Below are positions 1 to 64,000 of a stretch of DNA of 64,000 bases, piece after piece (positions within the stretch are counted from its first letter, which is position 1; the number at the start of each line of letters is the position of its first letter). A program made the translations under genes and the position numbers. The notes beneath the pieces are model-generated. The model saw only the letters and a program-made list of their open reading frames with translations, was not told where the DNA came from and did not search any database. This DNA comes from Bacteroidia bacterium (lineage in GTDB: Bacteria; Bacteroidota; Bacteroidia; M30B66): the NCBI GenBank assembly GCA_965279035.1, contig OZ257142.1, forward strand, positions 160,001 to 224,000, written 5' to 3'.

Positions 1-1
1 G

Positions 2-253
2 ATTCAGATTATGACCATTACTGGAAAAGTGGTGAAAGATATTCGACGGGAAGAACTTGGTCCGATTCGAATTGGTCGAAATGTAACAGAATATGTGTGG
101 GATGGGCGCGATGAATTTGGAGATCAACTTGCCAATGGAATTTATCTCTATCGGGTGATGACTTCCATCGATGGTCAACAAATCGAACGAAGAGAAACTG
201 GAGCGGATACGTATTTTGAACGAGGATTTGGAAAAATGTACTTGATGCATTAA
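2..253 (+). CDS. 3' end of a secreted protein with FlgD-Ig-like/T9SS C-terminal domain (possibly C25-peptidase-like); starts before the window
   Basis: Frame is open from the window edge. The motif TITGKVVK...WDGRDEFGDQLANGIYLYRV is typical of FlgD-Ig-like tails of large Bacteroidota secreted proteins. Confidence 0.7.
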   Translation: MQIMTITGKVVKDIRREELGPIRIGRNVTEYVWDGRDEFGDQLANGIYLYRVMTSIDGQQIERRETGADTYFERGFGKMYLMH

Positions 254-273
254 GATCAATAAATAATACATTG

Positions 274-314
274 AAAAGGTTCAGTTAACAAGAAGTTAAA
301 CTGGACCTTTTTTT
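274..314 (+). terminator. Intrinsic terminator
   Basis: AAAAGGTTCAGTT...AACTGGACC followed by a T run, just after the stop at 253. Confidence 0.65.
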
Positions 315-408
315 ATGATTTTATTGAAACTAAAAACTCGCAAAACCTTACAAGTGTTTGTATTGTAAAGGAATTTGCAGATATTTGATTTCAAACAAGT
401 TCAACCAA

Positions 409-2328
409 ATGAGAAAAATTTATCTATCACTTTCGCTCCTCCTTGCAGGCATGGGGCTTTCAAACGCACAACGTGTTTGTGGAACAATGGGCCATCATGA
501 AATGTTGCTCAACCAAGATCCAAACTATGCACAACGCATGGAACAAATCGAAGAGCATACACGTCAATTCATTCAACATGGTGGAGAGCGTGTAGTTGTT
601 AATATTCCCGTGGTATTCCACGTTGTTTACAATACTTCGGCTCAAAATATCAGTGATGCTTTATTACAAGCTCAGCTCAATCAATTAAATCAAGATTTCC
701 GTAAGCTAAACTCTGATGTATCATCTGTTCCAGCATTGTTTGCAGGTGTTGCTGCCGACATGGAAATTAACTTCTGTTTAGCTCAACAAACACCCACTGG
801 TGCGGCTACATCAGGTATCATTCGTAAATCTACTACAACAACTTCTTTTTCTGATAATGACGCTGTTAAGTCTTCTTCAACAGGAGGAGACAATGCATGG
901 GACGCTACCAAATACTTAAATCTTTGGGTATGTAACATGGGCGGTGGTATTTTAGGTTATGCACAATTTCCTGGTGGGCCAGCTGCTACTGATGGTGTTG
1001 TTCTTCAGTACAATACAGTTGGTAGTCGCGCTACTCCAGGTTCTGCAAGTCCATATAACCTTGGACGTACTGCAACTCACGAAATTGGTCACTGGCTAAA
1101 TCTTCGCCATATCTGGGGTGATGCTAATTGCGGAAGTGACTTAGTAAGTGATACACCAACTCATACAACATCTAATTTTGGCTGCCCTTCATATCCTAAA
1201 ACCAATACGTGTACTGGTGGTGGAACTGAAATGACAATGAACTACATGGATTACACAGATGATGCATGTATGTATATGTTCTCAGCTGGTCAAAAAGCAC
1301 GCTCTCAAGCCCTATTCGCAACAGGTGGTGCACGTGTAGGTATTTTAACTTCCGTAGGATGCTCTGCTCCAAGTGGTGGAACAACGTGTAATGTACCAAG
1401 CGGACTTTCTTCAAGTTCAATTACTTCTAATGCAGCAACCGTGAGTTGGGCTGGAGCAACTGGAGCTACTTCGTATAGTTTACAGTACAAAACGGCTGCT
1501 GCTTTAACTTGGAATACTGTTGCAGTATCTTCAACGAGCTATGCTTTAAGTGGTTTAGTTGCATCTACAACCTATAATTTCCAAGTTGCTTCGGTATGTT
1601 CTGGTGGAACAAGCGCTTATTCTTCGGCTGCTTCATTTACAACTTCTGCTGTAAGCACAACCTGTAGCGATACTTGGGAATCAAATAATACAACCGCTAC
1701 AGCCAAAACCATTACTGTAGCTACAAATATTCAAGCTACCATTGGTACCTCTACCGATAAAGACTATTTCAAATTCAGTAATACGACAGCTGCTAAAAAC
1801 ATCAAAGTTACTTTGACGAATTTACCTGGTGATTATGATTTGAAATTGTATAAAGGAACAAGCACTCTTCTTGGAACATCACAAAATGCTGGTACAACAT
1901 CAGAATCATTAATCTACAATACAACTTCCGCTGCTGCTACTTATTATGCTTATGTATATGGTTACAACAGTGCATTTAGTGCAACAAGTTGCTATACGCT
2001 TCGTGCTGAAATAAGCTCTAGTACATTTGTACGTATGTCTGGTGAAACCGAATCGGACGAATCAATGATTATTGAAGGAGCCCTTTCAATCTATCCAAAC
2101 CCAACTAATGGAACGTTGAATATTCGTCTTCAACCAGAAGCTGATTTAAACCAAACAGTAAGCGTTTACAATAGCTTGGGTCAATTGGTTGATTCGTATG
2201 AATTGAGCTTTACGAAAAACCAACCTGCTGTTGAGATTCGTATGAATGATCTTACTGATGGAATTTATTTCGTACGTGTATTCGATGGCAATACCGTTCA
2301 AACACGTAAAGTAATGCTTCGTAAATAA
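409..2328 (+). CDS. M43 (ulilysin/pappalysin-like) zinc metalloprotease with Fn3, pre-peptidase C-terminal-like domain and T9SS type A CTD
   Basis: Signal peptide from ATG 409 (MRKIYLSLSLLL); propeptide RVCGT; metzincin HEIGHWLNLRH; Met-turn MNYMDY; Fn3-like segment; DKDYFKF/DYDLKLY; IYPNP...GIYFVRV CTD. Confidence 0.9.
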   Translation: MRKIYLSLSLLLAGMGLSNAQRVCGTMGHHEMLLNQDPNYAQRMEQIEEHTRQFIQHGGERVVVNIPVVFHVVYNTSAQNISDALLQAQLNQLNQDFRKLNSDVSSVPALFAGVAADMEINFCLAQQTPTGAATSGIIRKSTTTTSFSDNDAVKSSSTGGDNAWDATKYLNLWVCNMGGGILGYAQFPGGPAATDGVVLQYNTVGSRATPGSASPYNLGRTATHEIGHWLNLRHIWGDANCGSDLVSDTPTHTTSNFGCPSYPKTNTCTGGGTEMTMNYMDYTDDACMYMFSAGQKARSQALFATGGARVGILTSVGCSAPSGGTTCNVPSGLSSSSITSNAATVSWAGATGATSYSLQYKTAAALTWNTVAVSSTSYALSGLVASTTYNFQVASVCSGGTSAYSSAASFTTSAVSTTCSDTWESNNTTATAKTITVATNIQATIGTSTDKDYFKFSNTTAAKNIKVTLTNLPGDYDLKLYKGTSTLLGTSQNAGTTSESLIYNTTSAAATYYAYVYGYNSAFSATSCYTLRAEISSSTFVRMSGETESDESMIIEGALSIYPNPTNGTLNIRLQPEADLNQTVSVYNSLGQLVDSYELSFTKNQPAVEIRMNDLTDGIYFVRVFDGNTVQTRKVMLRK

Positions 2329-2346
2329 GCAAATTCAATAAAATTC

Positions 2347-2381
2347 AAAAGCGCGACATAGCACTATGTCGCGCTTTTTTT
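2347..2381 (+). terminator. Intrinsic terminator
   Basis: GCGCGACATAG-CA-CTATGTCGCGC followed by a T run. Confidence 0.85.
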
Positions 2382-2767
2382 ATGGAATAAACGAAACCAT
2401 TTAAATTTCTATTTCATTCTATGGAACCGTTCAGCTTAAGAAAGAATTTGTTAAAGCAAAACCAATCAATCCAATCCTCTTTCCATACGGTTCCGAATTA
2501 TTATTCAATTCAAATTCCTTAGAATGAGCCAATGTAAAAGAAACCTTTATATCATATAAAACAATAAATAGAAAGTTTATGAAGCCATTTTATATTGACA
2601 TAATTGATTCAAGTAATATGTCAACGAATAGATACTAAATATCCAATAAACACATGCTTTTTCTATTTCTACTCAGGTTCGATTTAAACTGAATGTCATT
2701 GAAATTTGAATGTTTAATCCATCCTGAAATAGATCATAGACGTTTAAAATCAGGCATTAGTACAAAT

Positions 2768-2796
2768 AAAAAAGGCCCGAACCAATGTTCGAGCCT
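2768..2796 (-). terminator. Intrinsic terminator of the 2818-4212 gene
   Basis: A6 then AGGCCCGAAC...GTTCGAGCCT on the + strand, i.e. hairpin plus U-tract on the minus strand. Confidence 0.7.
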
Positions 2797-2817
2797 CGTA
2801 AAAGTTGATTGTTTAAT

Positions 2818-4212
2818 TTAAAACTTAACAGCTCTTAGCGTTATATCCGTTTGATTTCCAGCAAGTCGAACAACATACATTCCTGGAGCGGCCGATTGAA
2901 GATCGCTTAGTTGAATAGTATTATCTCCCACATTAAGACTTGTTTGCTTTTGAGAAACAATACGTCCTGAAAGATCGAGTAGTTGAATAACAACGTGCTC
3001 TTGTGATCCAGCAGATACATTCATGCGAACAACATCCTGAAAAGGATTAGGATAAAGTGATATGCTTGTTGTTGAAGTAGAAGCAATGGCGTTAGGAAAG
3101 TCAGAATAAATGGCAAATACTCCATTCAATGAAGTGAAATTAGCCGTTGAAAAAGATTCACCAATATTCACATTGGTGCCATCAACCCAATTAGTACCGC
3201 TGCTCTGAGCAATAACACGATTGGCAACCGTAGCCCAATCAGAAGGTTCAACAGCACCTGTATAGTCAAAACGAACCGATGCTGCAGTAACAGAACCACT
3301 TGCATGAATCTCCCATTCTAAACGGATATGACTATTTACTTGACTTGATAAATCAGGATTAAAAGAAATTGGATTTCCTGCAGAACGAACACGACCAGCT
3401 ACACTTGCTGTATTGGATGGAGTTATAGCCGAAATACTAATTGGTGCGTAAAGATCTTCAGTCCCAACAGGAATGATCGTAGCACCAGATACATTAACTG
3501 GAACTGAAAGTAATCCTGCTCCTACCGTTTTTACATAACTATTTCCATTTCCAGGAAAAACAAGAGCTCCGGGAAGGATTGAAACGTTCGAAGTACTTAA
3601 AACAAGATATCCTCCTTCGGGGCGATTTAATTGTAAAGAACCAGAAATTTGAACATCGCCTGTTGAATACACATGGATGTCAGCTCCCGCTAGTACAATA
3701 TCACGAACTGTTGAAGCACCTAAAAACGTGAGTTGAAATGTTTTTGTAAGGGTAACAGTTTCATCATAATTTCCTGATCCAACATAAACAGTCCCATTTG
3801 AACTTACCATATTAACACCATCCGAAATACTTGAACCAGGATTTACTGTTATTGTTTGTGCAGAAAATGCCGATGGAGCTGGTTTTGGTGCTACCAATTG
3901 AGCACCTCCACTAAAAGTAAACGAGCTGAAATAAGCAGTTGTAGCGCCAGTTTTTAAAAGAACGACACTTTTATCAATAATTACATCTTCGGTATAGAAA
4001 CCAGATTCAACACTCACGATGTCTCCGTCTGTTGCTAACGACAAGGCACCATTTTGCCCCGACAAGCTCAACTTCGGTCCAGAGGAACCCGAAACTGTTG
4101 CAGAAAGACCGTCATTACTGTCGTTGCCTGTTGTGGCATTCACATAAATTATTGATTGTGCTGAAGCAAAAACTGCTGTCAACATGAATACAAGAGTAAA
4201 AAGTTTCTTCAT
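2818..4212 (-). CDS. T9SS type A secreted protein with N-terminal beta-helix-like (DUF1565-like) region
   Basis: Signal peptide MKKLFTLVFML from ATG 4212; IYVNATTGNDSNDG motif; repeated V.V.SG.Y.E.V segments; LYPNPF...GMYVVRL CTD. Confidence 0.8.
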   Translation of the reverse strand: MKKLFTLVFMLTAVFASAQSIIYVNATTGNDSNDGLSATVSGSSGPKLSLSGQNGALSLATDGDIVSVESGFYTEDVIIDKSVVLLKTGATTAYFSSFTFSGGAQLVAPKPAPSAFSAQTITVNPGSSISDGVNMVSSNGTVYVGSGNYDETVTLTKTFQLTFLGASTVRDIVLAGADIHVYSTGDVQISGSLQLNRPEGGYLVLSTSNVSILPGALVFPGNGNSYVKTVGAGLLSVPVNVSGATIIPVGTEDLYAPISISAITPSNTASVAGRVRSAGNPISFNPDLSSQVNSHIRLEWEIHASGSVTAASVRFDYTGAVEPSDWATVANRVIAQSSGTNWVDGTNVNIGESFSTANFTSLNGVFAIYSDFPNAIASTSTTSISLYPNPFQDVVRMNVSAGSQEHVVIQLLDLSGRIVSQKQTSLNVGDNTIQLSDLQSAAPGMYVVRLAGNQTDITLRAVKF

Positions 4213-4236
4213 AGATCGATGCTTGTATAGCTGAAA

Positions 4237-4244
4237 CAAATGTA
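4237..4244 (-). promoter_or_regulatory. Bacteroidota -7 promoter element (TACATTTG)
   Basis: CAAATGTA on +, matching TAnnTTTG on minus, 24 nt upstream of ATG 4212. Confidence 0.55.
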
Positions 4245-4289
4245 ATTGAATAATTGAATTGTTTAAATCCTGTCTGCTTGCTTGTATAT

Positions 4290-4323
4290 AAAAAAAGAGG
4301 GGCCGGAAAACCGACCCCTCTTT
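4290..4323 (-). terminator. Intrinsic terminator of the giant gene
   Basis: A7 then AAAGAGGGG...CCCCTCTTT hairpin. Confidence 0.8.
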
Positions 4324-4345
4324 CAGGATTTAATTGAAGCTAAAC

Positions 4346-7300
4346 TTATTTCGCGATAGTCAAGCGACCAACACTACGGAAGTTTTTGCTGTCAATAGAA
4401 ACTTCATAAACTCCATTAGCTAAACCATTGATATCAAGTTCAACGATAGCACCAGAACGAAGGTTAGTCAAGTTGTGTTTGTTAACTAAACGTCCAGCAG
4501 CATCAGTAATACTGATTGTAGCTTGAGCATCTTTCAAGTCAACATTTAACAACAATTTAGCAGCTTCGTTAGCAGGGTTAGGATAGATAGAGAATCCTTT
4601 GCTGTTGCCAACATTTGCAATTCCAGTTGTATTGTCTGTTACAGATACTACAGAAGTTGCAGTTGAAGAACAACCACCGCTCAATGCAGTAAGAGTTACA
4701 GTGTAAATACCTGGTTGCATGTAAGCATGAACTGGTGTAGCAGAAGTAGTTTCAATTGTACCATCTCCAAAGTTCCAGATGAATTCAGTTGCACCAGGAG
4801 CTGTTGCAGCAAATTCAATAATTGCATCAGCAAGTTGAACTGTGTTAGATGATGCGATAAAGCTTGCTGGAGAAAGAACTCCTGAAACTCCGATGTTAGA
4901 AGAAAGACTAAATACGCTTCCATCAACATAAGACATATCAACTGTGTAAGAACCTGAACTTAGGTTTTGGAAGATATGCTCACCTACAAACTGACCAGAA
5001 TTCGATACCGTTTCACCATTGTTGTTTTTCAACACTGCAGTCATAGGGTAAGCCATGTTGCTGTTGCTAACAATCAATTTACCGTTTGTTTCGCCAACAC
5101 AAGTTGAACTTGACGCCATGTTTACTGGAGCCATGAAGTGTAGACGGAAACGAACACCTTGGAATGAAGGATCGGTAGTGAACGTGTAGTTCGGATTGCT
5201 GTTTAAGCCTTGGAATGTTCCAGTAGCACGGTCTTCTAAGAACACGCGTGTTGATGGATCAAAGTCAACATACTCAGTCATCGAAATTGTGTATTCACCA
5301 TTAGTAGTCATTGAAGTACCTAGGTCAACAATACGAGTAGCCTGAAGTGGGCTGAACATTTGAATTACTAGATCTTGATTATCCAATTTAGAATAGATAT
5401 CGAATCCAGTAGTTCCAGGCATACGTGGAGAATCTTCACCACCTACAAACTGATCAGAAGATGTTTCAGAGAAAGCAACTACAGTGTTTACTGCTGTTCC
5501 AACTGAATTTTTCAAGTCCAAACGAACCAAAGAAATGTTAGAAGTAACATCAAAGAACTGTGTGCTATTTACAGGGTATGTAGGAACACGGTCTTCACAA
5601 CTGAATGTGATATCGTTTGTGTTCTGAACATCTGTCATGAAAGCTTGACAAGCACCTAATTCAAGGGCTGCAACACTATATCCAGAAGGAGGAGTTCCAC
5701 CAGCTGCAAGGTTAGAGCTATTGATTACTACATAATCACCTGTTGAGAAAGGAATGTTTCCAGATTGATTCCATAAGTAGATAGAACCAAGTGTACCTGA
5801 ATTTGTTCCGCGAGCTCTTAACTCATTAATCTTCAATGAAGATGGGAATGGGTTACCAATTAAGTTGAAGTTATTTGCTCCAGTAATTGTTGGAGTATAA
5901 TCGAAACTTACTTGGTTAGGTAGACCATTGAATACCACATTACCATTACCAGCATACGTTTGAATGTAACCACGACCAATTTGCATTGCAGTTGATGGTG
6001 ATAGTGCAGTACCCCAACCTAATTGTACGTTAGCACCAGCTCCAGGAGCAGTGTTGTTGTAAGTGTAAAGGTTACTTCCGTATGAAGTAGCAAGACACGT
6101 TGTATTTCCGTTTGATATTGGAGAAGACCAATAGTCATACATACCATACACAGAACCGCTACGACGATAAATGATAGAACCATTTACAGTACCACCGTAA
6201 TTGTAAGAAGGGTTTGTTGTTTTAACACCACCTGACAACAATACTGAATTGTTGATGAATGATAATTTACCATTCGAATTCAATTGAGCATTGGTTTTAA
6301 CACCTAAAGCACCTTCAATAATGATTTGATATGAAGTAGAAGGAGTGTTGATGTTGTGAATGTTATACAATGGATTCACATTCGTATTCACGAATTCAAG
6401 AACCCCTGTACCAGCAACATGTGGATTAGCCAAGATGAATGGATTTCCTTGAGCTGAAACGAAACCACCGCGTTGTAAAGAAGAGTTGATTCTCAATTTC
6501 GCAGCTGGATCAATTGTAATTCTAGCTGCATTCGCTGTAAGCGTATTGTAGTAGAAATTGATACCGTGTACGTCTTGAGTTCCAATTACATAAGGGTAGT
6601 TGTTTGTAGCAGACTGGGGAATGATAATCGATTTGCTGATTGAAGGTAGGATACCTGTTGTAGTTAAATCTCCACCATACCAGTTAGAAGGATTTAAGAA
6701 CACATAATCTCCAGCATTACCTGACCAGTAAAGACCGCTCATTACTAACAGTTTGAAGAAACCTACTGGAGGAGCAATGTTCGCTTGACGACTACCTACA
6801 CGAATGAATACATTGCTACCTGGAGTAAGACCAGAAGCAGAAACATATGTATGACCATCAACACCATTGAACGCATCACAACCTAATTGAGTCAATGTAC
6901 CAGTACAAGTACCATCACTTGAAGAGTAAATGGCAACTACAGTACTATCCAAATCGAATGTTGTAACAGCATTATTTGCATCGAACGTATAAACATGGAT
7001 ATCTCCTGAAGCAGGAATCACTGATTTATACCAAACATCTGATTTTAATAGAGTACACAAACCAGCCAAACTACCTGTGATAGGAGCTCCAAGGTTTGTT
7101 CTGTTAACAACAGAAGCTAAGCTCGCAGGAGGCGCATCCAATACAGTTACAGAAGCTGCATTACAAATTTGGTCAGTTACAACTGAACAAACGTTAACTG
7201 GCAATGTAAGTGCGTTACTTTGACAACCTGTACCAGGGTTTGTTACTTTAACTGAATACACACTGTTGTTGAAAGGAGCTGCATAAACAGTACTTACAGG

Positions 7301-10300
7301 AGTGTTGGCAACGTATGCTGATGAAGCAGCAACATCATTGAACAAACCACCAGCAGGAGAGAAAGAGAACTGTGGAGTAGAGATTGTCTCGTTCACTTGA
7401 ACGTTATCAACGGCTACCCAATATCCCCACTCAGAATAATAAGAGAAACGTATACGGAAGTTAGAAACACCACCAGCATAAGCTGCAGGAGGAATTGTAA
7501 CAGTCATCGTTTGGAAATCTCCCAAAGTAGTAGGAACATCTGTTGCATCAGATAAAACGCTGGCTGCAATTGGTGTCCAAGTTAAATTGTCTGTTGAATA
7601 CAATACTTGGAATACATCTGCAGGATAAGCGTTGTATGATACATCATACGTTAACACAACTGAAGTAGCAGCAGAACTAATGCTGATTGAAGCGTTTGGA
7701 GAAGTTAAGGTAGCTGTAGCTCCAGAACTGCTTGCTCCTTGAGCATCACCGATTGCTACTGCAAATGAACCTGTAGAATTAAACGTTTGAGGATAACCTG
7801 GATAGGTATATGCCGGAGGTGCAGACGGGAATGTCCAACGAGATAATGCACCAAGAACTTCAGCAGGAACAACTTGTGTGAACGCTGTTTGCCATCCAAG
7901 ACCAGCACCGAATGCGAAGTCGTCGAAGAACAAGGTCGTTACCAATGGAGTTGCAGTTGCATTGATCTGTACCGGAGTAAACGTACCGTTTGTATTTGGA
8001 CAGAACGTAATTGGACTTCCTGAAGGAATTGAAGTAACACTTGTTGGTGTAGCCGGTTTAGGATTTACACGTACAGTTATCGTTTTAGAGTTAGTACAAC
8101 CCAACGAAGTAACACCATTCACTGTATACGAGGTAGTTGTAATAGGAGAAACACTAACACTGCTTCCTACAACCGGACCAGGAGTCCAAGTATAAACATA
8201 CGTTAAGTTGGTACTGCTCACTTGAAGTGTAGTAGCATCACCTTCGCAAATTGAAACAGAAGTTGTTGGTGTAGTAGAAATACTAGGAGCAGCAGTTACT
8301 GTAGCAGTAACCAATGAACGAACACTTGAACAGCTTTTTTCAATTTGCCAGTTGTATAAGTTATACCAGTAAGAAGTACTACCTACCCAGTTGTCGGTAA
8401 ATGTTACATTGTTTGATGGAGTACCATAGTAACCAGCTGCACCAGCTGAATTTCTCAAACAAACCGGTCCAGTTACGTATACCAATTGCCAATCAGTTCC
8501 AACTGGAACATCAAAATTCAATGGAACAGTTAAAGGAGTTCCTACAAAACTTCCTGTTGAGTTAGCGTCACCAGCAGTAATAACTTGAGAATACGATAAT
8601 ACCGTATTACCTAAGTTATCTTGAAGTTCGATTTGTGCTGTACCAGCAGCTGTCGGAAACAAATCAATAGAAAGGATTTTAACCGGAGCAGATGTAGTAA
8701 ACACTTGGTAAACACCATTGAAACTCGTTCCGAAAGAACCAATTGCCGGGCTAACTGCACCTGAAGTTCCAGAACCTAGGATAGTGAATGCTTCAACATA
8801 ATAATTCGTTGAACTTGGGCCTGGCAATGTAGCTGTAGCATAAGCAACTCCTGAAGTTCTAGTTGCCAATAATGTACCTCCAGTAGAAGCATCATAATAG
8901 CGAAGATCTGAACCGGCAGAAGATGTAGCATTTAGGTTCACAGAACCAATACCGCAACGAGTACCATTGGTTACACCCAAAACTTGAGGATTGTATGCAG
9001 TGATTGCAATAGTAGAAGATGTAACTTGAGTAGTTCCGTTACATTTTACTTCTACATCGTAGTTACCAGAGAGTGTAACAGGTAAAGAAACAGAAGCAGA
9101 AGTTTGAGGAACTCCAAATGCAACTCCATTTCTTCTCCACTGATATGTAATACCTAAACCAACTGGCATTGGTACAGTAATACCAAAGTTAACTGATGAA
9201 CCAGCACAAACCGAAGTTGGTGAAGCAGTTGCAGCAGTAGCAGGGAAAGGCAATAATGTAGAGCAGTTTGGTGGAGGAAGAATGGTTACAATGTAATCTT
9301 CAGTTTCACCATATCCACTTGAACTAGCGCCACATGCTTGGTTGCTAGACAATTGGCTATCGTTACCACCACGAACGCGCATACGAAGGTTTCCTGTAGA
9401 ACCAGCAATTGGAACTACGATACTAATTGTTGAAGTACCGCCACCACCTGGTGAAGTTGTAGAACCAAAGAATTCTGTTGTTGCAAATACTCCATCATTA
9501 TTAAAGTCAATCCATACACCTAAATACTGATTTCCATCAGATCCAAATGTAGCAGATAGATTATACGTAGAACCTTGAAACAAATCCGGTTTATTAACTG
9601 CGCTGAAGTAGGTGTAATATGGACTCGCTGAACAACCTGAAGAATTTGACAAGTTGATTGAAGCACCATTCATAGACACGTTAGTGATTTCATCACCTGA
9701 GCTACAACCTGAAGAATACGTAGGAGTACAATAATCGATATAACGATTACCAGCAGGATCCACATCAGCAGAAGGTTGAGAACCTGTAGCAGTTGCACCA
9801 CCAGCAGCTGTAAATGACATATCGCCAGCTACAATTTTAGCATCTACCAAGTTTCCGATAACAGCACCCGCAGATGTATTTACACGTAACCATAGGTAAC
9901 TAGTTGCACCAACACTTACACTTAAACCAGTGAAGTTAACTACACCAGCAGCTATTGTTTGGCTTGTACCAATTTGAGCAGTAGGTGCAGCACTTGTACC
10001 TGTCCAAAGAGAAACTCCCAATGCCGCGATATCAGCAGAGCTAACACCAGTGTATGTGAATTTAGCTTGAGTTAAGGTAATTGTACCAAGTGATCCAGTT
10101 GTAGAAAGATCAACACGTAACAAATTGTTGTTAGTTGAAGAAGCTCCCATACCACCTGTTTGTTGAACAGAAGTAATAGCATTTAATGAACGAGGTGTTG
10201 GAGATGCTATAGTTACACTATAATCAACAACAGTTCCGTAGTTAATTGGATTCAAGCATACGTCTGTTTGAACGAACGTTGTATTATAACGGTTCATTAC

Positions 10301-13300
10301 ACGCATACGACAACCAGGCCCAGTAAAAGCAAGAGGATCTATTGTTACACCTAGCGTACCTGATGAACTAGCAGCAGTTGTTCCTGCAGTACCAAAAAAC
10401 TCACCTGCATCTAAGAAGTCACCATCGCGGTTAAAATCGAACCAGATACCAACACCTTGAGCACCACCTGAACCTGTTGTAAAGTTAGCCGTGTAAGCAT
10501 TTCCTTGTTGCAAAGTAGTAGTAGCTGCATTTAACGCATAATTATTAGGTAAAGCACCTGGACAATTTGGCGTAGTACTAATTGTATTCAAGCTGAATGC
10601 TGTTAAATAATCTAAACTAGAACAAGCATTAGTAAATACTGGTAAGCAATAATCGATTAACACATTACCTGCATCAGAAATAGTTCCAGCTGTAAGCGAA
10701 TTTGTTGCACCACCAGCTAACGTAAATGTTAAGTTGGTTTTGTCAAGAGTTAAGTCGAGCGTATTTCCAATAATTGCAGTACCTGAAACATTGAAACGTA
10801 CCCAGAAATAATTTGAACCGGAAGCTATGTTTGTAGTTAATCCAGTAAAAGAAATCTGACCTGCAACAACACTTACCGCACCACCTATTTGAGCAACAGG
10901 AGCACCAAAAGTACCAGTCCACAAAGTAGCTGAAGTAATTTCCGATGGAGCTGCAGTACCTGTAAAGTTGAAAATACAATCTGTAAGGGTTATCGTTCCA
11001 GTAGATCCAACAGATTGGATATTCATACGAGTTTGGTTCACGTTAGTAGCACCAACATTTGTTGTAGCAGAAATAGCAGCAACTCCGGTTTGGTTTATAC
11101 TAACAGCAGCAACATCTAAAGGACCCGTTTGACCAAAAGCAATACGATCAGGGAAGGTGGAAGCAGCTAAAACTGGAGGAGGGTTTGCTAAGAATGCACC
11201 AAGTGGAACTGAACCAGCATTAAAAGTTGATCCTGAGCCTAAAATAGAGAAATCAGTTGCAGGCGATTGGATACCCACAAGTGTATTTCCAGAAACCATG
11301 GCTGCATCGTGCCCTTGAACACTATAGGAAACAAAGTTAGCAGATCCACTAGCGATACTAGTAACCCATTCTCTGTTCGGATTAAGAGAAACAATTCCAA
11401 TAAATGTATTTGGAAGACCTACTGAGTTGTTTGTTTCTGCTTGAATTGAAACTGGACCACCTGCATTTGTTGTAGCATTAAAAATTGCTAACCAATTAGA
11501 GGCTGTTTTACCAACTGGCAACCAAGCAGTAAAGTTGGTTGAGCTTGCTGGTATAACACGAATCATTGGTCCTGAAACATAACCAGCAGTTGTAGCGCCA
11601 GTAAAGGTATTTCCAGATGTTGTTGACTTATGAGTTAAAATATTGGTCAACGTTGTATTTACTTTACCTGCATTTAATGTAATTGAACCAGTTACAGATA
11701 AAGGAACGTTTAAAGTAACACCTGTAGCATTTGAATTTTGAACAATTAAATTGGCCAAATTACCTGTTGGAGATGCCGTGAGGTTTTGAATAGTACCTGA
11801 TCCACCAATAGTTTGTGCTCCTGTTGCATTAGAAAATACTAAACTAGATACATCCAAGAAACCTGCAGTTATGAATCCCAAGGTTCCAGATGTAGTCAAA
11901 GTTCCATTAACTAAAATACTTCCCGCAACATAGGGAGAAGCAATGCGGCTATCACCTCCAGTGTTGATTGTGAAATCACCTAAAATGGGTTGTTGGTAAG
12001 TGCTTGTTACAAAACGATTTGTTCCTGTTGGACCATTAACAATAACATTTCCAAACACCATACCTGTTGTAGAAGACCATGTGTTAACATTCCAAGCAGT
12101 AGCACTTGCGGCAGTACTTGATGTACCATCACCGAAACGGATTGTATGACCTGATGTTACATTCACATTTCCATTAAGACTACCACTTAAAGTAATTGTA
12201 TTAACTGCATTTGCAGGTGGATCAATAAATGTTAAAGTTCCTCCTGTAAGATTTACAGAAGTTAATGAAGACACATTCAGATTAAACAATACTGAACTCG
12301 TAGAATTTGCTGTAACGTTATTTGCATTACCATCTACATTAAAGTTACCACCTGATTGATTTAAAATCATTCCAGAAGTGGTAGCTAAATTTCCTGCAAG
12401 ATTAATAGTTCCACTTGATAAGTTTAACGTAGAACCATTTCCAAGATTTAATGTCCGGTTACAAAATGAATTGTCTTGAGGTCCAATGTTAATAGTACCT
12501 CCGCTTACATTCAATACACCTCCTGCTCCTAGTGAGATTCCTGTTCCTGAAGCTCCAGTAACTGTTAATGTATTACCAGAAACTACTAAAGTACCATTCA
12601 CAGCTACAGTAAGAGCAGCTGCGGCTGCAGCGTTTACAGTAACAGTAGTTCCTGAAGTAATTAATGGATTATCAGAAGATGTTGGAACCGAACCTGTTGA
12701 CCAAGTAGAACCAACATTCCAAGCAGCGCTAGCCACCGAATATAATCCGATATCGGCAGTATTGATACCCAAATACTGAGAACCAGAAAATGGAGTACTA
12801 GCTGCACCCGTAAATGTTCTACATCCAAAAGGAATTGCAGAAGTACCAGTTGCCGCCAAATGAGTTCCTGCTGCAGCGCCTACTTGCATAATGCGAGGAG
12901 CTGTTGAAGGAGCCGCAGCTGTTACAATTAAACCATCGCCACAGAGTGCCATGTGGATATTTCCTGTTGCTGTGTATCCGCCACCAGAGGCAAATAACCA
13001 TAAAGAGTTAGTTCGTTGGCTTAATACATAAGCCCCATCTGTATAACCATCAGCAGTTAATCCAGCCGTATTGGTATGAGTACATTCTACCCAACCAGCA
13101 ACGTTTGTAGATCCTGTTGTGTTTCTGTTTAAACGAACCATCCTAGAGGATGTACCGCTTACCATAGGGAAGAAGTTGGCTGTTGCAGAAGCTGCCGTAG
13201 TAATTGTAGTTGTTGTTACCCAACGACGAAATGTAGTTCCAGAAGCAAATCCACCAGAAGTCCAAGAAAGAGTTCCTGCAGAAGCAGTAGAAATACCTTG

Positions 13301-14494
13301 AATGAAGGTATTTGTAGAATTAATTAAACCTTGTGTAAACGTTAAAGTTCCAGAAACAGTACCTGTACTAGTACCACTCAAAACCGAATTGGCATTTAAA
13401 AAAGTAACACCACCCGTACTATTATTATTAACTGTTAATCCTGCAAAGTTCGCAGTTGGTGAAGCAGCTAAGTTACGGAATGAACCAGAACCAGTAATAG
13501 ATTGAGCTACAGTAGCTGGAGCCAAAGTTCCAGTTCCAGAACTGTTTGCAAAGGCAAATGTACCTGTAGTTGTTAATGTTCCATTGACAACCGTATTACC
13601 AGCAACTGAAAGTACACCAGTATTTCGGTAATCACCAGCTGTGATAGTTAGATCTTTTTGTACACCAACATATTGAGTAGTATATTGTTGTGTAACCAAA
13701 GTACGGTTACCAGAACCAGCAATATTGATAATTAAATTACCATATAATACGCGAGTTGAACCTACATATGTTTCTTGAACAAAACCACCTGTATTGGCAG
13801 TTGCATCGGTAGAAACACCATCACCCAATTGGAAGGTGTGATTCACACCAAGAGCCATACTTACAGAACCTAAATATGCAAATGCTCTTCCTAATGAATT
13901 ACTATTCACTACGTGGGGGTCAACAATGATGATTGATCCACCAGTAAGGTTTAGGTTAGTTGCAACTGAAGCAGTAAAACCAACAATGTTAGTTCCGGAA
14001 GCTACTGAAGTAGCAACGTTTCCATTGTCATTACCATCTACCTTTAATGTTCCAGCAGATTGGTCAAAACGACCACCTGAAGCAAGAGTAAAGGCACCAT
14101 TTACGATTACCGTTCCACCTGTAAGGTTGAAACGACCACCTGAGTTAATAGTAAAAGCAGAGTTGAACTGTGCTGCAATAGCAACAGTAAGGGTATTCGC
14201 TCCAACATTTAGTGTTCCAGCATTGATTACCAATGAACGAACAGAAGCGCTTCCCGATAAAGTCATTACAGAACTATTCTGAATAACGAAATCGTCAGCA
14301 TTGGAGATTGAACCTGGGTTGGTACCAGATAAACCATTTGTTGCAGTTACCCAACTTGCGACATTGTTAAAGTCTGTTGCAGAGGGGACCGAGTAATACG
14401 TGGTGGCTTGGAGCCAGCCGACCATCAAGAGAAAGATCCCCGTCAGGAGAAAACTTTTTCTTTGCCGGCGAAACAAATGTGTAGTTGTTTGCAT
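4346..14494 (-). CDS. Giant (3382 aa) T9SS type A surface protein/adhesin: duplicated beta-rich N-terminal modules, two GEVED domains, Ig-like domains, PKD, CTD
   Basis: Signal peptide; GEVED motifs (IWFDFNRDGDF...GTVVDY; VWIDFNNDGVF...GETEDY); Ig-like RCGIGSV.L.A...YY; PKD FIWNFGDG...HAY..PGIYTVTL; IYPNPA...GVYEV CTD; S/T/G/A-rich composition. Confidence 0.88.
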   Translation of the reverse strand: MQTTTHLFRRQRKSFLLTGIFLLMVGWLQATTYYSVPSATDFNNVASWVTATNGLSGTNPGSISNADDFVIQNSSVMTLSGSASVRSLVINAGTLNVGANTLTVAIAAQFNSAFTINSGGRFNLTGGTVIVNGAFTLASGGRFDQSAGTLKVDGNDNGNVATSVASGTNIVGFTASVATNLNLTGGSIIIVDPHVVNSNSLGRAFAYLGSVSMALGVNHTFQLGDGVSTDATANTGGFVQETYVGSTRVLYGNLIINIAGSGNRTLVTQQYTTQYVGVQKDLTITAGDYRNTGVLSVAGNTVVNGTLTTTGTFAFANSSGTGTLAPATVAQSITGSGSFRNLAASPTANFAGLTVNNNSTGGVTFLNANSVLSGTSTGTVSGTLTFTQGLINSTNTFIQGISTASAGTLSWTSGGFASGTTFRRWVTTTTITTAASATANFFPMVSGTSSRMVRLNRNTTGSTNVAGWVECTHTNTAGLTADGYTDGAYVLSQRTNSLWLFASGGGYTATGNIHMALCGDGLIVTAAAPSTAPRIMQVGAAAGTHLAATGTSAIPFGCRTFTGAASTPFSGSQYLGINTADIGLYSVASAAWNVGSTWSTGSVPTSSDNPLITSGTTVTVNAAAAAALTVAVNGTLVVSGNTLTVTGASGTGISLGAGGVLNVSGGTINIGPQDNSFCNRTLNLGNGSTLNLSSGTINLAGNLATTSGMILNQSGGNFNVDGNANNVTANSTSSVLFNLNVSSLTSVNLTGGTLTFIDPPANAVNTITLSGSLNGNVNVTSGHTIRFGDGTSSTAASATAWNVNTWSSTTGMVFGNVIVNGPTGTNRFVTSTYQQPILGDFTINTGGDSRIASPYVAGSILVNGTLTTSGTLGFITAGFLDVSSLVFSNATGAQTIGGSGTIQNLTASPTGNLANLIVQNSNATGVTLNVPLSVTGSITLNAGKVNTTLTNILTHKSTTSGNTFTGATTAGYVSGPMIRVIPASSTNFTAWLPVGKTASNWLAIFNATTNAGGPVSIQAETNNSVGLPNTFIGIVSLNPNREWVTSIASGSANFVSYSVQGHDAAMVSGNTLVGIQSPATDFSILGSGSTFNAGSVPLGAFLANPPPVLAASTFPDRIAFGQTGPLDVAAVSINQTGVAAISATTNVGATNVNQTRMNIQSVGSTGTITLTDCIFNFTGTAAPSEITSATLWTGTFGAPVAQIGGAVSVVAGQISFTGLTTNIASGSNYFWVRFNVSGTAIIGNTLDLTLDKTNLTFTLAGGATNSLTAGTISDAGNVLIDYCLPVFTNACSSLDYLTAFSLNTISTTPNCPGALPNNYALNAATTTLQQGNAYTANFTTGSGGAQGVGIWFDFNRDGDFLDAGEFFGTAGTTAASSSGTLGVTIDPLAFTGPGCRMRVMNRYNTTFVQTDVCLNPINYGTVVDYSVTIASPTPRSLNAITSVQQTGGMGASSTNNNLLRVDLSTTGSLGTITLTQAKFTYTGVSSADIAALGVSLWTGTSAAPTAQIGTSQTIAAGVVNFTGLSVSVGATSYLWLRVNTSAGAVIGNLVDAKIVAGDMSFTAAGGATATGSQPSADVDPAGNRYIDYCTPTYSSGCSSGDEITNVSMNGASINLSNSSGCSASPYYTYFSAVNKPDLFQGSTYNLSATFGSDGNQYLGVWIDFNNDGVFATTEFFGSTTSPGGGGTSTISIVVPIAGSTGNLRMRVRGGNDSQLSSNQACGASSSGYGETEDYIVTILPPPNCSTLLPFPATAATASPTSVCAGSSVNFGITVPMPVGLGITYQWRRNGVAFGVPQTSASVSLPVTLSGNYDVEVKCNGTTQVTSSTIAITAYNPQVLGVTNGTRCGIGSVNLNATSSAGSDLRYYDASTGGTLLATRTSGVAYATATLPGPSSTNYYVEAFTILGSGTSGAVSPAIGSFGTSFNGVYQVFTTSAPVKILSIDLFPTAAGTAQIELQDNLGNTVLSYSQVITAGDANSTGSFVGTPLTVPLNFDVPVGTDWQLVYVTGPVCLRNSAGAAGYYGTPSNNVTFTDNWVGSTSYWYNLYNWQIEKSCSSVRSLVTATVTAAPSISTTPTTSVSICEGDATTLQVSSTNLTYVYTWTPGPVVGSSVSVSPITTTSYTVNGVTSLGCTNSKTITVRVNPKPATPTSVTSIPSGSPITFCPNTNGTFTPVQINATATPLVTTLFFDDFAFGAGLGWQTAFTQVVPAEVLGALSRWTFPSAPPAYTYPGYPQTFNSTGSFAVAIGDAQGASSSGATATLTSPNASISISSAATSVVLTYDVSYNAYPADVFQVLYSTDNLTWTPIAASVLSDATDVPTTLGDFQTMTVTIPPAAYAGGVSNFRIRFSYYSEWGYWVAVDNVQVNETISTPQFSFSPAGGLFNDVAASSAYVANTPVSTVYAAPFNNSVYSVKVTNPGTGCQSNALTLPVNVCSVVTDQICNAASVTVLDAPPASLASVVNRTNLGAPITGSLAGLCTLLKSDVWYKSVIPASGDIHVYTFDANNAVTTFDLDSTVVAIYSSSDGTCTGTLTQLGCDAFNGVDGHTYVSASGLTPGSNVFIRVGSRQANIAPPVGFFKLLVMSGLYWSGNAGDYVFLNPSNWYGGDLTTTGILPSISKSIIIPQSATNNYPYVIGTQDVHGINFYYNTLTANAARITIDPAAKLRINSSLQRGGFVSAQGNPFILANPHVAGTGVLEFVNTNVNPLYNIHNINTPSTSYQIIIEGALGVKTNAQLNSNGKLSFINNSVLLSGGVKTTNPSYNYGGTVNGSIIYRRSGSVYGMYDYWSSPISNGNTTCLATSYGSNLYTYNNTAPGAGANVQLGWGTALSPSTAMQIGRGYIQTYAGNGNVVFNGLPNQVSFDYTPTITGANNFNLIGNPFPSSLKINELRARGTNSGTLGSIYLWNQSGNIPFSTGDYVVINSSNLAAGGTPPSGYSVAALELGACQAFMTDVQNTNDITFSCEDRVPTYPVNSTQFFDVTSNISLVRLDLKNSVGTAVNTVVAFSETSSDQFVGGEDSPRMPGTTGFDIYSKLDNQDLVIQMFSPLQATRIVDLGTSMTTNGEYTISMTEYVDFDPSTRVFLEDRATGTFQGLNSNPNYTFTTDPSFQGVRFRLHFMAPVNMASSSTCVGETNGKLIVSNSNMAYPMTAVLKNNNGETVSNSGQFVGEHIFQNLSSGSYTVDMSYVDGSVFSLSSNIGVSGVLSPASFIASSNTVQLADAIIEFAATAPGATEFIWNFGDGTIETTSATPVHAYMQPGIYTVTLTALSGGCSSTATSVVSVTDNTTGIANVGNSKGFSIYPNPANEAAKLLLNVDLKDAQATISITDAAGRLVNKHNLTNLRSGAIVELDINGLANGVYEVSIDSKNFRSVGRLTIAK

Positions 14495-14563
14495 GGTTTT
14501 GTGTTTAGTGGTTGTTTTTAAAAAGGTGGTTGTTGAGTATATATAGAGACTAAACTAGGATGT

Positions 14564-15343
14564 TTAGGATTTGCTTTTTTTAACGGCTTTCCCCGGTCTT
14601 AATTCTGGAGCAAAGGCGTTACAGAGTGCTAGAGCGTCGGAGAAAAATTCAGGTCCCACTTGTTTGGCTTTCATAATATCTGTTGCTCTGCTTGGGCGAG
14701 CAAACAACCAACGGTTAAACAAGGACATATATGCCAACATCGCATTGGGAGAATCGGCAGGGAGAGCATCGCGGGTTATGTTTTTAGATGAAGGAACATC
14801 TAATTCCTCATCCATAATACATACATTTCCCATCAATACTTGTTGTTTAATAAACGATTGATGGTTTTCAACAAAGGTTGAATTTAGAAAACAATAATTC
14901 CAATCAGCAAATAGGATATTTTGTTTGTTTTCAATATCAGTTAAGCCCAACAAATCAGATTGAATATTAAAAAATTGATTTTTAAATGATTCAATTGAAT
15001 ATTTTGAGTTAATCTGATGAATTCTTTCCAATATAGAATTCCACTCTTCATGTGTGTAATCTATATAATTCCCATCACTTGTTATTTGGATTGGAATAGG
15101 TAAAACAAGAGAAGATAAAATTGGGTCTTTTAAAGAATTAGAAAAAGCTGAATTTGAAAAAACAGAATACAAATCGATGCTACTATCTAATTGAAAAGTT
15201 TTAAAGCCATATTTAGTTGTTTTGCTTGAAGCTCCATCCCCACTTTCAGATTTATCTGCATTAGAAATTGGTACTTGTGCAGAAAGAATAGAGCAAGAAA
15301 ACAACATTGCCCCCATAAATAGAATTGCCAATTGAAAACGCAT
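14564..15343 (-). CDS. Hypothetical exported protein
   Basis: Long ORF with a signal-peptide-like start MRFQLAILFMGAMLFSCSILSAQ at 15343. The start is uncertain (15394 or 15403 possible). A -7 element lies at 15429-15436. Confidence 0.6.
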   Translation of the reverse strand: MRFQLAILFMGAMLFSCSILSAQVPISNADKSESGDGASSKTTKYGFKTFQLDSSIDLYSVFSNSAFSNSLKDPILSSLVLPIPIQITSDGNYIDYTHEEWNSILERIHQINSKYSIESFKNQFFNIQSDLLGLTDIENKQNILFADWNYCFLNSTFVENHQSFIKQQVLMGNVCIMDEELDVPSSKNITRDALPADSPNAMLAYMSLFNRWLFARPSRATDIMKAKQVGPEFFSDALALCNAFAPELRPGKAVKKSKS

Positions 15344-15428
15344 GAAAGCTGCGCTGGCAGTGGAAAGTTTAGAAAAAATTACGCGTGAGTACATAAAAAT
15401 CATCTCGTTCAACACTTTTCGGTAACTC

Positions 15429-15436
15429 CAAATATA
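15429..15436 (-). promoter_or_regulatory. -7 promoter element (TATATTTG)
   Basis: CAAATATA on +; positioned to drive the hypothetical gene and possibly the giant gene. Confidence 0.45.
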
Positions 15437-15749
15437 CAAAAAGATAAAATCAAACATGCAAGAAATAACTTTATTTTTTATCGGTAAACGTATATAAGTT
15501 GTATTGCATTTTCTTACTTGATGCCTGATGATTGTCTATAATCGGCATGTTTAAACAAAAGTTAAAATTAAATGTGGTTGCACTTGGATTTTAACAAGCA
15601 TTATTTGGGAAGTAAGAAAATAAGGGTTCGGTGATATTTTAGAATCCCATCCACGAATATGAATCAGATTGCAGCCCCCTTGAGTGAATTGGTTACTTTT
15701 ATAGCAAATCCAAATTCAAGATACTATCAGGCAAAACATACATATATAT

Positions 15750-17561
15750 ATGTACCGTTCATTTCGAAATCATTTTTACTCATTCCTCCTGATATTGCTG
15801 GCTTGCACCGCATGTTCTCAGAAATTAAACGCACAATTTGTACTCTATACCGATACCATTTTCCAAGCCTGCGATAGCATTCCATTCGTAATGGGATTGA
15901 ACGAAGAACCTGGATACCAGTATTCTTGGAGTCCACAATTACATCTTCAATCACCCGATAGTTCAAAAACCAGCGCTCTGCTCGAAAACAATACATCAAA
16001 CAATACGGTTTATCTCGTATACACTCAAACCATCTCCGATTCACAAGGTACAGTTGTTCATATTCGTACCTACGAGATTTATGTAAGCAAAATCACAGAG
16101 ATTCAAATTCAATTGGGTAATTACCCTTTATGTAAAGGAGATACGTTTATACTATCTCGACCACCCGGTTTAACAGGTAATTTAGAAATTCGGCCCACTG
16201 CTACTTCCTTTGGTGGAGTAAATGATGATCTTATTTATTTTTGGCCATCGGATACTACTCAGTACGAAATTATCTCGATTGATTCCTTGTACTGTGGACG
16301 CGTGACCTTCTTTATGGAGATCGATGTGAAAGATTTTACTCCTGCTACACTTAGTGCTAGTCAAACTTTTTTCTGCGAAGGAGGAGCCGACGACACAACG
16401 CAAATTGTTGCCATTCCACCTGGAGGTTCTTTTGGAGGACTTGGAGTGAATCAAGCCGGGATATTCAATGCTTCCATTGCTGGTTCGGGTGAACATTCAA
16501 TTATTTATTTCAGTTTTGAAAACGGCTGTGTTTCTTCCGATACACTGATTATCGAAGTGGCAACAGAGAATTCGGTAACAATAGATGGATTAACGAATCT
16601 TTGTGCGACCGATACCATCCTTGAATTAAGTTATGGACATCCTTCGGGTGGAACCTATTTAATAGATGGGGAGCCCAAAACGGGAAGTTTTAATCCGTCC
16701 GTACTAGGATCGGGCTCACATACCTTAACCTATTCGTATATATGGGAAGGCAATTGTACGTTTACCAAGGAGCAGGTTTTTTTCATCATTCCCATTCCAC
16801 CGAAACCTATACTTGAAGCACCCGATGGTCTGCTTGCCTGTGAAGGAGATTCACTCACATTAAGAACAACACTGTTCCCCACCTATTTCTGGAGTACAGG
16901 ACAAGTTTCTCCTGAAATTGAGGTCAAAACTAGTGGACACTACTCCGTTTTTTTTCGAAGTAATATAGGCTGCTATTCCTATTCCGACACGCTCAATGTG
17001 GTGATTTCGCCTGCCTTCACAATGGACTTAACTTCTCCCCTATTTGATAATGGCTTTGCGATTAGTCAATACGGAGCAACAGATGGTAGTATTGAAATTC
17101 AAGTACAAGGTGGATTGAGTCCCTTTCAGATTGATGTTAGTCCGAATGTTGGAACGGTTGATCAGTGGACTATTAGTGATTTAAATGCAGGATTTTACAC
17201 GATAACACTAAGCGATCAAGTTGGTTGTACCTCATTTGACACCTTGAGTTTGTTTCAACCCGATTTTGTACCGGAACCCATTGATTCCAGCTTACGAATT
17301 CCAAATGCCTTTACTCCAAATGGTGATGGGCATAACGACTTTTTCGTGATTCAAGGCTTGATTCCGAAATATGCGAAGAATACGTTCCGCGTATGGAATA
17401 TTAGTCGACAGTTGGTTTATAGCACAAGTGATTATACCAATACTTGGGATGGCAAAGACAACCAAGGAGTTAAACTTCCGGCAGGTACTTATTTCGCTGT
17501 ATTTACAAGTGAGAGCTTAACTGGAGTTGCTAAAACTTATATTGATATTCGATATGAGTAG
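15750..17561 (+). CDS. T9SS type B (gliding-motility-associated/CHU_C CTD) protein with Ig-like and SprB-like repeats
   Basis: C-terminal IPNAFTPNGDGHNDFF...WDG...GTYF; SprB-like DGSIEIQVQGGLSPF...LNAGFYTITLSDQVGC; repeated PPGG/PSGG...GSGxH units. Confidence 0.85.
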   Translation: MYRSFRNHFYSFLLILLACTACSQKLNAQFVLYTDTIFQACDSIPFVMGLNEEPGYQYSWSPQLHLQSPDSSKTSALLENNTSNNTVYLVYTQTISDSQGTVVHIRTYEIYVSKITEIQIQLGNYPLCKGDTFILSRPPGLTGNLEIRPTATSFGGVNDDLIYFWPSDTTQYEIISIDSLYCGRVTFFMEIDVKDFTPATLSASQTFFCEGGADDTTQIVAIPPGGSFGGLGVNQAGIFNASIAGSGEHSIIYFSFENGCVSSDTLIIEVATENSVTIDGLTNLCATDTILELSYGHPSGGTYLIDGEPKTGSFNPSVLGSGSHTLTYSYIWEGNCTFTKEQVFFIIPIPPKPILEAPDGLLACEGDSLTLRTTLFPTYFWSTGQVSPEIEVKTSGHYSVFFRSNIGCYSYSDTLNVVISPAFTMDLTSPLFDNGFAISQYGATDGSIEIQVQGGLSPFQIDVSPNVGTVDQWTISDLNAGFYTITLSDQVGCTSFDTLSLFQPDFVPEPIDSSLRIPNAFTPNGDGHNDFFVIQGLIPKYAKNTFRVWNISRQLVYSTSDYTNTWDGKDNQGVKLPAGTYFAVFTSESLTGVAKTYIDIRYE

Positions 17562-17590
17562 AAGGAGCGATTCATTTTCGCATGATTGCT

Positions 17591-18154
17591 ATGAGTGAAA
17601 TGCCGAATCCTTCACACTGGGTTGAATTGTATGGGGATGATTTATTTTCATACGCTCGTTGGAAAGTAGCAGATGAAGAAAGTGCGCAAGACTTAGTACA
17701 AGAAACGTTTTTGTCGGCATTGAAATCTCTTTCAACATTCCGAGGCGAATCGCAGGAAAAGACATGGCTATTCTCTATTTTGAAGCATAAGATCAGCGAT
17801 CATTATCGAAAACTCTATGCACGTGCACCACATGAGTCGTTAGAGAAAGGTGAAGAAAAAATTCAAAACTGGTTTTCAGAAGATGGCCATTGGAAGGCAG
17901 AACGTAAACCACATGTCTGGAAATCGGATGAAAAAGACGTATTGGAAAGTAAAGAGTTTTACACCATTTTAAGTAGCTGTCGCGATAAACTTAACAAACA
18001 ACAACAGGTCATTTTTGCCTTAAAGTATTTAGAAGATCGCGATGCAGATGAAATCTGTAAGGAACTTTCAATATCCACGTCCAATTACTGGGTGATAATC
18101 CACCGAGCGCGTCTGCAGCTTCGCGAGTGCTTAGAAATTAACTGGTTGAGATAA
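17591..18154 (+). CDS. ECF sigma-70 family RNA polymerase sigma factor
   Basis: AQDLVQETFL, FRGESQEKTWLFSILKHK (region 2) and EICKELSISTSNYWVIIHRAR (region 4); alternative start at 17582. Confidence 0.92.
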   Translation: MSEMPNPSHWVELYGDDLFSYARWKVADEESAQDLVQETFLSALKSLSTFRGESQEKTWLFSILKHKISDHYRKLYARAPHESLEKGEEKIQNWFSEDGHWKAERKPHVWKSDEKDVLESKEFYTILSSCRDKLNKQQQVIFALKYLEDRDADEICKELSISTSNYWVIIHRARLQLRECLEINWLR

Positions 18155-18157
18155 TAT

Positions 18158-18418
18158 ATGGCTCGATTAAACATCAAGTGTAAAGAAGCCACAGCCTTGG
18201 TTTTGAAAAAGGAGAGTAGTTCTCTTCCTCTTCAAGATCGATTCCGCTTATGGATGCATTTGATCATTTGTTCCTGGTGCCGTTTGTTTGTGAAACAAAA
18301 TCGAATGCTTCACACAGCCATGAGCCAAGAAGGGCCGCATGTGAAGCTAGATCCTGAATTCAAGAAAAAGATAGAGGAAAGCCTGGGGCGGGGGGGCTCG
18401 GACTTACCCTCGGACTGA
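18158..18418 (+). CDS. zf-HC2 (zinc-binding anti-sigma-like) protein; stop codon lies inside a palindromic repeat
   Basis: CKEA...HLIICSWC (H-x3-C-x2-C), directly after the ECF sigma gene. Confidence 0.85.
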   Translation: MARLNIKCKEATALVLKKESSSLPLQDRFRLWMHLIICSWCRLFVKQNRMLHTAMSQEGPHVKLDPEFKKKIEESLGRGGSDLPSD

Positions 18419-18492
18419 AGTCCGGGGTTGCTGGGGGGGGGAGAGCTGAATTTTAGATGCGGTGATGGGCAGCCTCGGACTTCAGTCCGGGG
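18397..18492. repeat. REP-like inverted doublet: palindrome 18408-18427, 45-nt spacer, inverted palindrome 18473-18492, plus a partial copy at 18397-18405
   Basis: CCTCGGACTGAAGTCCGGGG ... CCTCGGACTTCAGTCCGGGG; spacer is homologous to those flanking the HUH gene. Confidence 0.9.
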
Positions 18493-20393
18493 GTTTTTGA
18501 CGAAATTGATAGAGCTGTATTATAAATAGCATCTGCATCGTAGCCGCATTCAGCCCAGAGTTCGGGTTGTGTGCCATGTTCCACAATGCTATCGGGAATT
18601 CCAAGTCGTTTTACGCGGGCAGAATATCCATGATCAGCCATAAATTCTAAAACGGCAGATCCGAAACCACCTTGAACGCAGCCATCCTCAACAGTAATGA
18701 TGTATTTGTAGTGTTTGAAGATAGTATGAAGCAATTCTTCGTCGATGGGTTTTACGAAACGCATATCGTATAAGCCAACGTCAAGGCCATTTTCAACCAA
18801 ACGATCAACCGCTACAGAAGCCATATTTCCCATGTGGCCAATGCTTAAAATAGCAAGGTCTTTTCCTGTACGCAACGTTCTTCCTTTCCCAATTTCGAGA
18901 AGTTGAAGTGGTTTTTTCCAGTCTATCATCACTCCGTTTCCGCGTGGATAACGAATACTGAATGGTGCTGGCGTTTTGTAAGCGGTGAACATGAGATTCC
19001 GAAGCTCTTCTTCATTCATAGGAGCAGAAACAATCATGTTGGGTATGCAGCGCATGTAGGCAATGTCATATGCACCATGATGCGTAGGTCCATCGGCACC
19101 CGCCAATCCACCGCGATCGAGGCAAAATACAACATGCAAATTTTGAATGGCTACATCGTGAATCACTTGATCATACGCACGTTGCATGAATGAACTGTAA
19201 ATATTACAGAAGGGAATCATACCTTGTGTAGCCAAACCTGCAGAAAAAGTAACGGCATGTTGCTCACAAATCCCCACATCGAAAGCACGATCGGGAATTT
19301 CCTTCATCATAATATTAAGCGAACAACCCGAAGGCATTGCAGGTGTAATTCCAACAACTCGCGCATCTTCTTTTGCTATCTCAACTAAAGTATGACCGAA
19401 AACATCTTGGTACTTAGGCGGTTCTGGTCCTTTTTTGGGTGCTTTAATTATTTCACCCGTGTCTTTATTGAATAATCCCGGAGCATGCCATAATGTTTGG
19501 TCTTCCTCAGCAAGCTTGTATCCTTTGCCTTTCACCGTAAGCACGTGCAGAAGTTTAGGTCCGGGAATGTCTTTGAGGTCATTCATCACCTGAACCAAAC
19601 GATTCACGTCATGTCCATCAACCGGTCCGAAATAGCGGAAATTCAATGATTCGAAAAGGTTGCTTTGCTGAAGAACAGCACTCTTGATTGCATTTTCTAC
19701 CTTTTGAACGATGGCTTGAGCATTCGGTCCAAACTTGGAGATTTTCCCAAGCAGATTCCACACTTCATCTTTCACACGGTTGTAAGTGTGTGAAGTGGTA
19801 ATATCCGTAAGATATTCTTTCAATGCACCAACATTGGGATCGATCGACATACAGTTGTCGTTCAAAATCACCAACATATTATTATTAGAAGCACCCGCAT
19901 TGTTCAAGGCTTCGAATGCCATTCCACCTGTAAGCGCCCCATCTCCAATAACAGCAATGTGTTGACGTTTGGTATCCCCTTTCAAATGTGAAGCGATAGC
20001 CATTCCGAGTGTCGCCGAAATAGATGTTGAACTGTGCCCAACTCCAAAAGTATCGTATTCGCTTTCTTTCCGTTTAGGGAAACCGCTAATTCCTCCGTAG
20101 ATCCGATTTGTATGAAATATTTCTCTACGACCAGTCAGCATTTTATGCCCATAGGCCTGATGTCCAACATCCCAAACGAGTTGATCGTCGGGAGTATTGA
20201 ATGCATAATGCAAAGCAACTGAAAGTTCAACTGTTCCTAGGCTAGCGCCAAAGTGCCCTCCTTTTACAGATACAATATCGATGATGTATTGACGTAACTC
20301 ATTGCAGATTTGCACGAGATCGTCTTCTTTGAATCGTCTTAGATCGGCAGGAGAGTCGATCTGAGCAAGCAATTCACCTGGAATAATGTTCAT
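18453..20393 (-). CDS. dxs: 1-deoxy-D-xylulose-5-phosphate synthase
   Basis: GGHFGASLG, WDVGHQAYGHK, GDGALTGGMAFEALNN, DVGICEQHA, DRGGLAGADGPTHHG. True start is ATG 20393; the ORF-track extension to 20564 is repeat DNA. Confidence 0.97.
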   Translation of the reverse strand: MNIIPGELLAQIDSPADLRRFKEDDLVQICNELRQYIIDIVSVKGGHFGASLGTVELSVALHYAFNTPDDQLVWDVGHQAYGHKMLTGRREIFHTNRIYGGISGFPKRKESEYDTFGVGHSSTSISATLGMAIASHLKGDTKRQHIAVIGDGALTGGMAFEALNNAGASNNNMLVILNDNCMSIDPNVGALKEYLTDITTSHTYNRVKDEVWNLLGKISKFGPNAQAIVQKVENAIKSAVLQQSNLFESLNFRYFGPVDGHDVNRLVQVMNDLKDIPGPKLLHVLTVKGKGYKLAEEDQTLWHAPGLFNKDTGEIIKAPKKGPEPPKYQDVFGHTLVEIAKEDARVVGITPAMPSGCSLNIMMKEIPDRAFDVGICEQHAVTFSAGLATQGMIPFCNIYSSFMQRAYDQVIHDVAIQNLHVVFCLDRGGLAGADGPTHHGAYDIAYMRCIPNMIVSAPMNEEELRNLMFTAYKTPAPFSIRYPRGNGVMIDWKKPLQLLEIGKGRTLRTGKDLAILSIGHMGNMASVAVDRLVENGLDVGLYDMRFVKPIDEELLHTIFKHYKYIITVEDGCVQGGFGSAVLEFMADHGYSARVKRLGIPDSIVEHGTQPELWAECGYDADAIYNTALSISSKTPGLKSEAAHHRI

Positions 20394-20420
20394 AGGCCTG
20401 GTTGACGGCGAGATAGGTTT

Positions 20421-20428
20421 CAAAGGTA
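20421..20428 (-). promoter_or_regulatory. -7 promoter element for dxs (TACCTTTG)
   Basis: CAAAGGTA on +, 27 nt upstream of the dxs ATG. Confidence 0.6.
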
Positions 20429-20502
20429 GTGTATCTGTTGGAAAATATGTTCTGATAAACAGAGAATGGGTGGAAATGTTGTGGGGGAAGGGGATTTTGG
20501 AG

Positions 20503-20721
20503 CCTCGGACTGAAGTCGGGGGGGATGGGGGGAAGGGAGCTGGAATATAGATAGGGCTGGACAACCCCGGACTGAAGTCCGAGGGTGCTGGGGGAAGGGA
20601 GCTAGATTTTAGAGAGGGAGATCTGCTGTCCTTGACTCTTATCGGATACCCCTCGGACTGAAGTCCGAGGTTGCTGGAGGGGAGGGTGCGGAATTTTAGT
20701 TAGGGTGAGCTGAAGTCCTGG
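20503..20721. repeat. Left array of REP-like palindromes (copies at 20503, 20565, 20651; degenerate copy ~20709) with G-rich homologous spacers
   Basis: CCTCGGACTGAAGTCGGGGG, CCCCGGACTGAAGTCCGAGG, CCTCGGACTGAAGTCCGAGG; spacer consensus ~KTGCTGGGGGGAAGGGAGCTGGATTTTAGATA. Confidence 0.9.
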
Positions 20722-20827
20722 GATGCGGGAGATGCAAATCTATTGCGTGTAATGCAAAAGGATGATAATAAAACAAGGCTAGATTTATACGATATATTCA
20801 TCAATAGTAAAATCAATATTAAATAGT

Positions 20828-21229
20828 ATGGGAAGAGTTACTGTATTTATTCATATCGTATTCAGTACAAAGTATGGGCATCGAATACTTACTGAGGAAT
20901 TGATTGAAACATTAAAACTCTATCTTAAAGATCAATCTATTTTAAAACCCTTTGAAGTAATCGAATTTAATGGTTTTGAAAATCATATCCATTGTCTAAT
21001 AAGCTGCCATTCGGGCATTTCTCTTCCAGATTGTGTAAAATGGTTAAAAGGGTCATCATCAAGATGGCTGAATCAACAATCCTATTTTAAGCATCATTTT
21101 AAATGGAAAGTTGGGTATTATGCTACGAGAATTCCTTCAACTGAATATGATAGGGTAGTTCGCTATATACAAAATCAACAGGTCACTCATTTAAAGCGTT
21201 TGGGAAAAGAGAAGCTGGCCCCGGACTGA
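20828..21229 (+). CDS. tnpA: IS200/IS605-family-like HUH (Y1) transposase / REP-associated tyrosine transposase
   Basis: HIVFSTKY N-terminus, HUH motif NHIHCL, LKGSSS, FKWKVGYY, catalytic YIQNQ; no tnpB nearby; flanked on both sides by palindrome arrays. Confidence 0.88.
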   Translation: MGRVTVFIHIVFSTKYGHRILTEELIETLKLYLKDQSILKPFEVIEFNGFENHIHCLISCHSGISLPDCVKWLKGSSSRWLNQQSYFKHHFKWKVGYYATRIPSTEYDRVVRYIQNQQVTHLKRLGKEKLAPD

Positions 21230-21432
21230 AGTCCGGGGGGTTGGGGGGAAGGGTGCTGAAATATAGATAAGGTGAGACGAAGCCTCGGAATGAAGTCCGA
21301 GGGTGCTGGGGGGAAGGGAGATGGATTTTAGATATTGTGCGTCGTATTCTCGGACTGAAGTCCGAGGTTGCCGAGGGAAAGGGAGCTGGATTTTAGATAT
21401 AGTGCGCAGCAGCCTCGGACTTCAGTCCGGGG
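21219..21432. repeat. Right array of REP-like palindromes (copies at 21219, 21283, 21348; inverted copy at 21413), period 64-65 nt
   Basis: Four 20-nt palindromes separated by 44-45-nt homologous G-rich spacers. Confidence 0.92.
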
Positions 21433-21433
21433 T

Positions 21434-22183
21434 TTATGAGAACCAGTTTGCCAGATCTTCAATACGCAATTGTTTTTTTGCATCACCCGAAACATCACGT
21501 ATAACCTGCCCTTCGGATAGTTGTATGATTCGGCTTCCGACCTGAATGCATTGTCGCAGCTCATGTGTTACCATGATTGCAGTGATTTTTTTTTCGAGTA
21601 AGATGCGCTGGGTGAGTTCCAAAATACGAGCTGCTGATCGAGGATCCAATGCTGCAGTAGGCTCATCTAACAATAATACATCTAAGGTGTCGAAGGTTGC
21701 CATGAGTAAGGAAAGAGCTTGCCTTTGTCCACCTGAAAAACTTCCCATGGGTTGATCAAGCCTGTTTTCTAAGCCCATAGCGAGGATGCTCACATGTGCA
21801 GAAACTACTTTCCGGAAAGCAGAATCAACTCCAATTCGCAATCCCTTGTTTTGAGTGCGTAATGATGCTAGTCGGAAATTATCGATCAACGAAAGATCAG
21901 GGGCTGTTCCAGCTGTTGGGTCTTGGAATATTCGAGCAATAGAAGCACTTCGTTTATAGCTAGGCAGTGATTGTATTTGTTTTCCGTTGATAGAAATGCT
22001 TCCTGAATCAGGTAAAAAGGAGCCTGCGATGAGATTGAGCAGCGTTGATTTTCCAGAACCATTCGACCCAACCATCACATTGAAGGAACCGACCTCTAAG
22101 GTTAGGTTGATGCTTTTTACAGCAATCACTTGACGTTCGGTGCCGGGGAAAAAAGTCTTGTTCAGATTCTTAATCTCAATCAT
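21434..22183 (-). CDS. ABC transporter ATP-binding protein (putative aromatic amino acid-type system)
   Basis: Walker A GSNGSGKS, signature FSGGQRQ, Walker B LLLDEPTAALDP, H-loop MVTH. Confidence 0.92.
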   Translation of the reverse strand: MIEIKNLNKTFFPGTERQVIAVKSINLTLEVGSFNVMVGSNGSGKSTLLNLIAGSFLPDSGSISINGKQIQSLPSYKRSASIARIFQDPTAGTAPDLSLIDNFRLASLRTQNKGLRIGVDSAFRKVVSAHVSILAMGLENRLDQPMGSFSGGQRQALSLLMATFDTLDVLLLDEPTAALDPRSAARILELTQRILLEKKITAIMVTHELRQCIQVGSRIIQLSEGQVIRDVSGDAKKQLRIEDLANWFS

Positions 22184-23052
22184 TTGAAGGCCATTTTTCC
22201 TTTGAAACGTGGAATACTCACAAACAAGAGAACGACTCCAGCTGTGATGAGCTTAAGCAAATTGGGATCGGCTCCTGATGCCAAGGTAAATGCAATAACA
22301 ATCCGAAAAATGATGCATCCAAGCAGAACACCTACTATCCGCCAGGCAATACCCTGACGTTTAAAAAGATCCATTAAGGTTTCACCAATCATCACGGAAC
22401 CAAGTCCAACGATGACGATTCCAATGCCCATATTGATATCAGAAAACTGCTGGAGTTGAGCTACAATACTCCCACTGAAGGCCGTTAAGGCATTGGCGAT
22501 AGCTAAACCAATAATTTTCATCCGATTGGTATTGACGCCCATTGCATTCACCATGGATTCGGAGTTTCCAGTGGCGCGCATGGCTAATCCAAAGTCGGTT
22601 TTGAGCATAAAAACCAGAAACAAACCGAGGATCGACATCAAAATCAACAACAGAATTCCCTGATCGAGATAGGAAGATCCCGTTGGTTGAAAGGCAAAAA
22701 ACACATGATTCACCTGCAACAGCGGAATATTGGATCGTCCCATCAGGATGAGATTTACCGAATACAGGGCGGTCATTACTAAAATGCCAGATAGAAGCGC
22801 ATTTACGCGAAGTCGAGTATGAATAATCCCGGTGAGCATACCGGCCAATCCACCACCAATCATGGAACAGAGTAAAACCCAATACCAAGAAATTCCATCA
22901 GTAAGCTGAACGGCTGTGATTGCAGCACCTAATGTAAAACTACCGTCGGTGGTGATATCTGGAATGTTAAAAATTTTAAGCGTAAGAAAGATCCCCCAAC
23001 CAAGCGCACACAGGGCAAGACCAAGACTGATGGCGGTTAAGTAAAACTGCAT
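22180..23052 (-). CDS. ABC transporter permease
   Basis: Hydrophobic; PDITTDGSFTLG, LLSGIL, GLAMRATG motifs; overlaps the ATPase gene. Confidence 0.9.
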   Translation of the reverse strand: MQFYLTAISLGLALCALGWGIFLTLKIFNIPDITTDGSFTLGAAITAVQLTDGISWYWVLLCSMIGGGLAGMLTGIIHTRLRVNALLSGILVMTALYSVNLILMGRSNIPLLQVNHVFFAFQPTGSSYLDQGILLLILMSILGLFLVFMLKTDFGLAMRATGNSESMVNAMGVNTNRMKIIGLAIANALTAFSGSIVAQLQQFSDINMGIGIVIVGLGSVMIGETLMDLFKRQGIAWRIVGVLLGCIIFRIVIAFTLASGADPNLLKLITAGVVLLFVSIPRFKGKMAFK

Positions 23053-24002
23053 TAGGAAACCGGTTTAAACGAAGCGTTGGGTTGAAAACCGTATTTCTTG
23101 GCTTTCTCGGGGTTGAACATGCGTGCTCGTTTTTTCAATTTTATGGGATATGGCAGTTTACCCGTTTTGAGAAATTTAGCAGCTTCCTGTCCGGATGCGT
23201 ATCCCCATTCATAGATATCGGCTCCAAAACCAGCAAGTGCTCCACGGCTAACCAATCCTGATTCGGAGGTAATGATGGGAATTCCCGCTTTATCGCAGCT
23301 ACTAACAATGGTTTCGAATGAAGCAAAAATGGTGTTATCGGGTAAGGCAAAGAATACGTCAATTTTTTGATCAATCAGACGTTCCATCACGAGTTGTGTT
23401 TCGGCAGAGCTATTGGCTGGTAGGGAAATGATGGTCATTCCTTGTTTAGCTGCATCTTTCCGTATACGTTCAAGTGCATCCACACTTTGCGGCTCACTTT
23501 GATTGATCAGTGCACCAATCTTGAGTGCTTTGGGGAATATTTCATGAATGAGTGTGATGGCAGTGTCGATGTATTCGAGTGTTTCATAAACACCAAAAAG
23601 GTTGATTGGATCTTTCCCTTGAGGATTGCGCAAACCTGCAAGTTCTGGACTTGGGCTTACCATCATACAAACTGGAATTTGATTGGTTTTTTGAACTGCC
23701 GAAATGGTTGATAAAGTGGTATTGGTGGCGATGAGACTCACCTCTTGCGAAATGAAATAATCGATCGATTGTGTTAGTGCTGGAATATCACCTTGGGCAT
23801 TTCGGTAAATGACTTTCAGGTTTTTTTCGGGAATGTAGCCACTATCCTTTAATGCTGTGAAAAACCCTTTCTTCGCTTGAGAAATGGTTTCATCTTCGAA
23901 TGCATCTAAAAACGCAATGGTATGAAATGAATTCTTGCCTGACTGCGGAGTTGATCCACACGAAAGAAGGCAGAAAATAGAAAGATAGAGGATCAGTCTC
24001 AA
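23052..24002 (-). CDS. ABC transporter substrate-binding lipoprotein
   Basis: Lipobox LLSC; NAQGD and PDNT motifs; operonic with the permease and ATPase; TTG start. Confidence 0.85.
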   Translation of the reverse strand: MRLILYLSIFCLLSCGSTPQSGKNSFHTIAFLDAFEDETISQAKKGFFTALKDSGYIPEKNLKVIYRNAQGDIPALTQSIDYFISQEVSLIATNTTLSTISAVQKTNQIPVCMMVSPSPELAGLRNPQGKDPINLFGVYETLEYIDTAITLIHEIFPKALKIGALINQSEPQSVDALERIRKDAAKQGMTIISLPANSSAETQLVMERLIDQKIDVFFALPDNTIFASFETIVSSCDKAGIPIITSESGLVSRGALAGFGADIYEWGYASGQEAAKFLKTGKLPYPIKLKKRARMFNPEKAKKYGFQPNASFKPVS

Positions 24003-24066
24003 GCAGCTTGGATTTGGGAAAAGAGCATAACAAAAGAATCAAAAAAGTGTTTTTGGAAACCAGAAA

Positions 24067-25071
24067 TCAGGACTTCTTGTAAACCAAATACATTTCGCTT
24101 CCAGTGGGATTTTCGCTTTCACGCTCCCACTCGTTGGCTAGATTTTTTTCAAATTCAATTCCCTCTTGAATCAAACTATAATCGCTAATTAGCTGAAACG
24201 ACTGTCCAAAAAGAGAAAGCGGATTCGACTTTATCGCATTGAGGCGTGTCTTCATGCGGTGTTTGAGGCCTTCTTTAGCGAATTTACGCGCCGTTTTCAA
24301 GCGAGCTATTTGATTACGTAGTGCCAACAAACGCACTTTTGCTGCCGAATCTCCTTTGGCAAGATCAAGGTTTGTAAGCGTATCGAGAATAAACACATCG
24401 GGAGTTTCGCACATCCATTCTAATGAACCGTATTGTTGATTGGCGAACCAGGCTTTTTCGGGATGATAGTTTTCGGCTTTCACCAAAATATCCATATCGG
24501 ACGAAGAAAGACGACGGAGATGCCCGATATCTTCGTAATAGAAGCGGTTTTTAATCTCCGGATTGATTCCACCTGGAATTGATGCGGCAAGATTATATTC
24601 GAAACTTCCTTTGTTTCCGCAGGGCAAGACATGAAAAATACGAGCTCCAACCTCTTGAAGTTTACTCATATCGGCCAACACGTTTTCTAATTCTGAAACA
24701 TGTTCGAGAACGTGATGAGAAAAGATTAAATCGAACTTTTCTTGGTCAGCAATGAGTTTGTTTATGTCTTCGAAACGGCAATCCGGGAAGCGTGTTCGTC
24801 CTGTTGACATTGCATTTTGAGAAATATCGCATCCTGTTATTTCCCAGTTGGGAAGTGCTTGTTTGAGCACTTGAGTAAATATCCCACGTCCGCAGCCAAA
24901 ATCAAGGGCTTTGCCTGTTTTAGGAAGATTTAGTTTTGTAATAAGTTCAGCAATTCGTTGCTTTTTCCATAAAGGCCATTCATCCATGTAGTCGTCTTTG
25001 TAACGACTTTCATAAAAGTTTTGGGCAACGTTCTGATCATTCAGTTCAATAGTAGTAACAGCCGGTTCCAT
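24067..25071 (-). CDS. Class I SAM-dependent methyltransferase
   Basis: LDFGCGRG, GCDIS, FDLIFSHHVLEHV. Confidence 0.88.
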   Translation of the reverse strand: MEPAVTTIELNDQNVAQNFYESRYKDDYMDEWPLWKKQRIAELITKLNLPKTGKALDFGCGRGIFTQVLKQALPNWEITGCDISQNAMSTGRTRFPDCRFEDINKLIADQEKFDLIFSHHVLEHVSELENVLADMSKLQEVGARIFHVLPCGNKGSFEYNLAASIPGGINPEIKNRFYYEDIGHLRRLSSSDMDILVKAENYHPEKAWFANQQYGSLEWMCETPDVFILDTLTNLDLAKGDSAAKVRLLALRNQIARLKTARKFAKEGLKHRMKTRLNAIKSNPLSLFGQSFQLISDYSLIQEGIEFEKNLANEWERESENPTGSEMYLVYKKS

Positions 25072-25124
25072 GCTTTTTAATAAGCTGTGAAGATAAATAA
25101 GTTCCCACAGTTAGCCAACCCGTT

Positions 25125-26552
25125 TTACGAAACCTGCGAACGAATGATTGGAATGGAAAGGAGGTTTCGAACTGTTTCCATATCGATTGGTTTGGAGAGA
25201 AAATCCCTCACCATAGGATAACTACGAGCTTTTTTAACATCCTCAGGATCAATGGATGATGAATACATATATACATTCACAAAGCGATGCATGGATCGTA
25301 ATTCATCGAGAAATTCCCAACCGGTAATGCCCGGCATATTGATATCAAGAAGTAGAATATCGGGTTGAGCTGAGTCGAAACGTAATTTTTCGAGTGCCAT
25401 TTTCGCACTGAGAAACTCTGTTACTTTCACTGTTGGATCAGCGTTTTTCATCAAGCGCTGGGTGATATATGTAATTACTTGGTCGTCGTCAACAATCCAC
25501 ACATCATGAATTCGTTGGTCTTCTTTTTCATTAAAGAAAAGGCTTTTTTCCACTTCAACATCGAGTTCGGCCAAGGCTTGTCCCATTTCATGAACAACAC
25601 CATCGAGTTGACCAGTAAGCATTCGAAGTGTTTCAAGTGTAATGGTAACATCTTGTTTCGAATGCGACTCACTCTTAACCAGTTCAATCAAGCCTAAAAT
25701 ATTGGCAAGAGGTTGACGTAGTTTATGCGAAGTGAGGAATGCAAATTCTTTCAATCGTTTGTTTTGCTCGAGAATTCGGAGTTGGAAATCGCGTTTTTCG
25801 GTTGTATCGACAAGGTAAATTGAGACAACTGGTAAGCCATTTACTTCCACCATTTTCCGAATCACTTCAATAACTAAGGGTTTCCCATTGAATGTTGAAA
25901 ATCGGAGTTCTTTTCGTGATGTATCGCGTTGTTGAACAATGCGTTCTGATTCATTCCGAAGATCTTTTCTGGATGCTTCAGGCAGTTTCGAAAAATGAGT
26001 TTCGATAAAATCTTTCCCCAATAAATCCTCCCTTTTACATTCGAATAAATCGCAATAGGCCTGATTTACACGAACAAATATCCCTTTGCTATCAGTGAAA
26101 CACATCGGCATTACAGCCTGTTCGTAAATTTCATCGTATTCTTTCCAACTTCTGCGAAGCTTCTGTTCTTGTTGTTTTCGAAAAGTAATATCCTCTTCGA
26201 GTGCTATGTATCCAGCAATTTTGCCGCTTTCATCGAGAACGGGTGTTATATCGAGCTGAGCCCAATACATACGACCATCTTTGGTATAGTTGATTTGCTC
26301 TTCTTTTACCGGTTCGCCATTATCTAGTTTAACTTTGATTTCGGCTGCTTTAACTAAATTGGTTTCGGGTCCAAAAAGAAATTCTGAGGGTTTTTTGCCT
26401 TTGATTTCTTCCAAACTATACCCTGTTCCTTGAATAAAACTTTCATTTACCCAATCAATACGGCGTTTCGCATCAGTAATGATAACCATGTTACCCATTC
26501 TGTCTGCTACTAAAGCTAATTTTTCTAATACGGACAATAATTGCATAAGCAT
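25125..26552 (-). CDS. PAS-PAS-HisKA-receiver signalling protein lacking an HATPase domain
   Basis: Two PAS/PAC repeats (ITD...WVN..F...TGY; FTD...VN.AYC.LF); H-box SHKLRQPL; REC IVDDD...LLDINMP...SKP; no N/G1/F/G2 boxes. Confidence 0.85.
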   Translation of the reverse strand: MLMQLLSVLEKLALVADRMGNMVIITDAKRRIDWVNESFIQGTGYSLEEIKGKKPSEFLFGPETNLVKAAEIKVKLDNGEPVKEEQINYTKDGRMYWAQLDITPVLDESGKIAGYIALEEDITFRKQQEQKLRRSWKEYDEIYEQAVMPMCFTDSKGIFVRVNQAYCDLFECKREDLLGKDFIETHFSKLPEASRKDLRNESERIVQQRDTSRKELRFSTFNGKPLVIEVIRKMVEVNGLPVVSIYLVDTTEKRDFQLRILEQNKRLKEFAFLTSHKLRQPLANILGLIELVKSESHSKQDVTITLETLRMLTGQLDGVVHEMGQALAELDVEVEKSLFFNEKEDQRIHDVWIVDDDQVITYITQRLMKNADPTVKVTEFLSAKMALEKLRFDSAQPDILLLDINMPGITGWEFLDELRSMHRFVNVYMYSSSIDPEDVKKARSYPMVRDFLSKPIDMETVRNLLSIPIIRSQVS

Positions 26553-26718
26553 CGTGCTGTTCAGGTAGAGTTTACCCTAAAAAGCACCCATAGGTTGCGG
26601 CCTAAATTGTGTCAAATGCAACTAATTCGTGTAGTTAATTACATGATGATCTTAGATAATCGAGTTCAAATTGGCTGAAATATCTTGTCCACAAACTTGT
26701 CCCAATCCACTAATAACA

Positions 26719-26801
26719 ACGGTTCCTGCTATGGTAGAATACTAAACTCAACCTAGCAGGAACCGTGAATAAACTTTCATGCTAGGTAGAAACCCCTAGC
26801 A
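26719..26801. other. Two related hairpins downstream of glyQS (terminator or structured RNA element)
   Basis: 13-bp perfect stem ACGGTTCCTGCTA/TAGCAGGAACCGT (26719-26766) and 7-bp stem TGCTAGG/CCTAGCA (26780-26801). Confidence 0.6.
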
Positions 26802-26827
26802 GGGAATAATTGAAGGATTTGTGAGTA

Positions 26828-28285
26828 TTAGCTTAACAAAGAGCGCATTGAAACGTGTTTTTCAATTTTACTTAAAAGCTCGCTAATCTCAATTCGTTCT
26901 TGGATCATCGAATCGCGATGACGAATAGTAACTGTATTGTTTTCAAGCGTTTCGTGATCAACCGTAACACAGAAAGGCGTTCCTATTGCATCATGCCGAC
27001 GATAGCGTTTTCCAATGGCGTCTTTTTCTTCGTAATGGCAGCGATATGAAGGTTTAAGGATATCCATTATTTCGCGTGCTTTTTCGGGAAGACCATCCTT
27101 TTTAGTTAAAGGTAAAATAGCCACTTTGAATGGTGCTAACTGCGGCGGAAGCGCCAATACTGTGCGGATTTCCTTCTTTTCACCTTCACCAATTTCTTCT
27201 TCTTGGTAAGCATTGATAAGCGTTAATAAAAACATCCGATCAAGTCCGATAGAGGTTTCTATCACGTAAGGAATATAGTTTTGATTGATTTCCGGATCGA
27301 AGTATTGCATCTTTTTCCCCGAAAATTCCTGGTGTTGCTTTAGATCAAAATCTGTACGTGAGTGAATTCCTTCAACTTCTTTAAAGCCAAAAGGGAATTC
27401 GAATTCGATATCGGTTGCAGCATTGGCATAGTGTGCTAGTTTGATGTGATCATGAAAGCGGTATTTTGAAGGAGAAGTTCCTAAAGCCAAATGCCATTTC
27501 AATCGAGTTTCTTTCCATTTAGCAAACCATTCCATTTCGGTTCCAGGTCGAACGAAAAACTGCATTTCCATTTGTTCGAATTCACGCATACGCATGATAA
27601 ATTGACGAGCAATGATTTCGTTCCGAAAGGCTTTTCCTATTTGAGCTATCCCGAAAGGAATCTTCATTCGCCCGCTTTTTTGGACGTTTAGAAAATTCAC
27701 AAATATCCCTTGAGCAGTTTCAGGACGTAGGTAAACAACATCTGTATCATCGGCTAAAGAACCCATTTGTGTGCTGAACATGAGGTTGAACTGACGTACA
27801 TCGGTCCAGTTGCGAGTTCCGCTTATTGGACAAACAATCTCGTGTTCCACAATGAGATCGTGCATAGCGTTTAGGTCATTGTCGTTGAGCGCTTTGTTCA
27901 TTGCAGCTTCCAACTCCGCAGCCTTATCGCTTTTGCCTTTTTTCTCATACTTCTCAATTTGTTCTTCCAAAAGCTGATCAGCACGATAACGTTTCTTAGA
28001 ATCTTTGTTATCAATCATCGGATCGCTAAAACCATCCACGTGTCCGGAGGCCTTCCATACTTTGGGATGCATGAAAATGGCAGAATCGATTCCTACAATA
28101 TTCTCATTCATCTGCACCATCGATTTCCACCAGTATTCCTTGATGTTGTTTTTCATTTCAACACCATTTTGGCCGTAATCGTAAACGGCTCCAAGTCCAT
28201 CGTAAATTTCGGATGATTGAAATACGAAACCGTATTCTTTGGCGTGGGCGGTGACTTTTTTAAAGAGATCGTCCGGTTGAGACAT
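26828..28285 (-). CDS. glyQS: Glycine--tRNA ligase (alpha2 homodimeric type)
   Basis: EIYDGL..VYDYG, YLRPETAQGIF, GKAFRNEI, REFEQME, IGKRYRRHDAIGTP. Confidence 0.96.
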   Translation of the reverse strand: MSQPDDLFKKVTAHAKEYGFVFQSSEIYDGLGAVYDYGQNGVEMKNNIKEYWWKSMVQMNENIVGIDSAIFMHPKVWKASGHVDGFSDPMIDNKDSKKRYRADQLLEEQIEKYEKKGKSDKAAELEAAMNKALNDNDLNAMHDLIVEHEIVCPISGTRNWTDVRQFNLMFSTQMGSLADDTDVVYLRPETAQGIFVNFLNVQKSGRMKIPFGIAQIGKAFRNEIIARQFIMRMREFEQMEMQFFVRPGTEMEWFAKWKETRLKWHLALGTSPSKYRFHDHIKLAHYANAATDIEFEFPFGFKEVEGIHSRTDFDLKQHQEFSGKKMQYFDPEINQNYIPYVIETSIGLDRMFLLTLINAYQEEEIGEGEKKEIRTVLALPPQLAPFKVAILPLTKKDGLPEKAREIMDILKPSYRCHYEEKDAIGKRYRRHDAIGTPFCVTVDHETLENNTVTIRHRDSMIQERIEISELLSKIEKHVSMRSLLS

Positions 28286-28326
28286 AATAAAAGATTGTTG
28301 GGATGAATGAATGAGGTGGTAAAAGA

Positions 28327-28836
28327 TTAATTATCAGAAAGTAGTTCTCGTTTTTTGCGGCTACGTTCGATCGACTTCATATAGGTTTCAACATTAACGT
28401 AGCTTAAGGTAAAGCGCACGGCCGATTTGAAGTTCTCAATGGCTTTGTTATAGTCCTGTTTTAACTCGTAAAGAATTCCAAATTCGTTGTAGATAGCGGC
28501 TTTGTCGGTACCGGGAACGAGGATGGCTTTGTTAAGCAAGTCTTCGAGGTCGTCGTATTTTCCTAATGAAGAAAGAACTATGCTGAGATTCAGGTAAACA
28601 GGAGAATAATCGGGATTATACGCTAAACATTGACGATACATGTTTTCGGCACGAGTGTAGTCTTTCAGTTTTGTTTCATACACCCAACCGAGGTGATTGT
28701 ATGCTTTTCCAAAATCAGGAGCTTGAGCAATAATTCCTTCTAACAAGGCAACAGCATCGGCTATTTTATTGTTGCGAATGAGATCATCGGCTTCAAAAAG
28801 CATGTCTTCGAATTCGAGGTTTTCGTATGCTGACAT
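28327..28836 (-). CDS. Tetratricopeptide repeat protein
   Basis: AYNHLGWVY, VYLNLSIVL, IYNEFGILY helix repeats. Confidence 0.85.
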   Translation of the reverse strand: MSAYENLEFEDMLFEADDLIRNNKIADAVALLEGIIAQAPDFGKAYNHLGWVYETKLKDYTRAENMYRQCLAYNPDYSPVYLNLSIVLSSLGKYDDLEDLLNKAILVPGTDKAAIYNEFGILYELKQDYNKAIENFKSAVRFTLSYVNVETYMKSIERSRKKRELLSDN

Positions 28837-28856
28837 AGAGAATAGATTAGCGGGTG

Positions 28857-28894
28857 CAAACCTAAGGAATTTGAAGGAGAGCTATGTACCTTTG
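28857..28894. promoter_or_regulatory. Back-to-back divergent -7 elements (TAGGTTTG on minus at 28857-28864; TACCTTTG on plus at 28887-28894)
   Basis: Both match TAnnTTTG and sit immediately upstream of the divergent ATGs at 28836 and 28899. Confidence 0.6.
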
Positions 28895-28898
28895 CCGC

Positions 28899-29477
28899 AT
28901 GCTGATTGTAGGAGATATTTTGGTGTCGGAAGACATTCTAGAAAAGAAGTTTGTGTGTGATCTTAATGCTTGCAAAGGAGCCTGTTGTGTTCAAGGAGAT
29001 GCAGGAGCGCCTTTGGCAGATGATGAAACGGGGATATTAGAGGAAGAGTACGAACATTTCAAATCGTATATCCGACAAGAAGGTCAAGAGGCTGTTTTGA
29101 GAGATGGTGTTTTTACGATTGATTCGGATGGAGATATTGTAACTCCATTAATTGATGGAAAGGAATGCGCCTATACCGTTTTTGATGCTCAAGGAATTGC
29201 AGCATGTGGAATTGAGAAAGCTTGGCTCGATGGTAAAACTCGATTTAGAAAACCAGTTTCGTGTCATTTGTATCCCATTCGAGTTAAGAAGCTGGTAGAT
29301 ATTGATGCGCTGAATTATCACACCTGGGACATTTGCAAACCAGCATGTACCTGTGGTTCAACACTCAAAGTTCCTGTATATCGTTTTTTAAAAGATGCAC
29401 TCATCCGAGCATATGGAAGTGAATGGTTTGAGCAGTTGGAAATAATAGCTCAAGAATGGGGAAAAACACCCTTGTAG
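28899..29477 (+). CDS. DUF3109-family cysteine-rich protein
   Basis: FVCDLNACKGACCVQGDAGAPL, KPVSCHLYPIR, WDICKPAC; start at ATG 28899 just after the -7 element. Confidence 0.85.
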   Translation: MLIVGDILVSEDILEKKFVCDLNACKGACCVQGDAGAPLADDETGILEEEYEHFKSYIRQEGQEAVLRDGVFTIDSDGDIVTPLIDGKECAYTVFDAQGIAACGIEKAWLDGKTRFRKPVSCHLYPIRVKKLVDIDALNYHTWDICKPACTCGSTLKVPVYRFLKDALIRAYGSEWFEQLEIIAQEWGKTPL

Positions 29478-29873
29478 ATGAATGTTTTTTCTTCATAGGC
29501 AAAGCATTCTTAACATGCAAATGGACTAGTATAAATTCTCTGTGACCGACTTGTTAACTCATCATTAACTATCAAATTAACAAGCGCTTGTCATGTTTAT
29601 AACTCGATTATCGGGTATATTCTGGAACCTTAGTCTGGCAGCTGTTTTAACTGATAATCAATGGCTCCTAAGGATGTAGCTCAAATGTTAAAAAGTGCAT
29701 CCAAATGTTAACAAAAACGAGTTGTGAGAAGCCCCCTTCCGAACCATTTTTGTGAAGTACGATTTTCCTACCTGTCTTAGCGATATCTCTCTGTATAAAA
29801 GCCACTTAGCTTTTTGAGAACTATGCCTGCCAGAAGCAAAATCGCAACTAACTGATTATCAAGACAGAGCAAA

Positions 29874-30899
29874 ATGGACAACGTTTTACCTACGAAAATA
29901 ACGAGTGAAGTCGATCTAATGAACAATGTAATAGCAGACGAACCGATATTGCAGGAAAACAAGGACCGTTTTGTATTGTTTCCTATTAAACATACCGACA
30001 TCTGGCAGATGTACAAGCAAGCGGAAGCTAGTTTTTGGACGGCGGAAGAGATTGATTTACATGCCGATTTAACGGATTGGGAAAACAAGTTGACTCCTGA
30101 TGAAAAACATTTCATCAAGCATGTATTGGCATTTTTCGCAGCCAGCGATGGAATTGTGAATGAGAATTTGGCGATTAACTTCATGAAAGAAGTTCAATAT
30201 CCTGAGGCGCGTTGTTTTTATGGATATCAGATTATGTGTGAGAATATTCATTCGGAAACCTATTCCTTATTGATCGACACATACATCAACGATACCGCTG
30301 AGAAGAATCGTTTGTTTCATGCGGTTGAAAACGTTCCGGCAGTTGGTCGCAAGGCAGATTGGGCTTTACGTTGGATTGAGAATGGAACATTTGCAGAACG
30401 CTTAGTTGCTTTTGCTTCAGTTGAAGGGATTTTCTTCTCCGGTTCATTTTGCTCTATCTTCTGGTTGAAGAAACGTGGTTTGATGCCGGGATTGAGTTTC
30501 TCGAATGAATTGATTTCCCGTGACGAAGGATTGCATTGCGATTTTGCCTGCTTGATTTACAAACAACTTCGTCATCAATTAAGCGAAGCGCGTGTAAAAG
30601 AGATTGTTTCAAGTGCGGTAGAAATAGAAAAAGATTTTGTGAGCGACGCCATTCCAGTTTCACTTATTGGAATGAATGCAGAGTTGATGTGTCAATACAT
30701 TGAGTTTGTAGCAGATCGCTTATTAATTGAATTGGGTTGCACCAAAATATACAATGCTAGCAATCCGTTTGATTTTATGGAGATGATTTCCCTTCAGGGC
30801 AAAACCAACTTTTTTGAAAAGAAAGTAGGGGAATATCAAAAAGCCGGAGTAATGGGCAAACAGATCGACAATACCATTCGTTTCGACGAAGATTTTTGA
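29874..30899 (+). CDS. nrdB: Ribonucleoside-diphosphate reductase class Ia beta subunit
   Basis: [20 protein letters not shown] (radical Tyr), [23 protein letters not shown]. Confidence 0.96.
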
Positions 30900-30939
30900 T
30901 AGAAAAAGACATTTTTTTAAAAAACCTAACTAAAAAACC

Positions 30940-33321
30940 ATGTATGTAATCAAGCGGGACGGCCGACAGGAGTCTATTAAGTTTGACAAGATTACGGCTC
31001 GTATACAGAAACTCTGTTACGGTTTAGAGCCCGTACACGTGGATCCAGTAAGTGTTGCCATGAAAGTAATTCAGGGGATTTACCCTGGAGTAACCACCGA
31101 AGCTCTCGACAATCTAGCTGCAGAAACTGCCGCATCGATGACAGTGAAGCATCCGGATTACGCCCTTTTGGCATCGCGTATTGCGATTTCCAACCTACAC
31201 AAAACCACCAAGAAGTCGTTTTCTGAAACGATGAAGGATTTGTACTTCTTCGTTGATCCAAAAACCAATCAGGCGGCACCTTTGATTGCAGATGATGTGT
31301 ATGATATCATCTTGAAAAATGCAGAATTATTAGATTCTACAATCATCTACGATCGGGATTTTGGCTACGATTATTTTGGATTCAAAACCTTAGAAAAATC
31401 CTACCTGCTGAAAATCAACAATGCAGTTGTTGAACGACCACAACATATGTTGATGCGTGTTTCGGTTGGAATTCACAAAGATGATATTGAGAATGCGATC
31501 AAAACCTACGATTTGATGTCGGAACGTTGGTTTACGCATGCAACTCCAACACTTTTCAATGCTGGAACACCGAAGCCTCAAATGTCGAGCTGTTTCCTCA
31601 TTACGATGAAGGACGACAGTATTGATGGGATTTACGATACACTAAAACAGTGTGCGAAAATTTCCCAAAGTGCTGGTGGTATTGGATTGAGTATTCATAA
31701 TGTACGAGCAACGGGTTCTTACATCCGCGGAACCAATGGAACATCCAATGGAATTGTTCCAATGTTGCGTGTTTTCAATGATACCGCCCGTTATGTAGAT
31801 CAAGGTGGAGGAAAACGAAAAGGATCATTTGCAGTTTATATTGAACCTTGGCATGCCGATATTTTCGATTTTCTGAATTTGAAAAAGAATCACGGGAAAG
31901 AAGAAGTTCGTGCTCGCGACCTATTTTATGCTCTTTGGATTCCAGATCTTTTTATGAAGCGTGTGGAAGAAGAAGGAGAATGGTCTTTATTCTGTCCAAA
32001 CGAAGCACCCGGACTTTCGGATTGCTGGGGAGAAAAGTTCGAAGAACTCTATGAGCGGTATGAAGCAGAGGGGAAAGCGCGCAAAACAGTAAAAGCTCGC
32101 GAAATTTGGTCTTCCATTTTGGAAGCACAAATAGAAACAGGAACGCCTTACATGCTATATAAAGATGCATGTAACCGTAAGAGCAATCAGCAAAATTTGG
32201 GTACGATCAAGTCTTCGAATTTATGTACTGAGATTATTGAGTACACCGATGAGAATGAAGTTGCGGTATGTAATCTTGCATCGATCGCTTTGCCACGTTT
32301 CATTATTGACGGAAAATTTGATCACAATAAACTGTTTGAGGTTACTTATCAGATTACACTAAACCTCAACAAAATTATCGACCGAAATTATTATCCAGTA
32401 GTAGAAGCAGAGCGCTCGAACTTGCGTCATCGCCCTATTGGGATTGGTATTCAGGGTTTAGCAGATGCATTCATTTTGCTTCGTTATCCATTTGAATGTG
32501 AAGAAGCACAAGCATTGAATCGTGAAATTCACGAAACGATTTACTATGCAGCCATGACAGCTTCGAAAGATTTGGCTATCAAAGATGGTCATTACGAAAG
32601 TTATCCTGGATCTCCTGTTTCGAAAGGAATTTTCCAATATGATATGTGGAATGTTACTCCAACAAATCGATGGGAATGGGATGTATTGAAAGAAGAAGTG
32701 GCTAAATACGGAGTACGGAATTCTCTTTTATTAGCTCCAATGCCAACGGCTTCCACTTCGCAGGTTTTAGGAAATAACGAATGTTTCGAGCCCTATACGA
32801 GCAATATCTACACACGTAGAGTACTTTCTGGTGAATTCATCATCGTTAACAAGCATCTTTTACGCGATTTAGTTGACTTAGGTGTTTGGAACGAAGGATT
32901 GAAAGATAAAATCATTGGTGCAAACGGCTCCATTCAAGGTATTGTAGAGATTCCAGATAACATTAAGGAGCTTTACAAAACTGTTTGGGAAATCCGCCAG
33001 CGTACCATTATTGATATGGCTGCCGATCGTGGTGCTTTCATTTGTCAGTCGCAGTCGCTCAACATTTTTATGGAGTCGGCGAACATGGCAAAATTAACTT
33101 CAATGCACTTCTATGCTTGGAAGAAAGGATTGAAAACTGGCATGTATTATTTGCGTTCGAAAGCAGCGGCTGATGCCATTAAATTTACCGTTCCATCGCA
33201 AGCAGAACCACAAAAGGTTGCAGTTGTTTCGGAAGCTCAAACTGTAGCAGTTTATGACTCTCAGGGAGAAATATCGTGTTCGCTTGATAACCCCGAAGGC
33301 TGTGAGGCATGCGGTAGCTAA
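30940..33321 (+). CDS. nrdA: Ribonucleoside-diphosphate reductase class Ia alpha subunit with ATP cone
   Basis: VIKRDG ATP cone, [34 protein letters not shown]-terminal CEAC. Confidence 0.97.
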
Positions 33322-33340
33322 TTAAAATTTTGTTGGTTGT

Positions 33341-33379
33341 AAAAAAGCCCCTTACCAAAATTTGGCAAGGGGCTTTTTT
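33341..33379. terminator. Bidirectional intrinsic terminator
   Basis: A6-GCCCCTT...AAGGGGC-T6. Confidence 0.85.
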
Positions 33380-33540
33380 GTTATGAATAAGTGGTGCCGA
33401 AGATTAACACTAGAAAGATGAAAGACGCTTCTCATCAAACCATCCGGGATAGTCTCAACCAAAAAACACGACCCATTCGCTAATTTCGGACACCACTAGG
33501 CAATAAAGATATAGAATTGGATTATACAATCTTTAATGTG
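33341..33540 (-). ncRNA. Candidate structured non-coding RNA (family unknown)
   Basis: -7 element TATTTTTG at 33548-33541; 5' hairpin (TAAAGAT/ATCTTTA); long rod 33390-33497 whose imperfect pairs are G-U on the minus strand; ends at the bidirectional terminator. Confidence 0.5.
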
Positions 33541-33686
33541 CAAAAATAGGAACATTTTATTGAATGAAAGTATTCGTATTGCTTCTTAAATAAGAAGAAC
33601 GTTCGGGTCAATTTTTTATTTTATTCAAAAACACCAAGCTTAATGTATTGGTTGATTGATGATTATAGCATATGAGTCGATTTGGA

Positions 33687-33747
33687 GAACACTGGAAACA
33701 TTTTTTTTGCATTTTGTTTCCGTTGTTCCCTTTTCGTTTTATCTTTG
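33687..33747 (+). promoter_or_regulatory. Putative TetR operator (inverted repeat 33687-33728) and -7 element TATCTTTG (33740-33747)
   Basis: GAACACTGGAAACA-N14-TGTTTCCGTTGTTC (12/14 inverted match) directly upstream of tetR. Confidence 0.6.
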
Positions 33748-33753
33748 CCGCCG

Positions 33754-34383
33754 ATGAACGAAAAATTGGAACATATTATTCAACAAGCACGATCTATTTT
33801 CATGCGATGTGGAATTAGAAGCGTGACAATGGATGATGTATGCCGTGAAATGCATATTTCCAAAAAGACACTCTATCAGCATGTTCACGATAAAACAGAT
33901 CTTGTTAACCAAACAATGAAATGTGAAATCGAAAAAGATGAAATAGAAATAAATAAGCTGATAGACAAGGGGCTAAATGCCATTGAAGAGATGTTTGAAA
34001 TCACACAAGTTGTTTCTGAAAAAATCAGGAACATTCATCCTTCAATTCTGTTCGATATGCAAAAATATTATCCAGAAGCTTGGGATATGATGCTATCTCA
34101 TCGAAATGGATTTATTGAAAAGGTCATTTTCAAAAATTTAATAAAAGGTCAAAATGAAGGGGTTTATCGAACAGATCTCCATTTGATTATTATTTCACGC
34201 TTGTTTGCTTCTAAAATAGAGGTTCTTGCAGATAGCGCTTTTATAGAAGGCACTGGTTTGAGCCTTTCCCAAGTCAATTTCGAACACCTCATTTATCATT
34301 TACATGGAGTTGTTACACTTCAAGGTAAAGCCTATCTCGATCAAAAATTATCAACATATAATCCCAATCCATATGAAAAATAA
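33754..34383 (+). CDS. TetR/AcrR family transcriptional regulator
   Basis: GIRSVTMDDVCREMHISKKTLYQH HTH; start ATG 33754 after the -7 element. Confidence 0.92.
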   Translation: MNEKLEHIIQQARSIFMRCGIRSVTMDDVCREMHISKKTLYQHVHDKTDLVNQTMKCEIEKDEIEINKLIDKGLNAIEEMFEITQVVSEKIRNIHPSILFDMQKYYPEAWDMMLSHRNGFIEKVIFKNLIKGQNEGVYRTDLHLIIISRLFASKIEVLADSAFIEGTGLSLSQVNFEHLIYHLHGVVTLQGKAYLDQKLSTYNPNPYEK

Positions 34384-35719
34384 ACTGCTGTTGCTGTTGC
34401 TGATTATCTCGGCAGGGCTTCATGCGCAAAATGCTGACCCTGGTAGTTTCTCTTTACCACAAGCAATTGATTATGCGCTGAAGAACGGTTATAGTGTATT
34501 GAATGCAGCAACCGATATTGAAATTGCTAAAAAGAAAGTGGCGGAAATCCGTGGTATCGGCATTCCCCAACTAAAAACCGATGCCTCATTTCAGGATTTT
34601 GTAGAAGTTCCAGTGAGTATTATCTCAGCAAATGCATTTAATCCGGCAGCTCCTCCTGGAACATACTTAAGAATTCCATTTGGAGTAAAATACAATATGA
34701 GTATTGGATACACCGCCTCATGGTTGGCATTTAGTGGTGAATATATTGTTGGTTTACAAGCATCCAAAACCTACGTCGACATTTCAAAAGCGACACTTCG
34801 TAAGAGTGAAATCGATGTCAAAGAAAGTGTTATTAATGCCTATAATCTGGTGCTCATTCTGAAAGAGAATAAGCGAATTCTCACTGAAAATATAGCATCC
34901 TTAGACCAATCAATTGAGCAAACATCGGCTTATAACCGCGAGGGCTTTGTCGAAGAAATGGATGTAGATCGTTTAAAATTACTCAAGAACAATTTGAGTA
35001 CAACGCTTACAACCCTAGAGCAACAAACCATCATTGCTGAAAAACTGCTCAAGTTTCAAATGGGTTTTGATGTAAATGCTCCAATAACTTTAACTGAAAC
35101 GCTTGATAATCTTGTATCAACAGCTAAATCAGGTATTGACATTGAGCCGAAGTTTGATCCTGCAAACAACATCAACCAAATCTTAATTGGAAAAGCGATC
35201 ACGATGCAGAAACTAGAGGTGAAACGCCAAAAGGCAAACTATCTTCCTACACTGAGCACATTTTATACTTGGAAGGAAAGTCGTATCACCAATGATTTCA
35301 ACCAACTAAACAATAATCAGTTTCGCGTTCCAGGTGGAACCATTTTAGGTGTAAATCTGAGCATGCCGGTTTTCCAAGGATTAAGTCAATCGTCACGAAT
35401 AAAACAAGCAAAATTGAATTTGAAAAAATTAGAAGTTCAACAAATTCAAGCAGAACAAGGAATTGCATTGTCTTCCTCTCAAAGTTGGACTGCCTATGCA
35501 TCCTCGTTAAGTGCATTAAGAAATACACAAGAATCGGTGAATTTGGCAACGCGCATTCGTGATCGGGCTAAAATTAAATACCAAGAAGGTGTCGGATCTA
35601 GCCTAGAAGTGATACAAGCAGAAAACGATTTACTTTCCTCTCAATCAAACTATATAAACGCCATTCAGCAAGTATTGAATGCGCGTGTTACCCTCGATAA
35701 AAACCTAAACAAATTCTGA
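34373..35719 (+). CDS. TolC-family outer membrane efflux protein
   Basis: Signal peptide MKNKLLLL from ATG 34373; SLPQAIDYAL, YLPTLS, KYQEGVGSSLEV. Confidence 0.9.
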   Translation: MKNKLLLLLLIISAGLHAQNADPGSFSLPQAIDYALKNGYSVLNAATDIEIAKKKVAEIRGIGIPQLKTDASFQDFVEVPVSIISANAFNPAAPPGTYLRIPFGVKYNMSIGYTASWLAFSGEYIVGLQASKTYVDISKATLRKSEIDVKESVINAYNLVLILKENKRILTENIASLDQSIEQTSAYNREGFVEEMDVDRLKLLKNNLSTTLTTLEQQTIIAEKLLKFQMGFDVNAPITLTETLDNLVSTAKSGIDIEPKFDPANNINQILIGKAITMQKLEVKRQKANYLPTLSTFYTWKESRITNDFNQLNNNQFRVPGGTILGVNLSMPVFQGLSQSSRIKQAKLNLKKLEVQQIQAEQGIALSSSQSWTAYASSLSALRNTQESVNLATRIRDRAKIKYQEGVGSSLEVIQAENDLLSSQSNYINAIQQVLNARVTLDKNLNKF

Positions 35720-35736
35720 CCTTGATTTTTCCTACA

Positions 35737-36867
35737 ATGAAAAAGCTTCTATATATCTCCATTACGCTGCTTGTTGCAGCATGTTCTTCAGGCAATGACC
35801 TGGAAAAGAAAAAAGCACAGCTTGTTGAATACCAAGCTCAACATGATGAGTTGAAATTGAAAATTGCAGAACTCGAAAAAGAAATTGCACTTCTCGATAC
35901 CTCCGAAGAAATTCGCAAACCAAAATTGGTAACGCTCATGTCTGCCTTTTCAGGTGAGTTTAACCATTTTATCGATGTTCAAGGAACAGTTGATTCCGAA
36001 GAAAACATTGCCATTCAACCCGGAATGCCCGGATTGATTACACGTGTGAATGTTCGCGAAGGTGATAATGTTTCTGCTGGGCAAATATTAGCCGAAGTAG
36101 ACAATAGAACTATCCGTGAAAGTATGGCTCAGCTTCAAACCAATTTGGATTTTGCAAAGACTGCATTCGAAAAACAGCAACGTCTTTGGAACCAGAAGAT
36201 TGGAACTGAAATCCAATACCTTCAAAGTAAAACTCAATACGAATCACTTCAAAAAAGCATGGGAACTTTGCAGGCTCAATTGGATATGAGTCGCATAAAA
36301 TCTCCTATTACTGGTGTTATTGATGCAGTAAATGTAAAAGTGGGTGAGTTTGCATCGCCCGGTTTGAACGGTGCTTTTCGTGTAGTGAATTTCAGCAAAA
36401 TGAAGGTGAAAGCAAAAGTGGCTGATTCCTACATTGGAAAAGTGAAAATGGGAAATCCTGTCAAGATTATCCTATCCGATATTCAAGATACCATTCAAGG
36501 TAAAATCAGCTTTGTAAGCAAAGTGGTGAATTCAATGACACGCACCTTTGATATTGAAATTAGTTTGGGTGCTACTAATTCGGATGTTCGTCCGAATATG
36601 TTAGCTACACTCAATATCAATGATGAAGTATTAACGAATTCAATCAGTGTACTTTCAAACCTTGTTCAAAAAGATGCTTCAGGAAATCAATATGTCATGG
36701 TTTCTGAAGGCAGTAACGATAAAATGACAGCTCATAAAAAACTCGTTTCAACTGGAGTTTCATATGGCGATCGCATCGTAATCACCGAAGGATTGAATGG
36801 CAGCGAAAAGCTGATCAATTCAGGCTATCAGGAAGTTGTTGATGGACAATTTATTTCCTTAAAATAA
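35737..36867 (+). CDS. RND efflux periplasmic adaptor (MFP) lipoprotein
   Basis: Lipobox VAAC; V.EGD.V..GQ.LA lipoyl half-motif; IKSPITG; TRTF. Confidence 0.9.
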   Translation: MKKLLYISITLLVAACSSGNDLEKKKAQLVEYQAQHDELKLKIAELEKEIALLDTSEEIRKPKLVTLMSAFSGEFNHFIDVQGTVDSEENIAIQPGMPGLITRVNVREGDNVSAGQILAEVDNRTIRESMAQLQTNLDFAKTAFEKQQRLWNQKIGTEIQYLQSKTQYESLQKSMGTLQAQLDMSRIKSPITGVIDAVNVKVGEFASPGLNGAFRVVNFSKMKVKAKVADSYIGKVKMGNPVKIILSDIQDTIQGKISFVSKVVNSMTRTFDIEISLGATNSDVRPNMLATLNINDEVLTNSISVLSNLVQKDASGNQYVMVSEGSNDKMTAHKKLVSTGVSYGDRIVITEGLNGSEKLINSGYQEVVDGQFISLK

Positions 36868-36891
36868 TTTCCAGAAAAATCCCAACCAACC

Positions 36892-39800
36892 ATGGAAAAG
36901 GAACATATAAAGTATTTCAAACCCACCAATTGGGCAATTAATAATAGCACCGCGATTTACATTTTCACGGTATTGATTTCCCTTGCAGGTATTATCATCT
37001 TCCAACGAATTCCCAAGGAGAAATTTCCAGACATTGTGGTTCCAACCATCTTTGTTTCAACAATTTATCCTGGAGCAAGTCCCGAAGATATTGAGAACCT
37101 CATTACCAAACCGATTGAAAAAGAAGTAAAGTCGGTTTCGGGAATTAAGAAAGTTACGTCCAATTCAATTCAAGATTTTTCGCTTGTAGTTGTTGAATTT
37201 AATACTGGGATTGATGTAGACGTTGCCAAGCAGAAAATTTCCAATGCTGTAGATAAAGCGAAGAAAGATTTACCAAGTGATATGAAGTCCGATCCAGGTG
37301 TTCAGGAGGTGAATTTCTCTGAATTTCCTATCATGAATATCAACGTGAATGGCGAATTTCCTTTAGATCAACTGAAGCGTTATGCGGAGGATTTGAAGGA
37401 TAAAATAGAAACGCTCCCCGAAATTACCCGTGTAGATATCATTGGTGCACTCACACGTGAAGTACAAGTAAATGTGGATTTATACCGCATGCAAGCCCTT
37501 GGAATTTCATTTAGTGATATTGAACGTGCTGTAGCTAGCGAAAACGTAAATATATCGGGTGGTGAAATTCGGATTGATGATCTACGACGCACCTTACGTG
37601 TTCGTGGAGAATTTAGTCAGGTGAGTCAAATTGGTAATATCTTAATTCGATCTTCCCGAGGAAACCTTGCTTATTTGAAAGACATCGCTGAAGTGAAAGA
37701 CGGTTATAAAGACAAACAGGATTTTGCCCGTTTGGATGGAAAGCCTGTTATCACCATGAATGTTATCAAACGTTCTGGAGAAAACTTGATTAATGCTGCA
37801 GATAAAATCAAGGTCATAATTGATGAATATAAAGCCACGAAATTTCCGAAAGGACTGGATGTTACCTTAACCGGCGACACATCGATGGAAACAAAAACAC
37901 AACTCAACGACCTAGTGAATACTGTAATCATTGGGTTTGTCCTTGTAGTTATTATTCTGATGTTCTTTATGGGACTGCAAAGTGCCTTCTTTGTTGGACT
38001 TGCGGTGCCATTGTCGGTGTTAGTTGCCCTGTTGTTTATGCCATCGCTTGGATTCTCGATGAATGTGATTGTGCTTTTCTCTTTCTTGTTAGCACTGGGA
38101 ATTATAGTAGATGATGCCATTGTGGTGATTGAAAATACCCACCGAATATTCCATAAATACGACTTCGACATAAAGACAGCTGCCAAAGCTGCAGCAGGAG
38201 AAGTGTTTGTGCCTGTTTTAGCAGGTACATTAACCACAATTGCTCCGTTCTTCCCACTCCTATTTTGGCCAGGTATTGTAGGTGATTTTATGGGTTACCT
38301 ACCTATAACACTCATCCTTACGCTCTTTGCATCCTTGTTTGTTGCCTTTATCATGAACTCGGTGTTTGCCGTAACCTTTATGAAACGCGACGAACACGAT
38401 CATAAAACCAGTTCGAAAGAACTTGTGCGCCCCGCAATTATTTTTGGAGGTATTGCCTTGTTATGCCATGCTGCAGGAATGACAGCTGTTGGAAACGTAA
38501 GTTTCTTAATGCTTGCATTGACACCTCTATACATGTACATACTTCGTCCAATGACTGTAAAATTTCAGCTGGACATTTGGCCTCGTGTTGTTGCATTTTA
38601 CAAACGACTGATTAAAAAAGTACTTGTTGGATATCGTCCAATAGCTATGCTTGTTGGAGTGATTATCTTATTCTTTATTTCGATTGGAGTATTCATTGCC
38701 TCCAAACCGAAAATCGAGTTCTTCCCGAACGGACAACCCAATTTTGCTTATGTATATCTTCAAATGCCCATTGGGACAGATGCCGAAGTGACTGATTCTG
38801 TAACTCGTATTGTAGAAAAGCGTGTTTTTGAAGTGATTGGTGAACATAATCCCAATGTAGAATCGGTTATTTCGAATGTGGGAATTGGTGCGGGTGACCC
38901 ACAAAATCCCGATCGAGTTGCTACGCCTCATAAAGGAAAAGTTTCTGTAGCATTTGTCGATTTTAGTGAACGTAAAAACTTCTCTACACGAGAATGCCTC
39001 GAAGCAATTCGTGAAAACATGAAAGGAATTCCGGGTGTGCGAATTACCGTCGATAAAGAATCGAATGGACCTCCAACTGGAAAGCCTGTCAACATTGAGA
39101 TTAGCGGTGATGACTTTGATCAGTTACAGTTAATCGAAACGAAAATGAGAGCTGCTATCTCGAAAGCGAAAATCTTAGGGATTGAAGACTTACAATCAGA
39201 TTTGCAACGAAATAAGCCAGAGATTATCGTTACAATCGATCCTGATCGTGCACTAGCTCTCGGAATGAGCAAAGCACAGATTGCTATGGAATTACGTACT
39301 GCTTTATTTGGAAAGGAAATTTCAAAATTCCGTGATGCAGACGATGATGCAGAAATTACCTTGCGACTTTCTTCAAATTACCGTGATAAAGTTGACGATC
39401 TCCTTAACATGCAAATTGCATTTATGGATATGAGCTCGGGCATGTTTAAGCAAGTACCAGTTTCGGCTGTTGCTTCTGTGAAATATGAAAAAGCCTTTAG
39501 CTCAATCAACCGTAAAAACCAACGTCGCGTTTTGACATTATCATCTAATGTTTTAACCGGTTTTACTGCAAATGAAATTGTTCGTTCAATCAATCAAATC
39601 ATCCCTTCACTCGAAGTACCTGAAGGATATGAAGTAAAGATGACGGGTGAACAAGAGCAACAAAAAGAAACGTCCGACTTCTTAAGTCTGGCATTCCTTG
39701 GAGCTTTGGCGCTTATGTTCTTGATTTTGGTTACCCAATTCAATTCCTTAGTGAAACCGTTTATCATTTTCTCTACGGTTGTATTCTCACTTATCGGAGT

Positions 39801-40275
39801 GTTTTTTGGCTATGCATTATCAGGAATGACCTTTTCGATTGTTATGACTGGTGTAGGGATTTTTGCCCTTGCAGGAATTGTTATCCGAAACGGGATTTTG
39901 CTTATCGAATTCATTGACGAATTGCGAGCACGCGGTTTAAGTGCAGAAGAAGCTATTGCAGAAGGAGGATCAACACGTATGACTCCTGTAATCCTAACTG
40001 CTTCCGCGGCAATTTTAGGATTGATTCCTTTGGCAATTGGAGTGAACATCGATTTTAATGGCTTGTTTGCGCATTTAGAACCACACTTTTTCTTGGGTGG
40101 TGATAACGTAGCTTTCTGGGGGCCATTAGCTTGGACGATGATTTACGGATTAATCATTGCCACTTTCCTAACACTATTGATTGTTCCGGCCATGTATCTT
40201 CTTTACCTCAAAGTGAAAAAACGTTTTGGTATGGAGAAATCGGGCGAAAAAGCACATGAGGGAACGATATTATAA
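36892..40275 (+). CDS. RND efflux permease (AcrB/AcrD/AcrF family)
   Basis: YPGASPEDIENLIT, GIIVDDAIVVIEN, GIVIRNGILL, RMTPVILT. Confidence 0.95.
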   Translation: MEKEHIKYFKPTNWAINNSTAIYIFTVLISLAGIIIFQRIPKEKFPDIVVPTIFVSTIYPGASPEDIENLITKPIEKEVKSVSGIKKVTSNSIQDFSLVVVEFNTGIDVDVAKQKISNAVDKAKKDLPSDMKSDPGVQEVNFSEFPIMNINVNGEFPLDQLKRYAEDLKDKIETLPEITRVDIIGALTREVQVNVDLYRMQALGISFSDIERAVASENVNISGGEIRIDDLRRTLRVRGEFSQVSQIGNILIRSSRGNLAYLKDIAEVKDGYKDKQDFARLDGKPVITMNVIKRSGENLINAADKIKVIIDEYKATKFPKGLDVTLTGDTSMETKTQLNDLVNTVIIGFVLVVIILMFFMGLQSAFFVGLAVPLSVLVALLFMPSLGFSMNVIVLFSFLLALGIIVDDAIVVIENTHRIFHKYDFDIKTAAKAAAGEVFVPVLAGTLTTIAPFFPLLFWPGIVGDFMGYLPITLILTLFASLFVAFIMNSVFAVTFMKRDEHDHKTSSKELVRPAIIFGGIALLCHAAGMTAVGNVSFLMLALTPLYMYILRPMTVKFQLDIWPRVVAFYKRLIKKVLVGYRPIAMLVGVIILFFISIGVFIASKPKIEFFPNGQPNFAYVYLQMPIGTDAEVTDSVTRIVEKRVFEVIGEHNPNVESVISNVGIGAGDPQNPDRVATPHKGKVSVAFVDFSERKNFSTRECLEAIRENMKGIPGVRITVDKESNGPPTGKPVNIEISGDDFDQLQLIETKMRAAISKAKILGIEDLQSDLQRNKPEIIVTIDPDRALALGMSKAQIAMELRTALFGKEISKFRDADDDAEITLRLSSNYRDKVDDLLNMQIAFMDMSSGMFKQVPVSAVASVKYEKAFSSINRKNQRRVLTLSSNVLTGFTANEIVRSINQIIPSLEVPEGYEVKMTGEQEQQKETSDFLSLAFLGALALMFLILVTQFNSLVKPFIIFSTVVFSLIGVFFGYALSGMTFSIVMTGVGIFALAGIVIRNGILLIEFIDELRARGLSAEEAIAEGGSTRMTPVILTASAAILGLIPLAIGVNIDFNGLFAHLEPHFFLGGDNVAFWGPLAWTMIYGLIIATFLTLLIVPAMYLLYLKVKKRFGMEKSGEKAHEGTIL

Positions 40276-40303
40276 TTCGTTTTTAAACTTCTTTTTGTTC
40301 AAT

Positions 40304-40339
40304 ACAGCACCCTTCGGATTTCCGGGGGTGTTGTTGTTT
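40304..40339 (+). terminator. Probable intrinsic terminator
   Basis: ACAGCACCC...GGGTGTTGT stem followed by a T-rich tail. Confidence 0.6.
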
Positions 40340-40445
40340 CAGGGTATCTGTTAATCTTGTAAAAGATTCTTTCAAAAATCAACAACCATCTGCCCGACAT
40401 TCTGTTATTTTGTCAATCTATATCCACATAAAATATCCATAGAAC

Positions 40446-41048
40446 ATGGCTTTCGAACTTCCAAAACTTTCTTACGAATACGCTGCATTAGAACCCAATA
40501 TCGATGCACGAACAATGGAAATACATCATTCCAAACACCATCAAGCTTATGTAAATAACCTTAACGCAGCCCTTACCGGAACTGCTGAAGAAGGAAAAAG
40601 CTTAGAGCAATTGATGTCGAATATTTCTAAACTTTCACCTGCCGTTCGTAACAATGGTGGTGGACATTACAATCATAGCCTTTTCTGGGAAATCATGGGC
40701 CCTAATGCAGGTGGTACTCCAACAGGAGAACTTGCTGATGCAATTAATATGGCTTTCGGAACATTCGATAAATTCAAAGAAGATTTTGCAAAAGCTGGAG
40801 CAACACGTTTTGGATCTGGATGGGCTTGGTTAGTTAAACATGATGGAAAATTGGTAGTAACTTCAACTCCTAATCAAGATAATCCCTTAATGGATTTGGC
40901 CGATGTGAAAGGTTTCCCAGTTCTTGGATTGGATGTTTGGGAACACGCTTATTATCTTCATTATCAAAACCGTCGCCCTGATTATATTTCCGCTTGGTGG
41001 AATACCGTGAATTGGAATGCGGTTTCGGATCGATTTAAAAAAGGATAA
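40446..41048 (+). CDS. sodA: Fe/Mn superoxide dismutase (Mn-type signature likely)
   Basis: [36 protein letters not shown]. Confidence 0.93.
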
Positions 41049-41064
41049 AATTCAGATTCTATTT

Positions 41065-41101
41065 AAACGCCTGGCAGTCTTAATTGTCAGGCGTTTTTTT
41101 T
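41065..41101 (+). terminator. Intrinsic terminator
   Basis: ACGCCTGGCAG...TTGTCAGGCGT followed by a T run. Confidence 0.8.
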
Positions 41102-41169
41102 AATCAATTATTCACTCCATTTCAAAACGGTAATTGAATTTGTCCGTTTATTTGGCAATTAAACTCTTG

Positions 41170-41889
41170 ATGATGAAGTCTTCTATTTATTATTCACTTT
41201 TCGTTCTGTCTAGTCTTTTGTTAAGTGCTTGTACTCCTCAGCCACAATCGTGTATTTCAGTAAATAAAACCAATGCTCAAATTTCCGAGTCGCTTTCATT
41301 TACTAGCTGTGCTGTAGATGCCAAGCGTTTGGTTTGGAATTTTGGAGATGGGTCAGCTGAAGTGGAAGGTGCAAGTGCATCGCATTCTTATTCAGCACCC
41401 GGATATTATCAAGTTGAATTAAAAGCACTTTCTAAAAAAGACAGTAAATGGGATCGAGCAACCATTTTAATCAATGTTTCTCCAGGAAAAACGCGCTACC
41501 TCACTCGATTTCAAATCAACTCCTTTAATATAAACAACCCTTCAGGAGCAACCTGGGATGTTGCGCCCGGAAATTGGCCGGATGTTTTTGTAGAATATGC
41601 TGTTACGGGTAGTGCTTCTAGAAACTCAATCAATCCTCCATTAAACGAACTTCAATTAAATCAATGTCCTGTTTTTTGGGATTTTAGTAGCCAAGCTGGA
41701 AAACCCATTCTGACAAATCAAGATTGGACCATTCAATTATTAGATAATGATGGAACGATATTGCAACCTGCTTCAGAAATAATGACAACTTTTAATGTGA
41801 ATCCAGCAACGGCAGTTCCTTCATCACCGGGAGTTATAACATTAACCAATGCAAATTATCAAATCGAACTGCATTTTATAGAACTTTAA
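41170..41889 (+). CDS. PKD-domain lipoprotein
   Basis: Lipobox LSAC; WNFGDG...SHSYSAPGYYQVEL; start at 41170 or 41173. Confidence 0.8.
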   Translation: MMKSSIYYSLFVLSSLLLSACTPQPQSCISVNKTNAQISESLSFTSCAVDAKRLVWNFGDGSAEVEGASASHSYSAPGYYQVELKALSKKDSKWDRATILINVSPGKTRYLTRFQINSFNINNPSGATWDVAPGNWPDVFVEYAVTGSASRNSINPPLNELQLNQCPVFWDFSSQAGKPILTNQDWTIQLLDNDGTILQPASEIMTTFNVNPATAVPSSPGVITLTNANYQIELHFIEL

Positions 41890-41909
41890 ATTGCTTTCCT
41901 TGTTTTTCC

Positions 41910-41936
41910 AAGCTCCGCAAACAACGGAGCTTTTTT
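41910..41936 (+). terminator. Intrinsic terminator
   Basis: AGCTCCG...CGGAGCT followed by a T run. Confidence 0.7.
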
Positions 41937-41964
41937 GTGTTTAATCCTAGGCTTTATTAATTGA

Positions 41965-41972
41965 TATCTTTG
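41965..41972 (+). promoter_or_regulatory. -7 promoter element for hemL (TATCTTTG)
   Basis: Matches TAnnTTTG, 16 nt before ATG 41989. Confidence 0.6.
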
Positions 41973-41988
41973 ACGCCTTATTTTTAGT

Positions 41989-43278
41989 ATGAATCGTTCG
42001 CGCTCAGCTTTGCTTTTCGAAAAAGCTAAAACCTATTTTCCTGGTGGAGTAAATTCTCCCGTTCGTGCATTTAAATCTGTTGGCGGAACTCCCGTGTTTA
42101 TTAAGAAAGGGGATGGTTGTCGTTTGTGGGATGAAGATGGAAATGAATTCATTGATTTTTGTTTCTCTTGGGGACCAATGATTCTAGGTCACAACAATAG
42201 TAAAATCAGAGAAAAAGTCTGGGAAGCGATTCAAAATGGAACTTCTTTCGGAGCGCCTACAGCCCTAGAAAATGAATTGGCTGAACTCATCTTGAATAAT
42301 AACCGGTTTATTCAAAAAATTCGTTTTGTGAGTTCTGGAACCGAGGCTGTTATGTCGGCTATTCGATTAGCTAGAGGTGTAACTGGAAAAGATAAAATTT
42401 TAAAGTTTGAAGGTTGTTATCATGGTCATGTTGATTCCTTGCTCGTTAAGGCTGGTTCAGGTTTAATCACTTTTGGAAATTCATCATCCGCTGGAGTACC
42501 TAAAGGACTTGTAAACGACACGATTGTTATTCCACTCAATCGCATTGATTTAGTTGAAAAGGCATTTGAAGAATTTAAAGGAGAAATTGCAGCAATTATA
42601 ATTGAACCAATTCCAGCTAACAATGGATTGCTTCAAGTAAGTGCCGACTTCCTTCGATCGCTCCAAATAATAACTAAAAGAAATCAAGCCCTCTTAATCT
42701 TCGACGAAGTGATTTCGGGCTTTCGTGTTGGATTTGAAGGCGCCGCTGGTTTGTACGATATTGCTCCAGACATCATCACTTATGGAAAAATAATTGGTGG
42801 CGGTTTTCCTGTTGGAGCATATGGTGCAAGTGTCGAGATTATGAGCAATGTTTCTCCCGATGGAGCTGTATATCAAGCGGGTACATTATCGGGAAATCCA
42901 GTAGCCATGGCAGGTGGAATTGCAGCGCTTACAGAGTGCTTGAAACCCGGTTTTTATGAGCAACTTGAATTAAAAACAGAACGTTTCACCGATCGGATTT
43001 TAAGTCATACTCAAGCGAAAAAATATCCGTTTCGGATTTTTAGAACTGGATCTATATTCTGGCTTTCATTTGCCAATGAAGACATTCATGCAGCCGAAGA
43101 AATTGATCCCAAAGGCATGGATAAATTCAAAATCCTTCATGCCTATTTATTAGAAAATGGAATCTATTTCGGTCCTTCGGGATATGAAGTTGGGTTTATC
43201 TCCTCCTCTCATAGCGAGCAAGATTTAGAAATTGCCGCAAACAGAATCTGTGAAGGACTCGACCTTGCCTATTCTTAA
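41989..43278 (+). CDS. hemL: Glutamate-1-semialdehyde 2,1-aminomutase
   Basis: PGGVNSPVRAF, SGTEA, FEGCYHGH, FDEV.SGFR, GKIIGGG.PVG, QAGTLSGNP. Confidence 0.96.
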   Translation: MNRSRSALLFEKAKTYFPGGVNSPVRAFKSVGGTPVFIKKGDGCRLWDEDGNEFIDFCFSWGPMILGHNNSKIREKVWEAIQNGTSFGAPTALENELAELILNNNRFIQKIRFVSSGTEAVMSAIRLARGVTGKDKILKFEGCYHGHVDSLLVKAGSGLITFGNSSSAGVPKGLVNDTIVIPLNRIDLVEKAFEEFKGEIAAIIIEPIPANNGLLQVSADFLRSLQIITKRNQALLIFDEVISGFRVGFEGAAGLYDIAPDIITYGKIIGGGFPVGAYGASVEIMSNVSPDGAVYQAGTLSGNPVAMAGGIAALTECLKPGFYEQLELKTERFTDRILSHTQAKKYPFRIFRTGSIFWLSFANEDIHAAEEIDPKGMDKFKILHAYLLENGIYFGPSGYEVGFISSSHSEQDLEIAANRICEGLDLAYS

Positions 43279-43283
43279 GGAGC

Positions 43284-44168
43284 TTAAAACAAGTTTCCTA
43301 AAAACAGTATCCAGAAAAGTTGATCCACCATGGTTCCATCGAGCCATCCAGGATAATACATTTCAGGAGCATTTATCTCGGCTTTAGAGATAAGTAATCC
43401 TGTTGATGAACAACTAATGATTAGCGCCAAGGTTTGTCCTCCGGTATAATAGTCTAATTGAAAGCTCAATAAAGCAATAGCAGCATTGAAAACTAAGATG
43501 CTTCGGCTAAGTGTTTTCAATTTAGAAATTCCTAGCCAAGAAGCGAACGTCTTTAATCCATGTTCTTGATCATAGGCTAAATCACGAATGTCGAATGGAA
43601 GCGTGATGGCAAAAATGAACAGAAATCGTTGAAGCACTGTTAACCACACTGATTGATCTGGAAACCATGCTGAATTAATACATAAAAAGGGTAAAAAAAC
43701 AGTAACGAATGCCCATACAGCTGCTACTAAAACAATTTTTAAATAGGGAATATCTCGAAATCGGTACCAAGTATTTCCCCTTTTCCAAAGTGGAATTACG
43801 TAAAGTAGCGCAATGAATAAAAACGGACTTGCCCGTAAAAAAAGCTGTTCTGTTAGAAATGGAAGAAAAGAAAAGATTGAGAGCGCACATCCCGAAATTG
43901 CTAAAAGACGCAGTTGAAGATGGTGTTCCAAAATCCACTGTTGGCGTTCGGAAATCTGACTTTTATAAATTGCTTTCTTTCGAAAAAGACGATGGTAATT
44001 ATAAATGAACAAGGTTGCTCCTGCAATTCCAGCAAATATTCTTGGTGAAAATGGAATTTGATGAAGACAGGTTGTTACCCAGTACAAACTCGCTGCACAG
44101 AGCGATATCCATATGTTTCCAAAAACAACAAACCGGATGATTTTCGATAGCCAACCCGGAATTTGCAT
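43284..44168 (-). CDS. UbiA-like prenyltransferase-family membrane protein
   Basis: Multiple TM helices; RDIPYLKI and PFDIRDLAYD...GLKT motifs. Confidence 0.7.
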   Translation of the reverse strand: MQIPGWLSKIIRFVVFGNIWISLCAASLYWVTTCLHQIPFSPRIFAGIAGATLFIYNYHRLFRKKAIYKSQISERQQWILEHHLQLRLLAISGCALSIFSFLPFLTEQLFLRASPFLFIALLYVIPLWKRGNTWYRFRDIPYLKIVLVAAVWAFVTVFLPFLCINSAWFPDQSVWLTVLQRFLFIFAITLPFDIRDLAYDQEHGLKTFASWLGISKLKTLSRSILVFNAAIALLSFQLDYYTGGQTLALIISCSSTGLLISKAEINAPEMYYPGWLDGTMVDQLFWILFLGNLF

Positions 44169-44170
44169 GG

Positions 44171-44788
44171 TTAATTTAAAACCAATGTTAGCGTAACTGT
44201 ACCTAAAATAAATCCTGCCATTGAGCCAGCAAAACTTCGACGTGTTACCATACGTTTTGCCGTTGTTCCAAATCCCTCTTTATAATACTCATTACTTAGA
44301 TAGACTGGATTATAGCCATTCTTTTGTGTGAATTTGGGGAGTTGATATCCTTTCCAGCTAGTATAGGCGATAACGAAAAGTGGACTGTAAGGAAAGCCTG
44401 CTGCCGAACCTCCAAAACCAAAAAGCACTCCTCCTCCACCCGCTTTGGTTGCCTGATTCCTATATCCTTTGCGAGCATCTTGTTGTCCTAAAATGTAAAA
44501 GGACATTTGTTCTGCCGTATACCAATTGTTTTCAAGTGTGTCTTGTACATAAACTACTTGCTCTGGTTTTCCAGGAGAACGAACAGAAAATACTTTGTCA
44601 ATCTCTATTTTCTTTTCACGATTTCTTCCTACTTTCTTGAAATAAACCATTTCTCCTTCAACACGAAAAGAACTAATCAATTTTGAAGGTCTGTCTATCA
44701 ATATTAGCGTATCCTGAGCTAATAATTTAGAACTTGGAAAAACCAAACTGAGCAGGATCAAACAGAACAACTGAACCGAATGTTTCAT
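44171..44788 (-). CDS. Hypothetical exported/membrane protein
   Basis: Signal peptide, QDTLIL start of the mature protein, C-terminal Gly-rich hydrophobic helices; -7 element at 44806-44813. Confidence 0.7.
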
Positions 44789-44939
44789 AGGATTATTTAG
44801 AACTTCAAACCTAAAGTATTTTATTGCTCATCCAAACAACATTTTGGATGGATTACAACTCTTTGCTGGTTCAAATGTTTGTATTTTCGCGTGCCATTTC
44901 GGCAACCTGAATTACAAACTGCTAAACGGAAAATTATTC

Positions 44940-47822
44940 ATGATTCGTGATTTTGAATCCCGTCATATCGGGCCTAATGCTGCCGAAACGGCACATATGC
45001 TTCAAGCTATCGGTGTAAACAGCTTGGATGAACTCATCGATAATACGGTGCCTTCCTCTATACGCCGAACTGATACAATGAACATTTCTCCGGCTTTGTC
45101 GGAATACGAATATTTACAGCACATACGTACACTTGGTGCAAAAAATAAAGTTTTCAAAACGTATATTGGATTAGGTTATTACAATGTAATCACCCCTTCC
45201 GTTATTCAACGAACTATTTTTGAAAACCCAGGCTGGTACACAGCTTATACTCCTTATCAAGCCGAAATTGCTCAAGGTCGATTAGAAGCACTGTTGAATT
45301 TCCAAACTATGGTGATGGATTTAACAGGAATGAAGCTAGCCAATGCTTCTCTATTAGACGAAGCTACGGCTGCAGCAGAAGCTATGCACATGTTTTATTC
45401 GATGCGAAATCGTGATCAAGTGAAAGCGAATGCCAATATTTTGTTCGTTTCTGATCAGTGCTTTCCTCAAACTATTGAACTGCTAAAAACACGGTCTGCT
45501 CCTATCGGAATTGAACTTCAAATTGGAAATCATGCCGAATTGGTTTGGAATAATCAGATTTTCGGTGCTGTATTACAATATCCAAATGCAAGTGGAGAAA
45601 TTCACGATTACAGTGCATTTACTGCAGAAGCCAAAAAACACAATGCCTATGTGTGTGCTTGTGCCGATTTAATGAGTTTAGTGCTATTAACTCCTCCTGG
45701 AGAATGGGGTGCTGATTGTGTAGTTGGTTCAACTCAACGCTTTGGTGTTCCAATGGGTTATGGTGGTCCACATGCCGCCTATTTCGCTACACACGAAGAT
45801 TTTAAACGAAATATACCAGGACGTATTATTGGTGTTTCGGTCGATTCACATGGAAATCCTGCGCTCCGTATGGCGCTACAAACACGTGAACAGCATATCA
45901 AACGCGATAAAGCCACCTCGAATATTTGTACAGCTCAAGCTTTATTGGCAATCATGGCTTCGATGTATGCTGTATATCATGGTCCTGATGGATTAAAACG
46001 CATTGCGAATAAAATTCATTCTGCTACAAGGCATCTTTCCAATCGACTAACAAGTCTTGGTTTTGAGGTAAAAACAAATCAGTATTTCGATACAATTCGT
46101 GTTGGTTTAAACGAATTATGTTCTCAAGAACTTTTGAATAAACGAGCCATTCAACGAGAAATCAATCTTCGTTACGAAGAAAATGGCGACGTTACTTTAA
46201 CGCTCGATGAAACTACTTCTCAATCGGATGTCAAAGCGCTTTTGGATCTCTTTGCAGGTGCAGCAGGGAAAGAATCTGGGAATATTGATGCGATTTCTTT
46301 TGTCCCATTTTGGGATCATTTTTCACGCAGTTCAGAAATTCTAAAAGACCGCGTTTTTAATAGTTATCATTCTGAAACAGAGATGATGCGTTATATTAAA
46401 AAACTCGAAAACAAAGATTTGGCATTAAATCATTCGATGATTTCTCTTGGTTCATGCACCATGAAACTCAATGCCGCTTCTGAATTAATTCCATTAAGCT
46501 TTCCAGAATTTGCCAATCTGCATCCCTTTATTCCTGTTGATCAAGCCGAAGGCTATCAAGAACTTTTCCGTGAGTTAAGCAGCGATCTATGTCAAGCTAC
46601 TGGTTTTGCAGCTGTTTCTTTGCAACCAAATTCTGGTGCTCAAGGCGAATATGCAGGATTGATGGCTATTCGTGCGTATCATCTAAGTCGTGGTGATAGT
46701 CATCGTGATATAGCACTAATTCCTTCTTCAGCTCATGGTACTAATCCTGCATCGGCTGTTATGGCTGGTATGGAAGTAATTGTTGTAAAATGCGATGAAA
46801 ATGGAAATGTGGATATCACTGATTTAAAATCCAAAGCAATCCAATATAGCAATCGACTATCAGCTTTGATGGTAACCTATCCTTCAACTCATGGCGTTTT
46901 TGAAGAAGGCATCCGTGAAATTACTAGCATTATTCACGAAAATGGCGGCTTAGTTTATATGGATGGTGCTAATATGAATGCTCAAGTTGGCCTAACAAGT
47001 CCTGGTACGATTGGAGCAGATGTTTGTCACCTCAACTTACATAAAACCTTTGCAATTCCGCATGGTGGAGGCGGTCCAGGAGTTGGCCCTATTGGCGTAA
47101 ATGAGAAATTAGCACCTTTCCTTCCAGGGCATTCTTTAATTAAAACTGGGGGCAACAAAGCAATTACCGCTATTTCGGCTAGCCCATTTGGAAGTTCGTT
47201 GATATTACTAGTTTCCTATGCGTATATCAAAATGCTTGGACCTGATGGTTTAACAAATGCCACTCGGTATGCGATTCTCAATGCCAATTACCTAAAATCA
47301 AAATTAGAAGCTCATTATCCGGTTCTCTACAAAGGAAGTCATGGATGTGTTGCTCATGAAATGATATTGGATTGTCGGGAGTTCAAACGTACCAGCCATG
47401 TAGAAGTTGGTGATATAGCGAAACGTTTGATGGACTATGGTTATCATGCTCCAACGATATCTTTCCCAGTACCAGGAACAATCATGATTGAACCTACTGA
47501 AAGCGAAGGACTTGCCGAATTGAATCAGTTTGCAGAAGCGATGATTTCGATTCGTAAAGAAATAGCTGAAATTGAATCAGGTAGTGCTGATGCCGAAAAC
47601 AATGTGATTGTTAATGCTCCTCATACTGCAACATCGGTAATAAGTGATTCATGGAGCAAACCATATAGCCGTGAAAAAGCAGCTTATCCATTGAAATGGG
47701 TTGCTGAAAACAAATTCTGGCCAAGTGTTGGAAAAGTAGACAATGCTTATGGCGATAGAAATCTTGTTTGTAGTTGTACTCCAATTGAAGCATATGCTCA
47801 ATCGACGCTCGCGGTAGAATAA
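44940..47822 (+). CDS. gcvP: Glycine dehydrogenase (decarboxylating), glycine cleavage P protein
   Basis: [53 protein letters not shown]; start ATG 44940. Confidence 0.97.
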
Positions 47823-47918
47823 TACAATACCAATTCAATTTATAACTCGGTTGTATATCAAGCGATAAGCGGGTTTTTTTGTTCTAATAAAGAAATTGGG
47901 ATTTGAACATATTAATTC

Positions 47919-47926
47919 TATTTTTG
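47919..47926 (+). promoter_or_regulatory. -7 promoter element (TATTTTTG)
   Basis: Matches TAnnTTTG upstream of ATG 48005. Confidence 0.5.
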
Positions 47927-48004
47927 CCCTCTGTCTTATAACCTCAAAAAAAGGGTCTTAAGATTTTTGCCAAGGATTCACAATCAACACATAAACAACC
48001 ACAC

Positions 48005-49828
48005 ATGAACTCTAAACTTTTACTTGCCATGTTCTTGGGTGCGTCTGCTACGCTGAGCGCTCAAAATGCTAGTACGCAGTCTGTACGAGCGAACACAACC
48101 AAAAAGAACTCGTATGTTCACCAACATGCAGCTCATTCTTCAAATTCATCTACAAACAGAGTTGACATTTGGTCTAACGACTTTTCAAACGCTGCAGATT
48201 GGGTAATCTCTAATGAAGTAGGAAATTCTAGTAACTGGAGTATCGGGACAACTGCTCCAAACGGGTCTTTCCCTATTACAGCCATTGCTTCAACATCAGC
48301 GGCTAATGGTTTTGCCCTTTTCGATTCTGATCTAGATTGTTCACACAATCAAATTGCTGATTTGACAACAGCAAATTCAATTGACTGTTCAGCTTTCCCA
48401 GCTGTAGTTCTTGAATTCCAACAACAATATCGTCGTTTTGATGATTCTACCTTTGTTTTTGTATCGAATGATGGTGGTACAAACTGGGTGAAATACACAG
48501 TAAACGGTTCATTAACAAACAACGATGCAACTGCAACTAATCCTGATATTGCAAAAGTAAATATCACACCAACAGCTGGAGGACAAGCAAACGTTAAAGT
48601 TCGTTTCCAGTTTTGGAGTCCTGCTACTTATACAACAGGAATTGCAGGAGCGCCTGGTTGTGCTTATGCTTGGATGATAGATGATGTTAAATTAGCTACT
48701 CCTCCAGATTATGAGTTAATGGTAAACACAGTATACCATGGTGATCCATACGATCATTTTGAATATGGTACTTATCCATTGCTTCAAGTTGATACAGTTC
48801 GCGTAGTTGCAATTGTTCGTAACGAAGGAGCTCTTGCTCAACAAGCTACAGTGAATTATACTGTAACTCGTGGAGCAACTACAGTAAATAGTGGCTCATC
48901 TGCTTCATTTGTAATTCAACCATTTACAAATGATACAGTTATCGTAAGTACTGCTTATGTTCCAGATGCTGTAGGTAACTATTCTGTTGCTGCAACAGTT
49001 TCATCTGCAAATACTGATTTTGATCCTTCCAACAATGCTGGTTCTTCTGACTTCGTAGTATCTCAATACATTTATTCAGGTCTTACTAGCTTAACAGGTG
49101 TTTCTGCATTAACTTTCTCAGGTGCTGGTCCTACTATTTTTGATGCAAGTAAAATTGCTCATCAATATTTGATGATTAATGATGCTCCTTGTAAAGCGAT
49201 TGATATTGCAGTTTCATCACTTTCTGATGACATCAGCTTAATTATTGAACTTTTTGATGCTGCTGATCTTAACGTAGCTCTTTCTGTAGGTGATTTTAGT
49301 ATCACTTCAACTCATCCTACAACAGCTCAATACTTTACCATTCTTTTAGATGAACAAAATTTAACTGCTGGTAATGTTTATGTTGCTTCTGTTGGATCTG
49401 AAGCAACTGATAAGAAATTTGATTTCTATGGTATTGATGGTGACCCTGATGATGCAACACTTGTTAATGTACCTGATGATAATGGAGTATTAACTTGGTT
49501 CCGTACTGACCTTACTCCTGCTGTAAACCTTAACTTCAATCCATCTGTTGGCATTGCTGATGTTAATGCTTCTCCAGTAAGTGTTAATGTTTATCCAAAT
49601 CCAGCTAATGATCAAATTTCTTGGAACGTTAAACTTCAGAATTCTACTTCTATGAATATCAGTTTAATTGATATTAATGGTAAAGTTGTATTCAACAAAA
49701 CTGTAAAAGGAAAAGTTGCTTCTTATTCTGATACATTGAATGTTTCTGAATTTGCAAATGGAGTTTATACACTTCAAGTTAAATCAAACGAAACAACAAA
49801 CTCTCAGAAAATAGTGATTGCTCACTAA
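48005..49828 (+). CDS. T9SS type A secreted protein (MAM/cleaved-adhesin-like plus Ig/CARDB-like regions)
   Basis: Signal peptide; VSNDGGTNW, VRFQF...WMIDDV; NNA.S Ig-like end; VYPNPA...GVYTLQV CTD. Confidence 0.82.
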   Translation: MNSKLLLAMFLGASATLSAQNASTQSVRANTTKKNSYVHQHAAHSSNSSTNRVDIWSNDFSNAADWVISNEVGNSSNWSIGTTAPNGSFPITAIASTSAANGFALFDSDLDCSHNQIADLTTANSIDCSAFPAVVLEFQQQYRRFDDSTFVFVSNDGGTNWVKYTVNGSLTNNDATATNPDIAKVNITPTAGGQANVKVRFQFWSPATYTTGIAGAPGCAYAWMIDDVKLATPPDYELMVNTVYHGDPYDHFEYGTYPLLQVDTVRVVAIVRNEGALAQQATVNYTVTRGATTVNSGSSASFVIQPFTNDTVIVSTAYVPDAVGNYSVAATVSSANTDFDPSNNAGSSDFVVSQYIYSGLTSLTGVSALTFSGAGPTIFDASKIAHQYLMINDAPCKAIDIAVSSLSDDISLIIELFDAADLNVALSVGDFSITSTHPTTAQYFTILLDEQNLTAGNVYVASVGSEATDKKFDFYGIDGDPDDATLVNVPDDNGVLTWFRTDLTPAVNLNFNPSVGIADVNASPVSVNVYPNPANDQISWNVKLQNSTSMNISLIDINGKVVFNKTVKGKVASYSDTLNVSEFANGVYTLQVKSNETTNSQKIVIAH

Positions 49829-49847
49829 TTTTTTCTAAGAAAAATTT

Positions 49848-49881
49848 AAAACCCCTTAAGTTTGCGCTTAAGGGGTTTTTT
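49848..49881 (+). terminator. Intrinsic terminator
   Basis: ACCCCTTAAG...CTTAAGGGGT followed by a T run. Confidence 0.85.
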
Positions 49882-49898
49882 AATTTATCCTTCTATAC

Positions 49899-50819
49899 AT
49901 GCGCTTTCTGATTTTTGTTTTTTCTTCTGTTTTGTTTTGTAGCTCAATGCTTGCCCAAACAGCTACTGATACAATCAACGATTTTTTCCAAGTTAATGGT
50001 GCAACGCTTATTGAAAGTCCCAATGGAGGTTATGTTTCTGGCACGAATGGGTATAAAGACTCAGAAAAACTTCAAGCGTTTTTTCCTTATAAATCATATA
50101 GTATTCTAGGTGCATTTGTATGGACTGGAAAAAAGGTTTTTAATTCTGCAAATTCTAATTCGAGGATTTGTTTGAAAGTAAAAAACTTCGATACTACAAC
50201 CGTAAGCACTTTTCCATTCATGAAAGGAATTGGCTCAACCATAGATTCGGCTTGGTATGCTTTATCCGAAAGTAATCCTGTGCTTTCGTTTGATGCAGGT
50301 TTAAAATATTATCCTTTTTCATCCCCAATTCTTATTAATAGTTTCTATGCTTTGGGAATTTCTTTCGATAGTCTTGCACAAGATTCAGAAGGAAATTTAC
50401 TCGATAGTATTGCCATTTTCAGTTCTGCAATGGATAGTGTTTCATTTCCTAATATGAGCTGGGAAAAATGGAACGGGAACTACAAACGAATTGCAGATAC
50501 CTGGGGCTTTGATATTGATTTGGCTTTATTTCCAGTAATTGATTCTACGCTTAACTTCAATGAAAAAATAATGAGCCAAGAAATAGCTGTATATCCTAAT
50601 CCGGCGAATCAAACACTTTCTTTTTCAATACCAAGCAATCAAAAAAATCTTGTCTTATCTGTCTATTCAATGGATGGAAAACTTGTAATAAATAAAAATT
50701 GTTTCGACTTACTTTCAACTCAAACAATTGATACAACACCTTTTACAAATGGAATCTATTTTCTCCGAATTCAGAATGAACATTGGATTGGATTAGCACC
50801 ATTTACTATTTCTCATTAA
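49899..50819 (+). CDS. T9SS type A secreted protein of unknown function
   Basis: Signal peptide; GYVSGTN motif; VYPNPA...GIYFLRI CTD. Confidence 0.8.
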   Translation: MRFLIFVFSSVLFCSSMLAQTATDTINDFFQVNGATLIESPNGGYVSGTNGYKDSEKLQAFFPYKSYSILGAFVWTGKKVFNSANSNSRICLKVKNFDTTTVSTFPFMKGIGSTIDSAWYALSESNPVLSFDAGLKYYPFSSPILINSFYALGISFDSLAQDSEGNLLDSIAIFSSAMDSVSFPNMSWEKWNGNYKRIADTWGFDIDLALFPVIDSTLNFNEKIMSQEIAVYPNPANQTLSFSIPSNQKNLVLSVYSMDGKLVINKNCFDLLSTQTIDTTPFTNGIYFLRIQNEHWIGLAPFTISH

Positions 50820-50899
50820 ATTTTTTTCATTGTATTTTTATAATTGAATATTTCAATAACTTGTTGTTCTCTATTTTTTAATGCAAGAACCCAATTTTC

Positions 50900-52099
50900 A
50901 TGAAGAGATTAATACTCCCTGCCTTTGCCATTATTTGCTCCCTTACCGCTTTTGGACAGCAAATCAACAATCCTTCTACTTCAATGGAACGCTTCCGTGT
51001 TTCTCAAGAAGAAGTGAATGCTCTAAAACAAGCTCATTCCGGCTCAGTTGATCGTTCAGATATAACTTTATATGTCGATTATCCTGCGGATGATGAGATA
51101 GAACAAGGAACTGGCACAAATACGAACTTTCTTTGGACGTTCAACAGTAACTACTCTGCTGCCTCTGATACGGATATTGTTCCTATCAATTTTATTGGTG
51201 TTCGTTTGCTCAATTTAACTGGATACACCGATCCACTTCAAGACCCGATTCAAACATATGCAGGTCCTTATCCTTATCCAAACAGTTTGACCGTTACTGT
51301 CGACAGTATCTTTATGTTGATGGCACATGAAAATAATACGGGTACTGAAAATAAATTCTATGTTGATTTAAGACAATTATCAGCAACTGGTGGATTTTCA
51401 AACTCACTTCCAACTGTATGGTCCGATTCAATTGTAACAACTACTTCACTTTCACCAAGTGGAAATTGGCTAGGAACTAATGCCCTTTATTCTTTAGCTA
51501 TGCCTGTAGGCTATACCACCAATGCGAATCAAAAAATCGGAATCGGACTTCGATACATCGCCCCTAAATTGGATACCCTTGGCATTCTTGCTTCTTATAT
51601 ATCTAATCCAAACGGGCCAGCATCTCCAAATGATTACGCAATGAAATCTAAATTTCCGTATTCAGTTGTTCGATGGGAAGGCTTTTCAGGTGGAAATTTT
51701 ATAGGTACATCCAATATCTTTTACAATTTTGCCCAAGGACAAACCGATACCTCTTATTTCAAAGCACAAAACTGGCAAATATGGGCTTTGCTCACTTTTA
51801 CTGATGTTACAGGGATTAAAGAACAAATTAAAGTTCCTTTAAACGCCGGTCAAAATCAACCAAATCCATTTCAATCAAACAGTCAATTCCGTTATACGAT
51901 TTCGACTCCTCAATTAATTAATCTGGTGATATATGATTTGAATGGTCGCCGTGTTCGTTCAAATAATTTAGGCTTCAAAACTCAAGGAGATTATCAAGCA
52001 GATCTTACTGCCGATGATTTAGAATCGGGCACTTATTTTTACCGACTTGAAGGAAGTAAGAGCCAATCTACAATGAATAAAATGGTTGTAGTTCATTAA
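50900..52099 (+). CDS. T9SS type A secreted protein of unknown function
   Basis: Signal peptide; QNQPNPF...SGTYFYRL...KMVVVH CTD. Confidence 0.82.
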   Translation: MKRLILPAFAIICSLTAFGQQINNPSTSMERFRVSQEEVNALKQAHSGSVDRSDITLYVDYPADDEIEQGTGTNTNFLWTFNSNYSAASDTDIVPINFIGVRLLNLTGYTDPLQDPIQTYAGPYPYPNSLTVTVDSIFMLMAHENNTGTENKFYVDLRQLSATGGFSNSLPTVWSDSIVTTTSLSPSGNWLGTNALYSLAMPVGYTTNANQKIGIGLRYIAPKLDTLGILASYISNPNGPASPNDYAMKSKFPYSVVRWEGFSGGNFIGTSNIFYNFAQGQTDTSYFKAQNWQIWALLTFTDVTGIKEQIKVPLNAGQNQPNPFQSNSQFRYTISTPQLINLVIYDLNGRRVRSNNLGFKTQGDYQADLTADDLESGTYFYRLEGSKSQSTMNKMVVVH

Positions 52100-52121
52100 T
52101 TAACTCGATAAAGCATTTTTG

Positions 52122-52151
52122 AAACCCGTTGTATTTCGCAGCGGGTTTTTT
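52122..52151. terminator. Intrinsic terminator between convergent genes
   Basis: AACCCGTTG...CAGCGGGTT followed by a T run. Confidence 0.7.
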
Positions 52152-53370
52152 ATTTTATATATAGAAGTGAACTATCACCATAACTCAAAAAACGATAGCC
52201 ATGGTGCAAAGCATATTCATACACTCGTTTCCATTCACTCCCTATACAGGCACTTACCAATAGCAACAATGTGCTTTGGGGTTGATGAAAGTTTGTAATA
52301 ATTGCATCGATGGTTCTGATTTGATAACCCGGTGCAATTATAATTTGTGTTTCTCCCTTTAAGAAATTCAAACTCCTTTCTTTCATCTGCCTTGCAAGAA
52401 ACAAAAATGCCTCTTTTCTGTTTGGCAATTCAGCCGATTCGAATTCATATGGATCCCATTGTTTTACTTGGATTCCAAATTCCGAATCAGGAAATTTCAT
52501 CAATCGTACTGCTGTCCAATAAATACTTTCAAGTGTTCTTAATGTGGTTGTTCCTACAGCAACTATTTTTCCTTTACTGGTGGCAATGGATTCAATTAAA
52601 TTGAAATTTGCTATTACCTCTTCCGAATGCATAACATGATCATTCATCCGATCTGCCTTGACTGGTTTAAATGTTCCTGCACCTACATGTAATGTGAGAC
52701 ATTGACAATCGACTCCAGCTATTTTCAAAGAATCTAACACTTCTTGTGTAAAGTGCAAACCTGCAGTAGGAGCTGCAACGGAACCTTTTTCATTTGCATA
52801 AACAGTTTGATAACGGCTCTTATCTTCTTCTTCAACTGCACGTTTCAAATAAGGTGGAAGCGGCAATAAACCAGCGGAATCTAAAATATCAGCAAAGCAA
52901 ATCTGATCTCCAGTCCATTCAAAAAGAATAACATAACCATCTTCCTTTCTTTCAATCTGACTCAATCGAAGCAGTTCACTCGACTGAAATTGGATTTCTA
53001 AAACTTCCTCTGGCTTCCATTTTTTAGCATTCCCAACATAGCAAAACCATGTTGCTGTTTCCTTCTGAAGCATTGCTTCTGGAATACTAATCAAGCCATT
53101 GGGTTCTAAACAAAAAACCTCAATCCATGCTCCGGTTTTCGTTTGTAGTTTAAGTCTCGCTTGAACAACGCGCGTTTGATTAAAAATCAGCAAATCGCCT
53201 TTTTCAAAATAGTTTGTTATTTGAGGAAATTGGGCGTCTTGAATTTCCCCTTCCTTATAAACCAATAAACGAGATGAATCCCTTTCCTTCAAAGGAAACT
53301 TGGCTATCTTTTCATCGGGTAGCTCATACGTAAAATCAGATATTGATATCGTTCTAGGATGAATGTTCAT
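52150..53370 (-). CDS. queA: S-adenosylmethionine:tRNA ribosyltransferase-isomerase
   Basis: PLPPYL, YQTVYA, GSVAAPTAGLHF, LHVGAGTF, TNFHQP, YRFLSYGD. Confidence 0.96.
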   Translation of the reverse strand: MNIHPRTISISDFTYELPDEKIAKFPLKERDSSRLLVYKEGEIQDAQFPQITNYFEKGDLLIFNQTRVVQARLKLQTKTGAWIEVFCLEPNGLISIPEAMLQKETATWFCYVGNAKKWKPEEVLEIQFQSSELLRLSQIERKEDGYVILFEWTGDQICFADILDSAGLLPLPPYLKRAVEEEDKSRYQTVYANEKGSVAAPTAGLHFTQEVLDSLKIAGVDCQCLTLHVGAGTFKPVKADRMNDHVMHSEEVIANFNLIESIATSKGKIVAVGTTTLRTLESIYWTAVRLMKFPDSEFGIQVKQWDPYEFESAELPNRKEAFLFLARQMKERSLNFLKGETQIIIAPGYQIRTIDAIITNFHQPQSTLLLLVSACIGSEWKRVYEYALHHGYRFLSYGDSSLLYIK

Positions 53371-54128
53371 TATGAACGAGATGCTTTCCTTATCCGTTTA
53401 AATAATTCGGATGCGTATACAAAATCATTAATCTCTTGATTATCTGTTTCAAGAATGTCTTGCTTATTTCCCTCCCACCATTTTTGGCCCTTATTCAAAT
53501 AAATTATCTTCTCCCCTATCTCTAAAACAGAATTCATATCATGGGTATTGATAACGGTTGTGATATTATACTCCTTCGTTATTTCATGAATTAAATTATC
53601 AATGATGATGGATGTTTTGGGATCAAGTCCTGAATTAGGTTCATCGCAAAACAAATAGCGCGGATTAAGGGCAATAGCTCGTGCAATAGCAACTCGTTTT
53701 TTCATCCCACCACTTAATTGAGATGGAAATAACTTATTGGCATTCGTTAAATTTACCCTATTCAAACAAAAGTTGACACGCTCTCTCCTTTCCTCTCCCG
53801 ACATTTTCCCAAACATCTGTAATGGAAATGCAACGTTTTCCTCTACCGTTTGAGAATCGAAAAGAGCGCCTCCTTGAAAGACCATCCCGATTTCTTTGCG
53901 AATCTCTCTTCGTTGATCTTCATCAAGTAAGGAGAAATCGCGTCCATCATATAAAATATTTCCTTCGTCTATTTGATATAAGGCTACAAGACATTTGATC
54001 AACACCGTTTTCCCTGAACCACTTCCCCCAATAACCAAGTTCGTTTTCCCCTCTTCAAAAATCACGTTAATATGATCCAGAATCTGGCGATTATCAAAGC
54101 TTTTACAGATGTTTTTAACCTCAATCAT
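53370..54128 (-). CDS. mlaF: MlaF/Mkl-type ABC ATP-binding protein
   Basis: GGSGSGKT, FQGGALFDS, LSGGMKKR, DEPNSGLDP; follows an MlaE permease. Confidence 0.85.
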   Translation of the reverse strand: MIEVKNICKSFDNRQILDHINVIFEEGKTNLVIGGSGSGKTVLIKCLVALYQIDEGNILYDGRDFSLLDEDQRREIRKEIGMVFQGGALFDSQTVEENVAFPLQMFGKMSGEERRERVNFCLNRVNLTNANKLFPSQLSGGMKKRVAIARAIALNPRYLFCDEPNSGLDPKTSIIIDNLIHEITKEYNITTVINTHDMNSVLEIGEKIIYLNKGQKWWEGNKQDILETDNQEINDFVYASELFKRIRKASRS

Positions 54129-54865
54129 GCTAAGAGTAATTGAGTTAAAATATAATTAGCAACCAATATGAAAATACTGCTATAAACAACCGCTTTCGTG
54201 CTAGAACTGCCCACTTCCAAAGCTCCACCTGAAGTGTAATATCCATAATAGGAAGAAATGGATGTGATAATGAACGCAAAAAATAAGGTTTTCACGAGGG
54301 CGTATACCACATAAAAAGGTTTGAAAACATACTGTATTCCATATAAATATTCAGTCGTAGTAACACTTCCGGCTATTACTCCAAAAAACCATCCTCCAGC
54401 AATTCCTAAAAACATACTCAGAATAATCAAAAATGGATTGATCAAAACAGCAGCAAGGATTTTAGGAAGCACTAAATAAGAAGAGGAATTTATCCCCATA
54501 ATTTCTAATGCATCAATTTGTTCTGTAACCCGCATTGTACCAATCTCAGATGCGATACTTGATCCCACCTTTCCAGCTAAAATCAAACTGATGATGGTTG
54601 GGGAAAACTCCAAAATAATGGAATCGCGCGTTGCTAAACCAACAGCATATAGTGGAATAAAAGGACTGTCGATATTATATGCCGTTTGAATGGTGATTAC
54701 AGCTCCCATAAAAAGGGAAATGATTGTAATGATAGGCAAAGAGTTGATTCCCAGAGAATTTATCTCGTACAACAATTGCCTTCTGAACCAAGCAAATCGT
54801 TGGGGTTTTCGGAAAACATTCCGAATAAAAAGGTAATAATGACCTGTTGAATAAAATATGTTCAT
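54125..54865 (-). CDS. mlaE: MlaE-family ABC permease
   Basis: LAGKVGSSIASEIGTMRVTEQIDALEIMG; -7 element at 54874-54881. Confidence 0.9.
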   Translation of the reverse strand: MNIFYSTGHYYLFIRNVFRKPQRFAWFRRQLLYEINSLGINSLPIITIISLFMGAVITIQTAYNIDSPFIPLYAVGLATRDSIILEFSPTIISLILAGKVGSSIASEIGTMRVTEQIDALEIMGINSSSYLVLPKILAAVLINPFLIILSMFLGIAGGWFFGVIAGSVTTTEYLYGIQYVFKPFYVVYALVKTLFFAFIITSISSYYGYYTSGGALEVGSSSTKAVVYSSIFILVANYILTQLLLA

Positions 54866-54988
54866 TTACAGCCCAAACCTAAGCAAAATACAGGATGGCT
54901 TTGGTTTCAAAAAATTGATTTTTCAAGGGATACACTGTTGATAGTTTATCATGAATGCAATATGCCTTCGTAACTTGCAGCAGAATCT

Positions 54989-56263
54989 ATGAATCAAGTT
55001 CATCTAGCTCAACGCTTAAATTTATTTAATCATCTCTCAAAATTAGAAGAATGTGTTTTTCTTCTTGATTCAAATGGATATGATGATGGGTATGGATCAT
55101 TTAGTTGGTTAATACTCGCTGGCAAAAAACGTTCGGTCAATGATAAAATGAATGATGGAAATCCTTGGGATGCACTACGTAATTTTTTAAAAGAGCCTAC
55201 TAATGCACCCTTCATTCCCGGATTTTTATCCTACGACTTAAAAAATTATATTGAAAATCTTCACTCGAATAACCTAGATCAAACTGAATTCGACCTTCTT
55301 TCTTTTGTCGAACCTACGCTTATATATGGCTTTGATCGTATGGATAATTTAATTTCATATGGTGATATTGGATTTGTTAATTCATGCATCCATGAAGAAA
55401 TTAAATCAGTAAAGCTTCCAGAAATTAATCTCAAATGCTATACTTCTGAAGAAGCTTATGAGCAACATTTTAACACATTAAAATCACATATTTTACGTGG
55501 AGATATCTATGAAGTAAATTACTGCATTCATTTTGGTTCCCTTGTGAAAGAATTGAATCCCATTGAATTATATTCTAGGCTAACACGTATTTCACCATCA
55601 CCATTTGCTTGCTTAATGAAAAATGGAAATCAATGGTTGATTGGATCAAGTCCAGAACGTTTTATTCATAAAAAAGGGAAACAGCTAATTTCTCAACCAA
55701 TAAAAGGAACTATTCGAAAATCAGAATCACCTATTCATGATCAAATAGCTATAGAACAATTAAAGAATGATCCCAAAGAACGAGCTGAAAATATTATGAT
55801 TGTTGATTTAGTTCGAAACGATCTTTCGCATTATGCTCTAAAGGGCTCTGTGATTGTTGAAGAACTCTGTGAGATTTATCCATTTGCTACAGTTCATCAT
55901 ATGATTTCTACTATAAAAGCCGAGTTAACAGAGCAAAAATTTGGTCTAGATGCTATGATTAAAGCGTTTCCAATGGGTTCAATGACTGGAGCTCCCAAAA
56001 TTCGAGCAATGCAACTAGCAGAAGAAGAAGAGAATTTCAGAAGAGGAATTTATGCTGGTGCAATAGGATATTTTACATCAGAAGGTGATTATGACTTTGC
56101 CGTTATTATTCGGTCATTCACATGGAATGCACAATCAGGTTACCTTTCTTTCAGCACTGGTGGTGCTATAACTCAACGCTCAAATGCAAAAAACGAATAT
56201 TCCGAATGCTTATTAAAAGCTGAAGCATTAATGAAAGCATGTAATGATGAATCGGCTAATTGA
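54989..56263 (+). CDS. pabB: Aminodeoxychorismate synthase component I (chorismate-binding, PabB/TrpE family)
   Basis: GDIYEVN, SSPERF, PIKGT, KERAENIMIVDLVRNDL, FPMGSMTGAPK. Confidence 0.85.
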   Translation: MNQVHLAQRLNLFNHLSKLEECVFLLDSNGYDDGYGSFSWLILAGKKRSVNDKMNDGNPWDALRNFLKEPTNAPFIPGFLSYDLKNYIENLHSNNLDQTEFDLLSFVEPTLIYGFDRMDNLISYGDIGFVNSCIHEEIKSVKLPEINLKCYTSEEAYEQHFNTLKSHILRGDIYEVNYCIHFGSLVKELNPIELYSRLTRISPSPFACLMKNGNQWLIGSSPERFIHKKGKQLISQPIKGTIRKSESPIHDQIAIEQLKNDPKERAENIMIVDLVRNDLSHYALKGSVIVEELCEIYPFATVHHMISTIKAELTEQKFGLDAMIKAFPMGSMTGAPKIRAMQLAEEEENFRRGIYAGAIGYFTSEGDYDFAVIIRSFTWNAQSGYLSFSTGGAITQRSNAKNEYSECLLKAEALMKACNDESAN

Positions 56264-57551
56264 ACAATTCCCCAAAACACTTAAGAATCTTGGAATATCA
56301 TTGGAGAATCATGTGTATCTCGCACTTAGTTCTGGGCTTGATTCCGTGGTTCTCCTCGATTTATTTGCTCAATTTGGTTTTATCGGAACAATCGCTCATG
56401 TTAATTATGGATTACGAGGCGAGGACTCGATAGAAGATGAAGCACTAGCTCATAAACTTGCACTTCACTATCGTTGGAAAATAGAAGTGCTTTCTGCTGA
56501 TAATGAGATAAGTGAGCATCCTGGTGAATCAACCCAAATTGCTGCTCGAAGAATTCGTTACGATTGGTTTAATCTGCTTTTAGAAAGAAATTCATCATCA
56601 GTTTTAGCACTTGCGCATCATGCAAACGATCAAGCTGAAACATTCTTTATCAAGCTTTTAAGAGGTGGTGGAGTTGAAAGTCTTTCTGGAATGGATGAAC
56701 AGAATAGAAAATTTATTAGACCATTATTGAAGTATTCAAAAGAGGATCTTTTAGCATATGCTACTGAAAAAGAATTGGTTTGGAGAGAAGATCGAAGCAA
56801 TCAATCAGATGTGTATTTGAGAAATGCGATACGGCATCATATAATCCCTTCGATGATTCATGTTCAGCCTAATTCTTTACGGATGATGAATGAATCTATC
56901 ACACGTTTGAAAAGTGAAGAAAAACAACTTCGCTTTTTCACACAAGCATGGATAAAAGATCATGTAAATTATTTGCATTCAGGTTTTTCAATTAAGAAAA
57001 CTGATTTAGTCAATATGCCTTCACCCACATTTTTATTGCATGAATTATTGAAGGATTATGGATTTTCTTGGCGGTTTTGTGAGAGTATCTCCTCTAATCT
57101 TACCAATACACATACTCAGTACTTTTCTGCTGGCAAAAATGTTATCGTGTTAGACCGGCTTAATCTATCACTTAATCAGCATGTTGCGGCTGTTTCTGAG
57201 GATGAAACTGCAATTACTCCAACTATTTCTATAGAATATCATTCTACAATGCCCGAAAACATAGGCATTCAAACAAAAAATGAAGCTTGGTTTAGTGTAA
57301 ATAAAATTCAAGGAAAACTCTTATTAAGAAAGTGGCAAAAAGGCGATAGATACTGGCCTTGGGGAATGAATGGCAGCAAATTACTAAGTGATTATTTTAC
57401 AGATTTAAAATTACAACCAGAAGAAAAAGAAAATCAATGGATATTAACCTGTGACAATGAGATTGTTTGGGTTGTGAATCTTAGAATTGACAGGCGTTTC
57501 GCGGCAGATCCTGGAGAAAAAGACCTCGTTTGTATTCGAGTTTCAGAATAA
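56244..57551 (+). CDS. tilS: tRNA(Ile)-lysidine synthetase
   Basis: SSGLDS PP-loop, HVNYGLRG, AARRIRY, AHHANDQAET, IRPLL, EDRSN, RNAIR, TilS C-terminal domain. Confidence 0.93.
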   Translation: MMNRLIEQFPKTLKNLGISLENHVYLALSSGLDSVVLLDLFAQFGFIGTIAHVNYGLRGEDSIEDEALAHKLALHYRWKIEVLSADNEISEHPGESTQIAARRIRYDWFNLLLERNSSSVLALAHHANDQAETFFIKLLRGGGVESLSGMDEQNRKFIRPLLKYSKEDLLAYATEKELVWREDRSNQSDVYLRNAIRHHIIPSMIHVQPNSLRMMNESITRLKSEEKQLRFFTQAWIKDHVNYLHSGFSIKKTDLVNMPSPTFLLHELLKDYGFSWRFCESISSNLTNTHTQYFSAGKNVIVLDRLNLSLNQHVAAVSEDETAITPTISIEYHSTMPENIGIQTKNEAWFSVNKIQGKLLLRKWQKGDRYWPWGMNGSKLLSDYFTDLKLQPEEKENQWILTCDNEIVWVVNLRIDRRFAADPGEKDLVCIRVSE

Positions 57552-57622
57552 ACTATCTATGAAACTATGGTTTAGCAAAGACGTAACAGGATTCAGAAAC
57601 TGAAATTTAAAAACCTGACCAT

Positions 57623-57907
57623 ATGCGTAATGTGCCAATCGTTGAAAAAGAGACTGTGAAAAACATGGTTTTCCCAAGAGAAGAAGTACTTAAAAATAAA
57701 GATTCTGCAATCGAGAGGAGAACCTTACTCGAAAGAGCAACAATACTCAGTAATTTGTATCATAACAAAGTGAAAATTGTTTTCGAAGACCGTGATGGAA
57801 GCAAAATGGTCGACACAACAATTTGGGCTACGACCGAAGCTGCCATTATGCTTAAAGGTGGTGTGGTAATCCCAATTCATCGTATTCATAGCATTGACTT
57901 AGTTTAA
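57623..57907 (+). CDS. Small hypothetical protein
   Basis: 94-aa ORF with LSNLYHNKVKI...TTIWAT...LKGG..IPIHRI, resembling a small conserved Bacteroidota protein (recalled, not searched). Confidence 0.75.
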   Translation: MRNVPIVEKETVKNMVFPREEVLKNKDSAIERRTLLERATILSNLYHNKVKIVFEDRDGSKMVDTTIWATTEAAIMLKGGVVIPIHRIHSIDLV

Positions 57908-57999
57908 GCGTCAAATTGACAGCAAATCGGCATTTATTAAAATAATTCCTGTCGATTTAACCACGTTGGCGCATACCGTATAGAGGTTTATCGTAATTT

Positions 58000-58030
58000 G
58001 AGCCGGGGAACAGTTGTTGTTCCCCGGCTC
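58000..58030. other. Perfect 13-bp hairpin upstream of lemA
   Basis: GAGCCGGGGAACA-GTTGT-TGTTCCCCGGCTC. Confidence 0.7.
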
Positions 58031-58053
58031 ACGTATTTTAAACCCATACATAC

Positions 58054-58641
58054 ATGAAAAGCATTGTTTCAATTGGCGTAATCCTTCTAGTTGTCATCTT
58101 ACTTTTTGGCATTGGAGGATGTTCTTATAATAAAATGGTACAGAAGCAAGAAGCTGTATCGAGTGCATGGTCACAAGTTGAAAATGTTTATCAACGTAGA
58201 GCCGACCTCATTCCAAACCTAGTTAATACCGTTAAAGGAGCAGCAAATTTTGAAAAAAGCACTCTAGAGGCTGTTATGCAGGCTCGTGCGAGTGCTACGA
58301 GTGTTAAAATTGATGCAAATAATTTAGATGCTGCGAGTTTCCAGAAATTTGAACAAGCTCAACAAGGAGTTACTTCAGCATTATCACGTTTATTGGTTTC
58401 GGTTGAAGCATATCCCGAATTAAAAGCCAATCAAAACTTTCGTGATTTACAAACACAATTGGAAGGAACCGAAAATCGGATTGCTGTTGAAAGAAAGAAT
58501 TTCAATGAAATTGTGAAAGATTACAATAGCCATATCCGCTCTTTTCCGAACAACCTATATGCAGGCATGTTTGGATTTACTACGAAAGAATATTTCAAAG
58601 CTGCTGAAGGATCTGATAAAACTCCTGAAGTAAAATTCTAA
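58054..58641 (+). CDS. lemA: LemA family protein
   Basis: WSQVENVYQRRADLIPNLV, YPELKANQNF, EGTENRI. Confidence 0.95.
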   Translation: MKSIVSIGVILLVVILLFGIGGCSYNKMVQKQEAVSSAWSQVENVYQRRADLIPNLVNTVKGAANFEKSTLEAVMQARASATSVKIDANNLDAASFQKFEQAQQGVTSALSRLLVSVEAYPELKANQNFRDLQTQLEGTENRIAVERKNFNEIVKDYNSHIRSFPNNLYAGMFGFTTKEYFKAAEGSDKTPEVKF

Positions 58642-59075
58642 TGGCTCAGAAATTCATTAGTAAATCTGAAGAAAAAGCAATTACGGATGCGATTGCTTTG
58701 GCAGAAAAGGAAACTTCAGGCGAAATTCGGGTTCATATCGAATCTACGTGCAAAGGAGATGCTGTTGATAGAGCCGTAGAAATCTTTTATCGATTAAAAA
58801 TGGAGCAGACGAAAGAAAAAAATGGTGTACTGCTTTATGTTGCAATCAAAGATCGAAAGCTTGCAATCATTGGTGATTCTGGAATAAATGCTGTTGTGCC
58901 AGATGGTTTTTGGGACAAAACAAAAGACTTTCTCGTTAACCATTTTAAAGAAAGCAAATTTACTGAAGGATTAGTTGGAGCAATTGATCAAGCGGGACAA
59001 CAACTTAAACAGTACTTTCCTTATCAAAGTAACGATAGCAATGAACTCTCCAATGAAATCTCAATCGGGAATTAA
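58641..59075 (+). CDS. TPM domain protein
   Basis: AEKETSGEIRVHIE, NGVLLY, GDSGIN, NELSNEI. Confidence 0.9.
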   Translation: MAQKFISKSEEKAITDAIALAEKETSGEIRVHIESTCKGDAVDRAVEIFYRLKMEQTKEKNGVLLYVAIKDRKLAIIGDSGINAVVPDGFWDKTKDFLVNHFKESKFTEGLVGAIDQAGQQLKQYFPYQSNDSNELSNEISIGN

Positions 59076-59829
59076 GAAAATTGCGTTCGTTTTTCTCCTG
59101 CTTTCCGGGTTTTGTCTGAATTTGTATTCAAGGGATTTACCTAAGAGACCAGAACCTGCTCGACTAGTAAATGACTTTGCATCAATCCTTTCGGATTCTG
59201 AAAAAGATCAATTAGAGAAAAAATTAGTTGCATTCGATGATAGTACCTCCAATCAAATTGCGATTGTAACACTATCGAACTTGGATGGAGAGCCAGCTTC
59301 TTCTTATGCTCCTGAACTTTTCAATTCTTGGAAAATAGGAAATCAAGGTAGAAATAATGGGGTGTTGATTCTAGTTTCAATGGACAATCCTCGAGAGGTA
59401 TTTATCAATACAGGCTATGGAATGGAAGAATTCATACCGGATATTACCGCCGGAAGAATCGTCCAAGAGGATTTACTACCTTTCTTTAAGCAAAAGCTTT
59501 ATTATCAAGGTTTAGATAAAGCATCAACTGATTTGATGCAGTTATTATCTGGAACATTTAAAGGATTTCCTAAAAAAGAACGACAACGTGGTATTCCTCC
59601 ATTAGTCATTGTTGTATTAATCATTGTCGCTATAATACTTATATCTAGATCGAAAGGAGGAGGAGGAGGAAGGTATATGCGCACCTTTGGAGGTCCTGGA
59701 TTTGGAGGATGGGGCGGCGGCGGATTTGGAGGATTCGGAGGCAGTTCAGGAGGAGGTTTTAGTGGTGGTGGATTTGGTGGATTTGGAGGAGGAAGTACCG
59801 GTGGGGGTGGCGCTGGAGGTAGTTGGTAA
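59041..59829 (+). CDS. TPM domain membrane protein with Gly-rich C-terminal tail
   Basis: VNDFA, QIAIVT, WKIG...NNGVLIL, TGYGME, TM helix, GGFGGG...GGGAGGSW; start at 59041 or 59053. Confidence 0.9.
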   Translation: MNSPMKSQSGIKKIAFVFLLLSGFCLNLYSRDLPKRPEPARLVNDFASILSDSEKDQLEKKLVAFDDSTSNQIAIVTLSNLDGEPASSYAPELFNSWKIGNQGRNNGVLILVSMDNPREVFINTGYGMEEFIPDITAGRIVQEDLLPFFKQKLYYQGLDKASTDLMQLLSGTFKGFPKKERQRGIPPLVIVVLIIVAIILISRSKGGGGGRYMRTFGGPGFGGWGGGGFGGFGGSSGGGFSGGGFGGFGGGSTGGGGAGGSW

Positions 59830-59899
59830 GATATTTTATTAAAATCGTTGCGAAATGACAAGAATTCTTTTAGGTTTGAATTCACTCAATTCGAAATAA

Positions 59900-60460
59900 A
59901 TGAAGCTCATCTTTACACTGGTATTTCTCATTTTTACTGTCAATGGATATAGTCAAGCTGCCAAAGGAATGGAATACTTTGATGGCTGGGCATGCACAAA
60001 GAAAGGGGATACACTACGAGGAAAAATCTGCTATGAAAGCACTAAAACAGGTGAACGCTTTGATAAAATTTTCTTCATCGATGCAGCCAATGCCAAAAAA
60101 CGCCTAGGTCCAGAAAAGCTTGTTTCTTTTGGTGTTCAAGGGAAAATTTATGAATATGTCTTGTTAGAAGAAGCCCCTTCAGCTCTCCCAATGCAACAAG
60201 TTATAGTGGGTGATATCAGTTTATATTATGGGTATTTTCCAACGATGGAAGCAACTCCTCAGAAATTTATTTACGAAAAGGGAATCTTTTTGAAAAAGAA
60301 AGATCAAGAAGGATACTTTGAAGTATTGGATAAGAAATTCCAAAAAACAATGTCGACCTATTTTAAAGGAGATGATGACATTATTAAATTAATTAAAGAC
60401 AACGACTATCAAGCTAAAGACATTGAAAAGATTGTTGCAGCATACAACGCAAAGAAATAA
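59900..60460 (+). CDS. Hypothetical exported protein
   Basis: Signal peptide; GDTLRGKI motif; -7 element TAGGTTTG at 59871-59878. Confidence 0.75.
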   Translation: MKLIFTLVFLIFTVNGYSQAAKGMEYFDGWACTKKGDTLRGKICYESTKTGERFDKIFFIDAANAKKRLGPEKLVSFGVQGKIYEYVLLEEAPSALPMQQVIVGDISLYYGYFPTMEATPQKFIYEKGIFLKKKDQEGYFEVLDKKFQKTMSTYFKGDDDIIKLIKDNDYQAKDIEKIVAAYNAKK

Positions 60461-60496
60461 TTTTTCATTCGACTCTACACCTATACATATGTATAT

Positions 60497-60520
60497 AAAA
60501 AGCGGCAATTGCCGCTTTTT
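60497..60520. terminator. Intrinsic terminator (perfect palindrome)
   Basis: AAAAAGCGGCAATTGCCGCTTTTT. Confidence 0.75.
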
Positions 60521-60731
60521 ATATTTTTAGTTAGTTATAAGGGGAATAAACAAGCTTGACTGATTTTAAAATAGAAAAAGCCAGCTCCTTGTGTAAGTTT
60601 TTCTGTTGATATCGGTTAACAACTTTTGCAATATTATACCTCAAGCGGCTGATTTTATACTTTTGAGATGCATTGATGACTTTGTATTGATTTTATTACA
60701 TAAATATGCATCAACTTTTTTGTAACTTTAA

Positions 60732-60762
60732 TTTGACTTCTCTGTAAGAATAGATAACTTTG
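60732..60762 (+). promoter_or_regulatory. Consensus Bacteroidota primary-sigma promoter
   Basis: TTTG (60732-60735), 19-nt spacer, TAACTTTG (60755-60762). Confidence 0.75.
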
Positions 60763-60794
60763 AACCCGTTAACCTAACTAAAATTCAGAACAGT

Positions 60795-62231
60795 ATGAAA
60801 TTATCTACAATTGTTCGCTTACCACTTTTCGCAGCAGCATTGCTCGTTGCTGGAAATGCAGAAGCACAAGTAACAGCTACTAGCGTAGTAGGCTTTACAC
60901 AAGGAATGCGCGCTGATGGTGTTTCTCCAATTGGAGTTACCCGTAGCAATGCTAACAATGCTCTTGGAGCAATTAACGTAAATGATGTAAACATCGGAGA
61001 AGTAGCTAACAATTCTGCTTCAGTTGAGTTTGTATCATTAGGATTTGGTGGTGAGATTGTACTTGAATTTGCAAGTCCAATCTGCAACATCTGGGGAAGT
61101 AACGATTTAACTATCTATGAAACTTCTTACGGAACACCTTCTTGCGCATCATGGCCAGAAAGAGCATTGGTTTATGCTCGTCAAGATGAGTGTCAGCCTT
61201 GGATTTTGATTAGCCCTAGTTTTGCTGATGGTGGAATTTGTCAAAATGCTGATCTTGATTTAGGTGTTCTTAGCTGGGCTAAATACATTAAAATTGAGGA
61301 CATCACAAACCCAACTACTTTCCTTGCAAACAACCAAGATGGTTATGATGTAGACGGTGTTGTTGGATATTCAACTTGTGATGGTGGTGCATATGGTGCT
61401 GGTGGTAAGTATTCACCAAATGCTGTTGCTTCTTTAGCTCAAGGTCTTCGTAGAAACGGAAGCGGAGTTCCTGCTAACCGTTCAATCCAAAGCAGAATGT
61501 TAGGTGCTCCTCAAATGAGTGATGCTTCTACAACTCCAGCTAACTATCCATTCTTTGCTCTTGGATATGCTGGTACAGTAACTCTTTCTTTCCCTTACAC
61601 AATTCTTAATGTAACAGGAGCTGATCTTCAAGTTTTTGAAACTACTTTCGGTGACAACCCTTCACGTCCTTGCTCTAGCTATCCTGAGAAGGCTAAATTC
61701 GAAGGTTCTGTTGATGGAATTACTTTCTTCGATCTTGATGCAGTTGTTACTGCTGATGATGGTGGTGCTATCCTTTGCCGCGATGGTAAATTGAATATCC
61801 CTGCTGGTCAAGCTGGTTTAAACTTCATCCGTGTTACAGATGTTACTACTGCTTTCGGTCCTGGAACTACAGATGCTTATGATATCGATGGTATCGTAGG
61901 TCTTGGTCAGTGTGGTGTTTCTACAAGCCCTAGCAACGGTCAAAAAGTAGCTACTGAAGAAGAAATTGGAGAAGGTGAATTCGGAATCGATATCTACCCT
62001 AACCCAGCTTCTGATGTTGCAACATTGAATGTTACTGGTGTTAACAACATGGATAACTACACAATCAAAGTAATTGATCTAATGGGTCGTGTTATCTCTA
62101 CTGAATCTGTAAACAACGGAACTGGTAGCTTTACTCACAATCTTGGAATCAACAAATTGACTGCTGGTATCTACATCATCTCTGTAGAATCTAACGGTTC
62201 ACGTGAAGTTGCTAAATTGATCAAAAAATAA
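60795..62231 (+). CDS. T9SS type A secreted protein with a tandemly duplicated uncharacterised domain
   Basis: Signal peptide; two homologous ~165-aa domains; IYPNPA...GIYIISV...KLIKK CTD. Confidence 0.85.
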   Translation: MKLSTIVRLPLFAAALLVAGNAEAQVTATSVVGFTQGMRADGVSPIGVTRSNANNALGAINVNDVNIGEVANNSASVEFVSLGFGGEIVLEFASPICNIWGSNDLTIYETSYGTPSCASWPERALVYARQDECQPWILISPSFADGGICQNADLDLGVLSWAKYIKIEDITNPTTFLANNQDGYDVDGVVGYSTCDGGAYGAGGKYSPNAVASLAQGLRRNGSGVPANRSIQSRMLGAPQMSDASTTPANYPFFALGYAGTVTLSFPYTILNVTGADLQVFETTFGDNPSRPCSSYPEKAKFEGSVDGITFFDLDAVVTADDGGAILCRDGKLNIPAGQAGLNFIRVTDVTTAFGPGTTDAYDIDGIVGLGQCGVSTSPSNGQKVATEEEIGEGEFGIDIYPNPASDVATLNVTGVNNMDNYTIKVIDLMGRVISTESVNNGTGSFTHNLGINKLTAGIYIISVESNGSREVAKLIKK

Positions 62232-62248
62232 TCAGTATCCCTGATACT

Positions 62249-62282
62249 AAAAACCCTGACCAAATGGTCAGGGTTTTTTTTT
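62249..62282 (+). terminator. Intrinsic terminator
   Basis: ACCCTGACCA-AA-TGGTCAGGGT followed by a T run. Confidence 0.88.
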
Positions 62283-62419
62283 GCCCATACTTAGCAAGAT
62301 TCTCCCAATACAAAATCTATTTTCATTACCCTTAAATCCTATTTACTCTTGCATTTATTTGAAGAGTATATCCATAGTTAATTTGAATTTATACTATGTA
62401 ACAATGAATCTAAACAACT

Positions 62420-62460
62420 AAAAAAACGGCGATATCTTTCGTCAAAGAATATCACCGTTT
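62420..62460 (-). terminator. Intrinsic terminator of the RND operon
   Basis: A7 then ACGGCGATAT...ATATCACCGT (G-U pair on the minus strand). Confidence 0.7.
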
Positions 62461-62480
62461 CTAATTTATCCTAAATGGAA

Positions 62481-63608
62481 TTAATCTTCCTCTGCAGTAT
62501 TTTTCAATTGCATGAGTAATGTATACGCTCCTTTTAATACTACAGTCTTTGAGACCAAGTTAGAGGCATCAATAATTTGAGTAAATCCATTTTCGTTACT
62601 ACCTGTAGTTACCTCAACTAATTCAAAGTGATTGGAATGATCTTGAACAAACACATATTGGTGTCCTTTAAATAATACAATTGCTTCGTCAGGCAATACA
62701 TCCGAATTAACACTCTTCAAATTAATCTCAGCATTCATAAACATGCCGGGAATTAGGAGCTCATCGTATTTTTCAAAATGACAATGGACTTCTGCATTTC
62801 TATCCTCAGATAATGTTTTCCCAATTAAGATTACCTCACATTCATGTTTCTTTTCTGGTTCACGATTGTTATAAGCAATAAGCTTTTGACCAATAAAAAT
62901 ATCATCCAAATCTTTTTCGAAAACAGTTAATGCAAGGTGAATGTCTGAAGGATTCACCAATTCGAAAAGCACCTCACTTGGTTGAGTATATTTTCCAATA
63001 TTCACGTTCACATGTGTTACAAACCCATCAATTGGAGAATACACATTGATGCTTTTGGATATCGTGTTTTCAGATAATTTATTAGGATCAATACCGATCA
63101 ACTTTAGCTTTTCACCTAATGATTTAAGCGTAATCTTTTGAGTTGTGAAATCCGATTCTGCTTGTTGAAAAACTTTGTCGCTTGTAGATTTACTTTGATT
63201 TAGCTCCTTCTGCCGTTCAAATTCTTTTTCGGAATATTTCAGTTTTGCTTCTGCTATTAAATAATCTTGTTGAAGCTGGATGTATTGCTGGTCTTCCATT
63301 ACGGCTATTACTTCTCCTTTTCTAATATGCATTCCTGGTAAAAGCTGAGTTGATTTTAAATAGCCACCTAAAGGAACGCTCACCGAAACCATATTTTGAG
63401 GTGGTACATCTATTTTACCGCTTACTTGAAGAATTCGAGAGATCATCTTTTTCTGAATATGACCAATCGTAATTCCTGCATTTTTTGCCTGTGAATCTGT
63501 CAGTGTTACCGTTTGTGTTTCGCTCAAAGGTTCTTGAGTTTGTTGTACCGTATTGGATCCACAAGCTGACATTAAAAGAATGGAAATGAATATATGATGA
63601 GTTTTCAT
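62481..63608 (-). CDS. Heavy-metal RND efflux periplasmic adaptor (CzcB/CusB-like)
   Basis: Lipobox MSAC; GKIDVPPQN..SVS.PLGGY, SPIDGFV, VHCHF, PGMFMNA. Confidence 0.88.
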   Translation of the reverse strand: MKTHHIFISILLMSACGSNTVQQTQEPLSETQTVTLTDSQAKNAGITIGHIQKKMISRILQVSGKIDVPPQNMVSVSVPLGGYLKSTQLLPGMHIRKGEVIAVMEDQQYIQLQQDYLIAEAKLKYSEKEFERQKELNQSKSTSDKVFQQAESDFTTQKITLKSLGEKLKLIGIDPNKLSENTISKSINVYSPIDGFVTHVNVNIGKYTQPSEVLFELVNPSDIHLALTVFEKDLDDIFIGQKLIAYNNREPEKKHECEVILIGKTLSEDRNAEVHCHFEKYDELLIPGMFMNAEINLKSVNSDVLPDEAIVLFKGHQYVFVQDHSNHFELVEVTTGSNENGFTQIIDASNLVSKTVVLKGAYTLLMQLKNTAEED

Positions 63609-63610
63609 GA

Positions 63611-64000
63611 TTAGTTGTTGTTTAGGTAATGAAGATGAATCATCACTGAATTAAGGTTGCTGATTACATTGAGGTAATCGTTTTGAATCGATATTGCCTG
63701 ATTGGTTAACATAACCCAATCGAGATAATTAATATCCCCATTTAAAAATTGACGGTTAGCCGTTTCAATTATCGTTTTAGCATTCGAAAGAGCCGTATTC
63801 TCATAATATTCAGCTGTCTTTGTAAAATTTTGAAAGCTTGTTAATGCTTCTTGAAACTCAGCTCCCAGCTTGTTCAGTTCTGAATTATACACGTTTTCTG
63901 CAATCAATTGATTAATCCCTGCAGCTTTAATTCGAGCTCTTTGTGATCCAGAAAACAAGGGAATTCCTAAACCAATTTGTCCCGATTGAAAACGTGTTGA
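63611..64000 (-). CDS. 3' end of an outer-membrane efflux (TolC-like) domain, probably the C-terminus of a CzcA/CusA-TolC fusion; starts beyond the window
   Basis: Frame open from 64000: RFQSGQIGLGIPLF...QFLNGDINYLDW; lies upstream of a CzcB-like gene. The fusion is inferred from the common Bacteroidota layout. Confidence 0.75.
   Translation of the reverse strand, partial: STRFQSGQIGLGIPLFSGSQRARIKAAGINQLIAENVYNSELNKLGAEFQEALTSFQNFTKTAEYYENTALSNAKTIIETANRQFLNGDINYLDWVMLTNQAISIQNDYLNVISNLNSVMIHLHYLNNN

Follow-up and report, generated by a model that had tools for sequence, protein, structure and literature searches.

Among bacterial transposases that have been domesticated, those of the REP/RAYT systems are the best known, and to our knowledge experiments on them have so far been made only with class 2 enzymes of proteobacteria. 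In the rayT/TnpA(REP) REPtron of Escherichia coli (class 2, subclass 2.2; 4ER8), one chromosomal, vertically inherited gene for an enzyme with the HUH/Y1 fold and a Y---NP motif is flanked by inverted pairs of REPs (REPINs). The locus described here comes from a 64-kb stretch of DNA (the window, by which we mean the whole stretch that was analysed) and resembles the E. coli system in its one chromosomal gene, its flanking inverted REP pairs, its apparent vertical inheritance and the fold of its enzyme, for which hairpin-guided cleavage of single-stranded DNA is presumed. It differs in that the enzyme carries Y---Q and the hairpins lack the GTAG foot of the E. coli REPs, which alternate in BIMEs and occur in hundreds of dispersed copies, whereas in the window the arrays run head to tail, the spacer between copies is a conserved 45 nt and there is one detached site in 64 kb. 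It is built on a different, little-studied branch of the enzyme family from the proteobacterial systems. We think that it is probably a REPtron-like locus, in which a chromosomal, vertically inherited and probably domesticated HUH/Y1 single-strand nuclease sits between its cognate REP hairpins.

The other described relatives belong to class 1. The IS200/IS605 transposases (subclass 1.1: IS200, IS608 and ISDra2) are short proteins without extra domains that have Y---Q, with the glutamine completing the metal site, and subterminal hairpins serve as the recognition element of the IS; the window enzyme is like them in size and motif, and they supply its nearest solved structures. Subclass 1.1 elements average 4.8 copies at 99.4% identity per genome (Quentin et al., 2018, Table 1). 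Subclass 1.2 of TnpA_Y1 is defined by a conserved C-terminal domain of ∼30 residues together with Y---Q--HH, is low-copy and non-IS, and occurs in Bacteroidetes and Cyanobacteria; its entry in that classification reads 'REP: no', and the automatic REP search described there demanded a GT[AG]G foot (Quentin et al., 2018, BMC Genomics 19:475). Bertels et al. (2017), who left open whether RAYTs had a single or a repeated origin, also described a 'RAYT-like IS200 Group 3', in which 16-mers are abundant in the flanks, duplicates are zero and no members are on plasmids. A first-pass annotation of the window had suggested that the enzyme may be an independent or poorly characterised domestication; with subclass 1.2 and Group 3 already in print, it is not a newly recognised kind.

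Anatomy of the locus

The Y1 gene lies between two housekeeping genes, dxs and the ATPase gene of an ABC transporter (Table 1); neither tnpB nor iscB is beside it, and no second Y1 gene is present in the 64-kb window. The window also encodes T9SS sorting domains, which are typical of Bacteroidota. The 133-residue product matches Pfam Y1_Tnp (PF01797; E = 2.5e-23, 82.9 bits), with HIH at residues 53–55 and YIQNQ at 113–117 giving H53, H55, Y113 and Q117 as the catalytic residues, and it keeps all 13 of the 13 invariant columns of our alignment A1. It passes the NCBIfam model NF033573 (transpos_IS200) with 67.7 bits (cut-off 55) and falls far below the cut-off of NF047646 (REP_Tyr_transpos; 29.4 bits, cut-off 80). 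The AF2 model has a mean pLDDT of 88.8, and Foldseek places it closest to ISDra2 and IS608 TnpA, with the E. coli RAYT structure 4er8 at rank 30 (E = 3.8e-6, TM 0.65). The sequence matches in the PDB are IS200/IS605 TnpAs only; 4ER8 is not among them at E ≤ 1. The protein is a class 1 enzyme (Y---Q), not a class 2 RAYT (Y---NP).

Table 1. Features of the Y1 locus, with positions in the window.
Feature	Position	Strand	Basis or remark
dxs (1-deoxy-D-xylulose-5-phosphate synthase)	18453..20393	-	Pfam DXP_synthase_N, E 1.6e-118
Detached REPIN-like inverted doublet, 2 kb off	18408..18492	.	Core search; fold
Left array: three REP(+) and a half REP	20503..20722	+	Core search; between dxs start and Y1 gene
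REP(+) 1 of left array	20503-20522	+	1 core mismatch
REP(+) 2 of left array	20565-20584	+	Core search
REP(+) 3 of left array	20651-20670	+	Core search
Half REP of left array	20707-20722		Loop and right arm only
Y1 HUH nuclease gene, class 1 (IS200-like)	20828..21229	+	ORF of 133 aa, Pfam, NCBIfam, AF2, Foldseek
Right array: three REP(+), then one inverted REP(-)	21219..21432	+	Core search
REP(+) 1 of right array	21219-21238	+	Overlaps 3' end of Y1 gene
REP(+) 2 of right array	21283-21302	+	1 core mismatch
REP(+) 3 of right array	21348-21367	+	First half of REPIN-like doublet
REP(-) of right array	21413-21432	inverted	Second half of REPIN-like doublet
ABC-transporter ATPase, leading an operon of ATPase, permease and binding protein	21434..22183	-	Housekeeping neighbour

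The protein differs in part from subclass 1.2. The tyrosine motif reads YIQNQQVTH, with threonine at the first histidine of HH (the second, H121, is invariant in A1), and WK stands where subclass 1.2 has WQ. The chain ends only 20 residues past Y113 and inside a REP, the final four codons and the stop (LAPD*) lying within the copy at 21219, with the TGA of the hairpin loop as the stop codon; the ∼30-residue C-terminal tail of subclass 1.2 (SFE.E...LL..H...YD..Y) is missing. Because the tail is missing and WK and TH replace WQ and HH, the enzyme could be impaired.

The repeat is a 20-nt hairpin, CCYCGGAC-TGAA-GTCCGRGG, followed by NTGCTG. Its 14-nt core, CGGACTGAAGTCCG, has 16 matches with at most two mismatches over both strands of the 64-kb window, representing nine distinct sites; shuffled controls had an expectation of 0.20 and a maximum of 2, and none of the 100 shuffles reached 16. 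There are 3.5 units to the left of the Y1 gene and four to the right, whereas a canonical IS200/IS605 element has one hairpin per side. The start-to-start spacings are 62 and 86 and then 64, 66 and 64 nt, the spacers are homologous to one another (consensus ...GGTGCTGGGGGGAAGGGAGCTGGATTTTAGATA...), and a G-rich spacer follows each of the three REP(+) copies of the left array. Inverted arms at 20563–20590 and 21407–21434 are 96% complementary. The doublet at 21348–21432 runs right up to the stop of the gene for the ABC ATPase (21434), and the single-stranded fold of 21340–21440 has an energy of −24 kcal/mol (z = −6.0). The detached doublet consists of REP(+) at 18408–18427, a 45-nt spacer homologous to those of the arrays and REP(-) at 18473–18492; it folds into a 26-bp stem (−25.1 kcal/mol, z = −7.3) and provides both the stop of an 86-residue ORF (18158–18418) and the codons with which dxs ends (...PGLKSEAAHHRI*).

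Most of this anatomy had been read correctly in the first-pass annotation, which described a 133-residue HUH/Y1 protein with HIH and YIQNQ, an IS200-type signature in a RAYT-type repeat context, near-periodic copies with homologous spacers, a last copy that is inverted and no tnpB or iscB; the REPIN-like folding of the doublets now adds to that context. Its count of seven clear hairpins and one degenerate hairpin also stands, with the correction that two of the seven have one core mismatch each. The detached doublet at 18408–18492 and the hairpin-loop stop codon of the Y1 gene had escaped it.

Outside the 3 kb around the Y1 gene no REP copy was found in the remaining ∼60 kb of the window, and the ∼40 other intergenic regions have none. 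The REP family may be small and local rather than dispersed, since no copy in the window is more than 3 kb away from the gene. No GT[AG]G foot is found 5' of the REPs, where the bases are GAGC, ACAA, TACC, CTGG, GAAG and GTAT, and the REP unit has no match among plasmid sequences. In Rfam, only sub-threshold resemblances to miRNA hairpins were returned at the doublet, which we dismissed as chance. GC skew over the 64 kb was uninformative for assigning leading and lagging strands.

Relatives of the nuclease and conservation of its position

The nearer relatives of the Y1 protein (P0002–P0004) are 55–69% identical to it, match it in the alignment at all four catalytic positions (H53, H55, Y113 and Q117) and appear in the protein database as whole frames. 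The C-terminus of P0002 translates through the hairpin (GLKSG), and those of P0003, P0004 and P0070 end as if within it. Among the more distant matches (P0005–P0060), Y---Q--HH is found in 48 of 56, and to judge from their C-terminal ends most of these 48 also bear the subclass 1.2 tail; HH is likewise retained by P0070 and by the Y1 protein of locus L085, described below. With its mostly 1.2-type distant relatives, Y---Q, an (N/D)H[IV]H HuH motif, a core of ∼110 residues and an apparently low-copy, non-IS setting in Bacteroidota without tnpB, the window gene otherwise resembles subclass 1.2.

No protein of at least 90% identity other than the window protein itself was found among 5.8 billion clusters; its own 90% cluster holds one sequence from one contig (4,200,666 bp), a count that is blind to identical copies on that contig. 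All 114 plasmid protein matches are below 60% identity, and only two plasmid records have a 1.2-type gene at E ≤ 1e-15.

The first-pass annotation had proposed placing the protein in a TnpA(Y1)/RAYT phylogeny. Our careful tree has 42 rows: 22 of the 56 distant matches, four members of the window clade, L085, two further hairpin-flanked loci (L059 and L123), ten plasmid TnpAs and three class 2 enzymes; L072, P0057, P0058 and P0060 were excluded as incomplete or aberrant. The class 2 RAYTs split off with support of 100/99, the ten plasmid IS200/IS605 TnpAs group together (98/94) and the window clade with L085 is supported at 95/96. The Y1 protein of the window is not part of this clade, which represents the canonical IS200/IS605 transposases sampled. 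A single clade of the window group and the 1.2-type rows is neither rejected nor supported (AU p = 0.43), and a sister relation of the window clade to the IS clade may hold (59/5). The tree does not show an independent origin.

Locus L085, from a related Bacteroidota MAG, has a Y1 gene of 36% identity next to dxs, placed and oriented as in the window. The two dxs genes share 78.4% of nucleotides over 171 nt, and 51 of 54 N-terminal residues of their products are identical. A REP doublet with the same hairpin as in the window stands on each side of the L085 gene, and this gene too has its stop codon in a hairpin loop. That homologues might be syntenic and palindrome-flanked, as the first-pass annotation had proposed to check, is borne out here. 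The shared position at dxs, together with the REP doublets, argues for vertical inheritance and not for IS behaviour; at 36% identity, and with an intact ORF, the shared locus implies long retention in one place.

These comparisons bear on an alternative reading, which we consider unlikely: that the gene is a relic, with no function for the host, of an immobilised or decaying IS of the IS200 family, that slippage or recombination duplicated the terminal hairpins of this IS, and that the repeats are no longer mobilised. Passing the IS200/IS605 equivalog model, having Y---Q with a TnpA-like length and fold, and confinement of the repeats to 3 kb would all suit such a relic, as would the lost C-tail and altered WQ and HH motifs; against decay stand the retained invariant columns, the intact catalytic residues and seemingly whole frames of P0002–P0004 and the intact syntenic ORF of L085. 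A quick tree did put the window clade beside the IS clade (SH-aLRT 94), but it had long branches and an N-terminally incomplete row (L072) and is superseded by the careful tree, which places the protein outside that clade. The doublet at 18408–18492 also speaks against this reading, since it shows that a REP unit reached another intergenic site. Unlike an IS200/IS605 element, the window gene is syntenic across divergent genomes, and no near-identical copies were found among the protein clusters.

The hairpin beside Y1 genes of other genomes

A scan of genome contigs for the hairpin listed at least 122 loci, with the window's own genome not among them. Among 80 listed matches with 1.5-kb flanks, a Y1 ORF adjoins the hairpin at five distinct loci. 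The window-type hairpin is inverted around 1.2-type genes in a Chlorobiales (L059) and a Limisphaerales (L072) locus; other inverted hairpins flank a 1.2-type gene in Persicobacter (L123), and inverted repeat modules with a stem of only 4 bp by our reading surround one in Bernardetia (L135). On its 632-kb replicon the Persicobacter module is present at 12 places, against one copy of the gene, and a P. psychrovividus replicon has it at 13 places; in Bernardetia, the source of one of the two plasmid records with a 1.2-type gene, the module beside the gene is limited to two places on a 602-kb replicon and is not dispersed. In Chlorobiales bin-602 the hairpin is on at least four contigs. Inverted hairpins or modules thus flank the window gene and five 1.2-type or allied loci, unlike the 'REP: no' entry for subclass 1.2.

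The hairpin is not exclusive to the lineage of the window enzyme. Its core, CCCGGAC-TGAA-GTCCGGG, appears under record titles from well over ten phyla among the matches listed. In Acidobacteriaceae it adjoins class 2 RAYT genes (L038 with 108.8 bits, above the NF047646 cut-off, and L060 below it), in Portibacter (L028/29) a class 2-type gene scoring below the cut-off, and in a Nitrospirota MAG (L118) it precedes a canonical IS200/IS605 tnpA by ∼70 nt; at Pseudomonas loci it is present as a GTAG-footed REP.

The REPs of the window might therefore be mobilised by another enzyme encoded elsewhere, such as a class 2 RAYT, with the IS200-like gene a landing site or bystander, as the class 2-type neighbours in Acidobacteriaceae and Portibacter and the Pseudomonas REPs would allow. 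We give this little credence. The hairpin stands on both sides of class 1 genes in at least four independent settings (the window, L085, L059 and L072) and overlaps the 3' end of the Y1 gene throughout the window clade; the 64 kb encode no other Y1 protein, and the repeats cluster at the Y1 gene instead of spreading.

Possible activity of the locus and role of its hairpins

On the REPtron-like reading, the nuclease would be an offshoot of the subclass 1.2 type that lacks the tail. Its REPs are organised in two ways, as inverted doublets of REPIN type and as arrays in which a ∼65-nt unit (REP and spacer) is repeated head to tail. By analogy with IS608 and ISDra2 TnpA and with E. coli TnpA(REP), the protein would act as a dimer, bind the hairpin on single-stranded DNA, for instance on the lagging-strand template, and cut and rejoin through Y113 with the metal held by H53, H55 and Q117. 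It might in this way move, delete or duplicate REP and REPIN units, mostly near its own gene, and a preference for such sites would account both for the local arrays and for the doublet found 2 kb off. Hairpins have landed on the 3' ends of genes, where they supply the stop of the Y1 gene, the stop of the 86-residue ORF and the codons that end dxs. The window enzyme may conceivably amplify its 65-nt unit, as the first-pass annotation had supposed.

More broadly, and more tentatively, it is possible that class 1 nucleases of the 1.2 type, including the tail-less subclade, form a second REP-associated, RAYT-like lineage, which would have escaped notice since REPs are found by a GT[AG]G foot that its hairpins do not have. 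If so, the IS200 branch itself has given rise, in Bacteroidota and in further phyla, to repeat-associated nucleases that the host retains, and the published entry of no REP for subclass 1.2 needs correcting. One hairpin core beside three Y1 lineages (canonical IS, 1.2-like and class 2 RAYT) bears on the single or repeated origin of RAYTs; it would imply either a very old common hairpin recognition or repeated capture by different enzymes. A very small enzyme (133 residues, no accessory tail) with a perfect 20-nt hairpin may also offer a simple model for how Y1 proteins recognise and move hairpin repeats.

That the repeats are host regulatory elements (terminators, mRNA stabilisers or insulators between convergent and divergent genes) expanded by ordinary recombination, with the adjacent nuclease meaningless, we regard as very improbable: copies do sit exactly at gene ends, but terminator-like hairpins in the 64-kb window are at chance level (four against 3.6 in shuffles), those other than the REP copy are unique A/T-flanked stems, and it is hard to explain without the enzyme why the pairing with Y1 genes recurs in several phyla (five loci among the 80 listed). 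A promoter scan of the window gave a count no different from that in shuffles. The copy at 18473–18492, followed by GTTTTTG, is a terminator-like match on the + strand, and the REP hairpins probably double as terminators or mRNA-end structures.

The repeats and the gene ends that they overlie

A search of the window with the 14-nt core of the hairpin (REP), allowing two mismatches, gave 16 matches on both strands, representing nine distinct sites (0.20 expected, with a maximum of two in 100 shuffles). The first-pass annotation had described seven copies and a degenerate one on both sides of the Y1 gene, the last of them inverted, and all of these were recovered as seven sites in the span and a half copy. 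Left of the gene the units are 62 and 86 nt apart; right of it the distances are 64, 66 and 64 nt. A spacer common to the units gives a consensus of ∼65 nt, the hairpin followed by GGTGCTGGGGGGAAGGGAGCTGGATTTTAGATA. The first-pass annotation had missed the detached doublet, the hairpins lying over gene ends and the lack of any further copy in the remaining ∼60 kb; the repeats are strictly local around the Y1 gene in the 64-kb window. A census of perfect hairpins in the window (30 with a stem of at least 7) found no second repeated family. The detached doublet has a 26-bp stem (z-score −7.3) and a second doublet lies in the right array (z-score −6.0); both fold like REPIN long hairpins. The G+C content of the window is 38.9%. 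Directly 3′ of the hairpin in every unit is a G-run tract, GGGGGGAAGGGAG, that could fold into a G-quadruplex on one of the strands.

Features of the locus and its surroundings (window coordinates)
Feature	Position	Strand or orientation	Remark
Left REP copies	20503, 20565, 20651	+	core search
Right REP copies	21219, 21283, 21348/9	+	core search
Right-end REP copy	21413	inverted	core search
Half copy	20707–20722		loop and right arm
Detached doublet, two REP copies	18408–18492	inverted pair	spacer same as in arrays
G-run tracts	20523–20545, 20585–20605, 21239–21260		also in other spacers
TGCAAA/TTTGCA-rich palindromic motifs	20725–20765		upstream of Y1 gene
Y1 gene	20828–21229	+	133 aa; HIH at 53–55, YIQNQ at 113–117
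86-aa ORF	18158–18418		after ECF sigma gene
dxs	18453–20393	−	3′ end at 18453–18500
ABC-transporter operon	from 21434	−	
Secreted protein	4349–14494	−	3382 aa; GEVED, PKD, Ig-like and T9SS sorting domains

The Y1 gene has dxs on one side and an ABC-transporter operon on the other, with an ECF sigma/anti-sigma pair upstream of dxs. As had been noted, tnpB is absent, and neither an integrase nor any other mobile gene was found among the 44 ORFs scanned in the window, which is chromosomal Bacteroidota DNA. Several proteins scattered across it carry type IX secretion (T9SS) sorting domains.

The Y1 gene takes its stop codon (LAPD*) from the TGA of a hairpin loop, and the 86-aa ORF likewise stops at the loop TGA of the detached doublet. 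REP and spacer of this doublet also encode the end of dxs (...PGLKSEAAHHRI*), past its last Pfam domain (residue 623 of 646); the doublet, which is REPIN-like, has taken the place of the 3′ ends in a convergent gene pair. Judging from peptide ends, the hairpin is read through in another frame in the homologue P0002 (GLKSG), and the ends of P0003, P0004 and P0070 are consistent with a loop stop.

The Y1 protein and its family

The reported 133-aa HUH/Y1 protein with HIH and YIQNQ was confirmed. It matches Pfam Y1_Tnp (E = 2.5e-23), scores above the cut-off of the NCBIfam IS200/IS605 equivalog (67.7; cut-off 55) and falls far below that of REP_Tyr_transpos (29.4; cut-off 80). Its solved relatives by sequence are only IS200/IS605 TnpAs, and among solved structures the E. 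coli RAYT gave no sequence match at E ≤ 1. The AF2 model (mean pLDDT 88.8) best matches ISDra2 and IS608 TnpA (E about 3e-9, TM 0.64–0.69), with the E. coli RAYT (4er8) at rank 30 (E = 3.8e-6). In an alignment of 28 sequences the window protein keeps all 13 invariant columns, including H53, H55, Y113, Q117 and H121.

Among 5.8 billion clusters, the cluster of the protein holds one sequence, from one 4,200,666-bp contig. BLASTP gave only three close proteins (70, 67 and 59%), the others reaching at most 41%, or 38% where at least 83% of the query is covered. An exhaustive representative search gave 3460 matches at E ≤ 1e-3, 332 at ≤ 1e-10 and none at ≤ 1e-30. Y---Q--HH occurs in 48 of the 56 distant relatives, most of these 48 having a conserved tail in their printed C-terminal ends, and this combination is the signature of TnpA_Y1 subclass 1.2. 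For this subclass Quentin et al. (2018, BMC Genomics 19:475, Table 1) give the motifs DH[IV]H, WQ and YIKNQKEHH, a median length of 148 aa, 1.7 copies per genome that are 36% identical to one another, the entry ‘REP: no’, and Cyanobacteria and Bacteroidetes as hosts. The window clade (P0001, the window protein, to P0004) has YIQNQ.(V/I)(T/N)H, WK or WG instead of WQ, and no tail; further tail-less relatives from the exhaustive search (P0063, P0064, P0066 and P0070) have a common F.W.VGYYA.R motif.

About 25 of the best 150 of the 3460 matches are two-domain proteins of 266–315 aa with tandem Y1 domains (P0061, P0062, P0065 and about 20 others). In the three that were read, domain 1 keeps HxH and has lost the catalytic tyrosine, while domain 2 keeps Y---Q--HH; such a protein resembles a pseudo-dimer in a single chain that has only one tyrosine. 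Quentin et al. (2018) set aside ‘unexpectedly long proteins’ as fusions or errors.

The 42 rows of a careful ML tree comprised 22 of the 56 distant relatives, the four window-clade proteins, the proteins of loci L085, L059 and L123 (described below), ten plasmid TnpAs and three class 2 proteins; L072, P0057, P0058 and P0060 were left out as incomplete or aberrant. The class 2 RAYTs (E. coli RayT, L038 and L028) are set apart at 100/99, the ten plasmid IS200/IS605 TnpAs form one clade (98/94) and the window clade groups with L085 (95/96). The window clade may be nearer either to the IS clade, the join with which has a support of 59/5 (SH-aLRT 94 in an earlier quick tree), or to the 1.2-type rows, a clade with which gives an AU test p of 0.43.

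Subclass 1.2 probably corresponds to ‘IS200 Group 3’ of Bertels et al. (2017), the IS200 group nearest RAYTs, which has no duplicates, no plasmid-borne members and abundant flanking 16-mers; according to Quentin et al. (2018), Bertels did not describe 1.2. The automatic REP search of Quentin et al. (2018) demanded a GT[AG]G foot. Among the papers searched, the hairpin string occurs only in unrelated ones, and a term search of the supplementary REP table of Quentin et al. (2018) found no 1.2 rows. Our search, outside bioRxiv supplements and subscription journals, therefore yielded no published account of REPs flanking genes of this subclass.

Synteny and pairing of gene and hairpin

Scanning genome contigs with an 18-nt hairpin pattern gave at least 122 loci, none of those listed being from the genome of the window. 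L085, the terminal part of a 48.9-kb contig from a Bacteroidetes MAG, is syntenic with the window locus, in the order dxs 5′ end, REP doublet, 123-aa Y1 gene and second REP doublet. The dxs 5′ ends have 78.4% nucleotide identity over 171 nt and 51 of 54 identical residues (manual count), the Y1 proteins are 36% identical, and the L085 Y1 ORF likewise stops inside a hairpin loop (...HHSGPPD*). Such a long stay at one locus, with strong divergence, is the opposite of IS behaviour. TGCAAA/TTTGCA-rich palindromic motifs lie upstream of both syntenic Y1 genes, in L085 (365–425) as a long palindrome, CATCAGGTGCAAA...TTTGCACCTGATG, and could serve the gene as an operator or promoter element.

The same hairpin flanks 1.2-type genes in inverted orientation in L059 (Chlorobiales MAG; NF033573, 70.2 bits), whose genome has the hairpin on at least four contigs, and in L072 (Limisphaerales MAG; 53 bits, just below the cut-off, 5′ end apparently frameshifted). 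Other inverted repeats flank a 1.2-type gene on each of two large Bacteroidota replicons. Persicobacter L123 has two hairpins on each side, one with a C-TGAA-G loop; its module is found at 12 places in the 632-kb replicon, which has a single copy of the gene, and three further replicons of Persicobacter have the module at 5, 1 and 13 places. Bernardetia L135, between TerC and an ABC ATPase, has two modules on each side, found at only two places in its record.

The layout of the locus, the family of its protein, the integrity of the catalytic residues, the synteny and the recurrent gene–hairpin pairing are established. The locus appears to be REPtron-like; its predicted nuclease is a tail-less Y1 protein of class 1 that resembles subclass 1.2. 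The observations of the first-pass annotation are confirmed; its reading, an IS200-type enzyme in a RAYT-type repeat context that may be an independent or poorly characterised domestication amplifying its own 65-nt unit, is supported in part. By analogy with IS608/ISDra2 TnpA and E. coli TnpA(REP) (Quentin et al., 2018, accessible part, section 31), the enzyme would bind the hairpin on single-stranded DNA, cleave through Y113 with the metal held by H53, H55 and Q117, and rejoin the ends, a reaction that would relocate or copy REP/REPIN units. Slippage could produce the head-to-tail arrays, and so could insertion of a unit at a target that is formed anew at the border of that unit.

The hairpin beyond this lineage

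Several results point in the opposite direction. The hairpin is not confined to the lineage of the window protein. In an Acidobacteriaceae MAG its neighbours are class 2 RAYT genes (L038, which exceeds the cut-off with 108.8 bits, and the partial L060), and in Portibacter marinus it adjoins a class 2-type gene (L028/L029; 62.7 bits, below the cut-off). A Nitrospirota MAG has it ∼70 nt upstream of a tnpA of the canonical IS200/IS605 type (L118), and in Pseudomonas loci it has GTAG...CTAC feet. The same 18-nt core is thus found beside three Y1 lineages (L044 and L094 are also listed). Many of the at least 141 distinct hairpin sites form genome-specific families with their own flanks, which makes the core a REP that recurs in many phyla. 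Among the loci listed, a Y1 ORF is near the hairpin in only five distinct loci of 80 with 1.5-kb flanks and in two of 42 with 0.3-kb flanks.

In three Verrucomicrobiota MAGs (L026, L071 and L072) a second hairpin, GATGC-TTTC-AGCATC, follows the first at a fixed distance and is conserved, suggesting a composite repeat of two hairpins in this phylum. The Acidobacteriaceae loci have an analogous partner upstream of the hairpin, GCGGGTTTGAAAACCCGC.
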